In this document: in pieces, positions 1 to 64,000 of the stretch
How positions within the stretch are numbered: the first letter of the stretch is position 1
Layout: each line of letters begins with the position of its first letter
From: an uncultured Chloroflexia bacterium
Lineage (GTDB): Bacteria > Chloroflexota > Limnocylindria > Limnocylindrales > CSP1-4
Assembly: GCA_963844945.1 (NCBI GenBank)
Contig: CAWJQZ010000059.1
Span: 377,440 to 441,439, forward strand
Length of the DNA: 64,000 nt
Direction of reading: 5' to 3'
Position numbers and translations under genes: made by a program
The notes under the pieces: model-generated
Database searches by the model: none
Told to the model about the DNA's origin: nothing
The model's input: the letters and a program-made list of their open reading frames with translations, nothing else

Positions 1-76
1 TGATAAGCCGTGGGTGAGCGGGCGGGGCTACGTTGCCTGGCAGGCCCCGCTCCGCGCGCCCGCTACGTCACCGGTG

Positions 77-1639
77 CTAGTCGGTCGGCGTCGGGGCCTT
101 ATCACCCCCGCTCCAGACCTCATCCGCCCCGACGGGCATGAGTTCATCGGGCAGGACGCTCTGCTCTCCCGCGGGTTCGGCCGACGCTGTTCGGGCGGCA
201 CGCCGATGCGTCACGTTGGCCCCCGTAGCAGGCGGATAGTCGATGCGCTTCCCGGCGAGCAACTCCGCGACTGTCACCAACTGCATCCGCGGGTGCTTGC
301 CCCACGGGGACGTATAGAAGCCCATCGAGGCGGCTTCCTTGTACATGCCCGGGGTCGGCGTGCTGAAGGAGATGAGAACCCCGATTTCTGCCTTCTCGCG
401 GTCGATGACGCCATGCAGGTCCCGGACCTCCGTCATCTTCAGGGTCTTGCCGCCCTTCACACTGAAGATGATCTGCCGAGTCTCGCCACCTACTGAGTCG
501 TGGAAGTAGAGTCGTCCGTCGATGCCGTGGTCGCCGCCCTTCTTGTCGCTTCCCGCGACCCGCGCCCCGACGAGGCCCAGCGCCCACGCCTGAAACTGGA
601 ACTTGTCCTCATCGGCGAGCGCCGCTGCATCGTCTGCCGTCGTCGGCTCGCCGATGATCTTGTACGTAGTGACGATGCCCGCTCCGTAGCGGTCGGCGAG
701 TCGGTTCTTGATGAGGCCGATGGCGAGGTGCGTGATGTCGATCCCAATCCACCGCCGGTCAAGCGCCTGTGCTGCGTCGATGGTGGTGCCGCATCCGCAG
801 AACGGGTCGAGGACAGTGTCGCCCGGCTTGCTGGCGCACTTGATGACCCTTTCCAGGAGCGCCTGCGGCTTCTGGGTCGGGTAGCCGAGTCGTTCCGGCG
901 ACCACGTCTGGAGCGAGTTGATGTCCGTCCACCAATCGGGCATGTGCGCGCCGCGGTCGAGGTCGCGGACGCGACCGTCGATGGAGACGCCGCCCTTCGA
1001 CTTCACAAGAGCCTGGCTCGCCTTGGAGTACGGAACGAACTGCGGGTCGAAGTACGCGGCGTCCGTCTTCGCGTAGAAGAGCAGGACGTCGTGCTTCCGG
1101 GCGAACGCATTCCGCGGGACGCCGCCACCTCGGTAGCACCAGGCAATCTCGTTCCGGAAGAGCGCCGGGGAGAAGATCGAGTCGAGCAGCAACTTCAGGT
1201 AGTGACTGGCCGTCGGGTCACAGTGGAGGAACAAGGACCCGGTTGGCTTCAGGACCCGGTGCAACTCGACCAGACGCGGGGCCATCATCGAGAGGTAGGC
1301 GAGCATGTCCGAGGTCCCGATGAGGGTTCGGAAGGCACGCAAGGCGTTCGCGACGTCGCCTCCGGCCTCGACCGTCTCCTCGTAGGTTCTGGCGGCCTCG
1401 GTGTTCCACTCCCACGTGTCCGTGAACGCCTGCACCTGCGCCGCGGCCTTCGCGCCGTGCTCTTCAAACAGGATGTTGTAGTCCGCGTTTGAGTTGAAGG
1501 GTGGATCGAGGTAGATAAGGTCCACGCTCTTCGCGTCGATGTGACGGCGCAGCACGTCGAGGTTGTCGCCGTAGTACAGAAGGTTGGGCTCGATGGGGGC
1601 CGTAGCAGCGGCTGCCCCGGCCGCGGGCTTCTTGACCAT
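77..1639 (-). CDS. DNA methyltransferase (N4/N6 DPPF family) fused to a C-terminal Mrr-like restriction-endonuclease-fold domain
   Basis: Part of ORF 77..1993(-). ATG at 1639 (MVKKPAAG) was chosen because the 118 upstream codons are Arg/Ala-rich and run across the divergent gene. Motifs: IYLDPPFNSNADYN (catalytic DPPF), VLDPFCGCGTTIDAA (AdoMet motif I), then GGDHGIDGRLYF...FSVKGGK...EIGVLISF (Mrr-like nuclease core). Confidence 0.8.
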   Translation of the reverse strand: MVKKPAAGAAAATAPIEPNLLYYGDNLDVLRRHIDAKSVDLIYLDPPFNSNADYNILFEEHGAKAAAQVQAFTDTWEWNTEAARTYEETVEAGGDVANALRAFRTLIGTSDMLAYLSMMAPRLVELHRVLKPTGSLFLHCDPTASHYLKLLLDSIFSPALFRNEIAWCYRGGGVPRNAFARKHDVLLFYAKTDAAYFDPQFVPYSKASQALVKSKGGVSIDGRVRDLDRGAHMPDWWTDINSLQTWSPERLGYPTQKPQALLERVIKCASKPGDTVLDPFCGCGTTIDAAQALDRRWIGIDITHLAIGLIKNRLADRYGAGIVTTYKIIGEPTTADDAAALADEDKFQFQAWALGLVGARVAGSDKKGGDHGIDGRLYFHDSVGGETRQIIFSVKGGKTLKMTEVRDLHGVIDREKAEIGVLISFSTPTPGMYKEAASMGFYTSPWGKHPRMQLVTVAELLAGKRIDYPPATGANVTHRRAARTASAEPAGEQSVLPDELMPVGADEVWSGGDKAPTPTD

Positions 1640-1678
1640 GTGCGGATGGTAGCGAGCGTGCGAAGGCATCATTAGCCC

Positions 1679-1954
1679 ATGACGGACGAGCTCTCGCCTG
1701 CCGACGAGCTGGAGTTGCTGCGACGCCGTGCGGCCGACGACGAACAGCGTCGCAACGCACGCATGAATGACCTGCTCCGTGCGGACTATCGCCGGACGAA
1801 GGGCGAACAGGCCGGCGTTCTGAGGCCGACCCGCGACGAGGTCGAGGCCAAGCGAGCCGAGTTGATCGCGGCGGGCCTCCCTCACGGCCTCCGACCGCTG
1901 GCGAGGGCGCTCAACGTCTCGGTCGGCACGGTGCGCCGCCGGCTCGCGAAATAG
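1679..1954 (+). CDS. Small HTH protein, possible controller/regulator divergent from the methyltransferase
   Basis: 91-aa ORF 40 bp from the methylase start on the opposite strand. C-terminal helix-turn-helix-like segment LRPLARALNVSVGTVRRRLAK. Confidence 0.5.
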   Translation: MTDELSPADELELLRRRAADDEQRRNARMNDLLRADYRRTKGEQAGVLRPTRDEVEAKRAELIAAGLPHGLRPLARALNVSVGTVRRRLAK

Positions 1955-2048
1955 GCACACGGCACATCTAGCGGCACACCCCCCGGCACACACGACCCTC
2001 TGGCCGGGAGCCGGCGCTCACGACGCCGGCCGCGAGCCGGAGGTCACC

Positions 2049-2570
2049 GTGACCACAACCATGAGTCCGGGCGGGACGGCCGCCCCCGAGAGGACGGGCG
2101 AAGCGCCCGGCCTCACCGTCCGGGAGTTCGTCGACTGGGTCAGGTCGGGGTTCGTCTCGACGGCACTTGTCACGGCCACCGCGCGGGACCAGTACGGCCA
2201 GGGCGTGACCGTCAAAGACCTCACGGACGCGCAGCGGGCGCTACTGAAGGCAGCCGTCCTGCGCCGGCTGGCAGACGGCTATTCCCCGCTCCCTGCTGTC
2301 CCGGTCGTTCAGCGCCCCGACCCGGAGTGGGACGGGTCCTGCGATTGGTGTGGCCGACGACCGGTGCGCTGCGCATGCGACAGGTACCCGCATCCGCGTT
2401 GCCATCGCTGCGACGGCTTCAGTTGGGAGTCGGACGCTCACGAACTCTGGCGCGCCAACATGCCGCACGACCCGGAGGCCCTGACGCGCTACTACGCCGG
2501 ACGCGGGACGTGGTGCAAGTACGAGTCTCAGTACCTCAGCGCGGAGGCTCGCAAGGCTCGCACTCGCTGA
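2049..2570 (+). CDS. Hypothetical Cys/His-rich protein (island gene)
   Basis: 173-aa ORF with a GTG start 4 nt after GGAGGT. Protein-like composition with a metal-binding-looking cluster CDWCGRRPVRCACDRYPHPRCHRCDG. Confidence 0.55.
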   Translation: MTTTMSPGGTAAPERTGEAPGLTVREFVDWVRSGFVSTALVTATARDQYGQGVTVKDLTDAQRALLKAAVLRRLADGYSPLPAVPVVQRPDPEWDGSCDWCGRRPVRCACDRYPHPRCHRCDGFSWESDAHELWRANMPHDPEALTRYYAGRGTWCKYESQYLSAEARKARTR

Positions 2571-2792
2571 CCTGCCAGCCGGTATCTTGTGCGCGGAATA
2601 GCACGCGTGTTTCAATTCTCACAGCGGCGTAGCAGGTCCCCGGCACCGATCGGGGAAACCCCCCGCCGTCACGGCACCGAGTGGCGCAACGCGCACCGCA
2701 GCGCGAGGCGAAGAAGGGCCGGGTCACCGGGGCGCGAGCCCACGGCACCAAGGTTGAAAACCCAGCGGGGTCTTTCGACCTTGGGCTGAAAC

Positions 2793-3107
2793 GTGAAAGC
2801 TCCCGCACCGGCCTCTCCACCGGCGACCCTCTCCCTTGCCTCTGATCCGGCGCTCTCGCCGGAGACCCGCGACCTCCTCCGCCGCGTCGCCACCGCCCTC
2901 GCTGACGCCGCCGCGTCCGCACCAAGTCCGCCGCTGGTCCACGACGGCGACTGCGGTGCCCGCGCGTACTGCCCGCGTTGCCCGGACCGTCCGACCTGCG
3001 GGCTGGAGTTGCTACCGAACGGCGACCTGCTCGTCCGCTGCTGCCTTCGGAAGACCCTCCGACCGGGCGACCGCGATTACGCCGAGTTCCGGCAGGCGTT
3101 CCCGTGA
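2793..3107 (+). CDS. Hypothetical Cys-rich protein
   Basis: 104-aa ORF containing DGDCGARAYCPRCPDRPTCG...VRCC. Its TGA (3105-3107) overlaps the GTG (3104) of the next gene, giving GTGA coupling. Confidence 0.4.
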   Translation: MKAPAPASPPATLSLASDPALSPETRDLLRRVATALADAAASAPSPPLVHDGDCGARAYCPRCPDRPTCGLELLPNGDLLVRCCLRKTLRPGDRDYAEFRQAFP

Positions 3108-4471
3108 GCGGTCCGCTGACCGAGGGGGAGGTCTGGGCGCTCGCGTCCGACCCGGACGGCGCCGTCGCGGAGCCGCCGGGGACGACGGACTTCCGCCAAC
3201 TCGGGTTCGGGACGTACGAGTTGGTGGTCCCCGGCAAGGGGGTTCGGATCGTCCTGGCCAACGTCACCCGGACCCGGGACGGGCTCCGGGCGGAGGTGTC
3301 GGCGTTCTCGTCGGCGCCCGGTGCCCGCACCGTCCCCTCGGTGCCGGGTCTGGTCCTGTACGAGCACCTCAACCTGCTCTCGGGCAGCACCCGCGCCAGC
3401 CTCGTGAAGCGCCTGTCGGAGCGCGCCGGCTCGGTAGATGTGGACTGGGCGGCGCTGGTGGACGAGTGTGTCCACGCGACCCTCCAGGCGCACAGCGCGG
3501 GGGCGCCCGTCGTGGCCCTGGCGGACCTCCCGCCCCGGCTGGACCCAGGGCCGCGCATCGATCCCATCCTCCCGGCGGAGACGGCCATCATCCTGTTCGG
3601 CGCCGGTGGGACGGGCAAGAGCACTCTGGCGGCGGCCGTCGGCGTGTCGGTCGCTTCTGGCGCCGTGGTGGTCCCCGGGTGGGTTCCCCGCAAGGCCCCC
3701 GTCCTCCTGCTCGATTGGGAGGAAGAGGACTACATCGCGAAGGAGCGCGCGGCGGCGATCGCGCGCGGCGCCTACCTCCCTGAGTTCCCGCGCGACCTCT
3801 TGTACCGCCGGATGGCGGGGCGTCTGGCGGACGAGGCCGAGGTAGTCGCCCGTCTGGTCGCCGAGCACGGCATCGGGCTCCTGGTCGTCGACTCGGTCGG
3901 CGCCGCCATGGGATCGGTCGGAGAGGGAGACCAGGCCGACTCGGCCAACCGCCTGTTCGACGCGGTACGCCACATCGGCACCTCGACGCTGCTGGTCGAC
4001 CACGTCGCTGGCGAGAACATCAGCAAGCGCGACGTCCGCAAGCCGTACGGGTCGGTCTACAAGGAGAACCGGAGCCGGGGGACCTTCCACGTCGCCTGCA
4101 CCTCCGTGGACGACGACGCGTCCCGCGTGCTGGTCGTGGCCAACGCAAAGCCACTGGCGTCCCGGGCGCAGTTGGCCCCGGTCGGGCTCCGTCTTTCGTA
4201 CGGCGCCGACAGCATCGTCTTCTCCGAGGAGGTGGTGCCGGACGCGCCCGGAGGAGACCGGGGGCCGACGTTCGCGGAGCGGCTTGCCAACCTGCTGGCC
4301 CACCACGGGCCGTCCGAGGCAGCCTTCCTCGCCCGCGAGGCCGGGACGACACCCAACAACGTCCGGAACGTCCTCTCTCGACACAAGGACCTGTTCCTCC
4401 CGCGGCCGGCGCCGCCCGGAGCGCCCACGGTCTGGGCACTGCGCGACGTTCCCGAGGAGGACCTGCCGTGA
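3104..4471 (+). CDS. RecA-fold AAA ATPase, RepA/AAA_25-like (island replication/helicase-type protein)
   Basis: In frame within ORF 2978..4471. Walker A FGAGGTGKSTLAAA, Walker B-like GLLVVDSVGAAMG, then LLVDHVAGE, as in plasmid/island RepA-like proteins. GTG at 3104 is coupled to the upstream stop. Confidence 0.75.
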   Translation: MSGPLTEGEVWALASDPDGAVAEPPGTTDFRQLGFGTYELVVPGKGVRIVLANVTRTRDGLRAEVSAFSSAPGARTVPSVPGLVLYEHLNLLSGSTRASLVKRLSERAGSVDVDWAALVDECVHATLQAHSAGAPVVALADLPPRLDPGPRIDPILPAETAIILFGAGGTGKSTLAAAVGVSVASGAVVVPGWVPRKAPVLLLDWEEEDYIAKERAAAIARGAYLPEFPRDLLYRRMAGRLADEAEVVARLVAEHGIGLLVVDSVGAAMGSVGEGDQADSANRLFDAVRHIGTSTLLVDHVAGENISKRDVRKPYGSVYKENRSRGTFHVACTSVDDDASRVLVVANAKPLASRAQLAPVGLRLSYGADSIVFSEEVVPDAPGGDRGPTFAERLANLLAHHGPSEAAFLAREAGTTPNNVRNVLSRHKDLFLPRPAPPGAPTVWALRDVPEEDLP

Positions 4472-4634
4472 CAGATCGCACCAATCGCACCACCCAGGGC
4501 GCACCGGTGCGATTCCGGGCACTTGGAGGGGGGCGCACCACACCCACCGCACCAGGGGGGTCCTTTCCCCTGGTGCGTGGTGCGCCCTCCGTGCTGGTGC
4601 GCCGTCCGGGAAGAGGAGGAGAGGAGGAGCACCC

Positions 4635-4751
4635 GTGAGTCCCGAGTTCGTCGTCGCGTTCTTCGTGGGAGCGGCCGCGTGGCTCGCCGGGGAGGTCGTT
4701 CTCCGGGCAGGGTCCCGCGTCCGCCAGCAGAGCAAGGAGAAGACCAAGTGA
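4635..4751 (+). CDS. Small (38 aa) predicted membrane protein
   Basis: GTG at 4635 preceded by GAGGAGGAG. Hydrophobic helix VSPEFVVAFFVGAAAWLAGEVVL. The stop overlaps the GTG of the next gene (GTGA). Confidence 0.35.
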   Translation: MSPEFVVAFFVGAAAWLAGEVVLRAGSRVRQQSKEKTK

Positions 4752-5578
4752 GCCGCAACACGACGTTCAGTCAGACAAAGCCGCTGTTCGCCGGGCACGA
4801 CGCCGGGCACTACGACCTGCCCGCGTCCCTGCTGGCCCACCGCTCCGGTCTGGGAGTCCTCCGCGACGCGCTCCGGAAGGCGCAGGAGGACGAGGCCCGC
4901 TTCAACCCGGCTGACATCAGGCAGCGCCTCGCGGACGAGTTGGGGGAGTCGGCCCGCGCTGGCGCCCTGCCGGCGGGCTGGGTCGAGCGCTGGTTCGCGG
5001 TCGCCGGCGAGCAGTCCCGGGCGGCGGCAGAGGCGTCCATCCTGTCCGACGCGATCGCGGAGGCCGAGAACGACCTCGTCAACGCGGTCCGCGAGACGGC
5101 AGACGTCGTCATCGTGACCTGCCTCCGCCCGGTGCTCGGCGGCGTCCTTGCCACGGTGCGGGATCGCGCGGCGAAGACGCCGAACGTCCCGTGGGACCAG
5201 CCGCGGCTGCTGGCCCGCGAGTCTCCGGCGGTCCGGGAGACCTTCCGGATGGTCGAGGACGCGAACGAGCGGTACGGCGCACTCCGTCACGCCCAGCACG
5301 CCCTCCGGCTCGTCACCGGGTCGCCCTCCGAGGAGGCGTGGGAACTCCACGAGCTCCGGAACATGCCCGAGGTCTGGCCCGGGCGCGTGTTCACGGGACC
5401 GAAGGTGCCGCCGTGGCCGGAGAACCCGCTCGCACGTCTGGTCTGGCTCGCGTCCCAGCCGGGTATCTGGCTCCCGACCGGACGTGAATGCAACGACGAG
5501 TACGCCGCGTGGCAGAGCGGTCGCGCCCGCCTGCAGAACCGGGACGCGCTGTTCGGGGTGTACCCGGGTCCCGCCTGA
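4748..5578 (+). CDS. Hypothetical protein (island gene)
   Basis: In-frame part of ORF 4523..5578 starting at GTG 4748, coupled to the upstream stop. Balanced, protein-like composition and no recognisable motif. Confidence 0.55.
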   Translation: MSRNTTFSQTKPLFAGHDAGHYDLPASLLAHRSGLGVLRDALRKAQEDEARFNPADIRQRLADELGESARAGALPAGWVERWFAVAGEQSRAAAEASILSDAIAEAENDLVNAVRETADVVIVTCLRPVLGGVLATVRDRAAKTPNVPWDQPRLLARESPAVRETFRMVEDANERYGALRHAQHALRLVTGSPSEEAWELHELRNMPEVWPGRVFTGPKVPPWPENPLARLVWLASQPGIWLPTGRECNDEYAAWQSGRARLQNRDALFGVYPGPA

Positions 5579-5669
5579 TCACATCAGCCGGCGGCTTCCC
5601 GTGGTCGTCGGCGGGGGGAGGGGAGGCGCGTACGGCCGTCTCCTCTCCTCCGAATCACAAGGAGCAGCG

Positions 5670-6014
5670 ATGACGAACCGCATCGAGTGTCACAACCGGG
5701 CCGGCGACGTGGTCGCCGTGGCCCTCGTGGACGACGCGGACTACGACCGGCTGTCCCGATACCGCTGGTCGCTGTCGGGCCGGGCACGACCGCGCCGAGC
5801 GGAGCGTCTGCCGGGCGGCCGTCAGCGGGCGATCTTCCTCTCCCGATCCGTCGTCGGCGTCCCTCCGGGCGATCCGCGGCAGGTCTGGCACGTCAACGGC
5901 GACTCGCTCGACTGCCGCCGGTCGAACCTCACGGTCGTCGACCCCGCGCTACTCCGCCGGCGCCCGTCACTCCTCACGCACGCACGCGCGACCACCCAGG
6001 AGGAAGCCCGATGA
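5670..6014 (+). CDS. HNH endonuclease (phage-type HNH_3-like)
   Basis: ATG 5670 preceded by AAGGAG. C-terminal motif QVWHVNGDSLDCRRSNLTVV resembles the V(D/W)HxNGDxLDNRRSNL core of phage HNH endonucleases. Confidence 0.65.
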   Translation: MTNRIECHNRAGDVVAVALVDDADYDRLSRYRWSLSGRARPRRAERLPGGRQRAIFLSRSVVGVPPGDPRQVWHVNGDSLDCRRSNLTVVDPALLRRRPSLLTHARATTQEEAR

Positions 6015-6472
6015 GCGACGTCACGAACGACAAGACGAAGGTGGTGTACCTGCTCGCCCTCTCCGCCGGGCACAGCAAGAAGGCCGCCGCCGGGAAGGCC
6101 GGCGTGACCTACCGGACGGTCTGCCGCTGGCAGGCGGAGCACGAGGGGTTCGCGGAGGCGGTCGAGGTCGCATCGGGGCAAGGGCGGGGCATCTACGAGG
6201 AACTGCTCCGACAGGCGGCCGAGAAGGACTGGCGGGCCGCGCTCGCGGCCTACGAGGTCATCTACCTGGGTGGCGTCCGCGCGAAGGGCTCCGCCGAGCA
6301 GGAGCCGGCGCCGGACGCGCCTGCCGTCGTCCCGTTCGCGGGAGTCACCCCCGAACAGGCGGCCGCTCGCGCAGACGAGGTCTTGGCGATCCTCCGCAAG
6401 GCGAAGGGCTCCGACGAGGCTGTCCGCGACACGCTGGCGCACAACCTCACGCAGCAGCGGAGCGGCCAGTAG
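6011..6472 (+). CDS. HTH DNA-binding protein, phage small-terminase-like
   Basis: ATG 6011 overlaps the HNH stop (ATGA). N-terminal HTH KKAAAGKAGVTYRTVCRWQAEHEGFAEAVE, typical of small terminase / phage HTH proteins. The call is by resemblance only. Confidence 0.45.
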   Translation: MSDVTNDKTKVVYLLALSAGHSKKAAAGKAGVTYRTVCRWQAEHEGFAEAVEVASGQGRGIYEELLRQAAEKDWRAALAAYEVIYLGGVRAKGSAEQEPAPDAPAVVPFAGVTPEQAAARADEVLAILRKAKGSDEAVRDTLAHNLTQQRSGQ

Positions 6473-6618
6473 GTGCGCCGTTTGCTCGTACAGGGCTCCA
6501 GAGTCCCGCGAGCCCCCAGCGCCGGCGCATGCTGCCTGGCAATGGTGCAGCAAGATTCGTGCGTGTTTCCCTCGTCCCGATGGGGCCGCGTGGCCCCGAA
6601 GGTGGAAGGAGCACGACG

Positions 6619-6777
6619 GTGACGACGCGCAAGACGACGCCGAAGCCCGAGCCGGCGGCGACCCGCCCGCCCTGCCTCTGCGGGTGCGGCGGCTTCCCGG
6701 CAGGCAAGAAGAGCCGGTTCATCCCCGGGCACGACGCCCGATACCACTCGGCGCTCCGCAAGGCGGCGCAGGGGTGA
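6619..6777 (+). CDS. Small Cys-containing protein (52 aa)
   Basis: GTG 6619 after GGAAGGAG. Sequence PPCLCGCGGFPAGKKSRFIPGHDARYH looks like a small zinc-binding phage/island protein. Confidence 0.4.
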   Translation: MTTRKTTPKPEPAATRPPCLCGCGGFPAGKKSRFIPGHDARYHSALRKAAQG

Positions 6778-6902
6778 CACGTCGTCCCGGTCCTCCGAGC
6801 CCTTCGGACGGCCGCGATCGGGCGGGGCGGTCCTCGGGGCGGCCTCCAGCCCCTCCGGCCAAGGGAAGTACCACGGAGACGCTTCCGGAACGCTTGGAGC
6901 GG

Positions 6903-7088
6903 GTGCTCGCTCGCGCGGAGATGCGGAGGGAGCGTCGCGCAGTCGGCTGCGTGTTTGGGCAGCCACCCCCGGGCGACCCCTGGTACCGCGCCCTGCACCT
7001 AGAGAACGAGGCCGGCGCGTTGGCAACGAGGCTCCGCCGGCTGCTGGATGACCCGCGGACGTGGCGGGAGGAGGAACCGGACAGGTGA
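6903..7088 (+). CDS. Small hypothetical protein immediately upstream of the recombinase (possible directionality factor)
   Basis: Tail of ORF 6270..7088. Candidate starts are GTG 6903 or ATG 6921, and the stop overlaps the recombinase GTG (GTGA). There is no motif support. Confidence 0.3.
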   Translation: MLARAEMRRERRAVGCVFGQPPPGDPWYRALHLENEAGALATRLRRLLDDPRTWREEEPDR

Positions 7089-8641
7089 GTGGCCACTACC
7101 TCATCTACATCCGTCGTTCGTACAAGGAGGCGTCGGCCGCCGACGTCTCCGACGAGACCCAAGAGGCCGTCGCCCGGTCCCTGCTGCCGAAGGACGCGAC
7201 CTGCGAGGTCATCAGCGACTCCGGGGGCCACAACTCCGGGGCCACGGACGACCGCGAGGGCTACCGGCGTCTCATCGCTCGCGTCCGGGAGGGCGGGATC
7301 GCTGGCATCGCCGTCTACGACCTCTCGCGGCTAGCCCGGAACGTGCGGCTCATGGTCAACCTCAAGGACGAGTTGGAGCGCCAGCAGGTCGCCATCCTCG
7401 CCGGGAACCTGCCGACCACCAAGACCGACAGCGCGGTCGGGCGGTTCATGTTCAACATGCTCGTCTCGGCGGCCCAGTTCCAGCGCGACCTCACATCTGA
7501 ACAGATGAAGACCCAGGCCGAGCGGACGTTCCTCCGGGGAGGCCACCGAGGCAACGACCCGCTCGGCTACCGGACCGCTCGGGACGCCGACGGCACGGTC
7601 TGCAAGCCCCGACGGCTCGTCGTGGTTCCCGAGGAGGCGGCGGTCGTCCGACGGGTGTTCCACCTGTTGCGGGACATGCCGTTCTCCGAGATCGCCGCTC
7701 TGCTCAACTCCGAGGGGGTCCGGCGCCGCTCGTCGTCACCGTGGACGGTCGACGCCGTGAAGGACATCTGGCGTCGGCGTGAGGTCTACCGGGGGAACGT
7801 GGTTACCAAGCGCGGGCTCGTGATTTGCACGCCGGCCGAGGCGGAGGTCGTCGCCTTCCATGAGCCCATCCTGTCGGAGCAGGAGGTCCGGGACGCGACC
7901 GCCGGCGTCGACGCCCGTGTTCGCCACCGGGCGCGCAAGCCACGCAACGCCAAGCGGTTGTACGCCCTCCGGGGGACGGTCTTCTGCGAGTGCGGCGCCC
8001 GCATGCGCGGGGACGCCCGCATGAACCGCGGCAAGACGTGGCGCTACTACGCGTGCCCGGCCGCGGAGGGGCGGTCGACGCTCCGGGACGCCGACGGCAA
8101 CCTTGTGGCGTGTGATGCCCACCGGGTTGTGGCGCTCGACGCGGAGCGCGTCGTAGTCGACGCGATGCTGGAGGCCGTGCTGCCGGCGGAGGCGATCGAC
8201 CGGGCCAACGAAGAACTGCGGCGTCGGCTCGCCGCGCCCGCGCCCGGGACGTCAGACAAGACCAGAGAGCGGCTACGCGGTCGGCTGGGGCGGCTCGCCG
8301 ACCTGTACGCGTGGGGCGACCTGTCCGAGGCCGACTATCGCAAGCAGAAGGCCGAAGTGGAGGGCGCGCTCGCCGCCCTACCGGGTGAGAGCGACAAGGT
8401 CGTGCTGTTCGACCGCCACCGGCGGGTCGTGGGGTCCCTGGCAGACACGCTCGCGGACGCGACGCCGGAGGCCGTGCAGGAGTTCGTGGCGCTGCTCGTG
8501 GAGCGCGTCGAAATCAGGGACCGTCAGGTCGTGCGAGTCGAGTGGGCCGCGCCGGCGCGCCCGTTCTTCGCCTCCGAGGCTTGGGTGCGGGACTGCGCTG
8601 GTCTGGCGCGCCCGGAGGGATTCGAACCCCCGACCGTCTGA
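7085..8641 (+). CDS. Large serine recombinase (integrase)
   Basis: GTG 7085 after GGGAGGAGGAA. Resolvase catalytic N-terminus YLIYIRRSYKE...AVYDLSRLARN, a recombinase domain, a zinc ribbon CECGARMRGD...YYACP, and a coiled-coil C-terminus. The last 38 nt lie inside tRNA-Arg. Confidence 0.9.
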   Translation: MSGHYLIYIRRSYKEASAADVSDETQEAVARSLLPKDATCEVISDSGGHNSGATDDREGYRRLIARVREGGIAGIAVYDLSRLARNVRLMVNLKDELERQQVAILAGNLPTTKTDSAVGRFMFNMLVSAAQFQRDLTSEQMKTQAERTFLRGGHRGNDPLGYRTARDADGTVCKPRRLVVVPEEAAVVRRVFHLLRDMPFSEIAALLNSEGVRRRSSSPWTVDAVKDIWRRREVYRGNVVTKRGLVICTPAEAEVVAFHEPILSEQEVRDATAGVDARVRHRARKPRNAKRLYALRGTVFCECGARMRGDARMNRGKTWRYYACPAAEGRSTLRDADGNLVACDAHRVVALDAERVVVDAMLEAVLPAEAIDRANEELRRRLAAPAPGTSDKTRERLRGRLGRLADLYAWGDLSEADYRKQKAEVEGALAALPGESDKVVLFDRHRRVVGSLADTLADATPEAVQEFVALLVERVEIRDRQVVRVEWAAPARPFFASEAWVRDCAGLARPEGFEPPTV

Positions 8642-8679
8642 TCCGAAGTCAGATGCTCTATCCACTGAGCTACGGGCGC
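8604..8679 (-). tRNA. tRNA-Arg(TCG): tRNA-Arg (anticodon TCG), CCA encoded
   Basis: Reverse complement reads GCGCCCGTAGCTCAGTGGATAGAGCATCTGACTTCGGATCAGACGGTCGGGGGTTCGAATCCCTCCGGGCGCGCCA. It has a 7-bp acceptor stem, a GCTC/GAGC D-stem, anticodon loop CTTCGGA and T-loop GGTTCGAATCC. Confidence 0.9.
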
Positions 8680-8750
8680 GCGGCGCGGAATTGTACATGA
8701 GAGGCGCACCGCGGGCCGAGACCGTGGCAAGCGCCAGACCGCGGATGCGT

Positions 8751-8785
8751 CGACGCCCCGGGCCCCTCTCGGATCCGGGGCGTCG
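8751..8785 (-). terminator. Hairpin downstream of the IPT-domain gene
   Basis: An 11-bp inverted repeat cgacgccccgg / ccggggcgtcg with a 13-nt loop, about 33 nt after the stop at 8818. There is no clear U-tract. Confidence 0.35.
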
Positions 8786-8817
8786 AGGGTGCGTCGTGGC
8801 CCGCGGCGGGCCGTGGA

Positions 8818-9679
8818 TCAGGGCATCACGTAGAAGGTGTTGGCGCTCACGGTGCTGCCGAATGGCGAGGCTCACGCCGATCTTGCCCGTCCTCGCTCCC
8901 ACCGGGACCGTCGCGACGATCCAGGATGGGCCGCGGACGCTGAAGGCGGCCGGGACACCGTTGAACGTGACGCGGTTCGCATAGCCGAAGTTGACGCCGA
9001 GGATCGTGACCGTCGCGCCGACGCGTCCGTTCATCGGGCTGAACGAGTTGACGATCGGCGCCCTCGCCGGGCTCGCCCGGTAGATCCCGAATTGGCCGGT
9101 GAAGACGTTCCCGCCGGAGGGATCGTTCGTCGCGAGGGTGATCTTCGCGATCGGGCTCGCGGAGGTCGAGTAGAAGCCGAAGTACTTCGCGGAGACGACC
9201 CCACGGTTCGGGCTCACCACGACCGGGCCGGACGTGGTCCCGTCCTGGGCCGTCGCGGTGATCGTCCACGTGCCACCGGCATACGTGTCGCTGTACAGGT
9301 AGAAGGCCTTCGTGTCGGCCGGGAGCGTCAGGACCTCAAGGCTCGTGTCGAATCCGGGGATGTCGTAGATGTGCCCGGTGTAGGTGGCCGGCCAGCCCCA
9401 GGTCACCGAGGAGTCGAGGATGAACTGCGGCATGTTGAACCCGAGGACTCCACCGCCCGGAGCCGGCACGGAGCCGATGGTGCTACCGGCGTTGTACCCG
9501 TCCGGCCCGAAGGGGGTCATCGGGTAGCCGCCCAGGGTGGGGGGCGGGTCGCCCGTCCCGGGGCTGCCGTCGAAGAAGATCCCGTTCGACGCGCCGGTCG
9601 GCGCTGGCAGCGCGGCGATGACGAGGGCGAGCGCGGCTGCGCCCACCGTGAGCCGACGGAAACGCGGTCGGATGGACAT
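8818..9679 (-). pseudogene. Secreted protein with C-terminal IPT/TIG domain, one frameshift as assembled
   Basis: ATG 9679 after GAGAGGGG. Signal peptide MSIRPRFRRLTVGAAALALVIAALPAPTGA. IPT-like PIVNSFSPMNGRVGATVTILGVNF...GARTGKIGV. The frame changes near 8870-8880, and the natural end ASPFGSTVSANTFYVMP* is in another frame. The listed ORF otherwise reads through the tRNA. Confidence 0.6.
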
Positions 9680-9781
9680 CGACCCCTCTCCACATCGGGA
9701 CGCGGAGAATGGCGGCTGAGTCTCGATCGTAGGGCGGGGGCGGCCCGGGGTCAACGCCCGTCGCCGATCTGGACCGCGCCG

Positions 9782-9966
9782 TCAGCGAGCGGCTTGCCTG
9801 CTCCTGGTGCACTCCGCGCAGACGGTCCATCCGCGCTGGAACCTCGGCGCGCGGTCGTTCGGGGATAGAGGGCAGCCACGTGCATCCGCCTCCCGCAGTC
9901 GAGGCAGCGCACGAGGGTCGACGGCTGCGGCCAGTGCGTCGCGTGTCGATACGGATGGTGGCTCAT
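9782..9966 (-). pseudogene. Small 4-Cys zinc-ribbon protein, one frameshift as assembled
   Basis: MSHHPYRH...VRCLDCGRRMHVAAL (ORF 9751..9966) continues after a shift near 9865 as SPNDRAPRFQRGWTVCAECTRSRQAAR* (tail of ORF 9782..10651). This gives a CxxC...CxxC arrangement. Confidence 0.4.
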
Positions 9967-10238
9967 CGGCGTCCCGCGTCCCCCTCGCTGCGCGCTCGTA
10001 CCTTCCGCCGGGGTCCGTCTGCGGCGAGTCTAGCCGTGCCGCGTTCGTCGCGCCCGCCGGATGTGTCGGCTGTGTCGCCGGACGCGCCTCCGTCGTCGCG
10101 CGCGCGCCTGTCGGGATCGTCGTCGTCGTCGCGTCGCGCGCACGTTCGAGGCTGGAGCGCCCTCCGTGCGGCAGATCGCGCTCCGCCACTGGGCACCCTG
10201 AGGCCGTGGATGGCTGCCGGCGGTAGGCTGTCGGCACG

Positions 10239-13200
10239 GTGGCGCCGGAAGGCGCCACGGGTGCAGCGGGGGACGCGTCGGGCGTGGGATCGTTCGGGCT
10301 GTGGCGATCGGTGGTCCGTCGCGACCGCGCCGACCGGGCGGTCGCGCTCGCCGCCGCGCTCCTGCTCCTCGCCGCCACGACGCTCGTCGTCTCCGCCGTC
10401 ATGTACGGGGAGACCGTCGCGTCGGGGAGCCTGCGTCGCTCGGTCGCCATCGCGCCGCCCGCGGCGCGCGCGGTCTCGGTCCGCACGACGGTCTCGCCCG
10501 CGGAGGCCGCGTCGGTCGAGGCGACCGTCGCCGGGGAGCTCGCCGCGGCCCTCGGGCCGGCGGGTGGCGAGATCTCGCGCGTCTCCCGCTCCGGGCCGCT
10601 CTCCGTCGTGGGGCAGCAGGCCGGAGGTCCCGACGACCTGACGATCGCCACCGCCTACGACGCGCTCGGGGCGCACGCGACGCTCGTGGACGGGCGATGG
10701 CCGCATGCGGGCGCGGACCCGATCGAGGCCACGTTGTCCGAGGCGGCCGCTCGCGCGCTGGGGCTGGCGGTGGGCGACCGCGTGACGCTCGCGAGCCGGT
10801 CCGACCCGTCCCGGTCGGCGGACGTGCACGTCACGGGCATCTGGCGCCCGGCCGCGGGCGACGCGTTCTGGATGGGCTCGGCGCTGGAGCTCGGGGGCGT
10901 CGTGTCGACGGGTTCCTTCACCACGCGGGGGCCGTTCGTCGTCGACGGGGCGGACCTGGCGCGCCTGCCCGGCCGAACCTCGACCGCGGACGTCGAGTGG
11001 CGTGCGCTGCCGGCGGTCGACGCGCTCGCGACCGGCGACCTCGACCGGATGGCGGACGACCTGGCCGGACTCCGCGAGCGCCTGCGGACCGTCGTGACGC
11101 CGACGCGGGAGGTCGCGGTGACGACCGACCTGCCGGCGCTCCTGCGTTCCGTGAGCCGGTCGGTCGCGGTCAGCCGGTCCGGCATCCTCCTGTTGACGCT
11201 CCAGTTCGGCGTCCTCGCCCTGTACGCCATCCTCCTGGTCGCCGGGATGGTCGTGGACCGGCGCCGCCTGGACATCGCGCTCCTCCGTTCGCGCGGCGCA
11301 TCGTCCGCGCACCTCGCCGGGATGGCGCTGCTCGAGGCGGTCCTGCTGGCGCTCCCGGCCGTCGTCCTCGCGCCCGTCCTGGGGCTCGGCGTGGTGCGGC
11401 TCCTGGGCGCGATCGGCCCGCTCGCCGACGCGGGGATCGTCGCCGACGTGGCGATCACCCCCGCGGCGATCGCGGTCTCCGTGGGGGCGGCCGCCATCGC
11501 GGTCGCCGCGTTCGTGGTGCCGTCGGTGGTCTCCGCGGCGAACCCGGGCGGGGTGCGCGCCTCGTGGGGCCGGCAGATCGGCCGGACCCTCCCGCAGCGG
11601 CTGGGCCTGGACCTGGTCCTCGTCGCGGTGGCGGCCCTGGCGATCTGGCAGCTGAGCCTCTACGGCACTTCGCTCACCCGGGACGCGCGTGGCGCGCTCG
11701 GCGTGGACCCGCTCCTCATCCTCGCCCCCGCGATCGGGCTCGTCGCGGGCGGCGTCCTCGCGATCCGGTTCCTCCCGCGCGTCGCCGAGGTCGGCGAGCG
11801 ACTCATCCGCCGGGGCCGCGGCGTCGTCGCGCCGCTGGGTGCGCGGCAGATCGCGCGCCGCCCGCTCCGCGCGACGCGCTCGACGCTCCTCGTCCTTCTC
11901 GCCGCGGCGCTGTTCGTCGTCGCGGCCTCGTATGCCGCGACGTGGACGCGGTCGCAGGGCGACCAGTCGGCGTACCGGGCGGCGGCCGACGTCCGCGCCG
12001 TCGTCTCGGAGTACGCGGCCACGCCCGCCTGGGCCGTCGGCGCGGCATACCGCGCGCTCCCGGGTGTGACCGCGGCGATGCCGGTGGAGGTGCGGACGCT
12101 CGACGCGGGGAAGTCCGTGCGCGGCGGGACGCTCCTCGCGCTCGACCCGGCCACGGCAGCGGCGATCGTCGCGCTTCCGGGCGGGCCCGCCGGCGATGCG
12201 GTGCGGACCTCGCTCGGCGAGCTGGCATCGGCGCGACGCACGGACGGCGCGGTGCCGATCCCCGGCCGGCCGACCGCGCTGGCACTGACCGTCGATGCGC
12301 ACCTCGACGTCCAGGAGCCGGCGGAGCCCCTCGACCCATCGTGGCCCAACACCCCGCTCGTCGTCACCGCGGCCGCGGTCGTGGCCGACGCGGACGGGAA
12401 CCTCCTCCGGGTGGAGGGCACGGTGCCGGACGCCGACGCCGACGGGCAGCGGGTGGTCCTGCCGCTCGTGGACGCGGTGGACGGTGAGACGGCGGTCCCA
12501 GCGTGGCCGCTGGAGCTCGTCGCGATCGAGCTGAAGGTGAGCTCGCCCTCCGCGGCGACGACCCGAGGGACGGTCGAGGCGACGGGGGTCGAGGCGACGG
12601 AGGCTGCGATCGGCACGGGCGGGGGGGCCGGCACGGGCGGGGGCGACGGCACAGACGCCACCGGGGGCACGGGCACGGGCACCGCCACGGACGTCGCCTG
12701 GATGCCCGTCCCGTTCGACCCGGCCGCGCCCGGCTGGGGCTGGATCCGCGCGGACGTGGACGGCCCGGTCACATACACCCCGCCGGCGTCGGCTCCGGGG
12801 CGCATCGTCCTCGGCGACGGTCCCGGGATGTCGCCGGCGATCGTCGGCGAGATCTTCTCGCCGGACCCGCCGCCGGTCTTCCGGCTCTCCCGGGCTCTCG
12901 CGGAGCCCGTCGCGATCCCGGCGCTCGCCGGCGCGTCGCTCCTCGCCGCGACGGGCGCGCGGGTCGGCGACACGCTCGCCGCGTCCGCCTCCGGCCTGCC
13001 GGTCACGCTCCGGATCGTCGGGAGCGCCGACGCGTTCCCGACCGTGGACCCGTCGGTCCCGTTCGCGGTCCTGGACGAGGCGACGCTCTCGCAGGTCCGC
13101 TTCGCGACGAACGGGACGACCGGGGCGCCGAAGGAGTGGTGGCTCGCGACGGAAGGCGGAGCGGGCGCAACGGTCGCGGCCGCGGTCGCCGCGCCGCCGA

Positions 13201-13694
13201 TCTCGGCGGCCGCGGTGATCGATCGCGAGGCTCTCGCGCGCTCGCTGACGTCGGACCCGATCCCGCTGGGGATCATCGGTGCGTTCGGGCTCGGCTCCAT
13301 CGCTGCCCTCCTCATCGCGGCGATCGGCTTCCTCGTGAGCGCGTCGGTCTCCACGAGCGAGCGGCTGGCCGAGTTCGCCCTCCTCCGCGCGCTGGGGCTC
13401 TCGTCACGCCAGCTCGCCGGCTGGGTCTCGGCCGAGAGCGCCTTCCTCCTCGCGTTCGGGTTCGTCGTCGGCGCCCTCCTCGGAGCCCTCCTCGCCTGGC
13501 TCGTCCTGCCGTTCTCCGCCCTGACGTCGACGGGCGAGCGGGCCGTCCCCACGCCGGCGGTCGTCGTCCCGCCCGAGGCGCTCGCGACCCTCCTCGCGGT
13601 CGCTGCCGCCCTCCTGGCCGTGACCGTCCTCGTCGTCCGTCGCCGCGTCCTCGACGCACCCGTCGCCGGCGTCCTCCGGTCGCGGGACCTCTGA
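10239..13694 (+). CDS. Large FtsX/MacB-type ABC transporter permease (two FtsX modules)
   Basis: Intact 1151-aa ORF. N-terminal TM segment plus a large extracytoplasmic region. FtsX-like TM bundles around [20 protein letters not shown] and a C-terminal repeat [38 protein letters not shown]. Confidence 0.85.
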
Positions 13695-13698
13695 CGCG

Positions 13699-16618
13699 AT
13701 GGCCTGGATCCTCCTCTCCCTGCGTCGCCTTCGGGACGGGATCGCCCCCGCGGTCGGGCTCGCGCTCATCGTCGCGGTCACCGCCGGCGCCTTCGCCGCC
13801 GTCCCGCGACTGCGCGACGCCATCGCGACGGGCCTCCTCCGCACCGAGGTCGAGGCCGCCCGCGGCGACCAGCGCGCGGTGACGCTGGTCCAGCAGGGCC
13901 GGCTCGCGGCGGGGCCATCGACCGACCCGCTCGCGACCGTGGTGAAGACCGGCGCTGACCTCGAGGCGCGGATCCCGCCAGAGGTCGCCCGACTCGCGAC
14001 GGAGCGCGTGGACATCGCGGACAGCCAGCGCTGGACGGTGCTCCGGGACCCGTCGCCCGACATGACCGTCCGCTTCCGGATCCAGGGCGGCGTGGACGAC
14101 CACGTCCGCCTGGTGGAAGGGCGGATGCCGACGGCGACGACCCGGACCGTCGCTCCCCGCGCCGACGCCCCGGGGGCGCTGCCGACCACCGCGTTCGAGG
14201 TCGCGATCTCCACGGCGACGGCCGAGGTCCTCGGGGTGGGCGTGGGCGACACGATCGACCTGGCGCCCGAGCCAGCCGACGTGCGCACGGCGCGTCCCGG
14301 CGTCCGCATCGCGGCCGACGTCGTGGGGCTCGTGGAGGTCACGGACCTCGACGCGCCGTACTGGTCCGCGGACACGACCGTGGACCATCCGTCGCCGCGC
14401 TCGCTGTCGGCCAACGTCGTCTTCCAGGATGCGACCGCGCTCATCGCGCCCGACGCGTACCCGGCGCTGCTGGCGGCGACGGCCGCGGCCGCGGGTGCCG
14501 GCGCCGGCACGGGCGGCGCGGCGGGCACTCCCCCGGGGCCGGGAGGGGCGGAGCGGCGGCACGCAGGCGGGCGCCGGGGTCCCGCTTCCGGTACACGTTC
14601 CGCCTGCCGGCCGACCCCGCCCGGATGGAGGCGTCGCGGCTGGACGCGCTCGTCGCGGACCTCCGTCGCCTCGACACCGTCTACCCGACGACGGACGTCG
14701 TCGCGACGAACGGCGGGACGACGAACCGGAGCGACCTCCTCGGGCTCGTCGACGCGTTCGCCGCGCGCTGGCGGTCGGCTGAGGTCGTCCTGTCGGTCGC
14801 GGTCCTCGGCGCCGCGGTCATCGCCCTGCTCGCGCTCGCGCTCGTCGCGATCCTCGCCGCGCGCCGACGCCGGCCGTCGCTCGACCTCGCGCGCGGCCGC
14901 GGCGCGTCCACGTCCCAGGCGCTCGCGTCGGTCGTCGCGGAGGGCGTGGTCCTCACCGTCCCCGCGGCGATCGTCGGGGCGGCCGTCGCGTTCGCTGCTC
15001 GTACCGGCGGGCACCTCCCGCTGCCCGCGGCGCTCGCGGCGGGGGTCGCGGCCCTCGCGATCGCGCTCCTCGTCGCCGTCCTCGTGCCGGCGCAGGCCGG
15101 GCCGCCGCCCGACCCGACGCGCGAGACGAGCGTGGTGCGCCGGTCCGGGGCGCGCCGCCTCGTCCTCGAGATCGTCATCGTCGTCGTCGCGCTCGCCGGC
15201 GCGTGGGCGCTCCGGTAGCGCGGGGTCGCGGGCACGGGGTCGGCGCCGCTCGGGACGGTCGGGCGGCGGGCGGGCCCGGTGGCGTGGACCCGTTCGTCGC
15301 GCTCGTCCCGGCGCTCGTCGCGGTCGCCGCCGGGATCGTCGTGGTCCGCATCTTCCCGCTGCCCGTCCGTGCGCTCGCGCGCGCCGCCGCGGCGCGCCGC
15401 GGCCTCGTGCCCGCGTACGCGCTCCGGCGCCTGGGCAGCGAGTCGGGGAGCGGGCTCATCCTCGCCGTGCTGATGGCCACCGCCACGATCGCGACGTTCT
15501 GCTCGGTGGTCCTCGTCGACCTGGACCGCGCCGCGGACGCGGCTGCCTGGCAGGACGTGGGGGCGCCGTTCCGCGTCACGGCCGTCGCGAGCGGCGCGAC
15601 CGGGACGAAGGCGGGGATCCCGATCGCGCTGCCGGACGACTTCGACCCGGCCGCGCTGCCCGGCGTCGAGGCCGCCGCGGAGGGCTCGCTCGCGAGCGCG
15701 TCGTTCTTCCCGCGCGGCGCGCGGCTCGACCTCCTCGCGCTCGACGCGGCGGCGTACGCGGCCGTGACGGCAGGGACGCCCGTCGCGATCGCGCGGCTCC
15801 CCGCCGGATTGCTGGCGCGCGCGGCGAAGGGGACGAACGCCGACCCGGTCCCGGCGGTCGTCTCGCGCGGCGCTCGCCGAGGGCCCGGAGGCGCTCGTCC
15901 CCGGGAAGGTGTTCCAGCTCATCGTCGGCGGCGGGCCGCGGACGCTCCGCGTCGTCGCGGTCCGTCGACGACTTCCCGACGCTCCCGGACGGGGACCGGT
16001 TCGCGGTCGTGGACCTCGCCGAGCTGCGCGGCGCGACGTCCCCGGACGCGGCACGCACCACGGTCGCGTTCGTTCGCGCTCCGGACGACGCCGCGTCCGC
16101 CATCCGGTCCGCGGCCGCCGCGGTCTCGCCGGACATCGTGGTCGCGTCACGCGCAGAGGTGGCGGCGGAGACCCGCGCAACCCCGCTGATGGAGGCGGTG
16201 GTCCTGGGGCTGACGCTCGCGGCGCTCGTCGCCGCCCTCTACGCCGCGCTGGCCGTCTCCTGCGCGCTTGCGCTGTCCGCCTCCGCCCGCGCGGTCGAGG
16301 TCGCGCACCTTCGGACGCTTGGGCTCTCCCGCCGGCAGTCCGTCCTGCTCATCGTCGCCGAGCACGGGCCCACGGTGGCTGTAGCCTTCGTGGTGGGCGC
16401 GATGCTCGGGCGTCGGCCTCTTCGCCCTGCTCGGGTCCGCGCTCGGGATGGATGCGATCGTCGGGTCGGCCGTCGCGGTGCCGCTCGCCGTGGAGCCGCT
16501 CCACCTCGCGGGGATCCTCGTCGCCGTCGTGGCGATCGTCGCGATCGGGATGGCGATCGCCGCCGCCATCTCGCGGCGGGCGGTCCCGGCGCTCGCGGTG
16601 CGAAGGAGGATGGGATGA
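13699..16618 (+). pseudogene. Second large FtsX/MacB-type permease, at least 5 frameshifts as assembled
   Basis: Starts [27 protein letters not shown]. Homologous sequence continues through ORFs 14625..15218, 15203..16189, 15909.. and back ([24 protein letters not shown]), ending ...[12 protein letters not shown] with ATGA overlap at 16615. Shifts lie near 14.55, 15.2-15.3, 15.87, 15.96 and 16.41 kb. Confidence 0.75.
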
Positions 16619-17693
16619 CGGACAGGGTCGACGCGCCACGGCCGGCGCATCCGGCACGCACGGCGCGAGCCGGCCTGCCCGGCGCATCCGGCACGGCCGC
16701 CGCTCCGGGGGCCGCCCACCACCACCGCGCGCTCTGGGGCGAGGGCGCCGCGATCGTCTGCGACAACCTCGTCCGCATCTTCAAGGTGGCCGACCTCGAG
16801 GTCGTGGCGCTCCAGGGGCTGGACCTCCTCGTGGACCCCGGCGAGCTGGTCGCGATCGTGGGCGCGTCGGGGAGCGGGAAGTCCACGCTGCTCTCCATCC
16901 TCGGCGGGCTCGACGTCCCGTCGGCCGGCCGTGCCATCGTCGCGAACCACGACCTGGGCCAGCTGACGCGTAGCGGAGCGGACGCGCTACCGGCGCGAGG
17001 TCGTGGGGATCGTCTGGCAGCAGACGGCGCAGAACCTGCTCCCGTACCTGACCGCGGCGGAGAACGTGGAGCTGCCGATGGTCCTGGAGGGGCGCCGCGA
17101 CCGCCGGGCGCGCGCGGCGGAGCTGCTGGACCTCGTGGGCCTCGGCGGACCGCGCCGACCACCGGCCGGAGCGGCTGTCGGGCGGCGAGCAGCAGCGCGT
17201 GGCGATCGCCGTGGCGCTCGCGAACCGATCCGCCGTCGTCCTCGCGGACGAGCCGACCGGCGAGCTGGACAGCGCGACGTCGGCCGAGATCTTCGCGCTC
17301 CTCCGGCGCGTGAACGCGGACCTCGGCACCACGATCGTGGTCGTGACCCACGACGCGGGGATCTCCGAGCAGGTCTCGCGCACGGTCCGGATCCGGGACG
17401 GGCGGACCAGCACGGAGACCGTGCGGCGGACCGAGGTGACCGACGAGGGCGCACACCGGGCGGTGAGCGAGGAGTTCGCGGTGCTCGACCGGGCCGGCCG
17501 CCTGCAGCTGCCGGCGGCCCACATCGAGGCGCTCGAGCTCTCGCGCCGGGTGCGGCTGCGCCTGGAGGAGGACCACGTGGGCATCTGGCCCGACCGGGAG
17601 CGGGCGCGGCAGCGACCCCGGCCGGCCCGGCTGCCCCGTCGGGCGAGGCGGATGACCGGGCCTGACGATCCCGCCGACGGAGGCGACGCGTGA
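16615..17693 (+). pseudogene. ABC transporter ATP-binding protein (MacB/LolD-like), 2 frameshifts as assembled
   Basis: ATG 16615 after AAGGAGGA. Walker [17 protein letters not shown], then in other frames [38 protein letters not shown] and [12 protein letters not shown]. Shifts lie near 16.97 and 17.15 kb. Confidence 0.8.
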
Positions 17694-18535
17694 GCGGGCC
17701 GGTGCGGACATCTCGGGCGGGCTGCGGCCACCGGGCCTCCGCCGACGTGCCGGCGGGCCTGCGCGGGACCGGGTCACCGCGGCACCCGGCGACGACGCCG
17801 GACGGCACAGGCGCCGGCCGCCGGCGAGGCCGGAGCGGCCCCGGGCGGACGCCCTGGGCGGGGGCGCGATGGTCCGGGCCGACCGGTCGTCCGCGAGTAC
17901 CCGTCCGGCGACACGGTGGTCCATGCGCTCCGCGGGATCGACCTGGCCGTCGCGCGCGGCGAGCTCCTCGCGGTGCGCGGGCGGTCCGGCAGCGGCAAGA
18001 CCACGCTCCTCTCGCATCCTCGGCGGCCTCGACCGGCCCACGCCGGCACGCGTGCTGGTGGACGACCGCGAGATCTCGGCGATTACGGAGGACGAGCTCG
18101 TGGACGTGCGGCGGCGGACCGTCGCGTTCGTCTACCAGGCCTTCGGGCTCGTGCCGTTCCTCTCCGCCGCGGAGAACGTCGAGGTGCCGCTGCGGCTCGT
18201 GGCACGCGGATCCCGCGGAGCGCGACGCGCGCGTGGCCGAGCTGCTGGAGCTGGTCGGGCCTGGAGGCCGCGGGCGCGGCACCGGCCGTACGAGCTGTCG
18301 GGCGGCGAGCAGCAGCGCGTCGCCATCGCGCGCGCGCTCGCGAACCGGCCGCGCCTGCTGCTCGCCGACGAGCCCACGGGCCAGCTCGACTCCGACACCG
18401 GGCACCGCGATCATGACGCTGCTCCGGGCGGTCGTCCGCGCCGACGGCGTCACGGCCATCGTCGCCACGCACGACCCCGTGATGCTCGACGTCGCCGACC
18501 GCGTGGTGGAGCTGCGTGACGGACGCCTCGTCTGA
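17690..18535 (+). pseudogene. Second ABC transporter ATP-binding protein, multiple frameshifts as assembled
   Basis: [52 protein letters not shown]...[50 protein letters not shown] and the tail [25 protein letters not shown] are spread over three frames. The start is uncertain: GTG 17690 coupled to the upstream stop, or ATG 17869. Confidence 0.7.
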
Positions 18536-18600
18536 CCCCGTCTCGCCATCGCCGGGGCCAGGGCGAACGTAAGGGCCGCGCTCCGCGGCTTGGCTTGACG

Positions 18601-19770
18601 CTAGTTGTTGCGGTTGCGCTTGGCCTCGATGAGTGCCGCGTCGGCCCGGGCGGTGAGGTCGTCGAGCGACTCGCCCTGGTTGAGCGATGCGAGGCCGGCG
18701 CTGATGCCGACGCCCGTCGCGCTCCGGAGCGACTGGTCGATGACGCCGATGCGGTGCTGGGCCTCCTCCGGGTCGATCGAGGAGATCCCGAGGATGAACT
18801 CGTCGCCCCCGAACCGGACGATCGGGTCATACGACCGGAGGTTGGCGCGCATCGTCGCGACCAGGGTCCGCAGGATCCGGTCGCCGGCGGCATGCCCTTC
18901 CCGATCGTTCACTCCCTTGAGCCCGTCCACGTCGATGAACGCGATGACGAAGTGCCCGTCCCCACGACGCGCGCGGTCGACCTCGTTGCGGAGAGCGAGT
19001 CGACCCATCTCACGCCGATACGCGCCGGTGAGGGCATCCAGGTGCGCGCGCTGGAGCTGCGCCTCGAGACGCGCCTTCTCGAGCTCGGCGTCGTTCGCCT
19101 CCGCCTCGGTCTCGGGGCTCTGGGCTGTCCGGCCGGGCCGCGGCGACTCGCGCTCGACCGCCGCCCGGTCCCGCGCGTTGGCGATCGTGTCTCGCTCGAG
19201 GGCCGCCTTGTCCCTCGCGTTGGCCAGGGATCCGCGCTCGGTGGCGTCTCGCTCCCGGGCCGCGATCGCCTCCGCGCGCGCCTGGAGGTCCCGCTCACGC
19301 GTCTCGGCGATCTCGCCGCGCCTCTGCGCAGCCTTCATGAGCATCTCGGCGATCTCGCTGCGCTCCTGGGCCTGCCGGATCAGCTCGTCGGCGATCTCGC
19401 CGCGCCTCTGCGCAGCCTTCATGAGCATCTCGGCGATCTCGCCTCGCTCGTCGGCGGCCCTGACGAGAGCCTCGTCCTCGTCGCTGTCCCGGGCGGCCGG
19501 CCGCGGCCCATCGGCGTCGCGCGGCTCGAGCGAGCCGCGATCCGGGGCCTCGGGCGTCACCTGCGGCGTCTCCACGGCCTCGGCGGGCGGAACTTCGGGC
19601 GTCACCTGCGGCGTCTCCACGGCCTCGGCGGGCGGAACTTCGGGCGTCACCTGCGGCGTCTCCACGGCCTCGAGAGCCGGGGTGGGTGAAACAGCGGCCG
19701 CGCCGGCATCCTCGCCCTCAGCGCCGGCGGCCTTGCGTCCCTTCTTCTTCCTGACCCTGCGCAGACCCAC
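18601..19770 (-). CDS. Diguanylate cyclase (GGDEF) with repeat-rich and coiled-coil N-terminus
   Basis: Intact 389-aa ORF. C-terminal GGDEF domain LDALTGAYRR...FIDVDGLKGVNDREGHAAGD...VRFGGDEFIL. The N-terminus carries 3x VETPQVTPEVPPAEA and 28-aa coiled-coil repeats. Confidence 0.85.
   Translation of the reverse strand: MGLRRVRKKKGRKAAGAEGEDAGAAAVSPTPALEAVETPQVTPEVPPAEAVETPQVTPEVPPAEAVETPQVTPEAPDRGSLEPRDADGPRPAARDSDEDEALVRAADERGEIAEMLMKAAQRRGEIADELIRQAQERSEIAEMLMKAAQRRGEIAETRERDLQARAEAIAARERDATERGSLANARDKAALERDTIANARDRAAVERESPRPGRTAQSPETEAEANDAELEKARLEAQLQRAHLDALTGAYRREMGRLALRNEVDRARRGDGHFVIAFIDVDGLKGVNDREGHAAGDRILRTLVATMRANLRSYDPIVRFGGDEFILGISSIDPEEAQHRIGVIDQSLRSATGVGISAGLASLNQGESLDDLTARADAALIEAKRNRNN
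19304..19442. repeat. Direct repeat inside the GGDEF gene: identical 55-bp block at an 84-bp period
   Basis: tcggcgatctcgccgcgcctctgcgcagccttcatgagcatctcggcgatctcgc occurs at 19304 and again at 19388. It encodes EIAEMLMKAAQRRGEIA on the minus strand. Confidence 0.8.
19551..19671. repeat. Perfect 45-bp tandem repeat, about 2.7 copies, inside the GGDEF gene
   Basis: The unit gggcgtcacctgcggcgtctccacggcctcggcgggcggaacttc is repeated head to tail from 19551. It encodes VETPQVTPEVPPAEA x3. Confidence 0.85.
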
Positions 19771-19913
19771 GCACCCCTCGCTCGACAGTCCCCCGCTTGG
19801 GTGCTTCGCCGATAGTACCGATCAGGCTGGCTCAGAGTACCCATTATCGCCCCCCGCGGACCCTCCGTGAGCGAATCCGGTGCCCTGGGGCGCCATTTCC
19901 TCGGGGCCCGCGC

Positions 19914-20630
19914 TCAACCGCCCGCGGGCCCCGTGTCGAGCGCGCGCGCCGGGTCGTAGACGGCTCCCGGGCAGGCGCCCCACAGCCCGAGCCGCGCCCG
20001 CCGCGCCGCGAGGGCCACGCGCTCGAGGCCGGCCGCGTACCGGCCGCGCTCTCCCCGGTAGAAGTACGGGGCCGCATCGCCGCGCGCGACCATGAGGACA
20101 TTCACGTTCGTCGAGCCGCGGAAGACGTAGCGGAGCGCGCGACCGTACCTGTCCGACCGGTCGAGCGCGGGATCCGCGTAGAGCGTCACGGCGGTGCCGG
20201 GCGGCAGGAGCCGTGCGATCGCGGCACTCGCCTCGCGTCCCCAGCACTCGACGCCTGAGTGGACCTCCGGCGCGTCGATCTGCAGGAGCCGGACGCGAAC
20301 GACCTTGCCGCCGACGCGAACGTCGATCGTGTCGCCGTCGACGATCGTCCGGACGAAGCCGGACTGCGCGGCGGCCGCGGGCGGCGGGCCGAGTCCCTCG
20401 CCGGGTCCCGGGCCGGCCGGCTCGCCGACGCTCGCCAGGCCCGTCATGCGCTCGCCCGGCAGCGCGAGGTCCGCGGCCCGCCCGCCCGCCCCGGCGACGC
20501 TCGCGAGGCCCATCACGTGCCCGCCCGGCAGCGCGAGAGCCGCCGCGAGCACCGCGGCGATGGCGATCGCGGCGAGAGTCGCGGACACGCCCGCGGCTCT
20601 GTGCCCGTGCCTGACCGATGACCGATCCAT
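19914..20630 (-). CDS. Secreted thermonuclease (SNase-like) family nuclease
   Basis: 238-aa ORF with an N-terminal TM/signal segment (ATLAAIAIAAVLAAALA). SNase core IVDGDTIDVRVGGKVVRVRLLQIDAPE...DRYGRALRYV...VNVLMVARGDA. Confidence 0.8.
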   Translation of the reverse strand: MDRSSVRHGHRAAGVSATLAAIAIAAVLAAALALPGGHVMGLASVAGAGGRAADLALPGERMTGLASVGEPAGPGPGEGLGPPPAAAAQSGFVRTIVDGDTIDVRVGGKVVRVRLLQIDAPEVHSGVECWGREASAAIARLLPPGTAVTLYADPALDRSDRYGRALRYVFRGSTNVNVLMVARGDAAPYFYRGERGRYAAGLERVALAARRARLGLWGACPGAVYDPARALDTGPAGG

Positions 20631-20926
20631 TCACGCCCCCCGCGAGTCCGCGCCGCGCCCACCCTTCGCGCGCACAGCCGGTCGTTCCCGCACCTCCAAC
20701 CCTACGCCGGACGGATTGGCGCGGGATCCCTCACCGGTCATCGCGGCATCACCGGCGGCACGGCCGGCGGCTCCGGCGGAGGGGTGTGCCGTCGCCGGCG
20801 GGAAAGGGCCGGGCGCCAACGCGGCCGGTCGTGGGGTGTGCCACCGGGGGGAAGCGCCCGGGCGCCCACGCGGCCGCCGGGAGCCGGCAAGGACCGCACC
20901 GGCCCGAGGTCGACCCGACCGGCCGC

Positions 20927-22042
20927 CTACAGCGTCCGCGTCACCTTCGCCAGACCGGGCGGGGCGTCGGGGTCCCGGCCCCGTGCACGCGCGACCGCCT
21001 CGACGAGCACGAGTCCCGGGACGACGAGCGCGAGCGGGGTCAGGGGCTCCGGCAGCGGCGTCTCGAGGGCGAGCGACCGATGCGCCCCTCGCACCTCGAG
21101 CCCGCCGATCGTCCAGGGCGCCGCCCCGGTCCGGCCGGCGACGGCGAGCGCGCCGTCGATCGACGCGCCGATCGGCCCGTCCGGCCGGGCGACCAGCGTC
21201 GGGACCAGGGGTCCCGCGAGGGCGATCGGCCCGTGGAGCAGGTCGGCGCTCGAGTAGCCGTCGGCGAAGATCCGCCCCGTCTCCTTGAACTTGAGCGCGA
21301 GCTCGAGCGCGGTCGGGAGGTTGTGCCCGCGCGAGACGACGAGCGCCTCGTCCGCCGCGGCGAACTCCGCCACGGCCGCGGCGCCGTCGCCGGCGATCCA
21401 CGCCTGGCCGCGTGCGACCGCCTCGTCGGCCGCCGCAGGCAGGTCATGCACCGCGGGGACCCACGGCGCGTCCGGGGCGAGCCGCGCGACGAGCGCGGCG
21501 AGGGCCGCGAGAGAGGCGACGTACGTCTTCGTCGCCGCGACCGCGAGCTCCGGGCCCGCGTGGAGGAGCAGCGTGCCGTCGGCGACGGTCGTCACCGGCG
21601 AGCCCGGCTCGTTCGTCAGGGCGACCGTGATCGCCCCGCCTCTCCGCGCCGCGTCGGTGACGCCGGCGACGTCGGGCCCGGCGCCCGACTGGGAGATCGC
21701 GAGCAGGAGGATGTCGCGCCAGTCGATGTGCGCCCGGTACAGGGTGGTGACGGACGATGCGACGAGGCCGACCGGGAGTCCCAGCGTCGTCTCGATGAGG
21801 TAGCGCGCGTAGATCCCGGCGTGGTCGGAGGTCCCGCGCGCGACGACGGTCGCGAAGCGCGGCCGGCGCTGCCGGATGAGGGCGGCGATCCGCTCCGTCT
21901 CGTCGGCGCCGTCCCGGAGGACCCGGCCGATGACCTCGGGGATCTCCGCGATCTCGGCGGCCATGTGCGTTCGGGCGCCGGCAGCGAACGTGCCGGCCGC
22001 GGTCACACCCGGCCGGGCCGGGCGATCGGTGATGTCCGTCAT
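20927..22042 (-). CDS. SIS-domain sugar isomerase/aminotransferase-like protein (GlmS C-terminal/AgaS-like)
   Basis: In-frame tail of ORF 20927..24391 from ATG 22042 (MTDITDRP). Two SIS motifs: VVARGTSDHAGIYARYL...LLLAISQSGAGPDV and VVSRGHNLPTALELALKFKETG. Confidence 0.8.
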   Translation of the reverse strand: MTDITDRPARPGVTAAGTFAAGARTHMAAEIAEIPEVIGRVLRDGADETERIAALIRQRRPRFATVVARGTSDHAGIYARYLIETTLGLPVGLVASSVTTLYRAHIDWRDILLLAISQSGAGPDVAGVTDAARRGGAITVALTNEPGSPVTTVADGTLLLHAGPELAVAATKTYVASLAALAALVARLAPDAPWVPAVHDLPAAADEAVARGQAWIAGDGAAAVAEFAAADEALVVSRGHNLPTALELALKFKETGRIFADGYSSADLLHGPIALAGPLVPTLVARPDGPIGASIDGALAVAGRTGAAPWTIGGLEVRGAHRSLALETPLPEPLTPLALVVPGLVLVEAVARARGRDPDAPPGLAKVTRTL

Positions 22043-23547
22043 GGGGCCATCATCCGCCTCAGCGCGCGGTCCTGCCGTGCGGCCGCCGCCTCCGGGTCGG
22101 CGCCTCCGGCGATCGCGAGGACCAGGTCGACCACCGCGAGGGCGCCGTCGTCCCATCCCCCGTGCAGGACCGCCGTCGGGCGCGAGGTCCCGATCGCCTC
22201 GCGCATCGCCGCGACGAACCCCGGGTCGAATGCGGACGTGACCGCCGGGTCCACGTAGGCCGAGAGCCGCGGCGCGCCGGCCGTCGCCGCCCCTGTGCGG
22301 GCCGTCATCGACGGGCTCGTGGCCCATGCCACGAAGCACCACGCGGCCTCCTTCGCATCCGCCCGGGCGGGCAGGGCGAGGCCCTGCGCCGTGTGGCCCG
22401 AGAACGACGGGGCGCCGGCCGTCGACGGCGGCAGGACGGCGTAGCCGGTCCTCCCGGCGACCTTCGACGTCGCCGAGTCCTCGAACGAGGGCCCCACCGC
22501 GCTCGACTCGACGAGCAAGCCGGCGCGTCCTTGCGAGAAGAGCGTCCGCGCGTCCGGCCGATCGATCGCGGCGGCGTTCGGGGGCCCTGCATCGAGCAGG
22601 CCCGCGTAGTCGGTGAGCCCGGCGAGGATCCGCGGGTCGGAGAGCCGCGGCCGCGCCCACGCGCCGTCGAACCACAGCCCGTAGGGCAGCGGCGCGGGCT
22701 CCGCGCCCCACGCGTCGAAGGTCACGCTCGAGATGGGATCGATCGTCGTCGCGGAGCGGACGCCCCGCACGACGGCGCCGTAGATGCGGTCGCCCGCGCC
22801 CGCGGCGGAGATCGTCCGAGCGCCGGCGAGCAGCTCCGCCATCGTCGCGGGGACGCGGCCTCCCAGGTGCCTGTCCACGAGGTCGCGGTCGTAGTACAGG
22901 AGGGAGGTCTCGACGACGGTCGGGATCGCGTACGGGGCGGCATCGGCCGCGCCGGGGGGCGCCTCGCCGGCGGCGAGGATGCCGGCCGGGAAGTCTGCAA
23001 GATCCCAGGACGCGTCCGTCAGCCGCGGGTCGGCGAGGTACGGCCCCAGGGGCACGAGGTCGCCGTCCGCCGCCCAGGCAGCGGCCGCCGCGTCGAGCGG
23101 GAGCTCCACGACGTCGACGCCGCCGGCGCCGCCGCCCGCGAGCGCCTCCGCGTAGCGGTCGCGCGCGACGGTCCGTACCTCCACGGAGATCCCCGAGACC
23201 GCTTCGAGCCCGCTCTTCGCGGCGGCCATCGCGTCCGCCCACGGGCCGGCCGCGGCGAGGACGGTGACCCGCGAGCCGCGCAGGTCCGTCGCGCACGCCG
23301 GCGCGACCGTGCCCGGCGGCGGGGTGGCGCCGGCCGACGGGGCAGTGGAGGTCGTCCCCTGGGTCGCGGCCGGCGAGGTGGCGGCCGCCTGGGATTTTGA
23401 TGCGGTCGCCGACGTCGATGGAGCGGGCGATCCGGTCGGGCCCCCGCAGCCGCCCACGACGAGGGCTGCCGCGACGGCCACGAGGACGAGCCGCCGCCTC
23501 GCGGTCGTGACCGTGCGCGGCGTGCGGAGGGGCCCGGCTGGTCGCAT
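22039..23547 (-). CDS. ABC transporter extracellular solute-binding lipoprotein (sugar-type, family 1)
   Basis: 502-aa ORF. Signal peptide plus lipobox LVVGGCGG and a low-complexity linker, with length and composition typical of a family-1 solute-binding protein. The stop overlaps the SIS gene start. Confidence 0.7.
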   Translation of the reverse strand: MRPAGPLRTPRTVTTARRRLVLVAVAAALVVGGCGGPTGSPAPSTSATASKSQAAATSPAATQGTTSTAPSAGATPPPGTVAPACATDLRGSRVTVLAAAGPWADAMAAAKSGLEAVSGISVEVRTVARDRYAEALAGGGAGGVDVVELPLDAAAAAWAADGDLVPLGPYLADPRLTDASWDLADFPAGILAAGEAPPGAADAAPYAIPTVVETSLLYYDRDLVDRHLGGRVPATMAELLAGARTISAAGAGDRIYGAVVRGVRSATTIDPISSVTFDAWGAEPAPLPYGLWFDGAWARPRLSDPRILAGLTDYAGLLDAGPPNAAAIDRPDARTLFSQGRAGLLVESSAVGPSFEDSATSKVAGRTGYAVLPPSTAGAPSFSGHTAQGLALPARADAKEAAWCFVAWATSPSMTARTGAATAGAPRLSAYVDPAVTSAFDPGFVAAMREAIGTSRPTAVLHGGWDDGALAVVDLVLAIAGGADPEAAAARQDRALRRMMAP

Positions 23548-23574
23548 GACGTGGATGGTGGGCCGCCCGGCCGG

Positions 23575-25083
23575 TCAGGCGGTCTCCGCCTCCGTCCGCC
23601 GGCGGTACCGCCGGCCGATCAGCGCGAACGCCGGGAGGCGGGCGAGCGCCTCGCTCACCGGACGCGTCTCGTGCCCGTCCCGGCCCGCGACCGACAGGAG
23701 CGCGTCGGTCTCCGTCGCGTCCGCCGGCCGCGCGTCCACGATCGCGAGGTCGATCTCGACCGCGCCGGGGACCGGCTCCCCCAGCGACGCGACCAGGTCG
23801 GACGGGTACGCGTCGGGCTCGTACTCCGCACGCACCTCCATCTCCGTCCGCCACGTGGGCCGTCGCAGGAGGACGTTCCGCCAGAGCGCGCCCACCCGGG
23901 GTGTCACCGTCCCGTCGCCGGGCCGCGGGTCGGCGGAGAGCATCTCGCCCCGCGACCACAGCGCGGCCTGGTGGAGGAGCGCGTACTCGTCGAGGTCGGC
24001 ATACGCCGAGAGCGACTCGGCGGGCGAGCCCTCGCCCACGAGGGCGCGGACGGACGGCCCGAAGACCTCCCGCAGGTCCAGGTCGATCGCCCGGACGGCG
24101 CGGTGGAAGTACACCTGCTGGTACATGAAGAGGCGGGCGGTGAGGAACATCTCGAGCGCGCCGAGCCCCGGCTCGTAGAGGGTGAGCCCGGACGGGCCGA
24201 TGAACGCGTACCGCCGCAGCCGCTCCACGTCCACCGGCCCCGCCGAGACGCCGGTGAGGTACGCGTCGCGTCGCACGTAGTCGAGGTTGTCCACCGTGAA
24301 GACGCCCGACAGGAGCGGCTGGAGCCGCCGCACCCAGTGCGGCATCGCCGGGTCCACGAGGCGGGGCTTCGAGACGAGGAAGCTGATCCACCGCGGGTCG
24401 ATCGACTCGTGGGGGTGGAGGGCCGAGCGCGCGGGGTCCTCCCCGGGCGCACGGCGTAGGCCGCGGATCACATCATCGAGCTGGCGCTCGATGATGAGCT
24501 GGCTCAGGTCCTCGTGGCTGAGCCGCTTGCCGGCCGGCCGGCGCGGGTCCGTGGGCGCGGGGAAGTCGGCGAGTACGTGCTCGTCGAAGAAGTGCGCGAA
24601 CGGCCCGTGCCCCACGTCGTGGAGGAGGCCGGCGATCCGCAGGGTCTCCACGACGAGCCCCTCGGACGGGACCGGTCCGCCGGGGACGGCGCGCTCCACG
24701 TCCGCGCGGAGGCTCGGGTAGAGCCGCGTCGCCCAGAGCCCCGCCTCGTGCATCACGCCGAGGCCGTGGGTGAAGCGGCTGTGCTCGGCTGTGGGGAAGA
24801 CCCATCGCGACGTCTGGAGCTGGCTGATCCGGCGGAGCCGCTGGACCCACGGCGTGTCGAGGACGTCCTCCTCGGCGGCCTCCTCCGCGTCGAAGCCGAG
24901 GGCGCGCGCCCTCGCGGGCGAGAGGCGCTTCGTCAGCTCGATGTAGCCGTGGATGGGGTCCGACAGGAGGTTCACCGCCGCGAACGGCGCGGTAGGGCCG
25001 GCGTCCGGGTCCGCGGGCGGCCGTCCGCGCTCGGACGGGCCCGCGTCGCTCACGGGGCGGAGGTCGTCGCTGTCTGAGCCCAT
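23575..25083 (-). CDS. HD-domain phosphohydrolase, dNTP triphosphohydrolase (SAMHD1/Dgt)-like
   Basis: 502-aa ORF with HSRFTHGLGVMHEAG and LLHDVGHGPFAHFFDE (HD metal site), plus the downstream YVRRDAYLTG motif typical of dNTPase-like HD proteins. Confidence 0.8.
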   Translation of the reverse strand: MGSDSDDLRPVSDAGPSERGRPPADPDAGPTAPFAAVNLLSDPIHGYIELTKRLSPARARALGFDAEEAAEEDVLDTPWVQRLRRISQLQTSRWVFPTAEHSRFTHGLGVMHEAGLWATRLYPSLRADVERAVPGGPVPSEGLVVETLRIAGLLHDVGHGPFAHFFDEHVLADFPAPTDPRRPAGKRLSHEDLSQLIIERQLDDVIRGLRRAPGEDPARSALHPHESIDPRWISFLVSKPRLVDPAMPHWVRRLQPLLSGVFTVDNLDYVRRDAYLTGVSAGPVDVERLRRYAFIGPSGLTLYEPGLGALEMFLTARLFMYQQVYFHRAVRAIDLDLREVFGPSVRALVGEGSPAESLSAYADLDEYALLHQAALWSRGEMLSADPRPGDGTVTPRVGALWRNVLLRRPTWRTEMEVRAEYEPDAYPSDLVASLGEPVPGAVEIDLAIVDARPADATETDALLSVAGRDGHETRPVSEALARLPAFALIGRRYRRRTEAETA

Positions 25084-25898
25084 GCGGACAGGTTACCCGC
25101 GCGGTCACGCACGCGGACGCGGACGTCGACCGCCGTCCCCGCGGCGAGCCGCGGCAGCCGTGCGGACCCGCGCGCGTTCGCGCGCTGGAGGACGTGCCAC
25201 GGACCGCCGGCCACCCGGTACTGCACGGCCGCGTCGCGGACTCCGGCCGTGTGGCTCTGGAGGAGAGGATCGTCGGCCGTCCAGGCGACCACGAGCGCGG
25301 TCCCCTCGCGGGCCACGGAGACGTCGGCAACCACCGGCGGCGTCCGGTCGGCGGTCTCGGCCGTCACGAGGACCACGAAGGTCCGGCCCCCGAGGATCGT
25401 CACGCCGACGCCCGCGTAGCTCGAGAGGTCGGAGACGACGATCGCGTGGTGCGACGGGCTCGCCGCCCACATCGCGCGGATGGACGCGAGGGCGTCGGCC
25501 CCGGCGCGGCTCGACCAGCCGAGGTCCTCGCCGACGGCGTACGGAGCGATCCCCGCGGCCTCGACCGCGTCGAGGATGGGCAGGCCCGCCTGCGCGTGGC
25601 TGAAGACGCCCGACGCGGAGAGGCGCTCCACCCGGTCCTGCGCCAGGCGCTCGAGCGAAGGGTCGCGCACGAAGCGCACGAGACCGGCCGCCGCGCGGTC
25701 GGCGTTCACCCCGGCGAAGAGCTGGTCGCGCTCGGTGACGTAGGGGCGATCCGGGATCGGCGCGGTCGGCGCGATGGCCGGCACCGGGGTGGGGGAGGCG
25801 GCGGAGGACGCGGCACCCGCGGGCCCCACGGACGCCGCGACGCAGGCGGCCGCGCCGAGGGCGGCGACGGCCGCGCGGAAAGTGGTGCCAGAACGCAT
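25050..25898 (-). CDS. Secreted CAP/SCP (YkwD-like) domain protein with C-terminal Ig/Fn3-like region
   Basis: Signal peptide MRSGTTFRAAVAALGAAACVAASVGPAGA. CAP pattern VNADRAAAGL...FSHAQAG...GEDLGW...MWAASPSHHAIVV. Confidence 0.75.
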   Translation of the reverse strand: MRSGTTFRAAVAALGAAACVAASVGPAGAASSAASPTPVPAIAPTAPIPDRPYVTERDQLFAGVNADRAAAGLVRFVRDPSLERLAQDRVERLSASGVFSHAQAGLPILDAVEAAGIAPYAVGEDLGWSSRAGADALASIRAMWAASPSHHAIVVSDLSSYAGVGVTILGGRTFVVLVTAETADRTPPVVADVSVAREGTALVVAWTADDPLLQSHTAGVRDAAVQYRVAGGPWHVLQRANARGSARLPRLAAGTAVDVRVRVRDRAGNLSAWAQTATTSAP

Positions 25899-25934
25899 CG
25901 CCAGATTGTACGGGAGATCGCTCCCCCCGCGGTG

Positions 25935-26942
25935 TCAGCGCCCGGTCGCGTACCGTGCGGCCGCGTCCCGGAAGGTCCGCGCGACGTCCTCGCGCAGCGC
26001 CGGCGGCGAGAGGACCTCCGCGTCGGCGCCCCACTCCAGGATCCACAGCCGCACCTCGAGCATCCCCGAGACGGTCGCGGTCCAGACGATCGAGCCGTCG
26101 GACGACCGCTCGATCCGCTGGGTCGAGTGCCAGACGGTCTCGGCGACGCGGACGGCGACGGCGCGATCGAACCGGACGCTGACCTCCACCTCGCCCTGGT
26201 CGGCGATGATCCACCACGCCTGCTCGAGCGACTCCTCGGTCGCGCCGTCGGTCGGCGGCTCGAACTGCTCGACCGTCAGGCGCACGTCGCGGATCCGGTC
26301 GACCTTGAAGGTGCGGCGCGCCTCGCGTTCCTCGTCCCACCCGATGAGGTAGAGAGCGTGCGCGTGGGCCGACGGCTCGATGAGCCACGGATGGACCCGC
26401 ACGGTCCGCGGCAGGCGCGCCGGGTCGTAGACGCCGGCGTCATACGTGACCTCCACGATGCGGCGCGACGCCCAGGCCTCCACGAGGATGCGGAAGCGCT
26501 TCGTGAACCCCGGGTCCGTGCGGCGACGCATGTAGATCGCCACGGTCCGCTCGACGTGGTCTCGGAGCGCGTCCGGCAGGATGTCGGCGAGCTTGAGGAA
26601 GGCGCCCGCGAGGTCAGGGTCGTACGTGTCCATCGACGCCGCCATCAGGCGCGCCGAGAGGAAGACCGCCATCGCCTCGTGGAGCGTGAGCGACAGGTTC
26701 GGGAGGAAGGCGCGGTCCTCGAGCCCCCACTTCCCGTCGTAGCTCCACACGGGGACGCCGACCTCGTCCTGGAGCGCCCGGAGGTCGCGGTACGCCGTCC
26801 GCTTCGACATGCCGATCGCCCTGGCGACCTGCTCGGCGGTCAGCCCGTCGCGGTGCGCCGAGAGGACGCGCACCACCTTCCAGAGTCGCGCGAACCGGTC
26901 GCGCTTGATGCCGGCGAGATCGCCGCCGTCCCCCGCCCCCAT
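25935..26942 (-). CDS. HTH + WYL domain transcriptional regulator
   Basis: 335-aa ORF. N-terminal wHTH LTAEQVARAIGMSKRTAYRDLRALQDEVGVPV. Central WYL-like EVTYDAGVYDP...VRVHPWLIEPSAHAHALYLIGW, and a C-terminal WCX-like region. Confidence 0.8.
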   Translation of the reverse strand: MGAGDGGDLAGIKRDRFARLWKVVRVLSAHRDGLTAEQVARAIGMSKRTAYRDLRALQDEVGVPVWSYDGKWGLEDRAFLPNLSLTLHEAMAVFLSARLMAASMDTYDPDLAGAFLKLADILPDALRDHVERTVAIYMRRRTDPGFTKRFRILVEAWASRRIVEVTYDAGVYDPARLPRTVRVHPWLIEPSAHAHALYLIGWDEEREARRTFKVDRIRDVRLTVEQFEPPTDGATEESLEQAWWIIADQGEVEVSVRFDRAVAVRVAETVWHSTQRIERSSDGSIVWTATVSGMLEVRLWILEWGADAEVLSPPALREDVARTFRDAAARYATGR

Positions 26943-26994
26943 GCGCCGTCCTCCGTCGCATCGGCCCCCGCGCGGCCGGGCCCCGCGGCCGGCG

Positions 26995-28176
26995 TCAGGT
27001 CGGTGGGGACAGTGTGACGGGGATGTCGCGGTTCGTGGCGGTCATCCGGACGCGCACGGTCCCGAGGAACGCCCCCCGGCGCATCGGCCCGGCCGTTCCG
27101 TTCGCGAAGGCCTCGATGAGCCCGACCTGCCCGTCCGTGAAGACCCAGTAGTCGACCGCGCCGCGCCACCGCTCCACCGGCGTCCCATCGGGCACCAGCC
27201 ACCGCGCCTGCGGGAATGCCGCCAGGAGGGTCGTCCCGTCGACCGCGACTCGGCAGTGGCGGGCTCGCGCGCCTTCGACGAACTCGAGCCCCACGTCCTC
27301 GGCGACCGTGCGGATCTCCGGCGGGAGCGCGACCGTCACGGCGTTCACGTCCACCGTCGCGGCGTCCAGCGTGGCGGGGGGCACGTCCGTCCAGGGCTCG
27401 CGCGGCCCGCGCGCCCATCCGCTCTCTCCGATGCGTGCTGCGCCGTACGTGCCCACGTCGCGGTCCCCGGCGACGCTCGCCGTCCACCGGAGGTCGGTGC
27501 CCGTGCGCGCCCCGGCCAGGTCCACGGCCCCGGTCGGACGGCCGTCCGCGTCCGCGTCGACGCGCAGCGTCAGGCGCGCGTCCGGCCCGGCCGTGATCGC
27601 GCCGTCGCACGCCGGCGGGTCTCCCTGCCCGGTCGGCCCGAACCGCGACCCGGCGACGGGGCGGCCCACGAGGGCCATCTCGTTGCCGACGGCCGCGGCG
27701 CCGAACGCGACGCCGGAGGCCGCGACGAGCGCGGCTGCTGCACCGGCCGCGACCATCGCGCGGCGCAGCCGCGACGCCTCGGGGCCCTGGGTGCGTCGCG
27801 CGATCCCGATCCCCGCGAGGCCCGCCGTGGCGCCCAGGGCCACGATCCAGGGGTAGATCGCGACCGCGGACGGCAGGAGCGTCTGCGTGCCGCCCTCCAT
27901 GAGGCGGCTCGCGATGTCGGTGAGCGACGGGATCAGCACGAGGATCGCCGCGAGGCCGAGCCAGACGACCGCGGCGAACGCGCTCGGCCCACGGACCGCC
28001 GGCGGCCAGGCGACGGCGACGAGCGCGACGAGGAGAGGGGTCGCCGCGGCCAGCCCGACGACGAGGTCGAGCGGCCCCCCGGGGCGGTAGCCGGTGAGGA
28101 CGAGCACGGCGGCGACGGCCCAGAGGGCCGCGATGGCCGCGCCGAGCAGTCGCAGCTGGAGGGTCCGGACGCGCAC
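26995..28176 (-). CDS. Hypothetical integral membrane protein with C-terminal extracytoplasmic domain
   Basis: 393-aa ORF with 5-6 hydrophobic helices in the first ~150 aa and then a soluble domain. No motif recognised. Confidence 0.6.
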   Translation of the reverse strand: MRVRTLQLRLLGAAIAALWAVAAVLVLTGYRPGGPLDLVVGLAAATPLLVALVAVAWPPAVRGPSAFAAVVWLGLAAILVLIPSLTDIASRLMEGGTQTLLPSAVAIYPWIVALGATAGLAGIGIARRTQGPEASRLRRAMVAAGAAAALVAASGVAFGAAAVGNEMALVGRPVAGSRFGPTGQGDPPACDGAITAGPDARLTLRVDADADGRPTGAVDLAGARTGTDLRWTASVAGDRDVGTYGAARIGESGWARGPREPWTDVPPATLDAATVDVNAVTVALPPEIRTVAEDVGLEFVEGARARHCRVAVDGTTLLAAFPQARWLVPDGTPVERWRGAVDYWVFTDGQVGLIEAFANGTAGPMRRGAFLGTVRVRMTATNRDIPVTLSPPT

Positions 28177-28347
28177 GGCGCGAGTCTACCGCCGGGCGGT
28201 GCGACGCCCATCGGCGCGCGCCCGTCCGATCGCCGGGGACCGGGCACGCCGTGGCCGATCGGCCGGGGTGGTCGCGGCCGGCCCGAACGCCGGCTCATGG
28301 GCGCCGGCGGGGTGGTCGCGGCGGACGCCGGGTGGTACGGTCGGTCG

Positions 28348-28857
28348 ATGACCAGACCGATGCTCGACGACGCCCTCGCTCATCACGTGTGGGCGACCAT
28401 CCGCACCATCGACGCCTGCCTGGCGCTCCCGCCCGACCAGCTGGACACGGCCGTCCCGGGGACGTACGGCTCGATCCTGGACACGCTCCGCCATCTCGTG
28501 GCGGCCGACGACTCGTACCTCTTCGTCCTCTCCGGCGGCCGCACCGTGCAGGCGGACGCGGAGGCGATGGACCTCGCGGGACTGCGGGCGCTGATGGTCG
28601 AGCACGGCCCCGCCTGGGCCGGAGTCCTCCGCCGCGACCTGGACCCCGACGAGATGCTCCTCAGGATCCGCGACGACGGCTCCCGGAGCCGCGCACCCGT
28701 CGGGGTCCGGCTCGCCCAGGTCGTCCACCACGGGACGGATCACCGGAGCCAGATCTGCACCGCCCTCACGGCGGTCGGCGTGGAGCCGCCGGCGATCGAC
28801 GTCTGGGACTTCGCGGACGAGGACGGCCGCCTCGAGGAGATCCCCGCGCCTTCCTGA
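28348..28857 (+). CDS. DinB-family (DinB_2) metal-binding protein
   Basis: In-frame tail of ORF 26809..28857 from ATG 28348. His triad context HHVWATIRTI...LRHLVAADDSY...VVHHGTDHRSQI. Confidence 0.75.
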   Translation: MTRPMLDDALAHHVWATIRTIDACLALPPDQLDTAVPGTYGSILDTLRHLVAADDSYLFVLSGGRTVQADAEAMDLAGLRALMVEHGPAWAGVLRRDLDPDEMLLRIRDDGSRSRAPVGVRLAQVVHHGTDHRSQICTALTAVGVEPPAIDVWDFADEDGRLEEIPAPS

Positions 28858-29139
28858 TGCCCGAGGGTCGGAGGATCCCGGCGAGGTTCCGACCAAGGTT
28901 CGCGGCCCGCGTCACAACCGCCGCGCGTCGCCCGTCTGGAATAGTGTCGGTGGACGACGCCGACGTGAACCGCATAGATCCACGACTACGGGCTCGGTTC
29001 TTCCTCCTCCCCGTCCCCGCAGTCGACTGCCGAAACGGCGCCCGTACTCCTCCGGGCGTCGTTTCGGCGTCCAGGGGGTCGCAAGGGGTGCGGGTCGATC
29101 ACCCCGCAGGTCGCCCGCCGCGCCGCATACCATGCGCGC

Positions 29140-29970
29140 ATGGCCCGACCGTTCGTCTCGATCCTCACCGACTTCGGCGACCGCGACCCGTCCGCGGCGA
29201 TCTGCGCCGGCGTCGTCGTCTCCATCTGCCCCGACGCCCACGTGCTCGAGCTCACGCGGACGATCCGCCCGTTCGCGATCCGCGACGGCGCCGTCTCGCT
29301 CGCTGCCGCCGTCCCGTACCTGCCGGTCGGCGTGCACGTCGCCGTCGTCGATCCCGGGGTGGGGACGGAGCGCCTGCCGATCGCGATCCGCACGCGGCGC
29401 GGCGACATCCTCGTGGGCCCGGACAACGGGCTGCTGTCGCTCGCGGCCACCCGGCTCGGCGGCGCGGTGGAAGCGCGCGCGATCACCGACCCCGCCTACC
29501 ACCTCCCCGCCGTCACCTCGAGCTTCCATGGGCGCGACATCTTCGCGCCCGTGGCCGCGCACCTCGCGAGCGGGGTCGCCTTCGAGGCGCTGGGCCCGGC
29601 GATCTCCGTCGACGACCTGGTCCCGCTCCGGATCCCGGGCGTGGAGGTGCGTGCCGGCGAGCTCGCGACAGCCGTCGTCTACGTGGACGGGTTCGGCAAC
29701 ATCAAGCTCGCCGGCGGGCCGGCCGAGCTGGACGCGGCGCTCGGCGAGCTCGCGGACGGGACGACGCTCGAGGTCTCGTTCCCCGACGCTGCCGGTTCGC
29801 CCGTCACGGAGCGCGTCCCGTGGCAGGACACGTTCGGGCGCGTCCCGGTGGGCGCGCTCCTGCTGTACGAGGATTCGCTCGGCAGGCTCTGCATCGCCGA
29901 GAATCAGGGGAGCGCCGGGCGTCGCCTGGCGCTCACGGAGGACCGGCCGGTCGCGATCCGCCGGGCCTGA
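29140..29970 (+). CDS. SAM hydroxide adenosyltransferase family protein (DUF62, chlorinase/fluorinase-like)
   Basis: 276-aa ORF with ILTDFGDRDP, VAVVDPGVGTER, GPDNGLL and FHGRDIFAPVAAHLA, all hallmark segments of the DUF62 family. Confidence 0.8.
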   Translation: MARPFVSILTDFGDRDPSAAICAGVVVSICPDAHVLELTRTIRPFAIRDGAVSLAAAVPYLPVGVHVAVVDPGVGTERLPIAIRTRRGDILVGPDNGLLSLAATRLGGAVEARAITDPAYHLPAVTSSFHGRDIFAPVAAHLASGVAFEALGPAISVDDLVPLRIPGVEVRAGELATAVVYVDGFGNIKLAGGPAELDAALGELADGTTLEVSFPDAAGSPVTERVPWQDTFGRVPVGALLLYEDSLGRLCIAENQGSAGRRLALTEDRPVAIRRA

Positions 29971-30063
29971 CGGCGGGCGACGACCGTGGCCGCCCCGGCC
30001 CCCTTCCGCCGCGCCGCCGAACGCCTACACTCGCCCTGCGCCCCACGAGGAGGAGACCCCACG

Positions 30064-31053
30064 ATGCGCATCGCAGCAAAGCCCCTGGCACTCGCGTTCG
30101 CGACGATCCTCGTCGCAGCCGCGTGCTCGTCCGCGGCCACGCCCGCGCCTACCGCGGCACCGGCCACCGCGGCGCCAGCCACCGCGGCACCGGCGACACC
30201 GGCCCCCACGGAGGCCCCGTCCGCGACGGCCGCCCCCACGCAAGCCGCGCCCACGGAGAGCCCGCTCGCGTGCTCGCCCGACACCCTCCAGACGCTCACG
30301 GCCGGAACCCTGACCGTCGGCACGGACAACCCGGCATACCCGCCCTACTTCGAGCCCAGCGACACGAACACCGCCCCGTGGGAGATCGGTGACCCGACGA
30401 ACGGCAAGGGCTTCGAGAGCGCCGTCGCCTACGCCGTCGCGAACAAGCTCGGCTACGCGCCGGACAAGGTGACATGGGTGTACGTCCCGTTCACCAACGC
30501 CTATGCCCCCGGCGACAAGCCCTTCGACTTCGACATCAACCAGGTCTCGTGGAAGCCCGAGCGCGCCGCGACGGCCGACCTCTCCCGCGGCTACTACTTC
30601 GTCAGCCAGTCCGTGGTCGCCCTCAAGGACAGCCCGATCTCCAAGGTCACCACGATCTCCGGCCTCAAGCCGTTCCAGCTCGGCGCGATGGTGGGCACCA
30701 CGAGCTACGACACGATCGGCAACGTCGTCGCCCCGGACAAGGAGGCGATGGTCTACGACACGAACGACGCCGCGATCGAGGCGCTGAAGAACAAGCAGAT
30801 CGACGGCCTCGTCGTCGACCTCCCGACCGCCTTCTACATCACCGCGGCGCAGATGGACAACGGCGTCATCGTCGGCCAGTTCCCGCAGGCGACGGGCCAG
30901 GGCGAGTACTTCAGCCTCGTCCTCGGGAAGGGCAGCCCGCTCACGCCGTGCGTGGACCAGGCGGTCCTGTCCCTGCGCGCCGACGGCACGCTCGACCAGA
31001 TCACGCAGACCTGGCTTGCCGACAAGGCGAACGCCCCGGTCTTCCAGCCCTAG
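30064..31053 (+). CDS. Amino-acid ABC transporter substrate-binding lipoprotein
   Basis: ATG 30064 within ORF 29986..31053. Lipobox ILVAAACSS and an Ala/Pro/Thr linker, then family-3 SBP features ([40 protein letters not shown]). Confidence 0.8.
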
Positions 31054-31077
31054 GTACCGCCCCGACAGGCCGGCCCC

Positions 31078-31962
31078 GTGGCCGGAACGCGCGAGCCCAG
31101 CGGCCCGGCGGCGCCCCAGGCGCCGCCGGGCCGCTCCACGCCCCGCGTCATCGGCCCGCCGCGCCTGGGCGACGCCGCGGAGTCCACGATCCTCGCGATC
31201 GTCAGCACCGTCATCGTCTTCGGGCTGCTGATCCTCATCGTCGTGAACGCGCCCGGGTGGCCGTCCGTGAAGGAGTCGTTCTTCAACGGCGCGGTCTTCT
31301 GGTCGTCCCTCCCGGCGATCGTCCGGTCGTTCTGGGTCAACGTCCAGCTCTTCGTCGTCAGCGAGATCCTCATCCTCGGGTTCGGCCTGCTCATCGCGGT
31401 CTTGCGCAGCCTGCCCGGCCCGGTCTTCCTCCCCGTCCGGATCATCGGGACGGTCTACGTGGACGTCTTCCGGGCCCTCCCGGGCGTCCTGGTCATCTAC
31501 ATCCTCGGCTTCGGGATCCCGGGCCTCGACCTCCCGGGCGTCCCGACCAGCCCGTTCTTCTACGCGGTCCTCGCGCTCACGCTCATCTACTCCGCCTACG
31601 TCTCCGAGGTCTACCGGGCCGGGATCGACTCTGTCCATCCGAGCCAGGACGCGGCAGCCCGGTCCCTGGGCCTGTCGCGCTTCCAGGCGCTGCGGTTCGT
31701 CATCCTCCCGCAGGCCGTCCGGCGCGTGATCCCGCCGCTGCTCAACGACTTCATCGGGCTGCAGAAGGACACCGTCCTCGTCTCGTACATCGGCGTGGTG
31801 GAGATCTTCCGGCAGTCGCAGATCAAGCAGGCGGCGACCTTCAACTTCACGCCGTACATCGCGACCGCCCTCGTCTTCATCGTCGTGACGATCCCGCTCG
31901 CCCGCCTCACCGACTGGCTGGTGGCGCGGGACCGGAAGCGCCAGATGGCGAGCGCCCGATGA
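31078..31962 (+). CDS. Amino-acid ABC transporter permease (His/Glu/Gln/Arg/opine family)
   Basis: 294-aa ORF with multiple TM helices and the EAA-type loop [40 protein letters not shown]. Confidence 0.85.
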
Positions 31963-32828
31963 CCGAAGCGCGCGCGCGCGACCTCGGGCGCGCCGAGGAC
32001 GCCCCCGAGGTCCTCCGCCTCGAGGGGATCCGCAAGGCGTACGCGAAGCTCGAGGTGCTCCGCGGGATCGATCTCGTCGTGCGCCGCCACGAGGTGGTCT
32101 GCCTCATCGGGGCGTCCGGGTCGGGGAAGTCCACGCTCCTGCGCTGCGTCAACCTCATCGAGCCGGTCGACGCGGGGCGCGTCTTCATCGAGGGGACGGA
32201 GATCACCGCCCCGAACGTGAACGTGGACCGCGTTCGCCGGCGGATCGGGATCGTCTACCAGGCGTTCAACCTCTTCCCGCACATGTCGGTCCTCGACAAC
32301 GTCTCCCTCGCTCCACGGAAGGTGCTGAAGGTGCCGCGGGCGAAGGCGGAGGCCGACGCACTCGCCCTCCTCGACCGGTTCGGCCTCGCGGAGAAGGCGA
32401 AGGAGTACCCCGACCGGCTCTCCGGCGGCCAGCAGCAGCGCGTCGCGATCGTCCGCGCCCTCGCGATGGACCCGGACCTCCTCCTCCTCGACGAGGTGAC
32501 GAGCGCCCTCGACCCGGAGCTCGTGGCGGAGGTCCTCGGCGTGATCCGCGAGCTCGCGCGGGGCGGGATGACGATGGTCATCGCGACGCACGAGATGGGC
32601 TTCGCAAGGGACAGCGCCGACCGCGTGTGCTTCCTCGACGAGGGGCGGATCCTCGAGGAGGGGCCGCCCGACGCGATCTTCCGGCATCCGAAGGAGGAGC
32701 GGACCCGCAGGTTCCTCCAGCGGGTCATCGAGGCGGGCAGGCTCGCCGGAGGCCCGGCGATCGGTGCGGCGCTCGACCCTGACGGACCGCCCGAACGGGA
32801 CCCGGAGGCCGACCGGGCCGCGGGCTGA
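31959..32828 (+). CDS. Amino-acid ABC transporter ATP-binding protein
   Basis: ATG 31959 overlaps the permease stop (ATGA). Walker [15 protein letters not shown]-loop [13 protein letters not shown], signature [16 protein letters not shown] and Walker [13 protein letters not shown]. Confidence 0.9.
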
Positions 32829-32855
32829 CCCGGCCGCACGCTCGCCCGCGCGACG

Positions 32856-33668
32856 CTACCGCCGGCAGGCCTCGACGAACGCCGCCCAGAGCCGCTCGAG
32901 CTCCTGTGGCGTGGACTCGGTGCGCTCGGGGTGGCACTGGACGCCGGCGACGAAGCGCGCGCCGTCGAGCTCGAACGCCTCGACGATCTCCCCCTCGGGG
33001 CTCTCCGCCCATCCGCACGCACGGAGTCCGGGCGCGAGGTCGGACTCCCGGACAGCCTGGTGGTGGTACGAGTTCACGACGAGCGACGGGTCGCCCTGCG
33101 GGCCGACCCCGGCCGCGGCGCCCGGGTCGTCGCCCGGCGGCTCCGCGCCGACGTCGGCATCGGCGCCCGGGGCTGCGTTCGCGAGTAGCCCGCCCACGCG
33201 TGAGGCCGGGTCGTAGCGCATCGGGTGCGTCGCGGCCGGTCCGTGACCCCAGCCCGGTCCCGCGTGGCCGTCGACGTGCTGGAGCAGCGTCCCGCCGGCG
33301 AAGACGTTGATCGCCTGGAAGCCGCGGCAGATGCCCAGGACGGGGATGCCGCGGATCGCGGCGGCCGCCCATGCCTCCGCCTCCAGCGCGTCCCGGTCGT
33401 GCTCGATGTCCCGCGATCCCGCGCCCGGGTGTCCGTAACGCGACGGGTGGATGTCCGTGCCGCCGGTCAGGAGCAGCCCGTCCATCGCGGCGAACGCGGC
33501 GTCGCGCTCCATCTGGTCGGCGGTCGCGTCGAGCAGGACGGGGATCGCCCCGTGGCGCCGCACACCGTCCGCGTACAGCTCGTGCTTGCGGGCGGCGATG
33601 TCGGGCTCGGCCTGCGCCGCGGCCACCGACACGGTGAGGACGATCCGGGGGGCCGGGATGGTGCGCAC
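32856..33668 (-). CDS. Class I glutamine amidotransferase / gamma-glutamyl hydrolase (peptidase C26, PuuD-like)
   Basis: 270-aa ORF with nucleophile elbow GICRGFQAINV, then NSYHHQAV and VQCHPE. Confidence 0.8.
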   Translation of the reverse strand: MRTIPAPRIVLTVSVAAAQAEPDIAARKHELYADGVRRHGAIPVLLDATADQMERDAAFAAMDGLLLTGGTDIHPSRYGHPGAGSRDIEHDRDALEAEAWAAAAIRGIPVLGICRGFQAINVFAGGTLLQHVDGHAGPGWGHGPAATHPMRYDPASRVGGLLANAAPGADADVGAEPPGDDPGAAAGVGPQGDPSLVVNSYHHQAVRESDLAPGLRACGWAESPEGEIVEAFELDGARFVAGVQCHPERTESTPQELERLWAAFVEACRR

Positions 33669-33743
33669 GCGGGGAGGATACCGCCCGCCGCCATCCGGTC
33701 CCGGCCTCGACGGGACGTCCGGCCTCGGCGGCCTCTGCGCGCC

Positions 33744-36740
33744 TCAGCCGGACGTGGTCGAGTAGATGAGCTCCTCCACGGTCGTCGTCTCGGACTCGAC
33801 GCGTGTCGGTCCGGTCGGCTCGAACGCGTCGGCGATCGACGCGCTCTCCGAGGCCGTCGCGATGCGGTCGCCGCCGATGGCCTTGGCGTAGAAGGAGCCG
33901 CGGGAGGCGATGTCGACGAGCACGTCCGCTGTCGCGGCATCGGCCGGGAAGGCGGCCGTCCCGATGGACGCGGAGACCCGCGGGCGCGCGCCGCCCTGCG
34001 CGCGGGCCGGCGGCTCTACGGCCGCGACGGCCGCGCGCACCCGCTCGGCCACGTTGCGCGCGCCATCCGCGTCGGTGTGCGGCAGGAGGACGCAGAACTC
34101 GTCCCCGCCGAAGCGGAAGACATCGTCCGCCTCACGGGCCGCGGACCGGATGGCCGCCGCCACGCGACGCAGGACCAGGTTGCCTCCCTGGTACAGGTAG
34201 GCGGAGTTCACCGCCTTGAACCCGTCGAGGTCGATCACCAGGAGGCTGAAGCGGTCGCCGGCGCGCGCGAGCTCGACGAGCTTCTCGCGGAACGACGCGT
34301 AGTTGAGGAGGCCGGTCAGCCCGTCGGTCTCCGCGCGGACGCGGGCTGCGCGGTAGTGCTCGGCGTTGCGGAGGGCGACGGAGACCTGGCCGGCGAACAG
34401 GCGGACCAGCTCCAGGTCGTCCTCCCCGTACCGGCTCTCGGTGCCGAGGCGCTCCACGGTCAGGACGCCCACGACCCCCGACGGCCCCCGGAGCGGCGCG
34501 CAGATGATGCTCCCGTCGATGGGGCCCTGCTCCGGCGACTGCGCGACGCGCGGATCGCCACGCTCGTCGACCACGAGCTCCGGCTCCGCGTGATCGACCA
34601 CCCAGGTCGCGAGGCCCTGCTCGCCCGGCTGCCAGGGAGCCAGGTAGTACTCGGCGTCCACCCCGCGAGCGACGATCGGGCGGAGCGTCCCCGTCCGCGG
34701 GTCGACGAGCTCGATCGCGAGGTTGTCGTACGAGACGAGCTCGCCGAGTCGCTCGGTGATCCCGTCGAGGATCGCCCGCGCGTCGAGCGTCGTGAGGAGC
34801 GACTCGTTGATCTGGAGCAGGGCGCGCTGGCTCAGGACCCGGCGCTCGAGCGCCTCCGTCTGCCGTCGGAGACGCTCGGTCGCCTCCGCCGTCGCGATCG
34901 CCTGCGCGGCGGCGTTGGAGAAGATGACGAGGAGGCGCAGGTCGCTCTCCGTGAACTGGTCGATGCCGAGCTTCGAGAGGACGATGACGCCCAGGACGTG
35001 GCCCTCGAAGACCATCGGCGCGAGGAGCATCGACTCCTCGATCTCCTCGGTGCCGGTGATCGTGATCGTCCGGGGGTCCGCCTCCGCGTCCGGCAGGTAC
35101 TGCGGGATGCCGTGCTTCGCGACCCAGCCCGTGATCCCCTCGCCGACCTTGACGCGGAGCGCCTCCTCGCTCTCGTCGGTGTACTCGCCCACCTTCCCGC
35201 GGAGCGAGATCGGCGCGAGGTCCTGGTCGTGTTTCAGGTAGACGCGGACGTTGTGGAAGTCGATGAGTCGTTCGATCTCCGCGACGATCGCCGTCCCGAT
35301 CTCGGACGCGGAGCTGAGGCGCCCCAGCTCGCCGCCGAGGTGCTGGATCGACTGCAGCTGCGCCGCCCACGACTCCGTCCGCCGGAAGTTCTCCGCGTTG
35401 CGGATCGAGACGGACGCCTGGGCCGCGAACGCCGCGAGCGTCTCGAGGTCCTCGTCCGACCACGGGTGGGCGATGTCGTGGTAGAGGTTCAGGACGCCGA
35501 TCGGCTCCACGCCGTCGTGCAGCGGTGCGGAGCAGATCGTGTCGATCCCCTCGGCGAGCAGCTCGTCGCGCTGAAACTCGCCGCCCGGGTCGTCGAAGTA
35601 GCGGATCGCGTGGATGGGGTGCTGCTCGCGCATCGCCCGCGTCGGGACGGACCAGGCGTGGAAGACCGTGATCGTCCGGAGGAAGTCCGGTGAGAGACGC
35701 CGGGCGAGCGGGACCTGGAGCCGGCCCCCGGGGCGGCCCAGGAGGATCGCGGCGCGGTCGGCGCCGAACAGCGCCATGGCGTGGTCGAGGATCGACTCGA
35801 GGATCCGGTCGAAGTCGAGCTCGCTCGCGAGCTCGTTCGCGGCACGGCGGAGCGCCTCCGCGCGCTGGCGGCCGCGCGTCGCCTCGTCCACGACCCGAGC
35901 GGTGCGGACGGCTCCGCCCACGACCGACGCGATCGCCGGCAGCAGCGCAGGATGCGCATCGGACGTCGCGGTCCCCGCGACGTCCGCGAGGACGAGGACG
36001 CCCCAGGGCGAGGTCGTCCCGGGGACCGCGACCGCGGTGGCGACGCGCGCTCGACGATCCTCGCCGAGCCATGCCGCGCCGGCTCCCGTCGCCACCTCGG
36101 AGATCACCTCGCCATCGCGGTAGGCGCGTGCGGGCAGCGAGTCCCCGGAGATCAGGACGGGGAGAGGGGTCGGATCGCCGGCGGACGCCCGCACGACGAG
36201 CCGGTCGCCTTCCGGCGCCAGGATCGCGACGATCGCGTAGCCGTGCCGCGCGCGGAGGATGCGGACGATCCGTGCGAGCGTGCCGTCCAGGCCGGAGGGT
36301 GCGGCGTCCCGGCCGAGCAGCGCAGCCACGGTCTCGAGCTCGTCCTGGAGGAGCCTCTCCGCGGAGGCATCGGGCCCGGCGGCGACCGGCGCCGGCTTCT
36401 CGGGCACGGGCCGGTCGGGCCGTGACGACGCGGTCCCGGCGGCGCCCGGCCGGCTGGGGGCCTCGGCGGGGCCGGAGCCCTCGGCGGGGCCGGAGCCCTC
36501 GGGCTCCGCCGCGCGCGGCTCGATGGCGGGGATCCCGACAGCCGGCATCTCGGCGGCATCGAGGAACGCGTCGAGATCGGCGCGCCTGTAGCGGCGATCG
36601 CCACGACTGTTGATCCGATACGAGCGGATCCTCCCCGCGTCACTCCACGCGCGGAGCGTGTTCGGGTGGACGCCGAGCACGCGGGCTGCGTCAGTGACCG
36701 AGAGGGTCGCCTCCGGTCCGTTCATCTCGCCTGCCTGCAC
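33744..36740 (-). CDS. Multidomain signalling protein: MerR/excisionase-type HTH + several GAF domains + GGDEF diguanylate cyclase
   Basis: Intact 998-aa ORF (start at GTG 36740 or ATG 36725). N-terminal LSVTDAARVLGVHPNTLRAWSDAGRIRSYR, repeated GAF-like blocks, and C-terminal TDGLTGLLNYASF...LVIDLDGFKAVN...VFRFGGDEFCVLL. Confidence 0.85.
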   Translation of the reverse strand: MQAGEMNGPEATLSVTDAARVLGVHPNTLRAWSDAGRIRSYRINSRGDRRYRRADLDAFLDAAEMPAVGIPAIEPRAAEPEGSGPAEGSGPAEAPSRPGAAGTASSRPDRPVPEKPAPVAAGPDASAERLLQDELETVAALLGRDAAPSGLDGTLARIVRILRARHGYAIVAILAPEGDRLVVRASAGDPTPLPVLISGDSLPARAYRDGEVISEVATGAGAAWLGEDRRARVATAVAVPGTTSPWGVLVLADVAGTATSDAHPALLPAIASVVGGAVRTARVVDEATRGRQRAEALRRAANELASELDFDRILESILDHAMALFGADRAAILLGRPGGRLQVPLARRLSPDFLRTITVFHAWSVPTRAMREQHPIHAIRYFDDPGGEFQRDELLAEGIDTICSAPLHDGVEPIGVLNLYHDIAHPWSDEDLETLAAFAAQASVSIRNAENFRRTESWAAQLQSIQHLGGELGRLSSASEIGTAIVAEIERLIDFHNVRVYLKHDQDLAPISLRGKVGEYTDESEEALRVKVGEGITGWVAKHGIPQYLPDAEADPRTITITGTEEIEESMLLAPMVFEGHVLGVIVLSKLGIDQFTESDLRLLVIFSNAAAQAIATAEATERLRRQTEALERRVLSQRALLQINESLLTTLDARAILDGITERLGELVSYDNLAIELVDPRTGTLRPIVARGVDAEYYLAPWQPGEQGLATWVVDHAEPELVVDERGDPRVAQSPEQGPIDGSIICAPLRGPSGVVGVLTVERLGTESRYGEDDLELVRLFAGQVSVALRNAEHYRAARVRAETDGLTGLLNYASFREKLVELARAGDRFSLLVIDLDGFKAVNSAYLYQGGNLVLRRVAAAIRSAAREADDVFRFGGDEFCVLLPHTDADGARNVAERVRAAVAAVEPPARAQGGARPRVSASIGTAAFPADAATADVLVDIASRGSFYAKAIGGDRIATASESASIADAFEPTGPTRVESETTTVEELIYSTTSG

Positions 36741-36868
36741 CGCCCCCCACGTGACTTGGTGTCGGTTCTCGACGACCGAGACTATCCAACACCTACCAGA
36801 ACCTCACCATGGCCCATAAGTACCGGTCCCGCAGACGGCGCTTCGCGAGCAGGCAGGGTGGCTGTCGC

Positions 36869-37891
36869 CTATCGGGCCTTCGGGTCGGCGGTGCGCACGG
36901 AGGGCTCGGCGTCGAAGACGTCCAGCCGGCGGATCACGTGGGCGTACCCATACCTGATCTTGAACGGCGCGTGGAGCTCCAGGTGGAGGTGCGGCGGCGT
37001 CCCGGCCGCGTTCCCGGTCTTCCCGGTCTTCCCGACGAGGTCACCCCGCTCCACCGTATCGCCGATCTTCACCTTCGTCGTGGAGAGGTGCGCGAGGATG
37101 ACCGTGTAGCCCGGGCTGGTGGGCTCGGTGCTCTCGATGACGACCACCTTCCCGTACCGCGCCGGGTCCCACGGCTTCCAGCGCTTCGCCGGGTCGACGA
37201 CCTTCCCCGAGAACGGCGCGTAGACCGGTGTGCCGAGCTTCACCAGGAGATCCAGCCCGCCGTGTGCCCGCAGGTACGTCCCGTCCGGGGCGACCCCGCG
37301 GATCTGCTCGTACGGACGGGCGGGGCCGTCGCGCGGGACGCGCCACCCGGCGCCGTACGCGTACTTCGCGGTCGCCGGCAGGGGGAAGGCCATCGGCACG
37401 ACCGTCCCGCGGACCTTGAACCCGGCAGCCGTCGTCGGCGCCGCTCCGTCGGGTGCGGTGGGCGCCGGTGAGGCCGCCGCGGTCGCTCCCGACGGCGAGG
37501 CCGTGCCGTCGGCCGCCGCCGCCCCGGCGGACGATGATGCGGCGGGGGTCGGCGTCGCTGCGGCCGCGCCGGCCGCCGTGGCCGTCGGAGCCGTGCAGAT
37601 CCCCGTGGACGCGAGAGGAGCCGGCGTCGCGCACGAGGATGCCGACGGCCCGACGAGGCCCGTCAGCGCCCCAGCCGGCCACGCGGGCGAGGATGTCGCC
37701 GTCGTCGCCGCCGCGGCGCCGTCCGTTCGTCCGCCGCCGGGGCCCAGGAGGGCGATGCCGGCGAGCATCCCTGCCCCGAGGACGATGGCGACGACGGCGA
37801 TCGCCGCGACCCGCCGTGTCCCGGGACCGGCTGCGCGGCGCGAGGCCGGCGCAGGACCCGGGGAGGGGGAGGGCTCCATCGGCCCGGTCAT
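36869..37891 (-). CDS. M23-family metallopeptidase (secreted/membrane anchored)
   Basis: 340-aa ORF with an N-terminal TM segment (VAAIAVVAIVLGAGMLAGIALLG), an Ala/Thr/Pro-rich linker, and the M23 core HGGLDLLVKLGTPVYAPFSGKV...GYTVILAHLS...PPHLHLELH. Confidence 0.8.
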   Translation of the reverse strand: MTGPMEPSPSPGPAPASRRAAGPGTRRVAAIAVVAIVLGAGMLAGIALLGPGGGRTDGAAAATTATSSPAWPAGALTGLVGPSASSCATPAPLASTGICTAPTATAAGAAAATPTPAASSSAGAAAADGTASPSGATAAASPAPTAPDGAAPTTAAGFKVRGTVVPMAFPLPATAKYAYGAGWRVPRDGPARPYEQIRGVAPDGTYLRAHGGLDLLVKLGTPVYAPFSGKVVDPAKRWKPWDPARYGKVVVIESTEPTSPGYTVILAHLSTTKVKIGDTVERGDLVGKTGKTGNAAGTPPHLHLELHAPFKIRYGYAHVIRRLDVFDAEPSVRTADPKAR

Positions 37892-38211
37892 CGCGGCGCC
37901 GCCGAGCTGCTGGTGAGGCGGACGTACGCGAGCGTGGCGGCCGCGCTGGCTGCGCCGATCGCGAGGACGATGCCGACCGCGACGAGCGGCGCGCCGGCGA
38001 GGCCGGCGCCTTCGCCCGAGCTCCGGGTGTCACCCGCCTCCGGCGCGGCCGTGGCGGTCGTGGACGCCGCCGGCGACGCGCCCGCCGCGCGGGCGATGCC
38101 CGGCACGATCCCCGGCGCCGCCACGAACGGCGCGAGGGACGTCAGCGTGACGGCGAGGGCGAGCGCGGCAGCCGCGGGGCGGCCGGCCAGGGGGGAGAGA
38201 GGAGTGCGCAC
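37888..38211 (-). CDS. Small secreted protein with C-terminal membrane anchor
   Basis: 107-aa ORF with a signal-like N-terminus, a low-complexity middle and a C-terminal helix LVAVGIVLAIGAASAAATLAYV. The stop overlaps the M23 start. Confidence 0.45.
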   Translation of the reverse strand: MRTPLSPLAGRPAAAALALAVTLTSLAPFVAAPGIVPGIARAAGASPAASTTATAAPEAGDTRSSGEGAGLAGAPLVAVGIVLAIGAASAAATLAYVRLTSSSAAPR

Positions 38212-38220
38212 CGGGGGAGC

Positions 38221-38961
38221 CTAGACCAGGCCGCCGATGAGCGCCGCGAGGACGCCGATGACGATGGCGACCGGTCCGGCGACCAGGAGCGAGGTGGCGG
38301 CCGACGCCCGGCCGCGCCGGCCCTCGGCGAGGACGCGCATCGCCTCGTCGCGCTCGAGCGTCGAGAGGACGAGCGGCCGGCCGGTGCCCGGGACCATGCC
38401 CACGCCGCTCGCGACCGGTCGCGGGCACCCCAGCACCGTCGCGTGCTCCACGGACGAGACCTGCTCGATCCGGAGCCTGACGGTCGCGTCCGGCGGGGTG
38501 CCCGTCGGCAGGCGTCCGGGGATCTCGCTCGCCCGCCCGGTCGACTCGCGCGGCAGGACGACGAGCCCGAGGCCGAGGTGCGCCGGGTCGATCGCGAGAG
38601 AGGTGGCGCCCGCGTCGATGGAGAAGGGGACGCTCTCCACGGTCTCCTCGACGGTCCGCCACCGGCCCTCCGAACGGACCTGGAGCCGCCGGCGCCGGTA
38701 GACGAGCGGCCGGTCGTTCTCGTCGGTGAACTCCTCGACGGCATCGATCCGTCCCTCGACCCCCACGTAGCGCTCGTCGCTGGACGCGGCGATCGCGACG
38801 GCCTCGTCGAGGCCCACGCGCGGCGTGACGGAGAGGAGGCGGCCGACGCGCATGCCCGGACCGAACGAGCGGAGCACCAGGAGGCCGCCGACGGTCGCGA
38901 CGAGGCCGAGGACGACGAGGACGAGGGCGAGCACGGGCCCGGATGGTACCGCGCCGGACAT
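38221..38961 (-). CDS. Two-TM membrane protein, GIDE-like topology (hypothetical)
   Basis: 246-aa ORF with an N-terminal TM (VLALVLVVLGLVATVGGLLVL), a soluble middle and a C-terminal TM (LLVAGPVAIVIGVLAALIGGLV). The resemblance to GIDE-type proteins is impression only. Confidence 0.55.
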   Translation of the reverse strand: MSGAVPSGPVLALVLVVLGLVATVGGLLVLRSFGPGMRVGRLLSVTPRVGLDEAVAIAASSDERYVGVEGRIDAVEEFTDENDRPLVYRRRRLQVRSEGRWRTVEETVESVPFSIDAGATSLAIDPAHLGLGLVVLPRESTGRASEIPGRLPTGTPPDATVRLRIEQVSSVEHATVLGCPRPVASGVGMVPGTGRPLVLSTLERDEAMRVLAEGRRGRASAATSLLVAGPVAIVIGVLAALIGGLV

Positions 38962-39047
38962 GAAGAGGCCCGGAGGAACCTCACCGCCGCGTCGGCGTTG
39001 ATGTCATCGCCGCCCTCAGCAGCGCCCGGCCCCTCCGGACCTCCTTC

Positions 39048-39076
39048 CACGCTAGACCGGGCACCCGCGGCGGTCA
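39048..39076 (-). promoter_or_regulatory. Candidate sigma-70-type promoter for the 38961 gene cluster
   Basis: The minus strand reads TTGACC - 17 nt - TAGCGT, about 87 nt upstream of the ATG at 38961. Motif match only. Confidence 0.3.
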
Positions 39077-39146
39077 ACGCCACTTATCCACCATCGTCGC
39101 GCTTGACGTGCCGTGGAGACGCGTCCCGTCCACAGGGTTTCCACAA

Positions 39147-39168
39147 CCCGGTGCGGGCGCGCACCGGG
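39147..39168 (-). terminator. GC-rich hairpin just downstream of the 39175 gene
   Basis: cccggtgcg-ggcg-cgcaccggg (9-bp stem, 4-nt loop), 7 nt after the stop codon. On the minus strand it is followed by TTGTGG, a weak U-tract. Confidence 0.4.
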
Positions 39169-39174
39169 GGTAGC

Positions 39175-39744
39175 TCAGCGCGCGGCCCGGCCCGTGGCGG
39201 GGTCGAGGGCCGCGGCCTCTCCGCCGTAGCCCGTCAGCACGAGCGAGCCCCCGACGAGCGCCGCTGCCGTGACGACGTCCGAGTGGGCGACGCGCCAGGC
39301 GACCTCGCCGTCCGGGAGGACCGCGAAGGTCTCCACCTCCGACTGGACGATGACGTGCGGAAGACGCGGCGAGCCCAGCACCGCGACGACCGGCGATCCG
39401 CAACGATGCGTCCACCGCAGGGCCCCCGTCCGCGTGTCGAACGCGTACGCGAGGAACCCGTAGCCGATGACGAGTGCCCCGGCCGTGTCCCAGGCGAAGG
39501 CCAGCGGCGGGCCGCTCAGCCGCGAGGCGAGCCGGACGGTCCAGGCACCCGCCGGCGTCTCGACGCGCATCTCCGCGCGGCAGAGGGCGTCGGGGTCCGG
39601 TCCGGCGAGCTGCCCGAGGTCGGTCGTCGTGCCACCGACCTCCGAGAGCGCGAAGACCGCTGCGGCCTGCCCGCTCCCGGCCCAGACGGTGCGGACGCGG
39701 ATCCCGCCGGGGTACGTGGCGATCGAGCGCTCGGGCTCGGCCAT
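39175..39744 (-). CDS. Hypothetical protein (beta-rich, possibly propeller-like)
   Basis: 189-aa ORF with protein-like composition. Repeated ...G.L.W...-type strands (TGALRWTH, GEVAWRV). No firm family assignment. Confidence 0.5.
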   Translation of the reverse strand: MAEPERSIATYPGGIRVRTVWAGSGQAAAVFALSEVGGTTTDLGQLAGPDPDALCRAEMRVETPAGAWTVRLASRLSGPPLAFAWDTAGALVIGYGFLAYAFDTRTGALRWTHRCGSPVVAVLGSPRLPHVIVQSEVETFAVLPDGEVAWRVAHSDVVTAAALVGGSLVLTGYGGEAAALDPATGRAAR

Positions 39745-39774
39745 CAGCGGGACCTCGTCACGGGTGGGAGCCGA

Positions 39775-40389
39775 TCACGCCGGACCGGCGGCCTCGTCCG
39801 GCCGGTCCTCCACGATCGGCGCGACCGTCGCGTTCGCGAGCGCGCGGAGCGTGGCCGGGGGGACGGGGAAGACGACATTCGGGAGCCCGGCGGCGGCCCA
39901 CACCTCCCGGTGACGGTCGAGTGCGGGGTCCATCACGACCTTCACGTGGTGCTCGTGGCCGAGCGGCGGGATCCCGCCGATGACGAACCCCGTCAGGTCG
40001 CGGGCCTCGCGCGCCGTCGCGCGCCGGATCTCCCGCTCGCCGACGACCGCGGCGAGGCGGGCTACGTCCACCCGGTCCGGGCCGGCGACGAGGCACACCC
40101 ACGTCCGCGTCCCGCCCTCGTCGTCGGCCGCCACGAAGACGAGCGACTTCACGATGACGTCGACCGACGCCCCGACGGCCGCGGCGGCCTCGGCGGCGGT
40201 GTGCGTGGACTCGGCGAACGTGTGGATGTCGAGGGTCACGCCCTTGCGGGCAGCCGCATCGACGACACGGGCGACGGCGGGATGGAGGGGGGTCTCGGGC
40301 ACGTCGGCGAGTCTAGCAAGGCGCCGGTGCGTCGCGGGCTCAAGCGCTGCCGGCCGCCCGACCCGGCGCCGTGGGCCGTGGCCGCGCAT
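39775..40389 (-). CDS. YbaK/ProX-type aminoacyl-tRNA deacylase (trans-editing domain)
   Basis: Within ORF 39775..40455. ATG 40389 was chosen, and a later start is possible. Motifs: TAAEAAAAVGASVDVIVKSLVFV, TGFVIGGIPPLGH and VVMDPAL. Confidence 0.7.
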   Translation of the reverse strand: MRGHGPRRRVGRPAALEPATHRRLARLADVPETPLHPAVARVVDAAARKGVTLDIHTFAESTHTAAEAAAAVGASVDVIVKSLVFVAADDEGGTRTWVCLVAGPDRVDVARLAAVVGEREIRRATAREARDLTGFVIGGIPPLGHEHHVKVVMDPALDRHREVWAAAGLPNVVFPVPPATLRALANATVAPIVEDRPDEAAGPA

Positions 40390-40454
40390 CACGGCCGGGT
40401 GTAGATTCGCCGTGCCGGCCGTGCAGGACCATCCGCACGGATCCGGCGTCACCA

Positions 40455-40555
40455 TGCGAGTGGTGGGACAGGGGAGCGCCTCGGGCGCTGAGAGTGCGGG
40501 CGACCGCAGACCCTCGGAACCTGATCCGGGTCATGCCGGCGAAGGGAGTCCAGAC
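40455..40555 (+). promoter_or_regulatory. TPP (THI-box) riboswitch
   Basis: GGGAGCGCCUCGGGCGCUGAGAGUGCGGG...ACCCUCGGAACCUGAUCCGGGUCAUGCCGGCGAAGGGAGUCC matches the conserved CUGAGA and ACCUGAUCYGGNUMAUGCCNGCGNAGGGA cores. It lies about 40 nt upstream of thiN. Confidence 0.8.
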
Positions 40556-40592
40556 GACCTCCGTCCCCCGATGGGAGGTCGGCACGTCCCCG

Positions 40593-41303
40593 ATGCACGC
40601 GATCATCGTCGCCGGCGGCGACCCGCCGGACCGCGCCGCCCTCGACGCGACGTGGCCCGGCTGGGACGACGCATGCGGCCTCGTCGTCGCCGCCGACCGC
40701 GGCGCTCTGACGGCACTCGCGCTCGGGTTCAGGCCCGACCTTGTCGTGGGCGACGTGGACTCGCTCGACCCGGCGGATGCGCGGCGGATCGAAGCTGCCG
40801 GGATCCCCATGGAGACGGTCCAGGCCGCGAAGGACGAGACGGACACCGAGCTCGCGATCCGCGCTGCGCTCGCCCGCGGTGCGACGCGTATCACGATCCT
40901 CGGCGCGCTCGGCGGCCCGCGGCTCGACCACGCGCTCGCGAACGTCGCCCTGCTCGGGATGGACGCGCTCGCCGGTCCACCCGCCGCGATCCTCGACGGG
41001 CGGACGCGCGTCCGGCTGCTCGCCGCCAACGGCGACCAGGTCGCGGAGCTTCCGCTCCCGGGGAGGATCGGCGACCTCGTCTCGCTCATCCCGCTCGGCA
41101 TCGCCGCGACCGGCGTCACCACGTCCGGCCTCGCGTGGCCGCTGGACGATGCGGACCTGCCCGCCGGGCCCGCGCGCGGCGTCTCGAACGTCCGGACCGC
41201 TGCCGACGCGCGCGTCCGGCTCCGCAGTGGTCGTCTCCTCGTCGTCGAGGTCGCGGACGACCGGCCCCACGCCACCCCACAGCACCACGGAGGTCCCCGA
41301 TGA
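40593..41303 (+). CDS. thiN: Thiamine pyrophosphokinase
   Basis: ATG 40593 within ORF 40371..41303. Motifs: VVAADRGA, DLVVGDVDSL, KDETDTELAI and ITILGALGGPRLDHALANV, plus a C-terminal thiamine-binding domain. Confidence 0.8.
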   Translation: MHAIIVAGGDPPDRAALDATWPGWDDACGLVVAADRGALTALALGFRPDLVVGDVDSLDPADARRIEAAGIPMETVQAAKDETDTELAIRAALARGATRITILGALGGPRLDHALANVALLGMDALAGPPAAILDGRTRVRLLAANGDQVAELPLPGRIGDLVSLIPLGIAATGVTTSGLAWPLDDADLPAGPARGVSNVRTAADARVRLRSGRLLVVEVADDRPHATPQHHGGPR

Positions 41304-41917
41304 ACGCGTCCCCCTCGCCCGCGGTCACCCCGGCCGCACGCACGCCGTCGCTCGCGCGCTGGCGCACGCTCGACATCGTCGTGGTCGCCGTCGTCGCGGT
41401 CGCCTTCGGCGTCGTCTTCTGGGCGTGGAACTACGTCTGGGCGGCGCTCGACCCGCTCTTCACCGCATTCAAGCCCGCGGAGTACGTCATCAGCGGCGTC
41501 TGGCTCATGCCCGCCGTCATCGCGCCGCTCATCGTCCGCCGGCCGGGCGCGGCGATCTTCGCCGAGGTCGTCGCGGCGTCGGTCTCCGCCATGCTCGGGA
41601 GCATCTGGGGGCTCGACGTCCTCCTCTCCGGCATCGCCCAGGGGCTCGGCGCCGAGATCGTCTTCGCGATCCTCCTCTATCGCGGCTGGAGCCTCCCGGT
41701 GGCCGTCGCGGCGGGCGCCGGCGCGGCGATCGGCATGGCCCTGCACGACATCCCGGTCTACTACCCGCCGAGCGCCGGGTACGACATGGGCTTCTACGTC
41801 CCGGTCGTCATCGCGATGCTCATCTCGGGCGCGGTCGTGGCGGGCGCGGGCGGATGGGCGCTCGTGCGGGCCCTCGCGCGGACGGGGGTGCTCCGAGCGT
41901 TCCCGTCGGGCGCGTGA
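41300..41917 (+). CDS. ykoE: ECF transporter S component (YkoE-like, thiamine/HMP-related)
   Basis: ATG 41300 overlaps the thiN stop. About 205 aa with 6 hydrophobic helices. The position between a TPP riboswitch/thiN and a duplicated ECF ATPase matches the ykoEDC arrangement. Confidence 0.7.
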   Translation: MNASPSPAVTPAARTPSLARWRTLDIVVVAVVAVAFGVVFWAWNYVWAALDPLFTAFKPAEYVISGVWLMPAVIAPLIVRRPGAAIFAEVVAASVSAMLGSIWGLDVLLSGIAQGLGAEIVFAILLYRGWSLPVAVAAGAGAAIGMALHDIPVYYPPSAGYDMGFYVPVVIAMLISGAVVAGAGGWALVRALARTGVLRAFPSGA

Positions 41918-43695
41918 CCCTCGCCGGCATCGATCCAGCCACCCAGGGCGTCGCGCGGAGCGACGCCGACGCCCTCGACGCCTCCGCGGGGCCCGCGATC
42001 GCCGCCACCGGGTTCGGCTGGACGTACCGCGGGAGCGGCGAGCCCGCGGTACGCGACGTCTCGTTCGTCCTCCCGCGCGGGCGGACGCTGCTCGTCCTCG
42101 GACCTTCCGGGTCCGGCAAGAGCACCCTCGCCCTCTCGATCGCCGGCCTCGTGCCGCACGCGATCCCGGGGACGCTCGCGGGCTCGCTCGTGGTGGACGG
42201 GCTCGACGTCGCGACCACCCCCGCTCCGGTCCTCGGCGACCGCGTCGGGATCGTCTTCCAGGACCCGGCGGCGGGCATCGTACTGGGGCGCGTCGCGGAC
42301 GAGGTGGCGTTCGGCCTGGAGAACCGCGGGTGGCCACTCGAGCGGATGCGGCGGCGGGTCCCGGAGGCGCTGGCCCTTGCCGGCCTCGCGGGCTTCGAGG
42401 ATCGCGGCACCTCGGCGCTCTCCGGTGGGGAGCAGCAGCGCCTCGCGATCGCCGGGGCGCTCGCGGCCGAGCCGGGGATCGTGGTCCTCGACGAGCCCAC
42501 GGCGAACCTCGACCCGCCCGGGATGGCATCGGTCTTCGCCCGCCTCGGGGATCTCGTCGCGGGCCGGGCGCGCACGGTCGTCGTCGTGGAGCACCGGCTC
42601 GACGCCGTCCTCCCCTTCGCCGATCGTGTCCTCGCCCTCGACGCGTCCGGTGCGCAGCTCGCCGAGGGGGCACCCGACGAGGTGGGCGAGCGGTGGGCTG
42701 CCGAGCTCGACCGCGCCGGCGCCTGGCTGCCGACGGCGTGGCGGCGACACGTCCCGCGGCCGCATCCGGCGGCCCTGCCGGTCGAGGAGGTCGCTGCCAC
42801 GGCAGCCGCTGCCACGGCACCCGCGTCCGCGGCCGGGATCGGATCGGGCGGGGACCGCGCCGCGGACGGCCGTGTGGTCCTCGTCGCGGACGGCCTCGGC
42901 ATCCCCGACAGGACCGTGACAGCCGGCCCCGGCCGGATGCTCCTGGACGGGATCTCCCTGCGGGTCGCCCGGGGCGAGCGCGTCGCCCTCGTCGGCCCGA
43001 ACGGGGCGGGGAAGTCCACGCTCCTGCTCGCGCTCGCGGGGCTCCTCCGCCCGTCCGTGGGGAGCGTGCGCGTGGCGACGGCGTCGGGCGACCTCCGCGA
43101 GCCGGCCCGGCTCCGCCCGGCGGAGATCGCCGAGGCCCTCGCCCTCGTCTTCCAGGAGCCCGAGATCGCGTTCGTCGGGCGGACCGTGGCCGAGGAGGTC
43201 GCGGCGGGCGCGCGAGCCCCGGGGGTGTCCGCAGTGCGACCCGCCGGCGACGTGGCCGGCGGTCCGGCGGTCGGCGGCCCGGACGAGGACCCGGCCGCCG
43301 CCGGGGACGCGCTCGTCGCGTCGCTCCTTGACCGGTTCGGCCTCACCGAGCTCGCCGAGCGCGAGCCCCATGCGCTGAGCCGTGGGGAGCAGCGCCGGCT
43401 GTCCGTCGCGGCAGCGTGCGTCCGGGCTCCCGGCCTCCTGCTCCTGGACGAGCCGACGTACGGCATGGACCGGCGCGCGACCGACGCGGTCGTGGACCTC
43501 CTCGACGAGGCACGGCGCGATGGCGGCGCCCAGGTCGTCGCGACGCACGATCCGCGTCTCCTGCCCTCGTGCGACCGCGTGGTGGCGCTCGATGCCGGCC
43601 GCGTCGTCTTCGTCGGTGACGTCGCGGCGTTCTTCGCGGACCCGCCGTACATGCCCGCCGCGCCCTGGCGCGCGGAGGCCGGAGCCGGCGGATGA
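41914..43695 (+). CDS. ykoD: ECF transporter duplicated ATPase (YkoD-like)
   Basis: GTG 41914 overlaps the upstream stop. Two ABC cassettes: [12 protein letters not shown] / [16 protein letters not shown] / VVLDEPTANLD and GPNGAGKSTLLL / LSRGEQRRLSVAAACV / LLLDEPTYGMD. Confidence 0.85.
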   Translation: MTLAGIDPATQGVARSDADALDASAGPAIAATGFGWTYRGSGEPAVRDVSFVLPRGRTLLVLGPSGSGKSTLALSIAGLVPHAIPGTLAGSLVVDGLDVATTPAPVLGDRVGIVFQDPAAGIVLGRVADEVAFGLENRGWPLERMRRRVPEALALAGLAGFEDRGTSALSGGEQQRLAIAGALAAEPGIVVLDEPTANLDPPGMASVFARLGDLVAGRARTVVVVEHRLDAVLPFADRVLALDASGAQLAEGAPDEVGERWAAELDRAGAWLPTAWRRHVPRPHPAALPVEEVAATAAAATAPASAAGIGSGGDRAADGRVVLVADGLGIPDRTVTAGPGRMLLDGISLRVARGERVALVGPNGAGKSTLLLALAGLLRPSVGSVRVATASGDLREPARLRPAEIAEALALVFQEPEIAFVGRTVAEEVAAGARAPGVSAVRPAGDVAGGPAVGGPDEDPAAAGDALVASLLDRFGLTELAEREPHALSRGEQRRLSVAAACVRAPGLLLLDEPTYGMDRRATDAVVDLLDEARRDGGAQVVATHDPRLLPSCDRVVALDAGRVVFVGDVAAFFADPPYMPAAPWRAEAGAGG

Positions 43696-44480
43696 GCTTC
43701 CTCCCGACGCCGCTCGAGCCGGTCCGGCCGGGGCTGCTGCGTCGCGTCGTGCCCGTCACGCGCCTGGCCCTGGCCGCCGTCTGGCTCGCGGTCGCCTTCG
43801 TCGGGGTGGATCCGCGGGTGCCTGCGGTCCTCCTGGTCGCCGCGCTCGCCGCGCTCGCCGGCCTCTCCGGGCTGCCGCTCCGTGCCTCGGTCCGCCGGCT
43901 CGCGCCGCTCGTCCTCGCGGCGGTCGGGCTGGCGATCCTGACCCTGATCCTCCACCCCTCGCGGACGGATCCGTCGGCGGCAGCGCTCGTCACGGTCGGG
44001 CCGCTCCGCGTCACCGTGCCCGCGGCGTCGGCCGCCCTCGCCCTCGCCCTCCGCCTCGCCCTGATCGCCGTGACGACGCTCCTGGTCTTCGGCCCGTCGG
44101 ACCCCACGACGCTCGCCGACTCGCTCGTCCAGCAGTGGCGTGCGCCGGACCGGTTCGCGTACGGGACGCTCGCGGCGCTCCGGATCGCCCCCTTCCTGGC
44201 CTCGGACTGGTCGTCCACGCGCGCGGTCCGCCACCTCCGGGGGATCGAGGCGCGAGGCCCGGCCGGATCGGTCCGCGACGCGGGCGGCCGCCTCCTCGTA
44301 CTGCTCGTCTCGGCCATCCGGCGCGCGGAGCGGATGGCCCTCGCGATGGATTCGCGGGGGTTCGACGCGGGCCGGCGCCGGACGCACTTCCGTCCGCTCC
44401 GCGCGGGCCGGCGCGACCTCCTCCTCCTGGTGGCGGGGATCGCGGTCGCGGTCGCGGCACTCGCCGTGGGGACACTCTGA
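43692..44480 (+). CDS. ykoC: ECF transporter T component (YkoC/CbiQ-like)
   Basis: 262-aa ORF overlapping the ATPase stop (ATGA). It has 5-6 TM helices and the conserved Arg-rich coupling loop (RAVRHLRGIE...AIRRAERMALAMDSRGF). Confidence 0.8.
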   Translation: MSFLPTPLEPVRPGLLRRVVPVTRLALAAVWLAVAFVGVDPRVPAVLLVAALAALAGLSGLPLRASVRRLAPLVLAAVGLAILTLILHPSRTDPSAAALVTVGPLRVTVPAASAALALALRLALIAVTTLLVFGPSDPTTLADSLVQQWRAPDRFAYGTLAALRIAPFLASDWSSTRAVRHLRGIEARGPAGSVRDAGGRLLVLLVSAIRRAERMALAMDSRGFDAGRRRTHFRPLRAGRRDLLLLVAGIAVAVAALAVGTL

Positions 44481-44677
44481 ACGCGAAGGCCGCGTGCTCC
44501 GGCGGCCCGCCCGACGCCGCCCGCCCGACGGCGGCGCTCCGGGAAAGGAAAAGACCCCGCACGTGGGGGGTACGGCGAGGTCTGTCCGAACCATAAGCGG
44601 TCGCCGCTTCCGGGCGCATCGTCCGAACTCCGTATCATCTTCGAACGTTCTGGTCATGCATCCATACGGGAGACGAC

Positions 44678-45451
44678 GTGTCCGAGACGCACGGGGAGTC
44701 CGCGACGGCGATCGCGCACGAGTGGCGACCTGAGCGGTTCATGGTCATCGCCGCGCATCCGGACGACGCGGAGTTCGGGCCCGCGGCCACCGCGGCGCGG
44801 TGGATCGACGCCGGGTCGGTGGGCCGCCTCGTCTGCTGCACCAGCGGCGACCAGGGCGGAGAGGACCCTGGCGGCGATCCGCTCGCCCTCGCGGCGAGAC
44901 GCGAGACGGAGCAGACCGCCGCGGCCGCGGTCGTGGGCTACGCCGGCGTCTCGTTCCTCCACCAGCCCGACGGCGCGGTCGCGAACGACCTCCCCCTGCG
45001 CGAGCTCCTCGTCCGCGAGATCCGCGCGTTCCGGCCCGATGCCGTCCTCACGCACGACCCCGAGGTCCTCTTCTACGGGGGCGGCGGCGTGAACCACACG
45101 GATCACCGGACGGTGGGCTTCGCGGCCGTGGACGCGGTCTTCCCCGCGGCACGGAACCCGATGGCCTTCCCGTCGCTCGCCCGGGGAGGCCTCGCCGCGC
45201 ATCGCGTGCGGCGGCTCTACCTGTTCTGGCCGAACTCCCCGGACATCTGGGTCGACGTCACGTCGACGATCGACCGGCGCATCGACGCCCTCCGGTGCCA
45301 CGCCAGCCAGCTCCACCACCCGGAGCGGCTCGAGGAGCGGATCCGCGCGTGGGGCGCCGAGGAGGGCCGGCCCATCGGGGCCGCATACGGGGAGGCGTTC
45401 CGCCTCGTCGTCATCGACGAGGACGAGGAGGACGCGCCCGAGATCGTGTGA
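44678..45451 (+). CDS. PIG-L/LmbE-family deacetylase
   Basis: 257-aa ORF (GTG start) with the signature VIAAHPDDAEFG and downstream HTDHRTVG zinc-site residues. Confidence 0.8.
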   Translation: MSETHGESATAIAHEWRPERFMVIAAHPDDAEFGPAATAARWIDAGSVGRLVCCTSGDQGGEDPGGDPLALAARRETEQTAAAAVVGYAGVSFLHQPDGAVANDLPLRELLVREIRAFRPDAVLTHDPEVLFYGGGGVNHTDHRTVGFAAVDAVFPAARNPMAFPSLARGGLAAHRVRRLYLFWPNSPDIWVDVTSTIDRRIDALRCHASQLHHPERLEERIRAWGAEEGRPIGAAYGEAFRLVVIDEDEEDAPEIV

Positions 45452-45457
45452 CCGCGG

Positions 45458-46660
45458 TCAGTCGGTCTCGGCGAGGAGGAGGGGCCGGACCCGCCCCCAC
45501 GCATTCCAGAGATCCGTGAACACCTCGGCACGTCGCCCGAGCAGGGCGACCATCTCCCCGAGCGTCAGCCCGCCGGCCTGCTCGAGCAGGAATCCGTAGA
45601 CGTTCGTCTCGGTGCCGTCGAAGAGCCGCGCCATCTCCTCCTCGTTGGGCCAGATGCGGACGCGCATCGGGTCCGCGCCGGCGAACCCGACCGCGAGCGA
45701 GAGGTCGCGACGGCTGGGCACGCGGTCGTCCGCCCAGCCGGCGCCCGGGATGGGGTGGTGGCCGAGCGCGCCGAGCGCGACCGCGATCTCCCGGCACTCC
45801 GCGGCCGTGAAGATCCCCCAGAACGGGTGGTCCGCCGGGAACACGAACCGTGCCTCCTCGAGCGCGCGCTCGATGATCGCCGAGGCGAGCCCGTCCACGT
45901 CCTCGGCCCACCGCCGCATCGCGTCGGGGTCGTCGGCGCCGAGCGACGCCGCGACCGCATCGCGCGCTGCCGCGTCGCCGGCGAGGATCGCGAGGATCCG
46001 CGGTCGCCCGATCCCGATCGTCGCGTCCGTCGCGCGCATCGTCCCGTCGGCCGTCGCCGGCGTGCCCCCGGGGCCGGCTTCCGCGGCGGTGCGCTCGTGC
46101 GAGCCCGCGAGGAGCGGCCGCGCCGCCCCGCCCATGCCGATCTCCTCGCACGCCGCGAGGCGCTCACGCGCGGCACGGCAGGCCTCGGTCGCCCGCTCGG
46201 CGGCGACGCGCGCGCGATCGACCGCGATCGAACGGCGCTCCAACGCCACGGCCATCCTGCCGATCTCCGCCCGCTCCGCGCCGATCACCCGGCGCGCCGC
46301 GAGCATCGCCGTGTTCGCCTCGTCGATCTCGTGGAGCCACGCCCTCGCGGCGACCTCGAGGTCGCCGGGGCCGGTCGCGTGCGCGCGGCCGGCGCGGAAC
46401 GCCGCGAACGCGTCGTCCTTGCGCCGCCGGATCTCGCGGTGGTCGGAGGCACGGATCGCCCGGTCGTGCTGCTCCTCGTGCATCGCGAGCGAGCGCTGCG
46501 TGTCGCGCAGCTCGGCGCGGGCGACGTCGAGCAGGGCGCGGAGCCGGTCCGCCACGGCGCAGGCTTCCTCGGCCGCGCGACGCTCGGAGGCACACGTATC
46601 CCCGGTCGGCGTCTCGCCGGGCGTCGTCTCCGCCGCGCGGTCGGTCGGCTCGAGCGTCAC
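45458..46660 (-). CDS. Hypothetical protein with N-terminal coiled coil
   Basis: In-frame tail of ORF 45458..47329 from GTG 46660; further upstream the ORF overlaps the divergent gene. Coiled-coil segment (ELRDTQRSLAMHEEQHDRAIR...) and a conserved-looking C-terminal domain (FPADHPFWGIFTAAECREIAVALGALG). Confidence 0.5.
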   Translation of the reverse strand: MTLEPTDRAAETTPGETPTGDTCASERRAAEEACAVADRLRALLDVARAELRDTQRSLAMHEEQHDRAIRASDHREIRRRKDDAFAAFRAGRAHATGPGDLEVAARAWLHEIDEANTAMLAARRVIGAERAEIGRMAVALERRSIAVDRARVAAERATEACRAARERLAACEEIGMGGAARPLLAGSHERTAAEAGPGGTPATADGTMRATDATIGIGRPRILAILAGDAAARDAVAASLGADDPDAMRRWAEDVDGLASAIIERALEEARFVFPADHPFWGIFTAAECREIAVALGALGHHPIPGAGWADDRVPSRRDLSLAVGFAGADPMRVRIWPNEEEMARLFDGTETNVYGFLLEQAGGLTLGEMVALLGRRAEVFTDLWNAWGRVRPLLLAETD

Positions 46661-46789
46661 CTGTCGGCCCCTCCCTGGCGCCCGCGCCGAGGTTCCGGAT
46701 CTTTGCGGGGGCGCCGTACGCGATGGTATCCTGCCGCATCCAGAGACCGCGGTGACTCGGGTCCCCACGAGGAGACGAAGGCACATCCC

Positions 46790-49352
46790 GTGACGATCGA
46801 GCGCGACCAGGAGTACCTCGTCCAGCCGGTCGACGCGTCCTGGCTCCAGTGCAACATCGAGTGCCAGGAGGCGTGCCCCGTCGGCACGAATTGCCGCGGG
46901 TACCTCAACCTCGCCGCTGAGGGGCGGTTCGAGGAGGGGTACATCCTCTCGCGCGACCCGAACCCGGTCGCCGCGATGTGCGCGTACGTCTGCTCCGCAC
47001 CGTGCGAGCGCGCCTGCCGGCGCGGCGACATCGACCGCCCGCTCTCCATCCGCGCGATGAAGCGGTTCCTCGTCGAGTGGCACGAGATGTCCGGGATCCC
47101 GGACGTCATCCCGGTCGTCGAGTCTCGCGACGGAGAAGGTCGCGATCGTGGGCGCAGGCCCGGCGGGTCTGGCCGTCGCGCGTGAGCTCGCGGTGAAGGG
47201 GTACCAGGTCACGGTCTTCGATGCCCTGCCGTTCGCGGGCGGCACGATGCTCATCGGCGTCCCCGCGTTCCGCCTCCCGCGCGAGGCGATCGAGATGGAC
47301 GTCCGCCTCATCGAGCGCCTCGGCGTCACCTTCGTCTACGACACGAAGATCGGCGTGGACATCCCGTTCGAGGACCTCCTGCGCGACTTCGACGCGATCG
47401 CGATCACCGCGGGCGCGATGGACGCGGTCCCGCTCGACATCCCCGGCTCGGACCTCGAGGGCGTCCAGTACGGCGTCGACTTCATGAAGAAGGCGAACCT
47501 GGGCGAGCCGCTCGAGGTGGGCAACGACGTCGTCGTCGTCGGCGGCGGCTACACCGCGATGGACTGCTCGCGCACCAGCCTCCGCTACGGCGCCGCCAAC
47601 GTGACGATCGCCTACCGCCGCACGCGCTCCGAGCTCGTCGTCGACGAGGAGGAGCTCGGGGAGACGGAGCGCGAGGGCGTCCGCATGGAGTTCCTCGTCA
47701 GCCCGATCGAGCTGATCGGCGAGGACGGGAAGCTCACCGGCGTGAGGTTCATCCGGAACAAGCTGGGCGAGCCGGACATGTCCGGCCGCCGCTCCCCGGT
47801 CCCGATCGAGGGCTCCGAGTTCGTCGTCCCGGCGCAGACGCTCATCCCGGCCGTCTCCCAGGCGGCGGACCTGTCGTTCCTCCCGGTGGAGTCGAGCTTC
47901 GAGGTCGCCCGCGGCCGGCTCAAGGTGGACCCGGCCACGTACGCCACGAACGCGAAGGGCGTGTTCGCGTGTGGGGATTTCGTCACCGGCCCGGCGACGC
48001 TCATCGAGGCTGCCGGGCACGGCAAGAAGTGCGCGTACGCGATCGACAGGTACCTCGCGGGGCGGTCGGACGTCACGGTGGACACGAACGTGCGGATCAC
48101 GAGCTCGTGGCGCCACGAGATGCCTGAGCTCTACGACCGGATCCCGCGCCAGCACGTGCCGGTGCTCCCGGTCGGGGAGCGGATCGTGTCGAGCGACCCG
48201 GTCGTCAACTTCACGACCCCGGTCGAGCTGGGCTACACGGCGCAGCAGGCCGTGGCCGAGTCCACGCGCTGCCTCATGTGCAACTTCAACATCTGGTTCG
48301 ACCCGTTCCGCTGCACGCTCTGCGGCGCCTGTGCGGATGTCTGCCCCGAGGGCGTCATCCACATGGTGGACATCGATCGCCTGCGTACCGAGGGGACGCT
48401 CCCGGAGATCGAGGATGCCTACGGCTGGGAGCGCGGGGCGGCGATGGTGCTCGACGAGGAGCGGTGCATCAGGTGCGCCTTGTGCGTGAAACGATGCCCG
48501 TTTGATGCCATTACCATGGAGCGGTTCGAGCTTCAGGAGATCTCGAGCGACGGTCGGCTCTACAAGGAGTCGTACCGTGATGCGCAGCTTGCCGGCGACG
48601 CCCGGCGTGGCAGGAGGGGCCCGGTGAGCTTCCTGGAGCGGGTCGACCAGAGCATCCGGCGGAGTCCGGTATGGCGCTCCCTGTTCCGCAACCCGTACCC
48701 GAACGACGAGCGGTCGCGCGCGTACGCGGTGATGAACAACGTCTTCCTGCACCTCCACCCGGTGCGGGTCCGCCAGCACGCGGTGAAGTTCGCCTACACC
48801 TTCTGCCTGGGCGGGCTCTCCTTCTTCCTGTTCCTCGTGCTGACCGTGACGGGCGTCTACCTGATGTTCTTCTACGCCCCGTCCGCGAACATGGCGTACT
48901 CGAACATCATCCAGATCCAGACCGAGGTCCCGTTCGGGCTCCTGACGCGGAACGTCCACCGGTGGGCCGCCCACCTGATGGTGTTCTTCGTCTTCCTGCA
49001 CATGATGCGGGTCTTCTACCACGGGGCCTACAAGCCGCCGCGCGAGTTCAACTGGGTCGTGGGCGTCGTCCTGCTCTTCCTCACGATCATGCTGAGCTTC
49101 ACGGGCTACCTGCTGCCGTGGGACCAGATCGCGTACTGGGCGATCACGATCGGCACGAACATGGCCGGCTACGCGCCGCTCTTCAACACGCCGAGCAAGT
49201 TCATCCTCCTCGGCGGGCTGGAGGTGGGCCAGAACACGCTGCTGCGGTTCTACGTCCTCCACATCATGGTCTTCCCGCTCCTTGCGGCCATCTTCCTCGC
49301 GGTGCACTTCTGGCGCATCCGCAAGGACGGCGGCATCAGTGGGCCGCTATGA
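46790..49352 (+). pseudogene. GltD-like NAD(P)H/FAD oxidoreductase + 2x[4Fe-4S] ferredoxin + cytochrome b6, fused as assembled (one frameshift near 47131-47147)
   Basis: GTG 46790: N-terminal Fe-S domain CNIECQEACP...CAYVCSAPCERACRR. After the shift comes ORF 47148..49352: [28 protein letters not shown] and [12 protein letters not shown] (GltD/COG0493). Then [12 protein letters not shown] and [12 protein letters not shown]. Then cytochrome b6: [32 protein letters not shown]...[27 protein letters not shown]. Confidence 0.8.
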
Positions 49353-49552
49353 GGACCATCGCGGCGTTGCCGCCTCCGCTCCCTCGCTCACGCACCCCCA
49401 CGTGCGCTGCTCGCGTCGGCGCCTGCGCTGAACGCGCCCTCGGGTGCCGCGGACGACATGACTGACCAGCCGACCATCACGCCCCGAGCGCCGGAGCGGG
49501 TGCAGCCGGTCGACCCGGCCGGCGGACGGAGATCGACAAGCAGCGCCTGCCG

Positions 49553-50060
49553 ATGAGCGCGCGGCCGTACCGGCTGCTCGCGCTCGTCAAGCAGGACGCC
49601 GTCGTCAGGGTCCAGAAGGAGCCCGACGACACGGTCATGACGTGGCCGCACCTGCTCGCGATCGAGTTCCTCGCGGCCGTCATGTTCTCGATCTTCCTGC
49701 TTCTCATGGGCCTCTTCGTCAACGCGCCCCTCGAGGAGCTGGCGAACCCCAACGTCACCCCGGAGGTGGCGAAGGCGCCCGTGGTACTTCCTCGGGCTCC
49801 AGGAGCTGCTCGCGTACTTCCACCCGACGGTCGCCGGCGCCCTCGTGCCGATCTTCGTCCTCGTGGGCGCCGCGCTCATCCCGTACATCGACCGCGGGAA
49901 CATCCTCGCCACCCGCCCGTCGGACCGGAAGACGGCCGTGCTGCTGTTCACGCTCTTCTGCGGCCTCGGCCTCGTCCTCACCTTCATCGGCATCTTCTTC
50001 CGTGGCCCCGGCTACGCCTTCGCGCTGCCGTGGGTGACGGGCATGCACTTCAGCCTCTGA
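49553..50060 (+). pseudogene. Cytochrome b6f/bc subunit IV (PetD-like C-terminal half of cytochrome b), one frameshift as assembled
   Basis: ORF 49553.. gives WPHLLAIEFLAAVMFSIFLLLMGLFVNAPLEELANPNVTPEVAKAP. After an extra base near 49778-49781 it continues as WYFLGLQELLAYF...IPYID (ORF 49845..50060). An N-terminal extension from ATG 49458 is possible. Confidence 0.75.
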
Positions 50061-50079
50061 GCCCGGTGACCCAGCGTCC

Positions 50080-50748
50080 ATGAGCAACTACCAGGTCGAG
50101 CCCGCCGACAAGCCCCAGGCGCTCACGAGCGAGACGCTCAAGGCCATGCGCCACGAGCAGGTCTCCGGCATGTCGCGCCGTCGCCTGCTGCGGACCTCGC
50201 TCGCCGCCGGCGTCGGGCCTCTGGCTCCTCGAGGTCGGCGCGGGCACCATCGGCTTCCTCTGGCCCAACCTGGCCGGCGGCTTCGGCGGCAAGGTGAAGA
50301 TCGGCTCGTTCTCCGACGTGAAGAACGCGAACGCCGGCATCCCGTTCGGCGACGGTTTCCCCGCCTACTACCAGGACGCCCGCGCGTTCATCGTCCTCAT
50401 CGACCCGGCGCGCCAGGAGTTCCTCCCCGGGACGGACACGTCCGGCGACGGCTCGGCCAGAACGTCCGCGGCCTGTACCAGCGATGCCCGCACCTGGGCT
50501 GCAAGCCCAACCCGTGCCAGAAGAACTTCTGGATGGAATGCCCGTGCCACGGGTCGCGGTACGACCGGCTGGGCACGAAGGTGAAGGAGCTCGGCCCGGC
50601 ACCGCGCGGCATGGACCGCTTCGCGCTCGCCGTGGACGACGCCGGCGTCCTCACGCTCGACACCAGCAGGATCACGCTCGGCCCGCTCCCGGTCTCGCTC
50701 GGCCAGCCCGGCCTCGAGCCGCCGAAGAGCCCGACGGGGTGCATCTGA
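50080..50748 (+). pseudogene. Rieske [2Fe-2S] subunit with Tat signal, 2 compensating frameshifts as assembled
   Basis: MSNYQ...SRRRLLRTSLAAGVG (Tat motif). The middle part lies in ORF 50294..50584 (KIGSFSDVKNANAG...). The original frame resumes for the cluster-binding boxes CPHLGC and CPCHGS. Shifts lie near 50215 and 50455. Confidence 0.8.
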
Positions 50749-50799
50749 CCGCATGAGCGCGCACATTCCCACCCGCGCCGCCACGTCCCGGGGGACCCG

Positions 50800-51872
50800 A
50801 TGACCGACACGCCCGGAAACCGAGCCGGAAGAGCGCCTGCCGGCGCCCCGGCCCGACCTGGCGCCGGTCCGGGTCGAGCGCCTCGCGTCGCCGCCGTCCA
50901 CGCGGCGCTTCGGGCTGACCGGCGAGCGCGCGGGTCAGATCGTCCGGCAGAGCGGCAGCGCCCGCGTGGGTCGCCTTCCTCGGCGTCTCGTTCGTCGCGA
51001 TCTTCGTCCTCGCCTACTACTTCTACGAGGTCGGCTTCCCCGGCGTCGCCGACTCCGGGCGGATGGCGAAGGCGCACGCAGATCGCAGGTCGTCACGGAC
51101 GTCTCCCGCGGCTACAAGCTCTTCCAGGCGAACTGCGCGCGCTGTCACGGCGCGCAGGGCCAGGGCGGGATCGGTCCCGTCCTCAACGACCAGATGAAGC
51201 TCCTCGCGCACCTCAACCCGCAGTACCTCGAGAACGTCCTCCAGGTCGGCGGACGCTACGTCTGCGGCGACGCGAACAGCCTCATGCCCGCCTGGGAGCA
51301 GCCGCTCGGGCCGCTCAACTACCAGGAGGTCAACGAGCTCATCGCGTGGATCCGCGCGCCCAATGACCTGAAGTTCGAAGGGATCGATCCGGCGACCGGC
51401 CAGCTCGCGGAGATCTCCGGCTGGCGCGACCCGAACTTCGTCCAGCCGCCCACCGCCACGCCGGTCCCCAACTGCTGGAAGGACGCCTTCGCCGCCCCGA
51501 GCGCCGCACCCAGCGCGGCCCCGAGCGCATCGACCGGCGCGTCCGCGGCGCCCAGCGAGCCGCCGGGCGCCAGCCAGGCGCCCTCCGGCACGGTCATCAA
51601 GATCGTCGCCCAGAACATCGCCTTCGACGTCACGAACATCGAGGTCCCGGCCGACCAGCCGTTCCAGATCGAGTTCGTCGAACAACGACGCCGGGATCCC
51701 GCACAACGTCGCGATCGCCGAGGGCTCGCCCACCGGCCCGGTCGTCTTCCAGGGCGCGATCGTCAACGGCGTGACGACCGTCACGTACGACGTGCCCGCG
51801 CTCAAGGCCGGCACGTACGGGTTCGTCTGCCAGGTGCACCCGAACATGACGGGGACGCTCACCGCGAAGTAG
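50800..51872 (+). pseudogene. Membrane-anchored cytochrome c fused to a cupredoxin (blue-copper) domain, about 4 frameshifts as assembled
   Basis: Reconstructed across frames: MTDTP/ETEPEERL...RFGLTGERAGQIVRQSGSAR / WVAFLGVSFVAIFVLAYYFY (TM) / GYKLFQANCARCHG...LMPAW (c-type haem site) / Ala-Pro-Ser linker / IKIVAQNIAFD...FQIEFV / NNDAGIPHNVAI...GTYGFVCQVHPNMTGTLTAK* (Cu ligands H, C, H, M). Confidence 0.7.
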
Positions 51873-51940
51873 GGACCAGGCGGCCGCGGGCCGCGAGGGA
51901 CGGGGTCGCCGGCACGCCCGGCGGCCGACAGGGAGGGACG

Positions 51941-53397
51941 ATGGCACAGCAGGCGCTCGGAGCCGGCGGCACGACGGTGACCCGCAAGCGGGCGCTGTTC
52001 GGCCTGCTCGACGCGAACGGCTGGTCGTGGGCTGCCATCAAGGCCCTGTTCTGGTTCACCGTGATCATCTTCATGATGGGCTACATGCCCGACCGGGCCC
52101 TGTACTTCACGATCTTCCCCACGATCGACCTCGGCCTCTCCGTCGTCTCGCCCGTGAACCTCTGCCCCACGTCGAACGGCGAGGGGATGCCCTGCCCGGT
52201 CCCGGCCGGCGCCGTGCTCCCGTGGGAGGTCGGCCCGAGCCGAGCTCACGCTCCCGCAGCCGCGCACGGACGGCGTCGTCGTCCAGTCGGGCACCAACCT
52301 GCTCTACATCGGCGGGTCCACGAACGGGACCGACGCCGTCGCGACGGTCTACGCGTCGCCGATCCGCTCGGCCGAGGGGAACCTGTCGCCCTGGACGGAG
52401 ATGGCGCCTCTTCCGGCGCCGCGCCGCGCCGCGTCCGCGGTCGTGGTCGCCGGCACGGTCTACGTCATCGGCGGCTTCGACGCCTCCGGCGCCCCCACCG
52501 CGACCGTCTTCGCCGGGACGCCGGACACGGCGACCGGCGTCATCTCCACGTGGACGCCGTCCGACGTCCTTGCGCTGCCCGAGGCGCGCGGCGCAGCGTC
52601 GGCCGCGGTCGCGGGCGACGGGATCATCCTCGTCGGCGGGACCGGCCCGTCCGGACCCACCGCCAGCGCGTGGAAGTCGACCCTCGACACCAAGGGTGCC
52701 CCGGCCGCGTGGAAGGCCATGGCCGACATGCCGGAGAAGCGCACCGCCGCGTTCGCCAGCCTCCAGGGCTCGCACCTCTATGTGTACGGCGGCAGCGCCG
52801 AGACCGGGCCCACCACGATCGTCCTCCGGGGGGACGTGAGCGCCGCGAAGGAGACCGTCGGCCAGATCCTCTCGTGGGGCATCAGCCGCGCCGGCTCCAC
52901 CCTGCCGCTCCCGCGCGAGGGCGCTTCGGCGTGGAGCAACGCCGGGACCCTCTACTTCGCGGCCGGCACCGGGCCGGACGCGCAGGGCCAGGTCTGGTGG
53001 GCGATCCCGGACGCGAACGGCGACATCTCCGCCTGGCAGAACCTGCCGGCCTCGGACCTCCCGTCCGATCTGCAGCTCCGAGGCAGCCAGGCCGCCGTCA
53101 GCGGCCCGTACGTCTTCCTCGTCGGCGGCACCACGGCGCAACGGCGTGACCGGCGGCCTCGCGCGAACGAGCCTCGCCCCCAAGCCGCCGTACTTCCAGC
53201 TGGGGATCGTGGGCGCGACCGTGCCCGGGCTCGGCATCGGTGGCGAGGTCGGCCAGCAGCTCGCATACCTCGTCTCCGCCGGCGTCGCGACGGTCAACTT
53301 CGTCATCCTCATCCTGATCGGGCTCGCCTTCGCCCATCCGGACCGGACGAAGCGGCTCTTCTCCCGCGCCCGCCGTCGGGGCCGCCCGGCCGCCTGA
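51941..53397 (+). pseudogene. Kelch-repeat (beta-propeller) protein with N- and C-terminal membrane anchors, 2 frameshifts as assembled
   Basis: ATG 51941 after GGGAGGGA. TM segment WSWAAIKALFWFTVIIFMMGYMP. Six blade-like repeats ending LLYIGG, VYVIGG, IILVGG, LYVYGG, LYFAAG and VFLVGG. C-terminal TM LAYLVSAGVATVNFVILILIGLAFA. Shifts lie near 52235 and 53135. Confidence 0.65.
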
Positions 53398-53541
53398 CGG
53401 GATCACGGCGGGGCGGGTCCGCCGGAGGAACCCCGCCGCGCACCGCGGCGTCCTACGAGAGGCGCTTCCGTGTGCGCGCCGCGTATCGCGGTACGCTTGG
53501 CGCCGGTCCACGGGGGGAAGTCGGCATCTCAAGGAGGATCA

Positions 53542-54303
53542 ATGCGCATCCGTTCGCTCGTCGCGGCCACGCTGTCGGCGGCGGTCGTGCTCTCCATCGG
53601 CGCGTCCGCCGTCGCGGCCGCCAAGCCCACCACCCTTCCCGCACCGGTCGACTACGCGTACGTCCGCGTCCTCAACGCGATGACGGGCCAGCCCGCGCTC
53701 GACGTCTACGAGACGCCGCGTGGCGAGGGCACCCCGCCCACGTTCCCGAACGTCAAGTACGGGACCTGGACGAAGTACCAGAAGGCGTACTTCACCCCCG
53801 ACTGCGAGGGCAGGGAGACCTGCCAGATCTGGTTCGAGATGGCGGTCCCGGGCGAGACGGCGTCGTTCAAGAAGGACGACCTCGACCTCCGCGCCGGTTA
53901 CTCCTACACGATCGCCCTCGCGTCCACCGGCAGCACGGGACCGAACTTCATCCTCGTCCGTGAGTCGATGACGAAGCCGCGCTTCTCCTCGATCCGGTTC
54001 GGCAATCTCACGACCGACGTGACGAAGAACCTCGACTTCACGGCGACGCGCCTCACGAAGAGCGCCGAGGTCTTCTCGTCGGCGAGCGCCAAGAACGTCG
54101 CGTACGCGCAGGTCACCACGATCCGCCCGGTCACGGCCGGCCCCTACTGGATCGGCTTCGGCGTGAGCGGGTCCGCGTGGATGCAGATGCCGACCAAGAA
54201 CGCGACGCTCGCGTCGAAGAAGCGCTACACCGCCTACGCCATCGGCAACCTCGGCGAGGGCGGCACGTACGGCGCGCGGTTCATCCTCGTCCCGAACAAG
54301 TAG
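53542..54303 (+). CDS. Secreted DUF4397-like protein
   Basis: ATG 53542 after AAGGAGGA. Signal peptide MRIRSLVAATLSAAVVLSIGASAVAAA. Repeated beta-sandwich-like halves beginning YVRVLNAM...LDVY and IRFGNLT. The family call is tentative. Confidence 0.55.
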   Translation: MRIRSLVAATLSAAVVLSIGASAVAAAKPTTLPAPVDYAYVRVLNAMTGQPALDVYETPRGEGTPPTFPNVKYGTWTKYQKAYFTPDCEGRETCQIWFEMAVPGETASFKKDDLDLRAGYSYTIALASTGSTGPNFILVRESMTKPRFSSIRFGNLTTDVTKNLDFTATRLTKSAEVFSSASAKNVAYAQVTTIRPVTAGPYWIGFGVSGSAWMQMPTKNATLASKKRYTAYAIGNLGEGGTYGARFILVPNK

Positions 54304-54346
54304 CCGTCCCCCGGCCCACGGGCCGGCACGGACCCAGCGTACGAAG

Positions 54347-54380
54347 CGAGACCCCGCGGGCTCCGGCCGGCGGGGTCTCG
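54347..54380. terminator. Bidirectional hairpin between convergent genes
   Basis: Perfect 11-bp inverted repeat cgagaccccgc ... gcggggtctcg with a 12-nt loop, between the stops at 54303 (+) and 54389 (-). Confidence 0.55.
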
Positions 54381-54388
54381 TCGCGTCC

Positions 54389-54799
54389 TCAGGTGGCCCG
54401 GGCACCCCGCGACAGCTCGCTCGTCGGCCGCCGCCCCTCGAATCCGACGGTCGTCTCGTGCCACCACGCGACCTCGTCCTCGCCGAGGCGCCAGCACAGC
54501 CAGATGCGCCGGCCGTCCGCGACGGCGGGGAAGTCGAGGAGCCCGGTCCGGATGTCGCGGAGCGCGACATCCCACTCGTCGAGGCGCTCGACCGCGCCCT
54601 CCATCTGGTCCACGAGGGCCCGGATGCGTGCGCGCAGCACGGTGGCGACGGCAGGGTCCGTCCCTTCGTCGAGCTCAGCCGCGCGGAGCCGCTCGGTCAG
54701 GCGCGCCACCTCGTCGCGCTGGTCGCGGAGCGACTCGACGACCGGGCGGATGCGCCCGAGCATCTCCGTCGCGCTCCCGAGGTCGTACAGCGTGGTCAC
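54389..54799 (-). CDS. DUF2203-family protein
   Basis: In-frame tail of ORF 54389..55513 from GTG 54799 (136 aa). Segment RDIRTGLLDFPAVADGRRIWLCWRLGEDEVAWWHE matches my memory of the DUF2203 signature. Confidence 0.6.
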   Translation of the reverse strand: MTTLYDLGSATEMLGRIRPVVESLRDQRDEVARLTERLRAAELDEGTDPAVATVLRARIRALVDQMEGAVERLDEWDVALRDIRTGLLDFPAVADGRRIWLCWRLGEDEVAWWHETTVGFEGRRPTSELSRGARAT

Positions 54800-54943
54800 G
54801 CGCCGATCGTAGCGGCTGGATCGGAACCGCGCGCCGGGCGACCGCAGTGCGCGCCCGGACACCGCACGGCGCGTCCGCCGACAGCACGGCGCGGCGGTAC
54901 GCTGGTGGCGCCGGCGCCCGCCGGCAGGACGGAGGTCTCGCGG

Positions 54944-55652
54944 ATGCATCGGATGCCCGGAGCCGTCGCTCGCCCGGTCGCCGCGATCGCCTGCGCCCTC
55001 CTCATCGCCGGTGTCGCCCCATGCGCATCCGCGCCGGTCGCCGCGTCGCCCGCCGCCCGACCCACGCCGCGCCTCGCGCCCCCGGCGGCGTCGGAGCTGG
55101 TGCCGCTGCCGAAGCTGAGCTACGCGATCACGAAGGCGAAAGTGGAGTACTTCGCGATCGAGGGCACCACCTACAAGGAGCTGATGGCGTCGCTCGCCGA
55201 CGCGTCGGCGGAGCCGTGCGCGGATGTCGAGCAGGTGCCCGACCGGGGGCGAGCGGATCGTCGCGGGCTGCATGAGCCCGTCGCTCAGGACGCGGACCGT
55301 GACGTCGAGGAGCTGCACCGCGACCTCCTGCGTCTCGACCTGCAAGGTCACCGCCGTCACCGGATCCTCGGTCGTGCATCTCCCGCGATGGGCGGCGCCG
55401 TCGATGGTGCCGACGCTCCTCCTCGCGTGGTGGAAGACGGTCGCGGCCGACATCCGCAGGCACGAGGCGCGACACGTGACGATCTTCAACCAGTGGCTCG
55501 CGAAGCTGCGCAAGGAAGCCGTCGGCAGGTCGTGCTCGGCGTGGCCCTCGATCCAGCTGCGGTGGGCGAAGAAGATGGGGACGGCGCAGGCGGCGTTCGA
55601 TCGGGCCGAGCTCGAGGTCGCGTGGCCGCTGCCGCCGGTGGAGGACTACTGA
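54944..55652 (+). pseudogene. Secreted DUF922-like putative Zn-metalloprotease, one frameshift as assembled
   Basis: ATG 54944: signal/lipobox-like MHRMPGAVARPVAAIACALLIAGVAPCASA, then YAITKAKVEYFAIEGTTYKEL. After a shift near 55240 the frame of ORF 55224..55652 gives WWKTVAADIRRHEARHVTIFNQW (HExxH). Confidence 0.6.
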
Positions 55653-55656
55653 GGCG

Positions 55657-56622
55657 ATGAGGATCGGCTTCCAGGTCTGGGGGAGCAACGTCGGCTGGGA
55701 TCGCGCTCATGGAGGCCGCGGCGGCGATCGAGGCCCGCGGCCTCGACGACTGCTTCGCGAACGACCACTTCGTCCCCGTCGCGTTCGCAGGGCGATGCCG
55801 AGGACCCGGCCGCCGCCGGGCCGATCTTCGAGGCGATGGCCACGATCGGCGGCTGGGCGGCGCGGACCTCGCGCGTGCGGCCTCGGCTGCCTGGTGGCCG
55901 GCGCCGGATACCGGAACCCGGGGATGCTGGCCCGGCAGGTGGTCGCCCTGGACCACGCGTCCGGCGGTCGCATGACGCTCGGGATCGGCGCCGGCTGGCA
56001 CGTGCGCGACCACGCGATGTACGGATGGGACCTCCCGCCGATCGGCGAGCGCCTCGACCGGCTCGAGGAGCAGGCGCGGGCCCTGCGGGGCCTCCTCGAC
56101 GGCGAGCGCGTGACGCTCGACGGCCGCTGGGTCCGCTTCGACGACGCCGTCCTGGACCCTCCGCCCCTGCGCGCACGCCTCCCGCTCCTCATCGGCGGGA
56201 GCGGGGAGAAGCGGACGCTCGCGATCGTCGCGCGGTACGCGGACGTCTGGAACGGCGAGGGCGACGCGGGGGCGTACGCGCGGAAGAACGCCGTCCTCGA
56301 CGCCCACTGCGCGGCGGTCGGCCGCGACCGGTCGGAGATCCGCCGGACGGTGGGGCTCCCGCCGCCGCTCATCCGCGCCGACGCGCGAGCGGACGCTCGC
56401 GACGAGCTCGCGGCCACGTTCCAGCGCCACGGCTGGCCGGCTGAGGACGCCCGGGCCGCCGCCGCTGCCGCGCCCTGCGTCGGCACGGTGGACGACGTCG
56501 TCGCGGCGCTCGCCGCCTACCGGGAGGCCGGCGCCGACGAGGTCTTCTTCGACTGGCCGGCGCCCTACGACCCGGCGACGCTCGAGGCGCTCGCCGGGCC
56601 CGTGCGCGACCGGCTGGGCTGA
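55657..56622 (+). pseudogene. LLM-class (luciferase-like) F420/flavin-dependent oxidoreductase, about 3 frameshifts in the first 250 nt as assembled
   Basis: MRIGFQVWGSNVGWD / IALMEAAAAIEARGLDDCFANDHF / PIFEAMATIGGWAARTSRVR / LGCLVAGAGYRNPGMLARQVVALDHASGGRMTLGIGAGW...LLIGGSGEKRTL read across three frames. The C-terminal 250 aa are intact. Confidence 0.7.
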
Positions 56623-56795
56623 GGGAGGCCCGCGGGGCGCGCACGACGGCGGCCGACATCCGGCCCCGTGCCGGGCGCGTACGATGCCCGGGGCGGATGC
56701 GCTCCGTCCATCGTCCCGCGGATCGCCGCGCCGGTCGCGACGCGCGGGCGCCGGGCAGGCCGTGCGGTCGTCCGGCGCGTTCGAGGAGGTCGGTG

Positions 56796-57800
56796 ATGCT
56801 CGCGGCGGTCTTCCACGGTGACGGTGACGTCGGGGTCGAGGAGATCCCGGTGCCCCGAGCCCGCGCCCGACGAGGTCGTGGTCCGGGTCGAGGCCTGCGG
56901 GATCTGCGGGAGCGACGTCCAGATCGCGAACGTCCCACCCGGCCACCCGTCCACGCCCCCGGTGGTCCTCGGCCACGAGTTCGTCGGCCGGATCGCCGCC
57001 GTCGGCTCGGCGCGTCCACGACCGCCCCTCGGCCTGCGCATCGTCATCGACCCGGACCCCAAATGCGGCGCGTGCGCGTTCTGCCGGGCGGGCCGGCCGG
57101 CGAACTGCACGAACATCCGCGCGCTCGGCGTCCATCGCGACGGCGCGCTGGCCGAGTACGTCGCCGCTCCCGCGTCCTGCGCGTTCCCGATCTCCGAGGC
57201 CGTCCCCGCCGAGATCGCGGCGCTCGTCGAGCCGCTCGCCTGCGTCGTGAACGCGACGAACCGGGCGGCGGTCCGGCCCGGGCGAGTCGGTCGTCGTCTA
57301 CGGCGCAGGCGCGATCGGGCTGCTGTTCACCGCGGTGTTCAAGGCGTCCGGCGCGAGCCCGGTCGTCGTCGTCGAGCCGAACCCGCGGCGGCGCGCCGTG
57401 GCGCTCGAGGTCGGCGCCGACCACGCGCTCTCGCCCGAGGAGTTCGCGGAGCGGCGGGCGCACGCTGCTCCCGCTCGGCGCGGACGTGGTCGCCGACGCC
57501 GTGGGGAGCGCGCTCGGGGACGCGATCGACGCCGCCGCGATGGGCGGGCGCATCGTCGTCTTCGGGATGAACGCCAACGCCGTCATGCCCGTACGGCAGA
57601 TCGTCATCACGGACAAGAGTCTCGGGATATTCGGCACGTACATCACGCACTTCACATTCCCGGCCGCCATCCGCATGATCGAGAGCGGCTCTCTGAACCT
57701 GAAGCCGATCGTGAGCGACGTCGTGTCGCTCGCCGACGTGCTCGATGGCCTCGCCCGACTGCGGTCCGGCGAGGCGACGAAGGTGGTGATCGTCCCATGA
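56796..57800 (+). pseudogene. Zn-dependent medium-chain alcohol/threonine dehydrogenase family, 3 frameshifts as assembled
   Basis: ATG 56796 after GAGGAGG. Motifs: VEACGICGSDV, GHEFVGRI, DPDPKCGACAFCRAGRPANC (structural Zn) and YGAGAIGLL (Rossmann). The intact tail ends ...GEATKVVIVP*. Shifts lie near 56853, 57285 and 57465. Confidence 0.75.
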
Positions 57801-58764
57801 GTGAGGCCGTGCTCGCCCCGACGGGTCGCAAGCCGAAGGCCGAACGGATGCAGGTGGCGAACGCGCCCTGCAGCTACGGCGTGGACGAGGTCCTGAAGGA
57901 CGACGCCTGGATGCCGACGGGGCTCCAGGTGCTCGACATGATCGCGAAGGGGGGGTACGAGGGGACGGAGCTCGGCCCGCCCGGCTTCCTCGGGACCGCC
58001 GACGAGCTGCGCGAGCGCCTCGACGAGCGGAAGCTCGCCCTCGTCGGGTCGTTCCTCCCGATGCGCTTCAGCGAGGCCGAGTACGCGGACGAGGACCGCG
58101 CGTGGCTCCGCGAGTCGCTCACGCTCGTCCGCGACGGTGCGCCCGGAGGGCTCCAGGCCGTTCGCGATCCTCTGCGACGGGTTCGACCAGCCGCTCCGGA
58201 TGGAGTTCTCCGGCCGGATCGCCGAGCATCCCGAGGCGTGGCTGCCGGCGGACCGGTTCCCGATCTTCATGGACAACCTCCACCGGGCGGCGGAGATCGC
58301 GCGGTCGATGGGGTTCGACGTCGTCCTCCACCCGCATGCGGGCACGTACTGCGAGACGGTGGACGAGGTGAAGCGGACCATGGACGCCATGGACCTCTCG
58401 CTCCTCGGCCTCTGCCTGGACACGGGCCACCTTCGGTACGGCGGCGCGGATCCGGCCCAGCTGGTGCGGGAGTACAGCGATCACATCCGCCACGTCCACC
58501 TGAAGGACGCGCGGATGCAGGTCATCGCGGACTGCAGGCGCGACGACGTCGGCCTGCGTCGTGGCGCTCCAGCGGGGCGTCTTCTGCGAGCTCGGCCAGG
58601 GCGACTCGGGGCTCCCCGAGGTGATCGACGCGCTGGACGAGGTCGGCTACGCGGGCTGGCTCGTCGTCGAGCAGGACCGCGGGCTCACGATGGAGGACAC
58701 GCTCGACTCCGTCTTCGAGAGCAACGTCCGCAACCGCGAGTACGTCCGCTGCCTCGGCATCTGA
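57797..58764 (+). pseudogene. iolE: Xylose-isomerase-like TIM-barrel protein (sugar phosphate isomerase/epimerase, IolE-like), 2 frameshifts as assembled
   Basis: ATG 57797 overlaps the ADH stop. Segments: VVLHPHAGTYCETVDEV, LCLDTGHLRYGGADP, HVHLKD and the tail GWLVVEQD...REYVRCLGI*. Shifts lie near 58160 and 58555. The symbol is tentative. Confidence 0.6.
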
Positions 58765-58865
58765 GGCGCACGCGAGCGGCGGGGGCGCCGGTCCGGGACC
58801 CCCGGCCGGCTCCGGCCCCCGCAGCCGGCGCTCGCGCTGCCGACATGCCACACCGGGAGGCGACG

Positions 58866-59723
58866 ATGACCTCGGACCTTCTTCGACGCGCCGACCGCGC
58901 CGGACGCGGGCGGCGATCGTCGTCCGTACCGACCCCGCGGACGCCGGCTGGCGCTACCTCACGTTCGGCGTCCATCGGCTCGCCGCCGGGGCGCGGATCG
59001 ACCGGGCCGGCGACGGCGAGGAGGTCCTCGTCCTCGTCCTCGAAGGGTCGGCGGCGGTGACGGCCGGCGACGCGCCCGACGGCGCCGGCGGGACGGCCTC
59101 GGCGGGACCTGGTCCGGCGTGGGTGGCCGCGAGACGGTCTTTCGCCGGCCCCCGCAGGGATGGTGCTCGCCACGCCGGGCGCGGACGTCGCGATCGTCGC
59201 GGAGACGACCGCGCTGGTCGGCGTCGCCCACGCACCGGGGGGCACCGTCCGCAGGACGCGGCTGATCGGGGCCGACGAGGACGTGATGGAGGAGCGCGGG
59301 AGCGGCAAGACCGCCCGCCGCGTCCACCACCTCCTGCCGCCGGGCGGCGACCTCGCCGGGCGGCTCATCGCCTTCGAGGTCTTCACGCCCGGCGGGAACT
59401 GGTCCAGCTACCCGCCGCACAAGCACGACACCGAGGACCCGCCGAGCGAGGCATACCTCGAGGAGCTCTACTTCTACCGGTTCGCCAAGCCGCAGGGGTT
59501 CGCGTTCGCGCGCGTGTACACGGCGGACCGGTCGCTCGACGAGGCGCTGACGCCGACGGACTGCGACATCGTCGTCGTCCCACGCGGCTATCACCCGGTG
59601 GGCGCGCCCGCCGGGTACGACTGCTACTACCTCAACGTGATGGCCGGGGACCACCGCGCGTGGCACTTCACGATCGACCCCGACCACGCGTGGCTCATGG
59701 ACTGGACGCCGCCCGCGAGCTGA
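58866..59723 (+). pseudogene. iolB: 5-deoxy-glucuronate isomerase (IolB), at least 2 frameshifts in the N-terminal half as assembled
   Basis: The C-terminal 187 aa are intact (ORF 59160..59723): FEVFTPGGNWSSYPPHKHD...EELYFYRF...VVPRGYHPVGAPAGYDCYYLNVMAG. The N-terminal part (WRYLTFGVHRLAAG...VLVLVLEG) is in other frames. Confidence 0.75.
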
Positions 59724-59843
59724 CGGCGCCGCGCGGGGCGGGCGGCCGCGACCGACAGGGCGTGGGGGTCGCCGGCCGGCGGCACGGACCCGGCCCGGCC
59801 GGGAGCACGTTCCGCCGCCGGCGTGTGGCCGGACCCGGTCGTC

Positions 59844-60601
59844 TCAGGGAAGGCCGAGGCGGATCGCGGCGGCCGTGTAGCGCGACGATCGCGACGGCGG
59901 GCGCGATGGCGCCCACGACGAGCGCCGTCGGCTCGGCCTGCGCGCGGAGCCCGCGGAGGCGCCCGAACACGACGAGCACGATCCGGCTCGCGGCCCACGA
60001 GACGACCGCTCCGCCCACGAGCGGGATGAGGAGCGTGCCCAGGAGGCTCTGCGGGTAGTCGGCGGCGACGCGGATCGCCGCTGCGGCGAGCGTGGAGACC
60101 ACGATCGTGAGCCCGCCGAGCACGGCGCCGATCGCAGGGTACTGGGCGTCCTCGTCGCCGAGCGAGACGTGCCGCGCCTCGACCGCGCCGGTCGGCATCC
60201 GGGCCCGCGATCACCTCGACGGCCTCGAGCACGTCGAGGGCGACGTCGTCCACGTCCCGCGTCGCGACGATCGGCCACGTCCGCGAGACGTCGTCGACGA
60301 CCTCCGCCGGCCTCTCGCGCTCCGGGGCCGCCGCGGCCGCCCGGCCGCCGCCGCGCCGCCGGCGCTCGAGCGGAAGGCGTGACGCTCCAGCGCCGTCCAG
60401 CCGCGCAGCTCGAGCTCGCGGGCGACGGCCGGGTCCAGCGCCGGTCGCCTCGGCGCGCATCCGCAGGCCGGTGGGGCGTTCCTCGACCCCCACGCGGACG
60501 AGGGCGACCGCGAGACGAACGTCCGCCTCGCCGCCGGTCCGCGCGGTGTTCTCCAGCGCGCGGACGACCGAGACGAGCTCCGGATCCTCGCTGACGGCCA
60601 C
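59844..60601 (-). pseudogene. Hypothetical membrane protein, at least 4 frameshifts as assembled
   Basis: Pieces in four minus-strand ORFs: MAVSEDPELVSVVRALENTARTGG..., ALDPAVARELELRGWTALERH, VVDDVSRTWPIVATRDVDDVALDVLEAVEVI, then TM-rich AIGAVLGGLTIVVSTLAAAAI...LLIPLVGGAVVSW, ending RYTAAAIRLGLP*. Confidence 0.4.
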
Positions 60602-60645
60602 GGCGCGATGATGCGCTGTCCCGGGCGACGCGTCACTAGCCCGCG

Positions 60646-61684
60646 GGCGAGGCCGACGGCGCCGGCGTGGGGCACGGGCCGTAGGGCTGGAAGAGCGCCG
60701 ACCCGCACTTGTCCGTCACGTACTGCGGCGCCTCGCCGAAGAACGGGTAGGACCCCACGATCGCCACGACGAGGTAGACCACGAGGAGGAGCATGGGGCT
60801 CACGCCGCGGCCGCAGGAGCCACCACGTGCCCATGATCAGGGCCAGCGGCAGCATCCCGGGGAGCACCTTGTCGATGAGGTCGCGCTGGAGGTTCAGGTA
60901 GGCGCTCCCGACCGTCACGGTGGGCGCCAGCCAGAGGGAGACGTAGGTCGCGCCGAGGGCGCCGAGGACGAGGTTGCCCAGGACGCTCGCGCCGGTGACG
61001 AGCTGGCCGAGGCGCCCGTCGCGGAGCACGTCGACGATGAGGCCGCGTCCCCGCGCATAGCCCTGCATGAAGAACACGTACGCGATCACCAGGATGATGA
61101 CCGTCTCGAGGACGAGGTAGACGATCGGGCCGAGCGGGTTCCCGGTGACGGACACGAGGTCCGGCGGCTGGCCGTTGACCACGGTGGGGACGCCCGTGAT
61201 CGAGATCCCCAGCGCGAGCAGGAGCGGCGTGATCGTCCCCTGGGTGATCGTGTCGCCGATCCCGGCGACCGGGCCCATGAGGCCCGACTTCACCGAGTTG
61301 ATCGCGTCGTCGTCGATCGGGGCGCCGCTCGCGCGCTGCTCCTCCATCGCGATGACCGCGCCGTTGATCGCGCCGCCGAACTCGGGCGACGTGTTGTAGA
61401 AGACCAGGTGGCGCTTCATCGCCGCCGAGATGTCCTCGGGCGCCGTGTAGAGCCGGCGGATGACGGGCGCCATCGCGTGCGCGAAGCCCGTCGCCTGGAG
61501 GCGCTCGTAGTTGTAGTTCGCGTGCGCGAAGAACGTCCACGATCCAGAACGACCGCTGGACGTCGAGCCGCGAGATCCGCGGGCCGGGCTCGCGGGCCGG
61601 TCCGGCCCGACGCCTCGCGCGACGCGGCCGCCTCCGAGCGAGGGCGGCGCGGCGGCGGGCGGCGGTGCGGGCCCGCGGGCGCAT
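60646..61684 (-). pseudogene. PTS mannose/fructose/sorbose-family EIID component, 2 frameshifts as assembled
   Basis: ISRLDVQRSFW / WTFFAHANYNYERLQATGFAHAMAPVIRRLY...LVFYNTSPEFGGAINGAVIAMEE...GPVAGIGDT...LIMGTWWLL / MLLLVVYLVVAIVGSYPFFG...*. The N-terminal boundary is uncertain because no stop separates it from EIIC in any frame. Confidence 0.7.
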
Positions 61685-61689
61685 CGATC

Positions 61690-62458
61690 CCGGCGCGTGC
61701 CTCCGGGGCGGGCGTGGTGGTGAACACCACGTGGAGCGCCGCGATCGCGAGGCCGAGCGCGCCGATGACGACGATCGAGAGCGACCGGCCCGATGCGATG
61801 ACGAGGAAGAACCCGATGATGAAGTACGGCGAGTACGGCCAGCGGAAGATGAACCGCATGTTCATCGCGATGCCGATCGCCGGAAGGACGCCGCCGGCGA
61901 CCGCGAGCCCGCCGATGACCCAGACCGGGAGGCTGTCGCAGCAGGTCGACGATGAACGGGACGCCGTTGAGCGTCACGAGGAAGACGGGGATGGACGTCA
62001 GGAGCAGCAGGAAGATCTGCGGGAAGACGACGTTCGCGAGCGTCAGCCCGCGCAGCCAGCCGCGCTCCGCGTACCGGTCCGCGAGGTGGACGAAGGCGGA
62101 GTCGACCGTCATCCGCGTGTAGTAGACGACGGTCCCGAGGAGGCCGAGCGGGACGGCCAGGGCGAGCGCCTCCCCGTACGAGAGCCCGCCGGCGATGGCG
62201 ATCGTGGTGCCCAGCCACCCGGCGAGCGACGGGTCGCTCGGGATGGAGCCGCCGGCCGCGATGAACCCGAGGTAGAAGAGGTTGATCGCCGCGCCGATGA
62301 GCGCGCCCTCGGCGGGGTCGCCCAGGATGATCCCGACGCACAGGCCCGCGACGAGCGGCCGGTAGAACGTGAAGAACCCGAGGCCGAACCACCACGGGGA
62401 CATCGAGAAGTAGTAGCCCAGGGCGATGAGCGCGGCCTGCAGCGGCGTCACCGTCACG
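61690..62458 (-). pseudogene. PTS mannose-family EIIC component, at least 1 frameshift as assembled; both ends uncertain
   Basis: VTVTPLQAALIALGYYFSMSPWWFGLGFFTFYRPLVAGLCVGIILGDP...INLFYLGFIAAGGSIPSD, then after a shift near 61930 SLPVWVIGGLAVAGGVLPAIGIAMNMRFIF. A further N-terminal TM segment may be encoded at 62459..62640. Confidence 0.65.
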
Positions 62459-62645
62459 GCCGCATCGGTGGCCCCGCGCCGAGCGTCGTCCCGGGGAGCA
62501 TCCCGACGGCGACGATGGCGGCGAGCGTCGCGAGCATCCCCAGGGTCGACGCCGCCGCGCGCAGCCGCAGGGACCCCGTCGTCCTGGGGCACGGTCCGCG
62601 CCCGGAGCCGCGCGACCTGGGCCCGCACCACTCCCCCTCCGACGG

Positions 62646-63125
62646 TCACGGTCGATCCACCGACGCGAATGGTACCGGGCGGTCGTCCGCGCCGATCCGG
62701 ATCTCCACCGGCGTGCCCATCGCCTCGATCTCGCGCAGGGCGGCGCGCTCGGCGTCGCTGGCCGAGATCGTCCGGTACAGCTGGCGCCGGCCGGGGCCAG
62801 CGCCCATCCCGCCGAGATTGAGGACGCCGACGGGGACACCGCCCCTGATCAGGGCGAGGGCGGTGACGGGCGTCTTCACCAGGACGAATGCGCTGTCCGG
62901 CGACGTCGCGAGCTCCCGCGCGCGGGCCGCACCGGCCTCGACGCCGTGGACCTCGACCGGGACGCCCGCCGGCGCCGCGAGCGTCAGCACGTCCACGAGG
63001 AACGGGTCGGCCGCGACGCTCTCGTCCACGATGAGGATCCGGTCCGCCCCGACCGCGCGGAGCCAGACCGCGACGACCTGGCCGTGGATGAGGCGGTCGT
63101 CCACGCGGACGAGGCGGAGCGTCAC
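62646..63125 (-). CDS. PTS mannose-family EIIB component
   Basis: Intact 159-aa ORF. N-terminal LVRVDDRLIHGQVVAVW carries the phosphorylatable His motif of PTS_IIB_man. Confidence 0.85.
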   Translation of the reverse strand: MTLRLVRVDDRLIHGQVVAVWLRAVGADRILIVDESVAADPFLVDVLTLAAPAGVPVEVHGVEAGAARARELATSPDSAFVLVKTPVTALALIRGGVPVGVLNLGGMGAGPGRRQLYRTISASDAERAALREIEAMGTPVEIRIGADDRPVPFASVDRP

Positions 63126-63568
63126 CGCCGGACCCGCTGGTCGAGGCGCGCCGTGACGTCCACGATCCCGATCCGCGCGGCGTCGACGAGCCGGCCGGCC
63201 GACGCGGCATCGAGCTTCGTCATCCCCGTGGCCGCCTCCACGAGCATCCCGAGCGTCACCCCGGCGACCACGACCGTCCCGGGACGTTCGGCCGCGAGCG
63301 TCGCGGCGACGATGCTCGGCGTCCCGCCGTCGAGGTCGGCGAGCACCAGCACAGGTCGCTCATCGACCTCGACGGACCGGCGGAGCTCGAGCGCGAAGGT
63401 CTCCGGGGTGTCCGCCGGCGCGATCCCGACCGCCGCGACATCGTGCAGCTCGCCACAGATGAGCTCGGCGCTCCGCACGAGCGCTGCAGCCAGGCCGCTG
63501 TGGGCGGCGACGACGATCCGGAACTCGCGCACCGGTCCCTCCGATGGAGAAGGCGTGCTGGGACGCAC
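63122..63568 (-). CDS. PTS mannose-family EIIA component
   Basis: 148-aa ORF with IVVAAHSGLAAALVRSAELI (active-site His context) and LVLADLDGGTP. The stop overlaps the EIIB start. The true start may be the internal GTG (VREFRIVV). Confidence 0.8.
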   Translation of the reverse strand: MRPSTPSPSEGPVREFRIVVAAHSGLAAALVRSAELICGELHDVAAVGIAPADTPETFALELRRSVEVDERPVLVLADLDGGTPSIVAATLAAERPGTVVVAGVTLGMLVEAATGMTKLDAASAGRLVDAARIGIVDVTARLDQRVRR

Positions 63569-63640
63569 GGGCCGCCGCGCCCGGCTGGCCTGCCGGGGAT
63601 TCTACGGGACGCGCGGGCCTCGGCGGTACACTCCGCGGCG

Positions 63641-63715
63641 GGGCCCGTAGCTCAGCGGCAGAGCAGGCGCCTTTTAAGCGCTCGGTCCTGGGTTCGAATC
63701 CCAGCGGGCTCACCA
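63641..63715 (+). tRNA. tRNA-Lys(TTT): tRNA-Lys (anticodon TTT), CCA encoded
   Basis: GGGCCCGTAGCTCAGCGGCAGAGCAGGCGCCTTTTAAGCGCTCGGTCCTGGGTTCGAATCCCAGCGGGCTCACCA. It has a cloverleaf with anticodon loop CTTTTAA and T-loop GGTTCGAATCC. Confidence 0.9.
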
Positions 63716-63721
63716 CCCCGA

Positions 63722-63737
63722 CGGGCGCAAGCGCCCT
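63722..63737. terminator. Short hairpin between tRNA-Lys and the convergent HD gene
   Basis: gggcgc-aa-gcgccc palindrome located between the tRNA 3' end (63715) and the minus-strand stop at 63741. Confidence 0.35.
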
Positions 63738-63740
63738 CCG

Positions 63741-64000
63741 TCAGCCCTCTCCCGCGCGGCGTGCCATCTCCTCGTCCGCGAGGGAGGCGAGCCGGCCGAT
63801 CTCCGCCGCGAGCTCCGCGATGAACCGGCTGCGCGGGAGGCCGCGCGCGAGCGCCGCGTGGCAGCCGCGGTAGTAGTCGACGATCCGGTCCGGTGGCGCG
63901 TTGAACCGGCGCCACGCCCTGCGGTCCGCCGCGGCGTCCGCGACGATCGCGCGGACGTTGTGCAGCTTGTCCCCTAGGGAGACGCGGAGGATCCCGACGT
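63741..64000 (-). CDS. HD-domain hydrolase, RelA/SpoT-type (p)ppGpp-hydrolase-like, C-terminal part (runs off the window)
   Basis: The minus-strand translation ends ...GDKLHNVRAIVADAAADRRAWRRFNAPPDRIVDYYRGCHAALARGL...RRAGEG* with TGA at 63741-63743. The DKLHN(x)R...W.RFN pattern is typical of this HD family. Confidence 0.6.
   Translation of the reverse strand, partial: VGILRVSLGDKLHNVRAIVADAAADRRAWRRFNAPPDRIVDYYRGCHAALARGLPRSRFIAELAAEIGRLASLADEEMARRAGEG

Follow-up and report, generated by a model that had tools for sequence, protein, structure and literature searches.

The locus analysed here raises two linked questions: whether a cytochrome b6 and an NfnB/GltD-like flavoprotein are made as one polypeptide, as the assembled sequence reads, and, if they are not, what the flavoprotein has to do with a Rieske/cytochrome b complex. 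In the window, by which we mean the whole 64,000-nucleotide stretch of DNA that was analysed, an uninterrupted open reading frame of 734 amino acids (aa) runs from 47148 to 49352 on the forward strand. Pfam places Pyr_redox_2 (residues 2–292), two 4Fe-4S ferredoxin motifs (382–460), and Cytochrome_B (548–727) within it, and finds Fer4_20 in a separate upstream frame (46790–47185). The domain order given in the original prediction, namely an Fe-S domain, a GltD-like flavoprotein, a ferredoxin, and cytochrome b6, is thus present in the frames as assembled. Our analysis nonetheless shows that the covalent fusion proposed there is a frameshift artefact and that the products are those of separate genes of one operon. 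The features are as follows.

46790 to 48627, forward strand: NfnB/GltD-like Fe-S flavoprotein, 611 aa, lying in three frames in the window (Pfam, homologues, and repair)
47131, forward strand: extra base, the C in cgcgaCggagaag (three-frame translations)
48596 to 48597, forward strand: extra base, a G, at one of two positions in gccggcGacgcc
48624 to 49352, forward strand: cytochrome b6, 242 aa (tblastn of the protein from the related locus L002; 98.8% identity in a single frame)
49458 to 50060, forward strand: subunit IV, about 199 aa (tblastn frames; orthologue sequence and hydropathy)
50080 to 50748, forward strand: Rieske [2Fe-2S] protein, 222 aa (Pfam Rieske; per-frame identity to the L002 orthologue)
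50810 to 51872, forward strand: fusion of a membrane-anchored monohaem cytochrome c and an amicyanin-like cupredoxin (Pfam on the window ORF)
51941 to 53385, forward strand: Kelch-repeat beta-propeller protein (Pfam, synteny, frames, and hydropathy)

Two 1-nucleotide insertions break the flavoprotein gene. The first, at 47131, puts the Fer4_20 domain and the FAD-binding GAGPAG motif that follows it in different frames; a single indel had been predicted at about 47135, which located this base well, but the second, at 48596/7, had gone unsuspected. The latter puts the tail of the flavoprotein in the frame of cytochrome b6, and the apparent fusion arises because this extra base removes the flavoprotein stop codon. 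The position of the 47131 repair was set by exhaustive single-base deletion scored against P0002, the nearest database protein, and the repair was validated at the protein level. Deleting both bases yields a 611-aa Fe-S flavoprotein that is identical to P0002 at 604 of 611 residues. Past 48596/7, the adjacent frame reproduces the exact C-terminus of this 99% identical homologue, which ends in GGAR like those of P0008 and P0031, and in the sequence GTGA the true stop (TGA, 48625–48627) shares bases with the GTG start codon of cytochrome b6, a separate protein of 242 aa.

A single flavoprotein–ferredoxin–cytochrome b6 polypeptide of about 95 kDa would account for the unbroken ORF and for the same domain combination in two other database proteins, P0001 and P0012. 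However, the reading that creates it also severs the conserved N-terminal Fe-S domain from the FAD fold, and the same two single-base deletions restore both the match to P0002 and a stop that overlaps the b6 start. P0001 and P0012 are the only two of the 120 best flavoprotein matches to join a flavoprotein and a cytochrome b, and both are garbled by out-of-frame stretches, with a frame switch at 7963/7965 in locus L001; none of the remaining 118 has a cytochrome b domain, and over 100 homologues of 610–611 aa are likewise without one. A stop codon closes the flavoprotein gene in 24 of 25 Limnocylindria-type loci, with the 4-nucleotide overlap in at least 13, and the Cytochrome_B domain was absent from ten longer family representatives checked for natural fusions. 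We therefore give a real fusion next to no credence. P0162 was also considered as a natural fusion and rejected: its N-terminal His-rich membrane domain is unrelated and hits no Pfam family, even with the cut-off relaxed to E ≤ 1, and its gene sits in a different, Fer4_11-linked context. Programmed frameshifting was ruled out, since the orthologues are plain single ORFs. In the repaired reading a stop codon separates the ferredoxin and b6 parts, as it does in nearly all relatives, but the GltD-like gene itself is kept in the orthologous clusters of all 22 Limnocylindria species loci. That this gene might belong to a transcription unit of its own is very unlikely given the GTGA overlap.

The insertions are part of a wider pattern. 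Comparison with L002 by tblastn and frame by frame revealed at least ten frame switches between 46.8 and 53.4 kb. Subunit IV is split near 49775 and probably again near 49530, the Rieske gene carries two indels, +1 near 50216 and −1 near 50455, the second compensating for the first, the cytochrome c–cupredoxin gene switches frame near 50950, 51086, and 51677, and the Kelch gene switches twice. None was found in the 8.5 kb upstream (38.2–46.7 kb), which is syntenic with L002. Given this patchiness, real gene decay in the strain retains a small probability, and the same pattern is what best suits the idea that the frameshifts are genuine and that inactivation has recently turned the whole Rieske/b6 operon into pseudogenes. 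We nevertheless think such inactivation highly unlikely. Unrelated genes at 56.8–59.8 kb are split in the same way, consecutive frames matching consecutive parts of ADH_N/ADH_zinc_N and AP_endonuc_2, and a GC3-phase plot shows other parts of the window, too, broken into many short segments. An operon decaying under relaxed selection, with ten indels, is also hard to reconcile with an amino acid sequence that is almost unaltered (7 differences in 611 residues from P0002, and the near-identity of b6 to its L002 counterpart). Finally, the same type of frame switch is seen in the relatives, which are contig_NNNN-style MAGs (MFD isolates), and the long-read MAG loci L019, L020, and L028 are frame-switched in the flavoprotein gene at other positions. 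The assembly of the window is thus generally indel-rich and was probably made from long reads. A promoter and terminator scan of 46.4–54.4 kb gave signals at or below shuffle expectation. The nearest relatives are MAGs of the Limnocylindria (Chloroflexota), and the original assignment to a high-GC Gram-positive-type genome was wrong. The artefact is a caution for the annotation of indel-rich MAGs: at high GC and with overlapping stop and start codons, one inserted base can join neighbouring genes without meeting a stop.

Once repaired, the 67-kDa flavoprotein is predicted to comprise an N-terminal Fer4_20 domain that holds two clusters, Rossmann folds for FAD and NAD(P)H, and, at the C-terminus, a ferredoxin domain of the 2x[4Fe-4S] type. 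Its best structure matches by phmmer are 9bov/9bp5 (E = 5e-108), and its ferredoxin domain (residues 501–580) matches 5t5i_F. With NfnB/GltD (COG0493) and the long Bfu-type relatives (NfnABC, 9bov/9bp5; StnC, 8oh5) it shares the succession of Fer4_20 and the two Rossmann folds, and the similarity spans residues 20–570, including the ferredoxin domain. In contrast to these systems, it has neither a domain nor a neighbouring gene for NfnA, GltB, or a molybdopterin partner, and its genomic partner is a membrane Rieske/b6 complex. Its neighbours in L002 and L003 are b6, subunit IV, Rieske, and cytochrome c genes.

Cytochrome b6 is complete and of the four-helix type, as predicted, with all four haem-ligand histidines where solved b6 chains place them (His112/His213 and His126/His228 by alignment); Cys61 aligns with the attachment site of haem cn. 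Its closest PDB entry is the cytochrome b6 of spinach (E = 9e-53; query residues 59–242 to chain residues 33–215). It also has an N-terminal extension of 26 residues with a conserved WRSLFR...FLHLHP motif that includes His43. All 14 aligned cytochromes b, every one of which is flavoprotein-linked, have this histidine, which lies 18 residues ahead of Cys61.

The genes said to follow directly downstream, for subunit IV, a Tat-Rieske protein, and a cytochrome c–cupredoxin, were recovered by Pfam, tblastn, and synteny with L002. The 199-aa orthologue of subunit IV has three transmembrane helices in a hydropathy scan, and the Qo motif is APWY in intact orthologues (KAPWYF in L002, L006, and L030). 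The Rieske protein, with orthologues in L002–L028, carries a twin-arginine signal (SRRRLL) and the boxes CPHLGC and CPCHGSRY. Ser and Tyr in box II are a sign of a high-potential cluster, and we take CPCHGSRY to be such a high-potential signature here. The cytochrome c–cupredoxin, the presumed high-potential acceptor, has a CxxCH haem motif and the sequence CTVHPNM; its L002 orthologue is 351 aa long, with Cytochrom_C and Cupredoxin_1/Copper-bind domains. The Kelch protein, with transmembrane helices at its N- and C-termini by hydropathy, is kept directly downstream in L002 and L003.

The association of the flavoprotein gene with Rieske/b6 genes is real. In all 22 Limnocylindria species loci examined after a genome scan with a six-sequence alignment as query, the flavoprotein gene lies directly upstream of b6, at 51–87% flavoprotein identity, and the operon order is the same: flavoprotein, cytochrome b6, subunit IV (APWY), Tat-Rieske, and cytochrome c–cupredoxin. 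The linkage also recurs outside this class, in another Chloroflexota lineage, in Nitrospinota, and in other lineages. It is seen, at 41–44% identity and in varying gene order, in L006, L088, L089, and the Nitrospinota locus L030. A protein search with L030 added two more linked relatives, the Chloroflexi MAG locus L091 and the Nitrospinae locus L092; both L030 and L092 carry multihaem cytochrome c. Among the best 120 matches of the L030 search, the names were Nitrospinota, Chloroflexi, Dehalococcoidia, and Desulfobacteraceae, and no anammox-named protein occurred among the best 120 matches of either this or the window flavoprotein search.

Adjacency could arise if the flavoprotein were simply a co-transcribed neighbour, a soluble NADPH:ferredoxin or NfnB/GltD-type oxidoreductase that serves soluble partners and is not a subunit of the complex. 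Consistent with this, it has no transmembrane helix by hydropathy, its nearest solved relatives are soluble bifurcating enzymes, and close family members lie away from any nearby cytochrome b (P0124 at 49% identity and about 56 genome loci at 32–44%). Several observations argue otherwise. The adjacency spans several phyla, holds at identities as low as 41%, and persists where the gene order is rearranged, and the 4-nucleotide stop/start overlap suggests that translation of flavoprotein and b6 is coupled. Within 10 kb of the gene, neither L002 nor L003 encodes a partner resembling NfnA or GltB, and the linked cytochromes b have their special N-terminal extension in common. In addition, the equivalent anammox oxidoreductases are modelled as docked n-side subunits (Kuste4569-73 and Kustd1480-85; PMC12954380). 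A mere neighbour thus seems to us quite unlikely, although in any of these hosts the proposed tie between flavoprotein and complex rests on gene adjacency.

The original statement that GltD-like subunits occur in Rieske/cytochrome b clusters of anammox bacteria was correct: two clusters of Kuenenia stuttgartiensis, Kuste4569-4574 and Kustd1480-1485, both contain a gene for a putative NAD(P) oxidoreductase (PMC12954380). These complexes comprise a b6-like cytochrome b, subunit IV, a Rieske protein, and the putative NAD(P) oxidoreductase, which has FAD and four Fe-S clusters, and the closest structures to the oxidoreductase Kuste4570 are 9bp5 (NfnABC) and 5t5i (FwdF) (PMC12954380). By published description, the Limnocylindria operon matches them in kind. 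Both have a split b6-type cytochrome b with a haem cn cysteine and bis-His b haems, a separate subunit IV, and a Rieske protein. In both, the cluster also encodes a soluble flavoprotein with sites for FAD, NAD(P), and four Fe-S clusters; the structures nearest to it are the same (by sequence match here, not by fold), and an n-side position is proposed for it on the strength of the anammox models. A possible further likeness, by residue number, is a histidine near position 43 of the cytochrome b N-terminus; His43 of Kuste4571 and His62 of Kustd1481 might bind an additional haem b where the two halves of the dimer meet (PMC12954380). The differences lie in the host, an anaerobic planctomycete with an anammoxosome rather than a Limnocylindria-type Chloroflexota, and in the p-side partner, which consists of hexa- or octahaem cytochromes and an HAO-like protein in anammox but of a monohaem cytochrome c–cupredoxin here. 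Subunit IV has five transmembrane helices in both anammox complexes (PMC12954380) as opposed to three here, and here the flavoprotein gene comes first and overlaps b6.

Two other systems offer comparisons. The APWY clade is defined by a split cytochrome b and an APWY Qo motif, is listed for Chloroflexi, Nitrospirales, Planctomycetes, and deep Actinobacteria, and is described as uncharacterized, with atypical or reverse working proposed (Kao & Hunte 2014, PMC4122944). The operon shares the split cytochrome b and the APWY of subunit IV, its membership being assigned by motif rather than by tree, and the searched sections of that study make no mention of an associated flavoprotein. With the chloroplast and cyanobacterial b6f complex, which provides the best PDB match of b6, the locus shares the four histidine ligands, the haem cn cysteine, a three-helix subunit IV, a blue-copper acceptor (plastocyanin in b6f), and the idea of a flavoenzyme donating or accepting electrons on the n side, although the FNR association in b6f is debated. 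Unlike b6f, the locus has no cytochrome f and no small Pet subunits, and its Qo motif is APWY rather than PEWY; the b6f flavoenzyme is a plant-type FNR, whereas here it belongs to the NfnB type, has an Fe-S chain, and is encoded inside the operon. The operon is thus a further case of a described but uncharacterized type of complex, not a new fusion protein. Our literature searches found nothing relevant on such a gene cluster outside anammox or in Limnocylindria, and the passages searched in Limnocylindria genomics and Nitrospina genome papers do not mention it.

Taken together, the explanation that we consider probable is an operon of separate genes in which the flavoprotein acts as an n-side NAD(P)(H) module of a Rieske/b6 complex, the fusion being a frameshift artefact. 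As read from gene content, the module is likely wired to the low-potential haems; placing a pyridine-nucleotide module on the low-potential side, as the original prediction did, is by analogy the same idea as the published anammox hypothesis (PMC12954380). In this model, the flavoprotein would dock on the cytoplasmic (n) face of the Rieske/b6 dimer, where its four Fe-S clusters would connect FAD/NAD(P)(H) to haems bn and cn, possibly together with an additional haem bound at the conserved His43. Oxidation of quinol at the Qo site would send one electron downhill through Rieske, cytochrome c, and cupredoxin to a terminal oxidase, and the second, which is strongly reducing, would travel via the b haems and the Fe-S clusters to NAD(P)+ and reduce it. 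Operation in reverse is also conceivable, with NAD(P)H delivering electrons to the Qn site. We favour the direction toward NAD(P)+ reduction, which is the least certain part of the model. Counting against the proposal, Limnocylindria are aerobic heterotrophs, hosts for which a need for bifurcation-driven NAD(P)H would be conjectural.

The flavoprotein could instead be a true subunit that works in reverse, with electrons passing from NAD(P)H through FAD and the Fe-S clusters to haem cn/bn and the Qn site. The donor would then sit on the n side, as FNR would on chloroplast b6f, the Q cycle would be of the Mitchell type, and the complex would act as an NAD(P)H:cytochrome c/cupredoxin oxidoreductase. 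In favour of this, b6 has the haem cn site, and NAD(P)H oxidation would be physiologically sensible if, as we assume, the host is an aerobe with an oxidase-directed cytochrome c–cupredoxin. Conversely, the APWY motif of the clade and what we take to be a high-potential Rieske signature fit a very low-potential b-haem chain. For chloroplast b6f, an FNR association and an n-side donor route have been discussed (PMC7908018), whereas the anammox authors judge the NAD(P)H-oxidizing direction wasteful for their complexes, and their scheme needs high Rieske potentials (PMC12954380). We regard the reversed direction as rather unlikely.

In summary, NAD(P)-oxidoreductase Rieske/cytochrome b complexes have so far been discussed as an anammox peculiarity, tied to nitrite reduction and the anammoxosome. 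That the module is kept in all Limnocylindria examined, with a simple cytochrome c–cupredoxin as acceptor, and occurs in Nitrospinota and a second Chloroflexota lineage as well, widens its distribution and weakens anammox-specific explanations, and it makes Limnocylindria simpler, probably oxygen-linked systems in which to test the hypothesis that quinol bifurcation yields NAD(P)H. More tentatively, Limnocylindria, Nitrospinota, and other lineages may use a Rieske/b6 complex with a built-in NfnB-like NAD(P) module as their respiratory complex III. Bifurcation at Qo would then drive NAD(P)+ reduction, with the downhill electron passing through cytochrome c–cupredoxin to oxygen, as we assume; a Mitchell-type Q cycle fed by NAD(P)H would be the alternative mode. 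If this is true, the "anammox-specific" NAD(P)H-producing Rieske/b complex would be a widespread, oxygen-compatible third operating mode of complex III, found in lineages that include a whole class of soil and freshwater Chloroflexota, the Limnocylindria.

The apparent fusion of flavoprotein and cytochrome b6 is an assembly artefact. In the assembled sequence (G+C ~74%), the relevant reading frames carry the following Pfam domains.

Reading frames as assembled and their Pfam domains
46790-47185, frame directly upstream of the ORF: Fer4_20
47148-49352, + strand: 734-aa ORF
Residues 2-292 of the ORF: Pyr_redox_2
Residues 382-460 of the ORF: two 4Fe-4S ferredoxin motifs
Residues 548-727 of the ORF: Cytochrome_B

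The cytochrome b6 part contains His112, His126, His213 and His228 as well as Cys61, all at the sites that an alignment with solved cytochrome b6 chains leads one to expect (in spinach 6rqf_I, chain 33-215 pairs with query 59-242 at E = 9e-53). The domains were thus correctly described in the original prediction. However, its proposal of a single polypeptide is contradicted by a homologue search covering 5.8 billion proteins, in which the nearest relative, P0002, shares 99% identity with the flavoprotein part but has 611 aa and no cytochrome b domain, an architecture repeated in more than 100 further matches of 610-611 aa. P0002 ends in ...[17 protein letters not shown], whereas the assembled frame of the window reads ...[26 protein letters not shown] at the flavoprotein tail and the neighbouring frame reads ...[10 protein letters not shown], then a stop. 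When each possible single-base deletion was tried around both suspected sites, removal of base 47131 together with base 48596 or 48597 yielded a product of 611 aa in which 604 of 611 residues match P0002. This repair brings back a TGA stop (48625-27) that shares bases with the GTG start codon of cytochrome b6 (48624) in a GTGA overlap. Separate open reading frames are also the rule elsewhere: the flavoprotein gene is stop-terminated in 24 of 25 Limnocylindria-type loci, with the 4-nt overlap in at least 13. The lone exception, L001, switches frame at 7963/7965 and encodes P0001, which with P0012 makes up the only two "fused" database matches; out-of-frame stretches are visible in both. Elsewhere in the flavoprotein family, the 820-aa P0162 (L090 2260-4722, GCA_004196295.1) carries a genuine His-rich domain (3-4 TM helices, no Pfam match) at its N-terminus, and its gene adjoins one for a Fer4_11 protein; membrane-domain fusions therefore exist in the family, although not with cytochrome b6. 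Three Dehalococcoidia-type members (P0127, P0321 and P0322; ~725-730 aa) have an N-terminal response-regulator receiver domain before the Fer4_20/FAD/ferredoxin core.

Frame switches were mapped by tblastn of proteins from L002, a clean syntenic contig, against the window, and the subunit IV gene is among those affected. Between 56.8 and 59.8 kb, three unrelated genes are each spread over two or three frames; therefore, indel errors are general in the window.

Frame-switched genes in the window
Rieske gene: +1 near 50216, -1 near 50455 (tblastn)
Cytochrome c-cupredoxin gene: three switches (tblastn)
Kelch gene: two switches (tblastn)
56800-59800: Zn-dependent alcohol dehydrogenase, successive frames matching ADH_N, ADH_zinc_N 1-48 and ADH_zinc_N 56-128
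56800-59800: xylose-isomerase-like TIM barrel protein, two frames matching successive parts of AP_endonuc_2
56800-59800: IolB-like protein, successive frames

The distribution is patchy, with at least 10 frameshifts in the 6.6-kb operon region (46.8-53.4 kb) and none detected in the 8.5 kb upstream (38.2-46.7 kb), which is syntenic with L002. Such unevenness could point to real gene decay in the window's strain, but decay fits poorly with near-perfect amino-acid conservation (98.8% identity for b6, for example), and we give it a small probability. Under assembly error, the patchiness may reflect local coverage, or a consensus drawn from mixed strains where the sequence is highly conserved. The relatives are MAGs named MFD... 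with contig_NNNN identifiers, and in L019, L020, L027 and L028, mostly MFD long-read assemblies, the flavoprotein gene (7001-8835) is frame-switched at other positions. Public protein sets from such MAGs will hold truncated or chimeric versions of the flavoprotein.

The operon runs from 46790 to ~51872, possibly to ~53385 if the Kelch gene is included. Its gene order is read from L002 and a second clean syntenic contig, L003.

Gene order and product lengths in L002 and L003
Flavoprotein, 611 aa
Cytochrome b6, 242 aa, 4-nt overlap with the flavoprotein gene
Subunit IV, 199-200 aa
Rieske protein, 222-224 aa
Next protein, 351-358 aa, cytochrome c plus cupredoxin by Pfam in L002
Kelch-repeat protein, last in order

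A search for TM helices in the flavoprotein found none. Eight Cys in its Fer4_20 domain, GAGPAG, GGGYTAMD...YRRT and two CxxCxxCxxxCP motifs are taken, by reference to NfnB/GltD proteins, to bind FAD, NAD(P)H (probably NADPH) and four Fe-S clusters. Among solved structures, the flavoprotein is closest to the long NfnB-like chains found in two bifurcating complexes, NfnABC (9bov/9bp5, 5e-108) and Stn (8oh5); NfnB proper and GltD come next, and FwdF-type polyferredoxins match the C-terminal domain. As predicted, subunit IV, a Tat-Rieske protein and a cytochrome c-cupredoxin follow b6, both in the window and in L002. The Rieske protein bears a twin-arginine signal together with the boxes CPHLGC / CPCHGSRY, with a Ser/Tyr signature that we take to be high-potential. 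The putative acceptor (50810-51872) is one polypeptide in which a TM anchor is joined to a monohaem cytochrome c (CxxCH) and to an amicyanin-like cupredoxin (CTVHPNM in an orthologue); for Rieske/b complexes, a fused acceptor of this sort is unusual. The L003 counterpart, 49% identical to the L002 protein, has no recorded Pfam match. Directly 3' of the operon, on the same strand, the gene for a Kelch-repeat beta-propeller with N- and C-terminal TM helices is conserved (window 51941-53385; L002 15146-16597; L003 15062-16492). Subunit IV is three-helical, and by its Qo motif, APWY, the complex belongs to the uncharacterised "APWY clade" defined by Kao & Hunte, in which Chloroflexi, Nitrospirales, Planctomycetes and deep Actinobacteria are already listed (PMC4122944).

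Judged from sequence, a Rieske/b6 complex does have a GltD-like NAD(P)H/ferredoxin module genetically wired to it, and this pairing is conserved. A genome scan gave 22 Limnocylindria/Chloroflexota species loci (flavoprotein identity 51-87%), all 22 with flavoprotein, b6, subunit IV, Rieske and, where the locus reaches that far, cytochrome c. In a 50%-identity representative library, identity falls from 82% to at most 49% beyond the Limnocylindria cluster, and the linkage recurs in several of the next-nearest lineages that could be placed in genomic context, including Nitrospinota and another Chloroflexi MAG.

Next-nearest lineages in genomic context
L006, 53% GC: flavoprotein, b6, subunit IV, Rieske, dihaem c, EB_dh
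L088, JGI metagenome: flavoprotein, b6
L089, MAG: NapC/NirT cytochrome, flavoprotein, Rieske, unsplit cytochrome b
L030 and L092, Nitrospinota: Rieske, b6, subunit IV, multihaem c, flavoprotein
L091, another Chloroflexi MAG: flavoprotein, b6, subunit IV, Rieske, dihaem c

No Rieske/cytochrome b linkage was found for P0124 (49% identity) or in ~56 genome loci at 32-44%, and the linkage therefore marks a subfamily, not the whole family; P0129, whose 2.7-kb contig reaches just 80 nt upstream of the gene, was left out of this tally. At L089 (5522-7312), the unsplit cytochrome b has 417 aa and carries Gly where the haem cn Cys would be, with a NapC/NirT-type multihaem cytochrome upstream; thus, the linkage is not limited to haem-cn-bearing split b6 forms. 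All linked cytochromes b aligned (including window 48624-48800, L006, L030, L088 and L089) share an N-terminal extension, W[RKQ]S[ILV]FR ... F[LY][LM]H[LI][HF]P, that to our knowledge is absent from canonical b6, and its His (His43 in the window), 18 residues before the haem cn Cys, is invariant among them. Of the original prediction, then, the covalent link fell to the stop between the ferredoxin and b6 parts, whereas the association stood, as the GltD-like gene is kept in orthologous clusters.

The original prediction's pointer to similar clusters in anammox bacteria proved right. Kuste4569-74 and Kustd1480-85 of Kuenenia stuttgartiensis encode a b6-like cytochrome b, subunit IV, Rieske, multihaem cytochromes c and a putative NAD(P) oxidoreductase, and quinol-based bifurcation to NAD(P)H has been proposed for these complexes, a proposal that fits measured Rieske potentials above +300 mV (PMC12954380). 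In AlphaFold3 models of them, FAD and four Fe-S clusters lie on the n side, and an additional haem b is bound by His43 (Kuste4571) or His62 (Kustd1481) (PMC12954380). The structures named as closest to Kuste4570, 9bp5 and 5t5i (PMC12954380), are also matched by the Limnocylindria flavoprotein in sequence searches, and His43 of the window bears the same number as the Kuste4571 residue predicted to hold the interfacial haem. In contrast, the anammox subunit IV has five helices rather than three, the p-side partner is a multihaem protein rather than a monohaem cytochrome c-cupredoxin, the flavoprotein gene comes first in the window operon, and the hosts differ in phylum and lifestyle. The window operon thus adds to a type of complex already described in anammox bacteria; orthology to the Kuenenia genes and the equivalence of the two His43 residues are leads. 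In the literature, subscription journals aside, we found no description of this cluster outside anammox.

The sequences demonstrate the gene content, cofactor-binding motifs, separate ORFs, stop/start overlap and conserved linkage. We infer that the flavoprotein would form a peripheral arm on the n side, its Fe-S chain joining FAD/NAD(P)(H) to haems bn/cn. We lean to a direction in which bifurcation at the Qo site would drive NAD(P)+ reduction, because of the analogous anammox proposal, the APWY clade and the Ser/Tyr Rieske signature. Reverse flow, in which NAD(P)H feeds the Qn site in a Mitchell-type Q cycle, is a serious rival, with an analogue in the debated FNR-b6f route in chloroplasts (PMC7908018).
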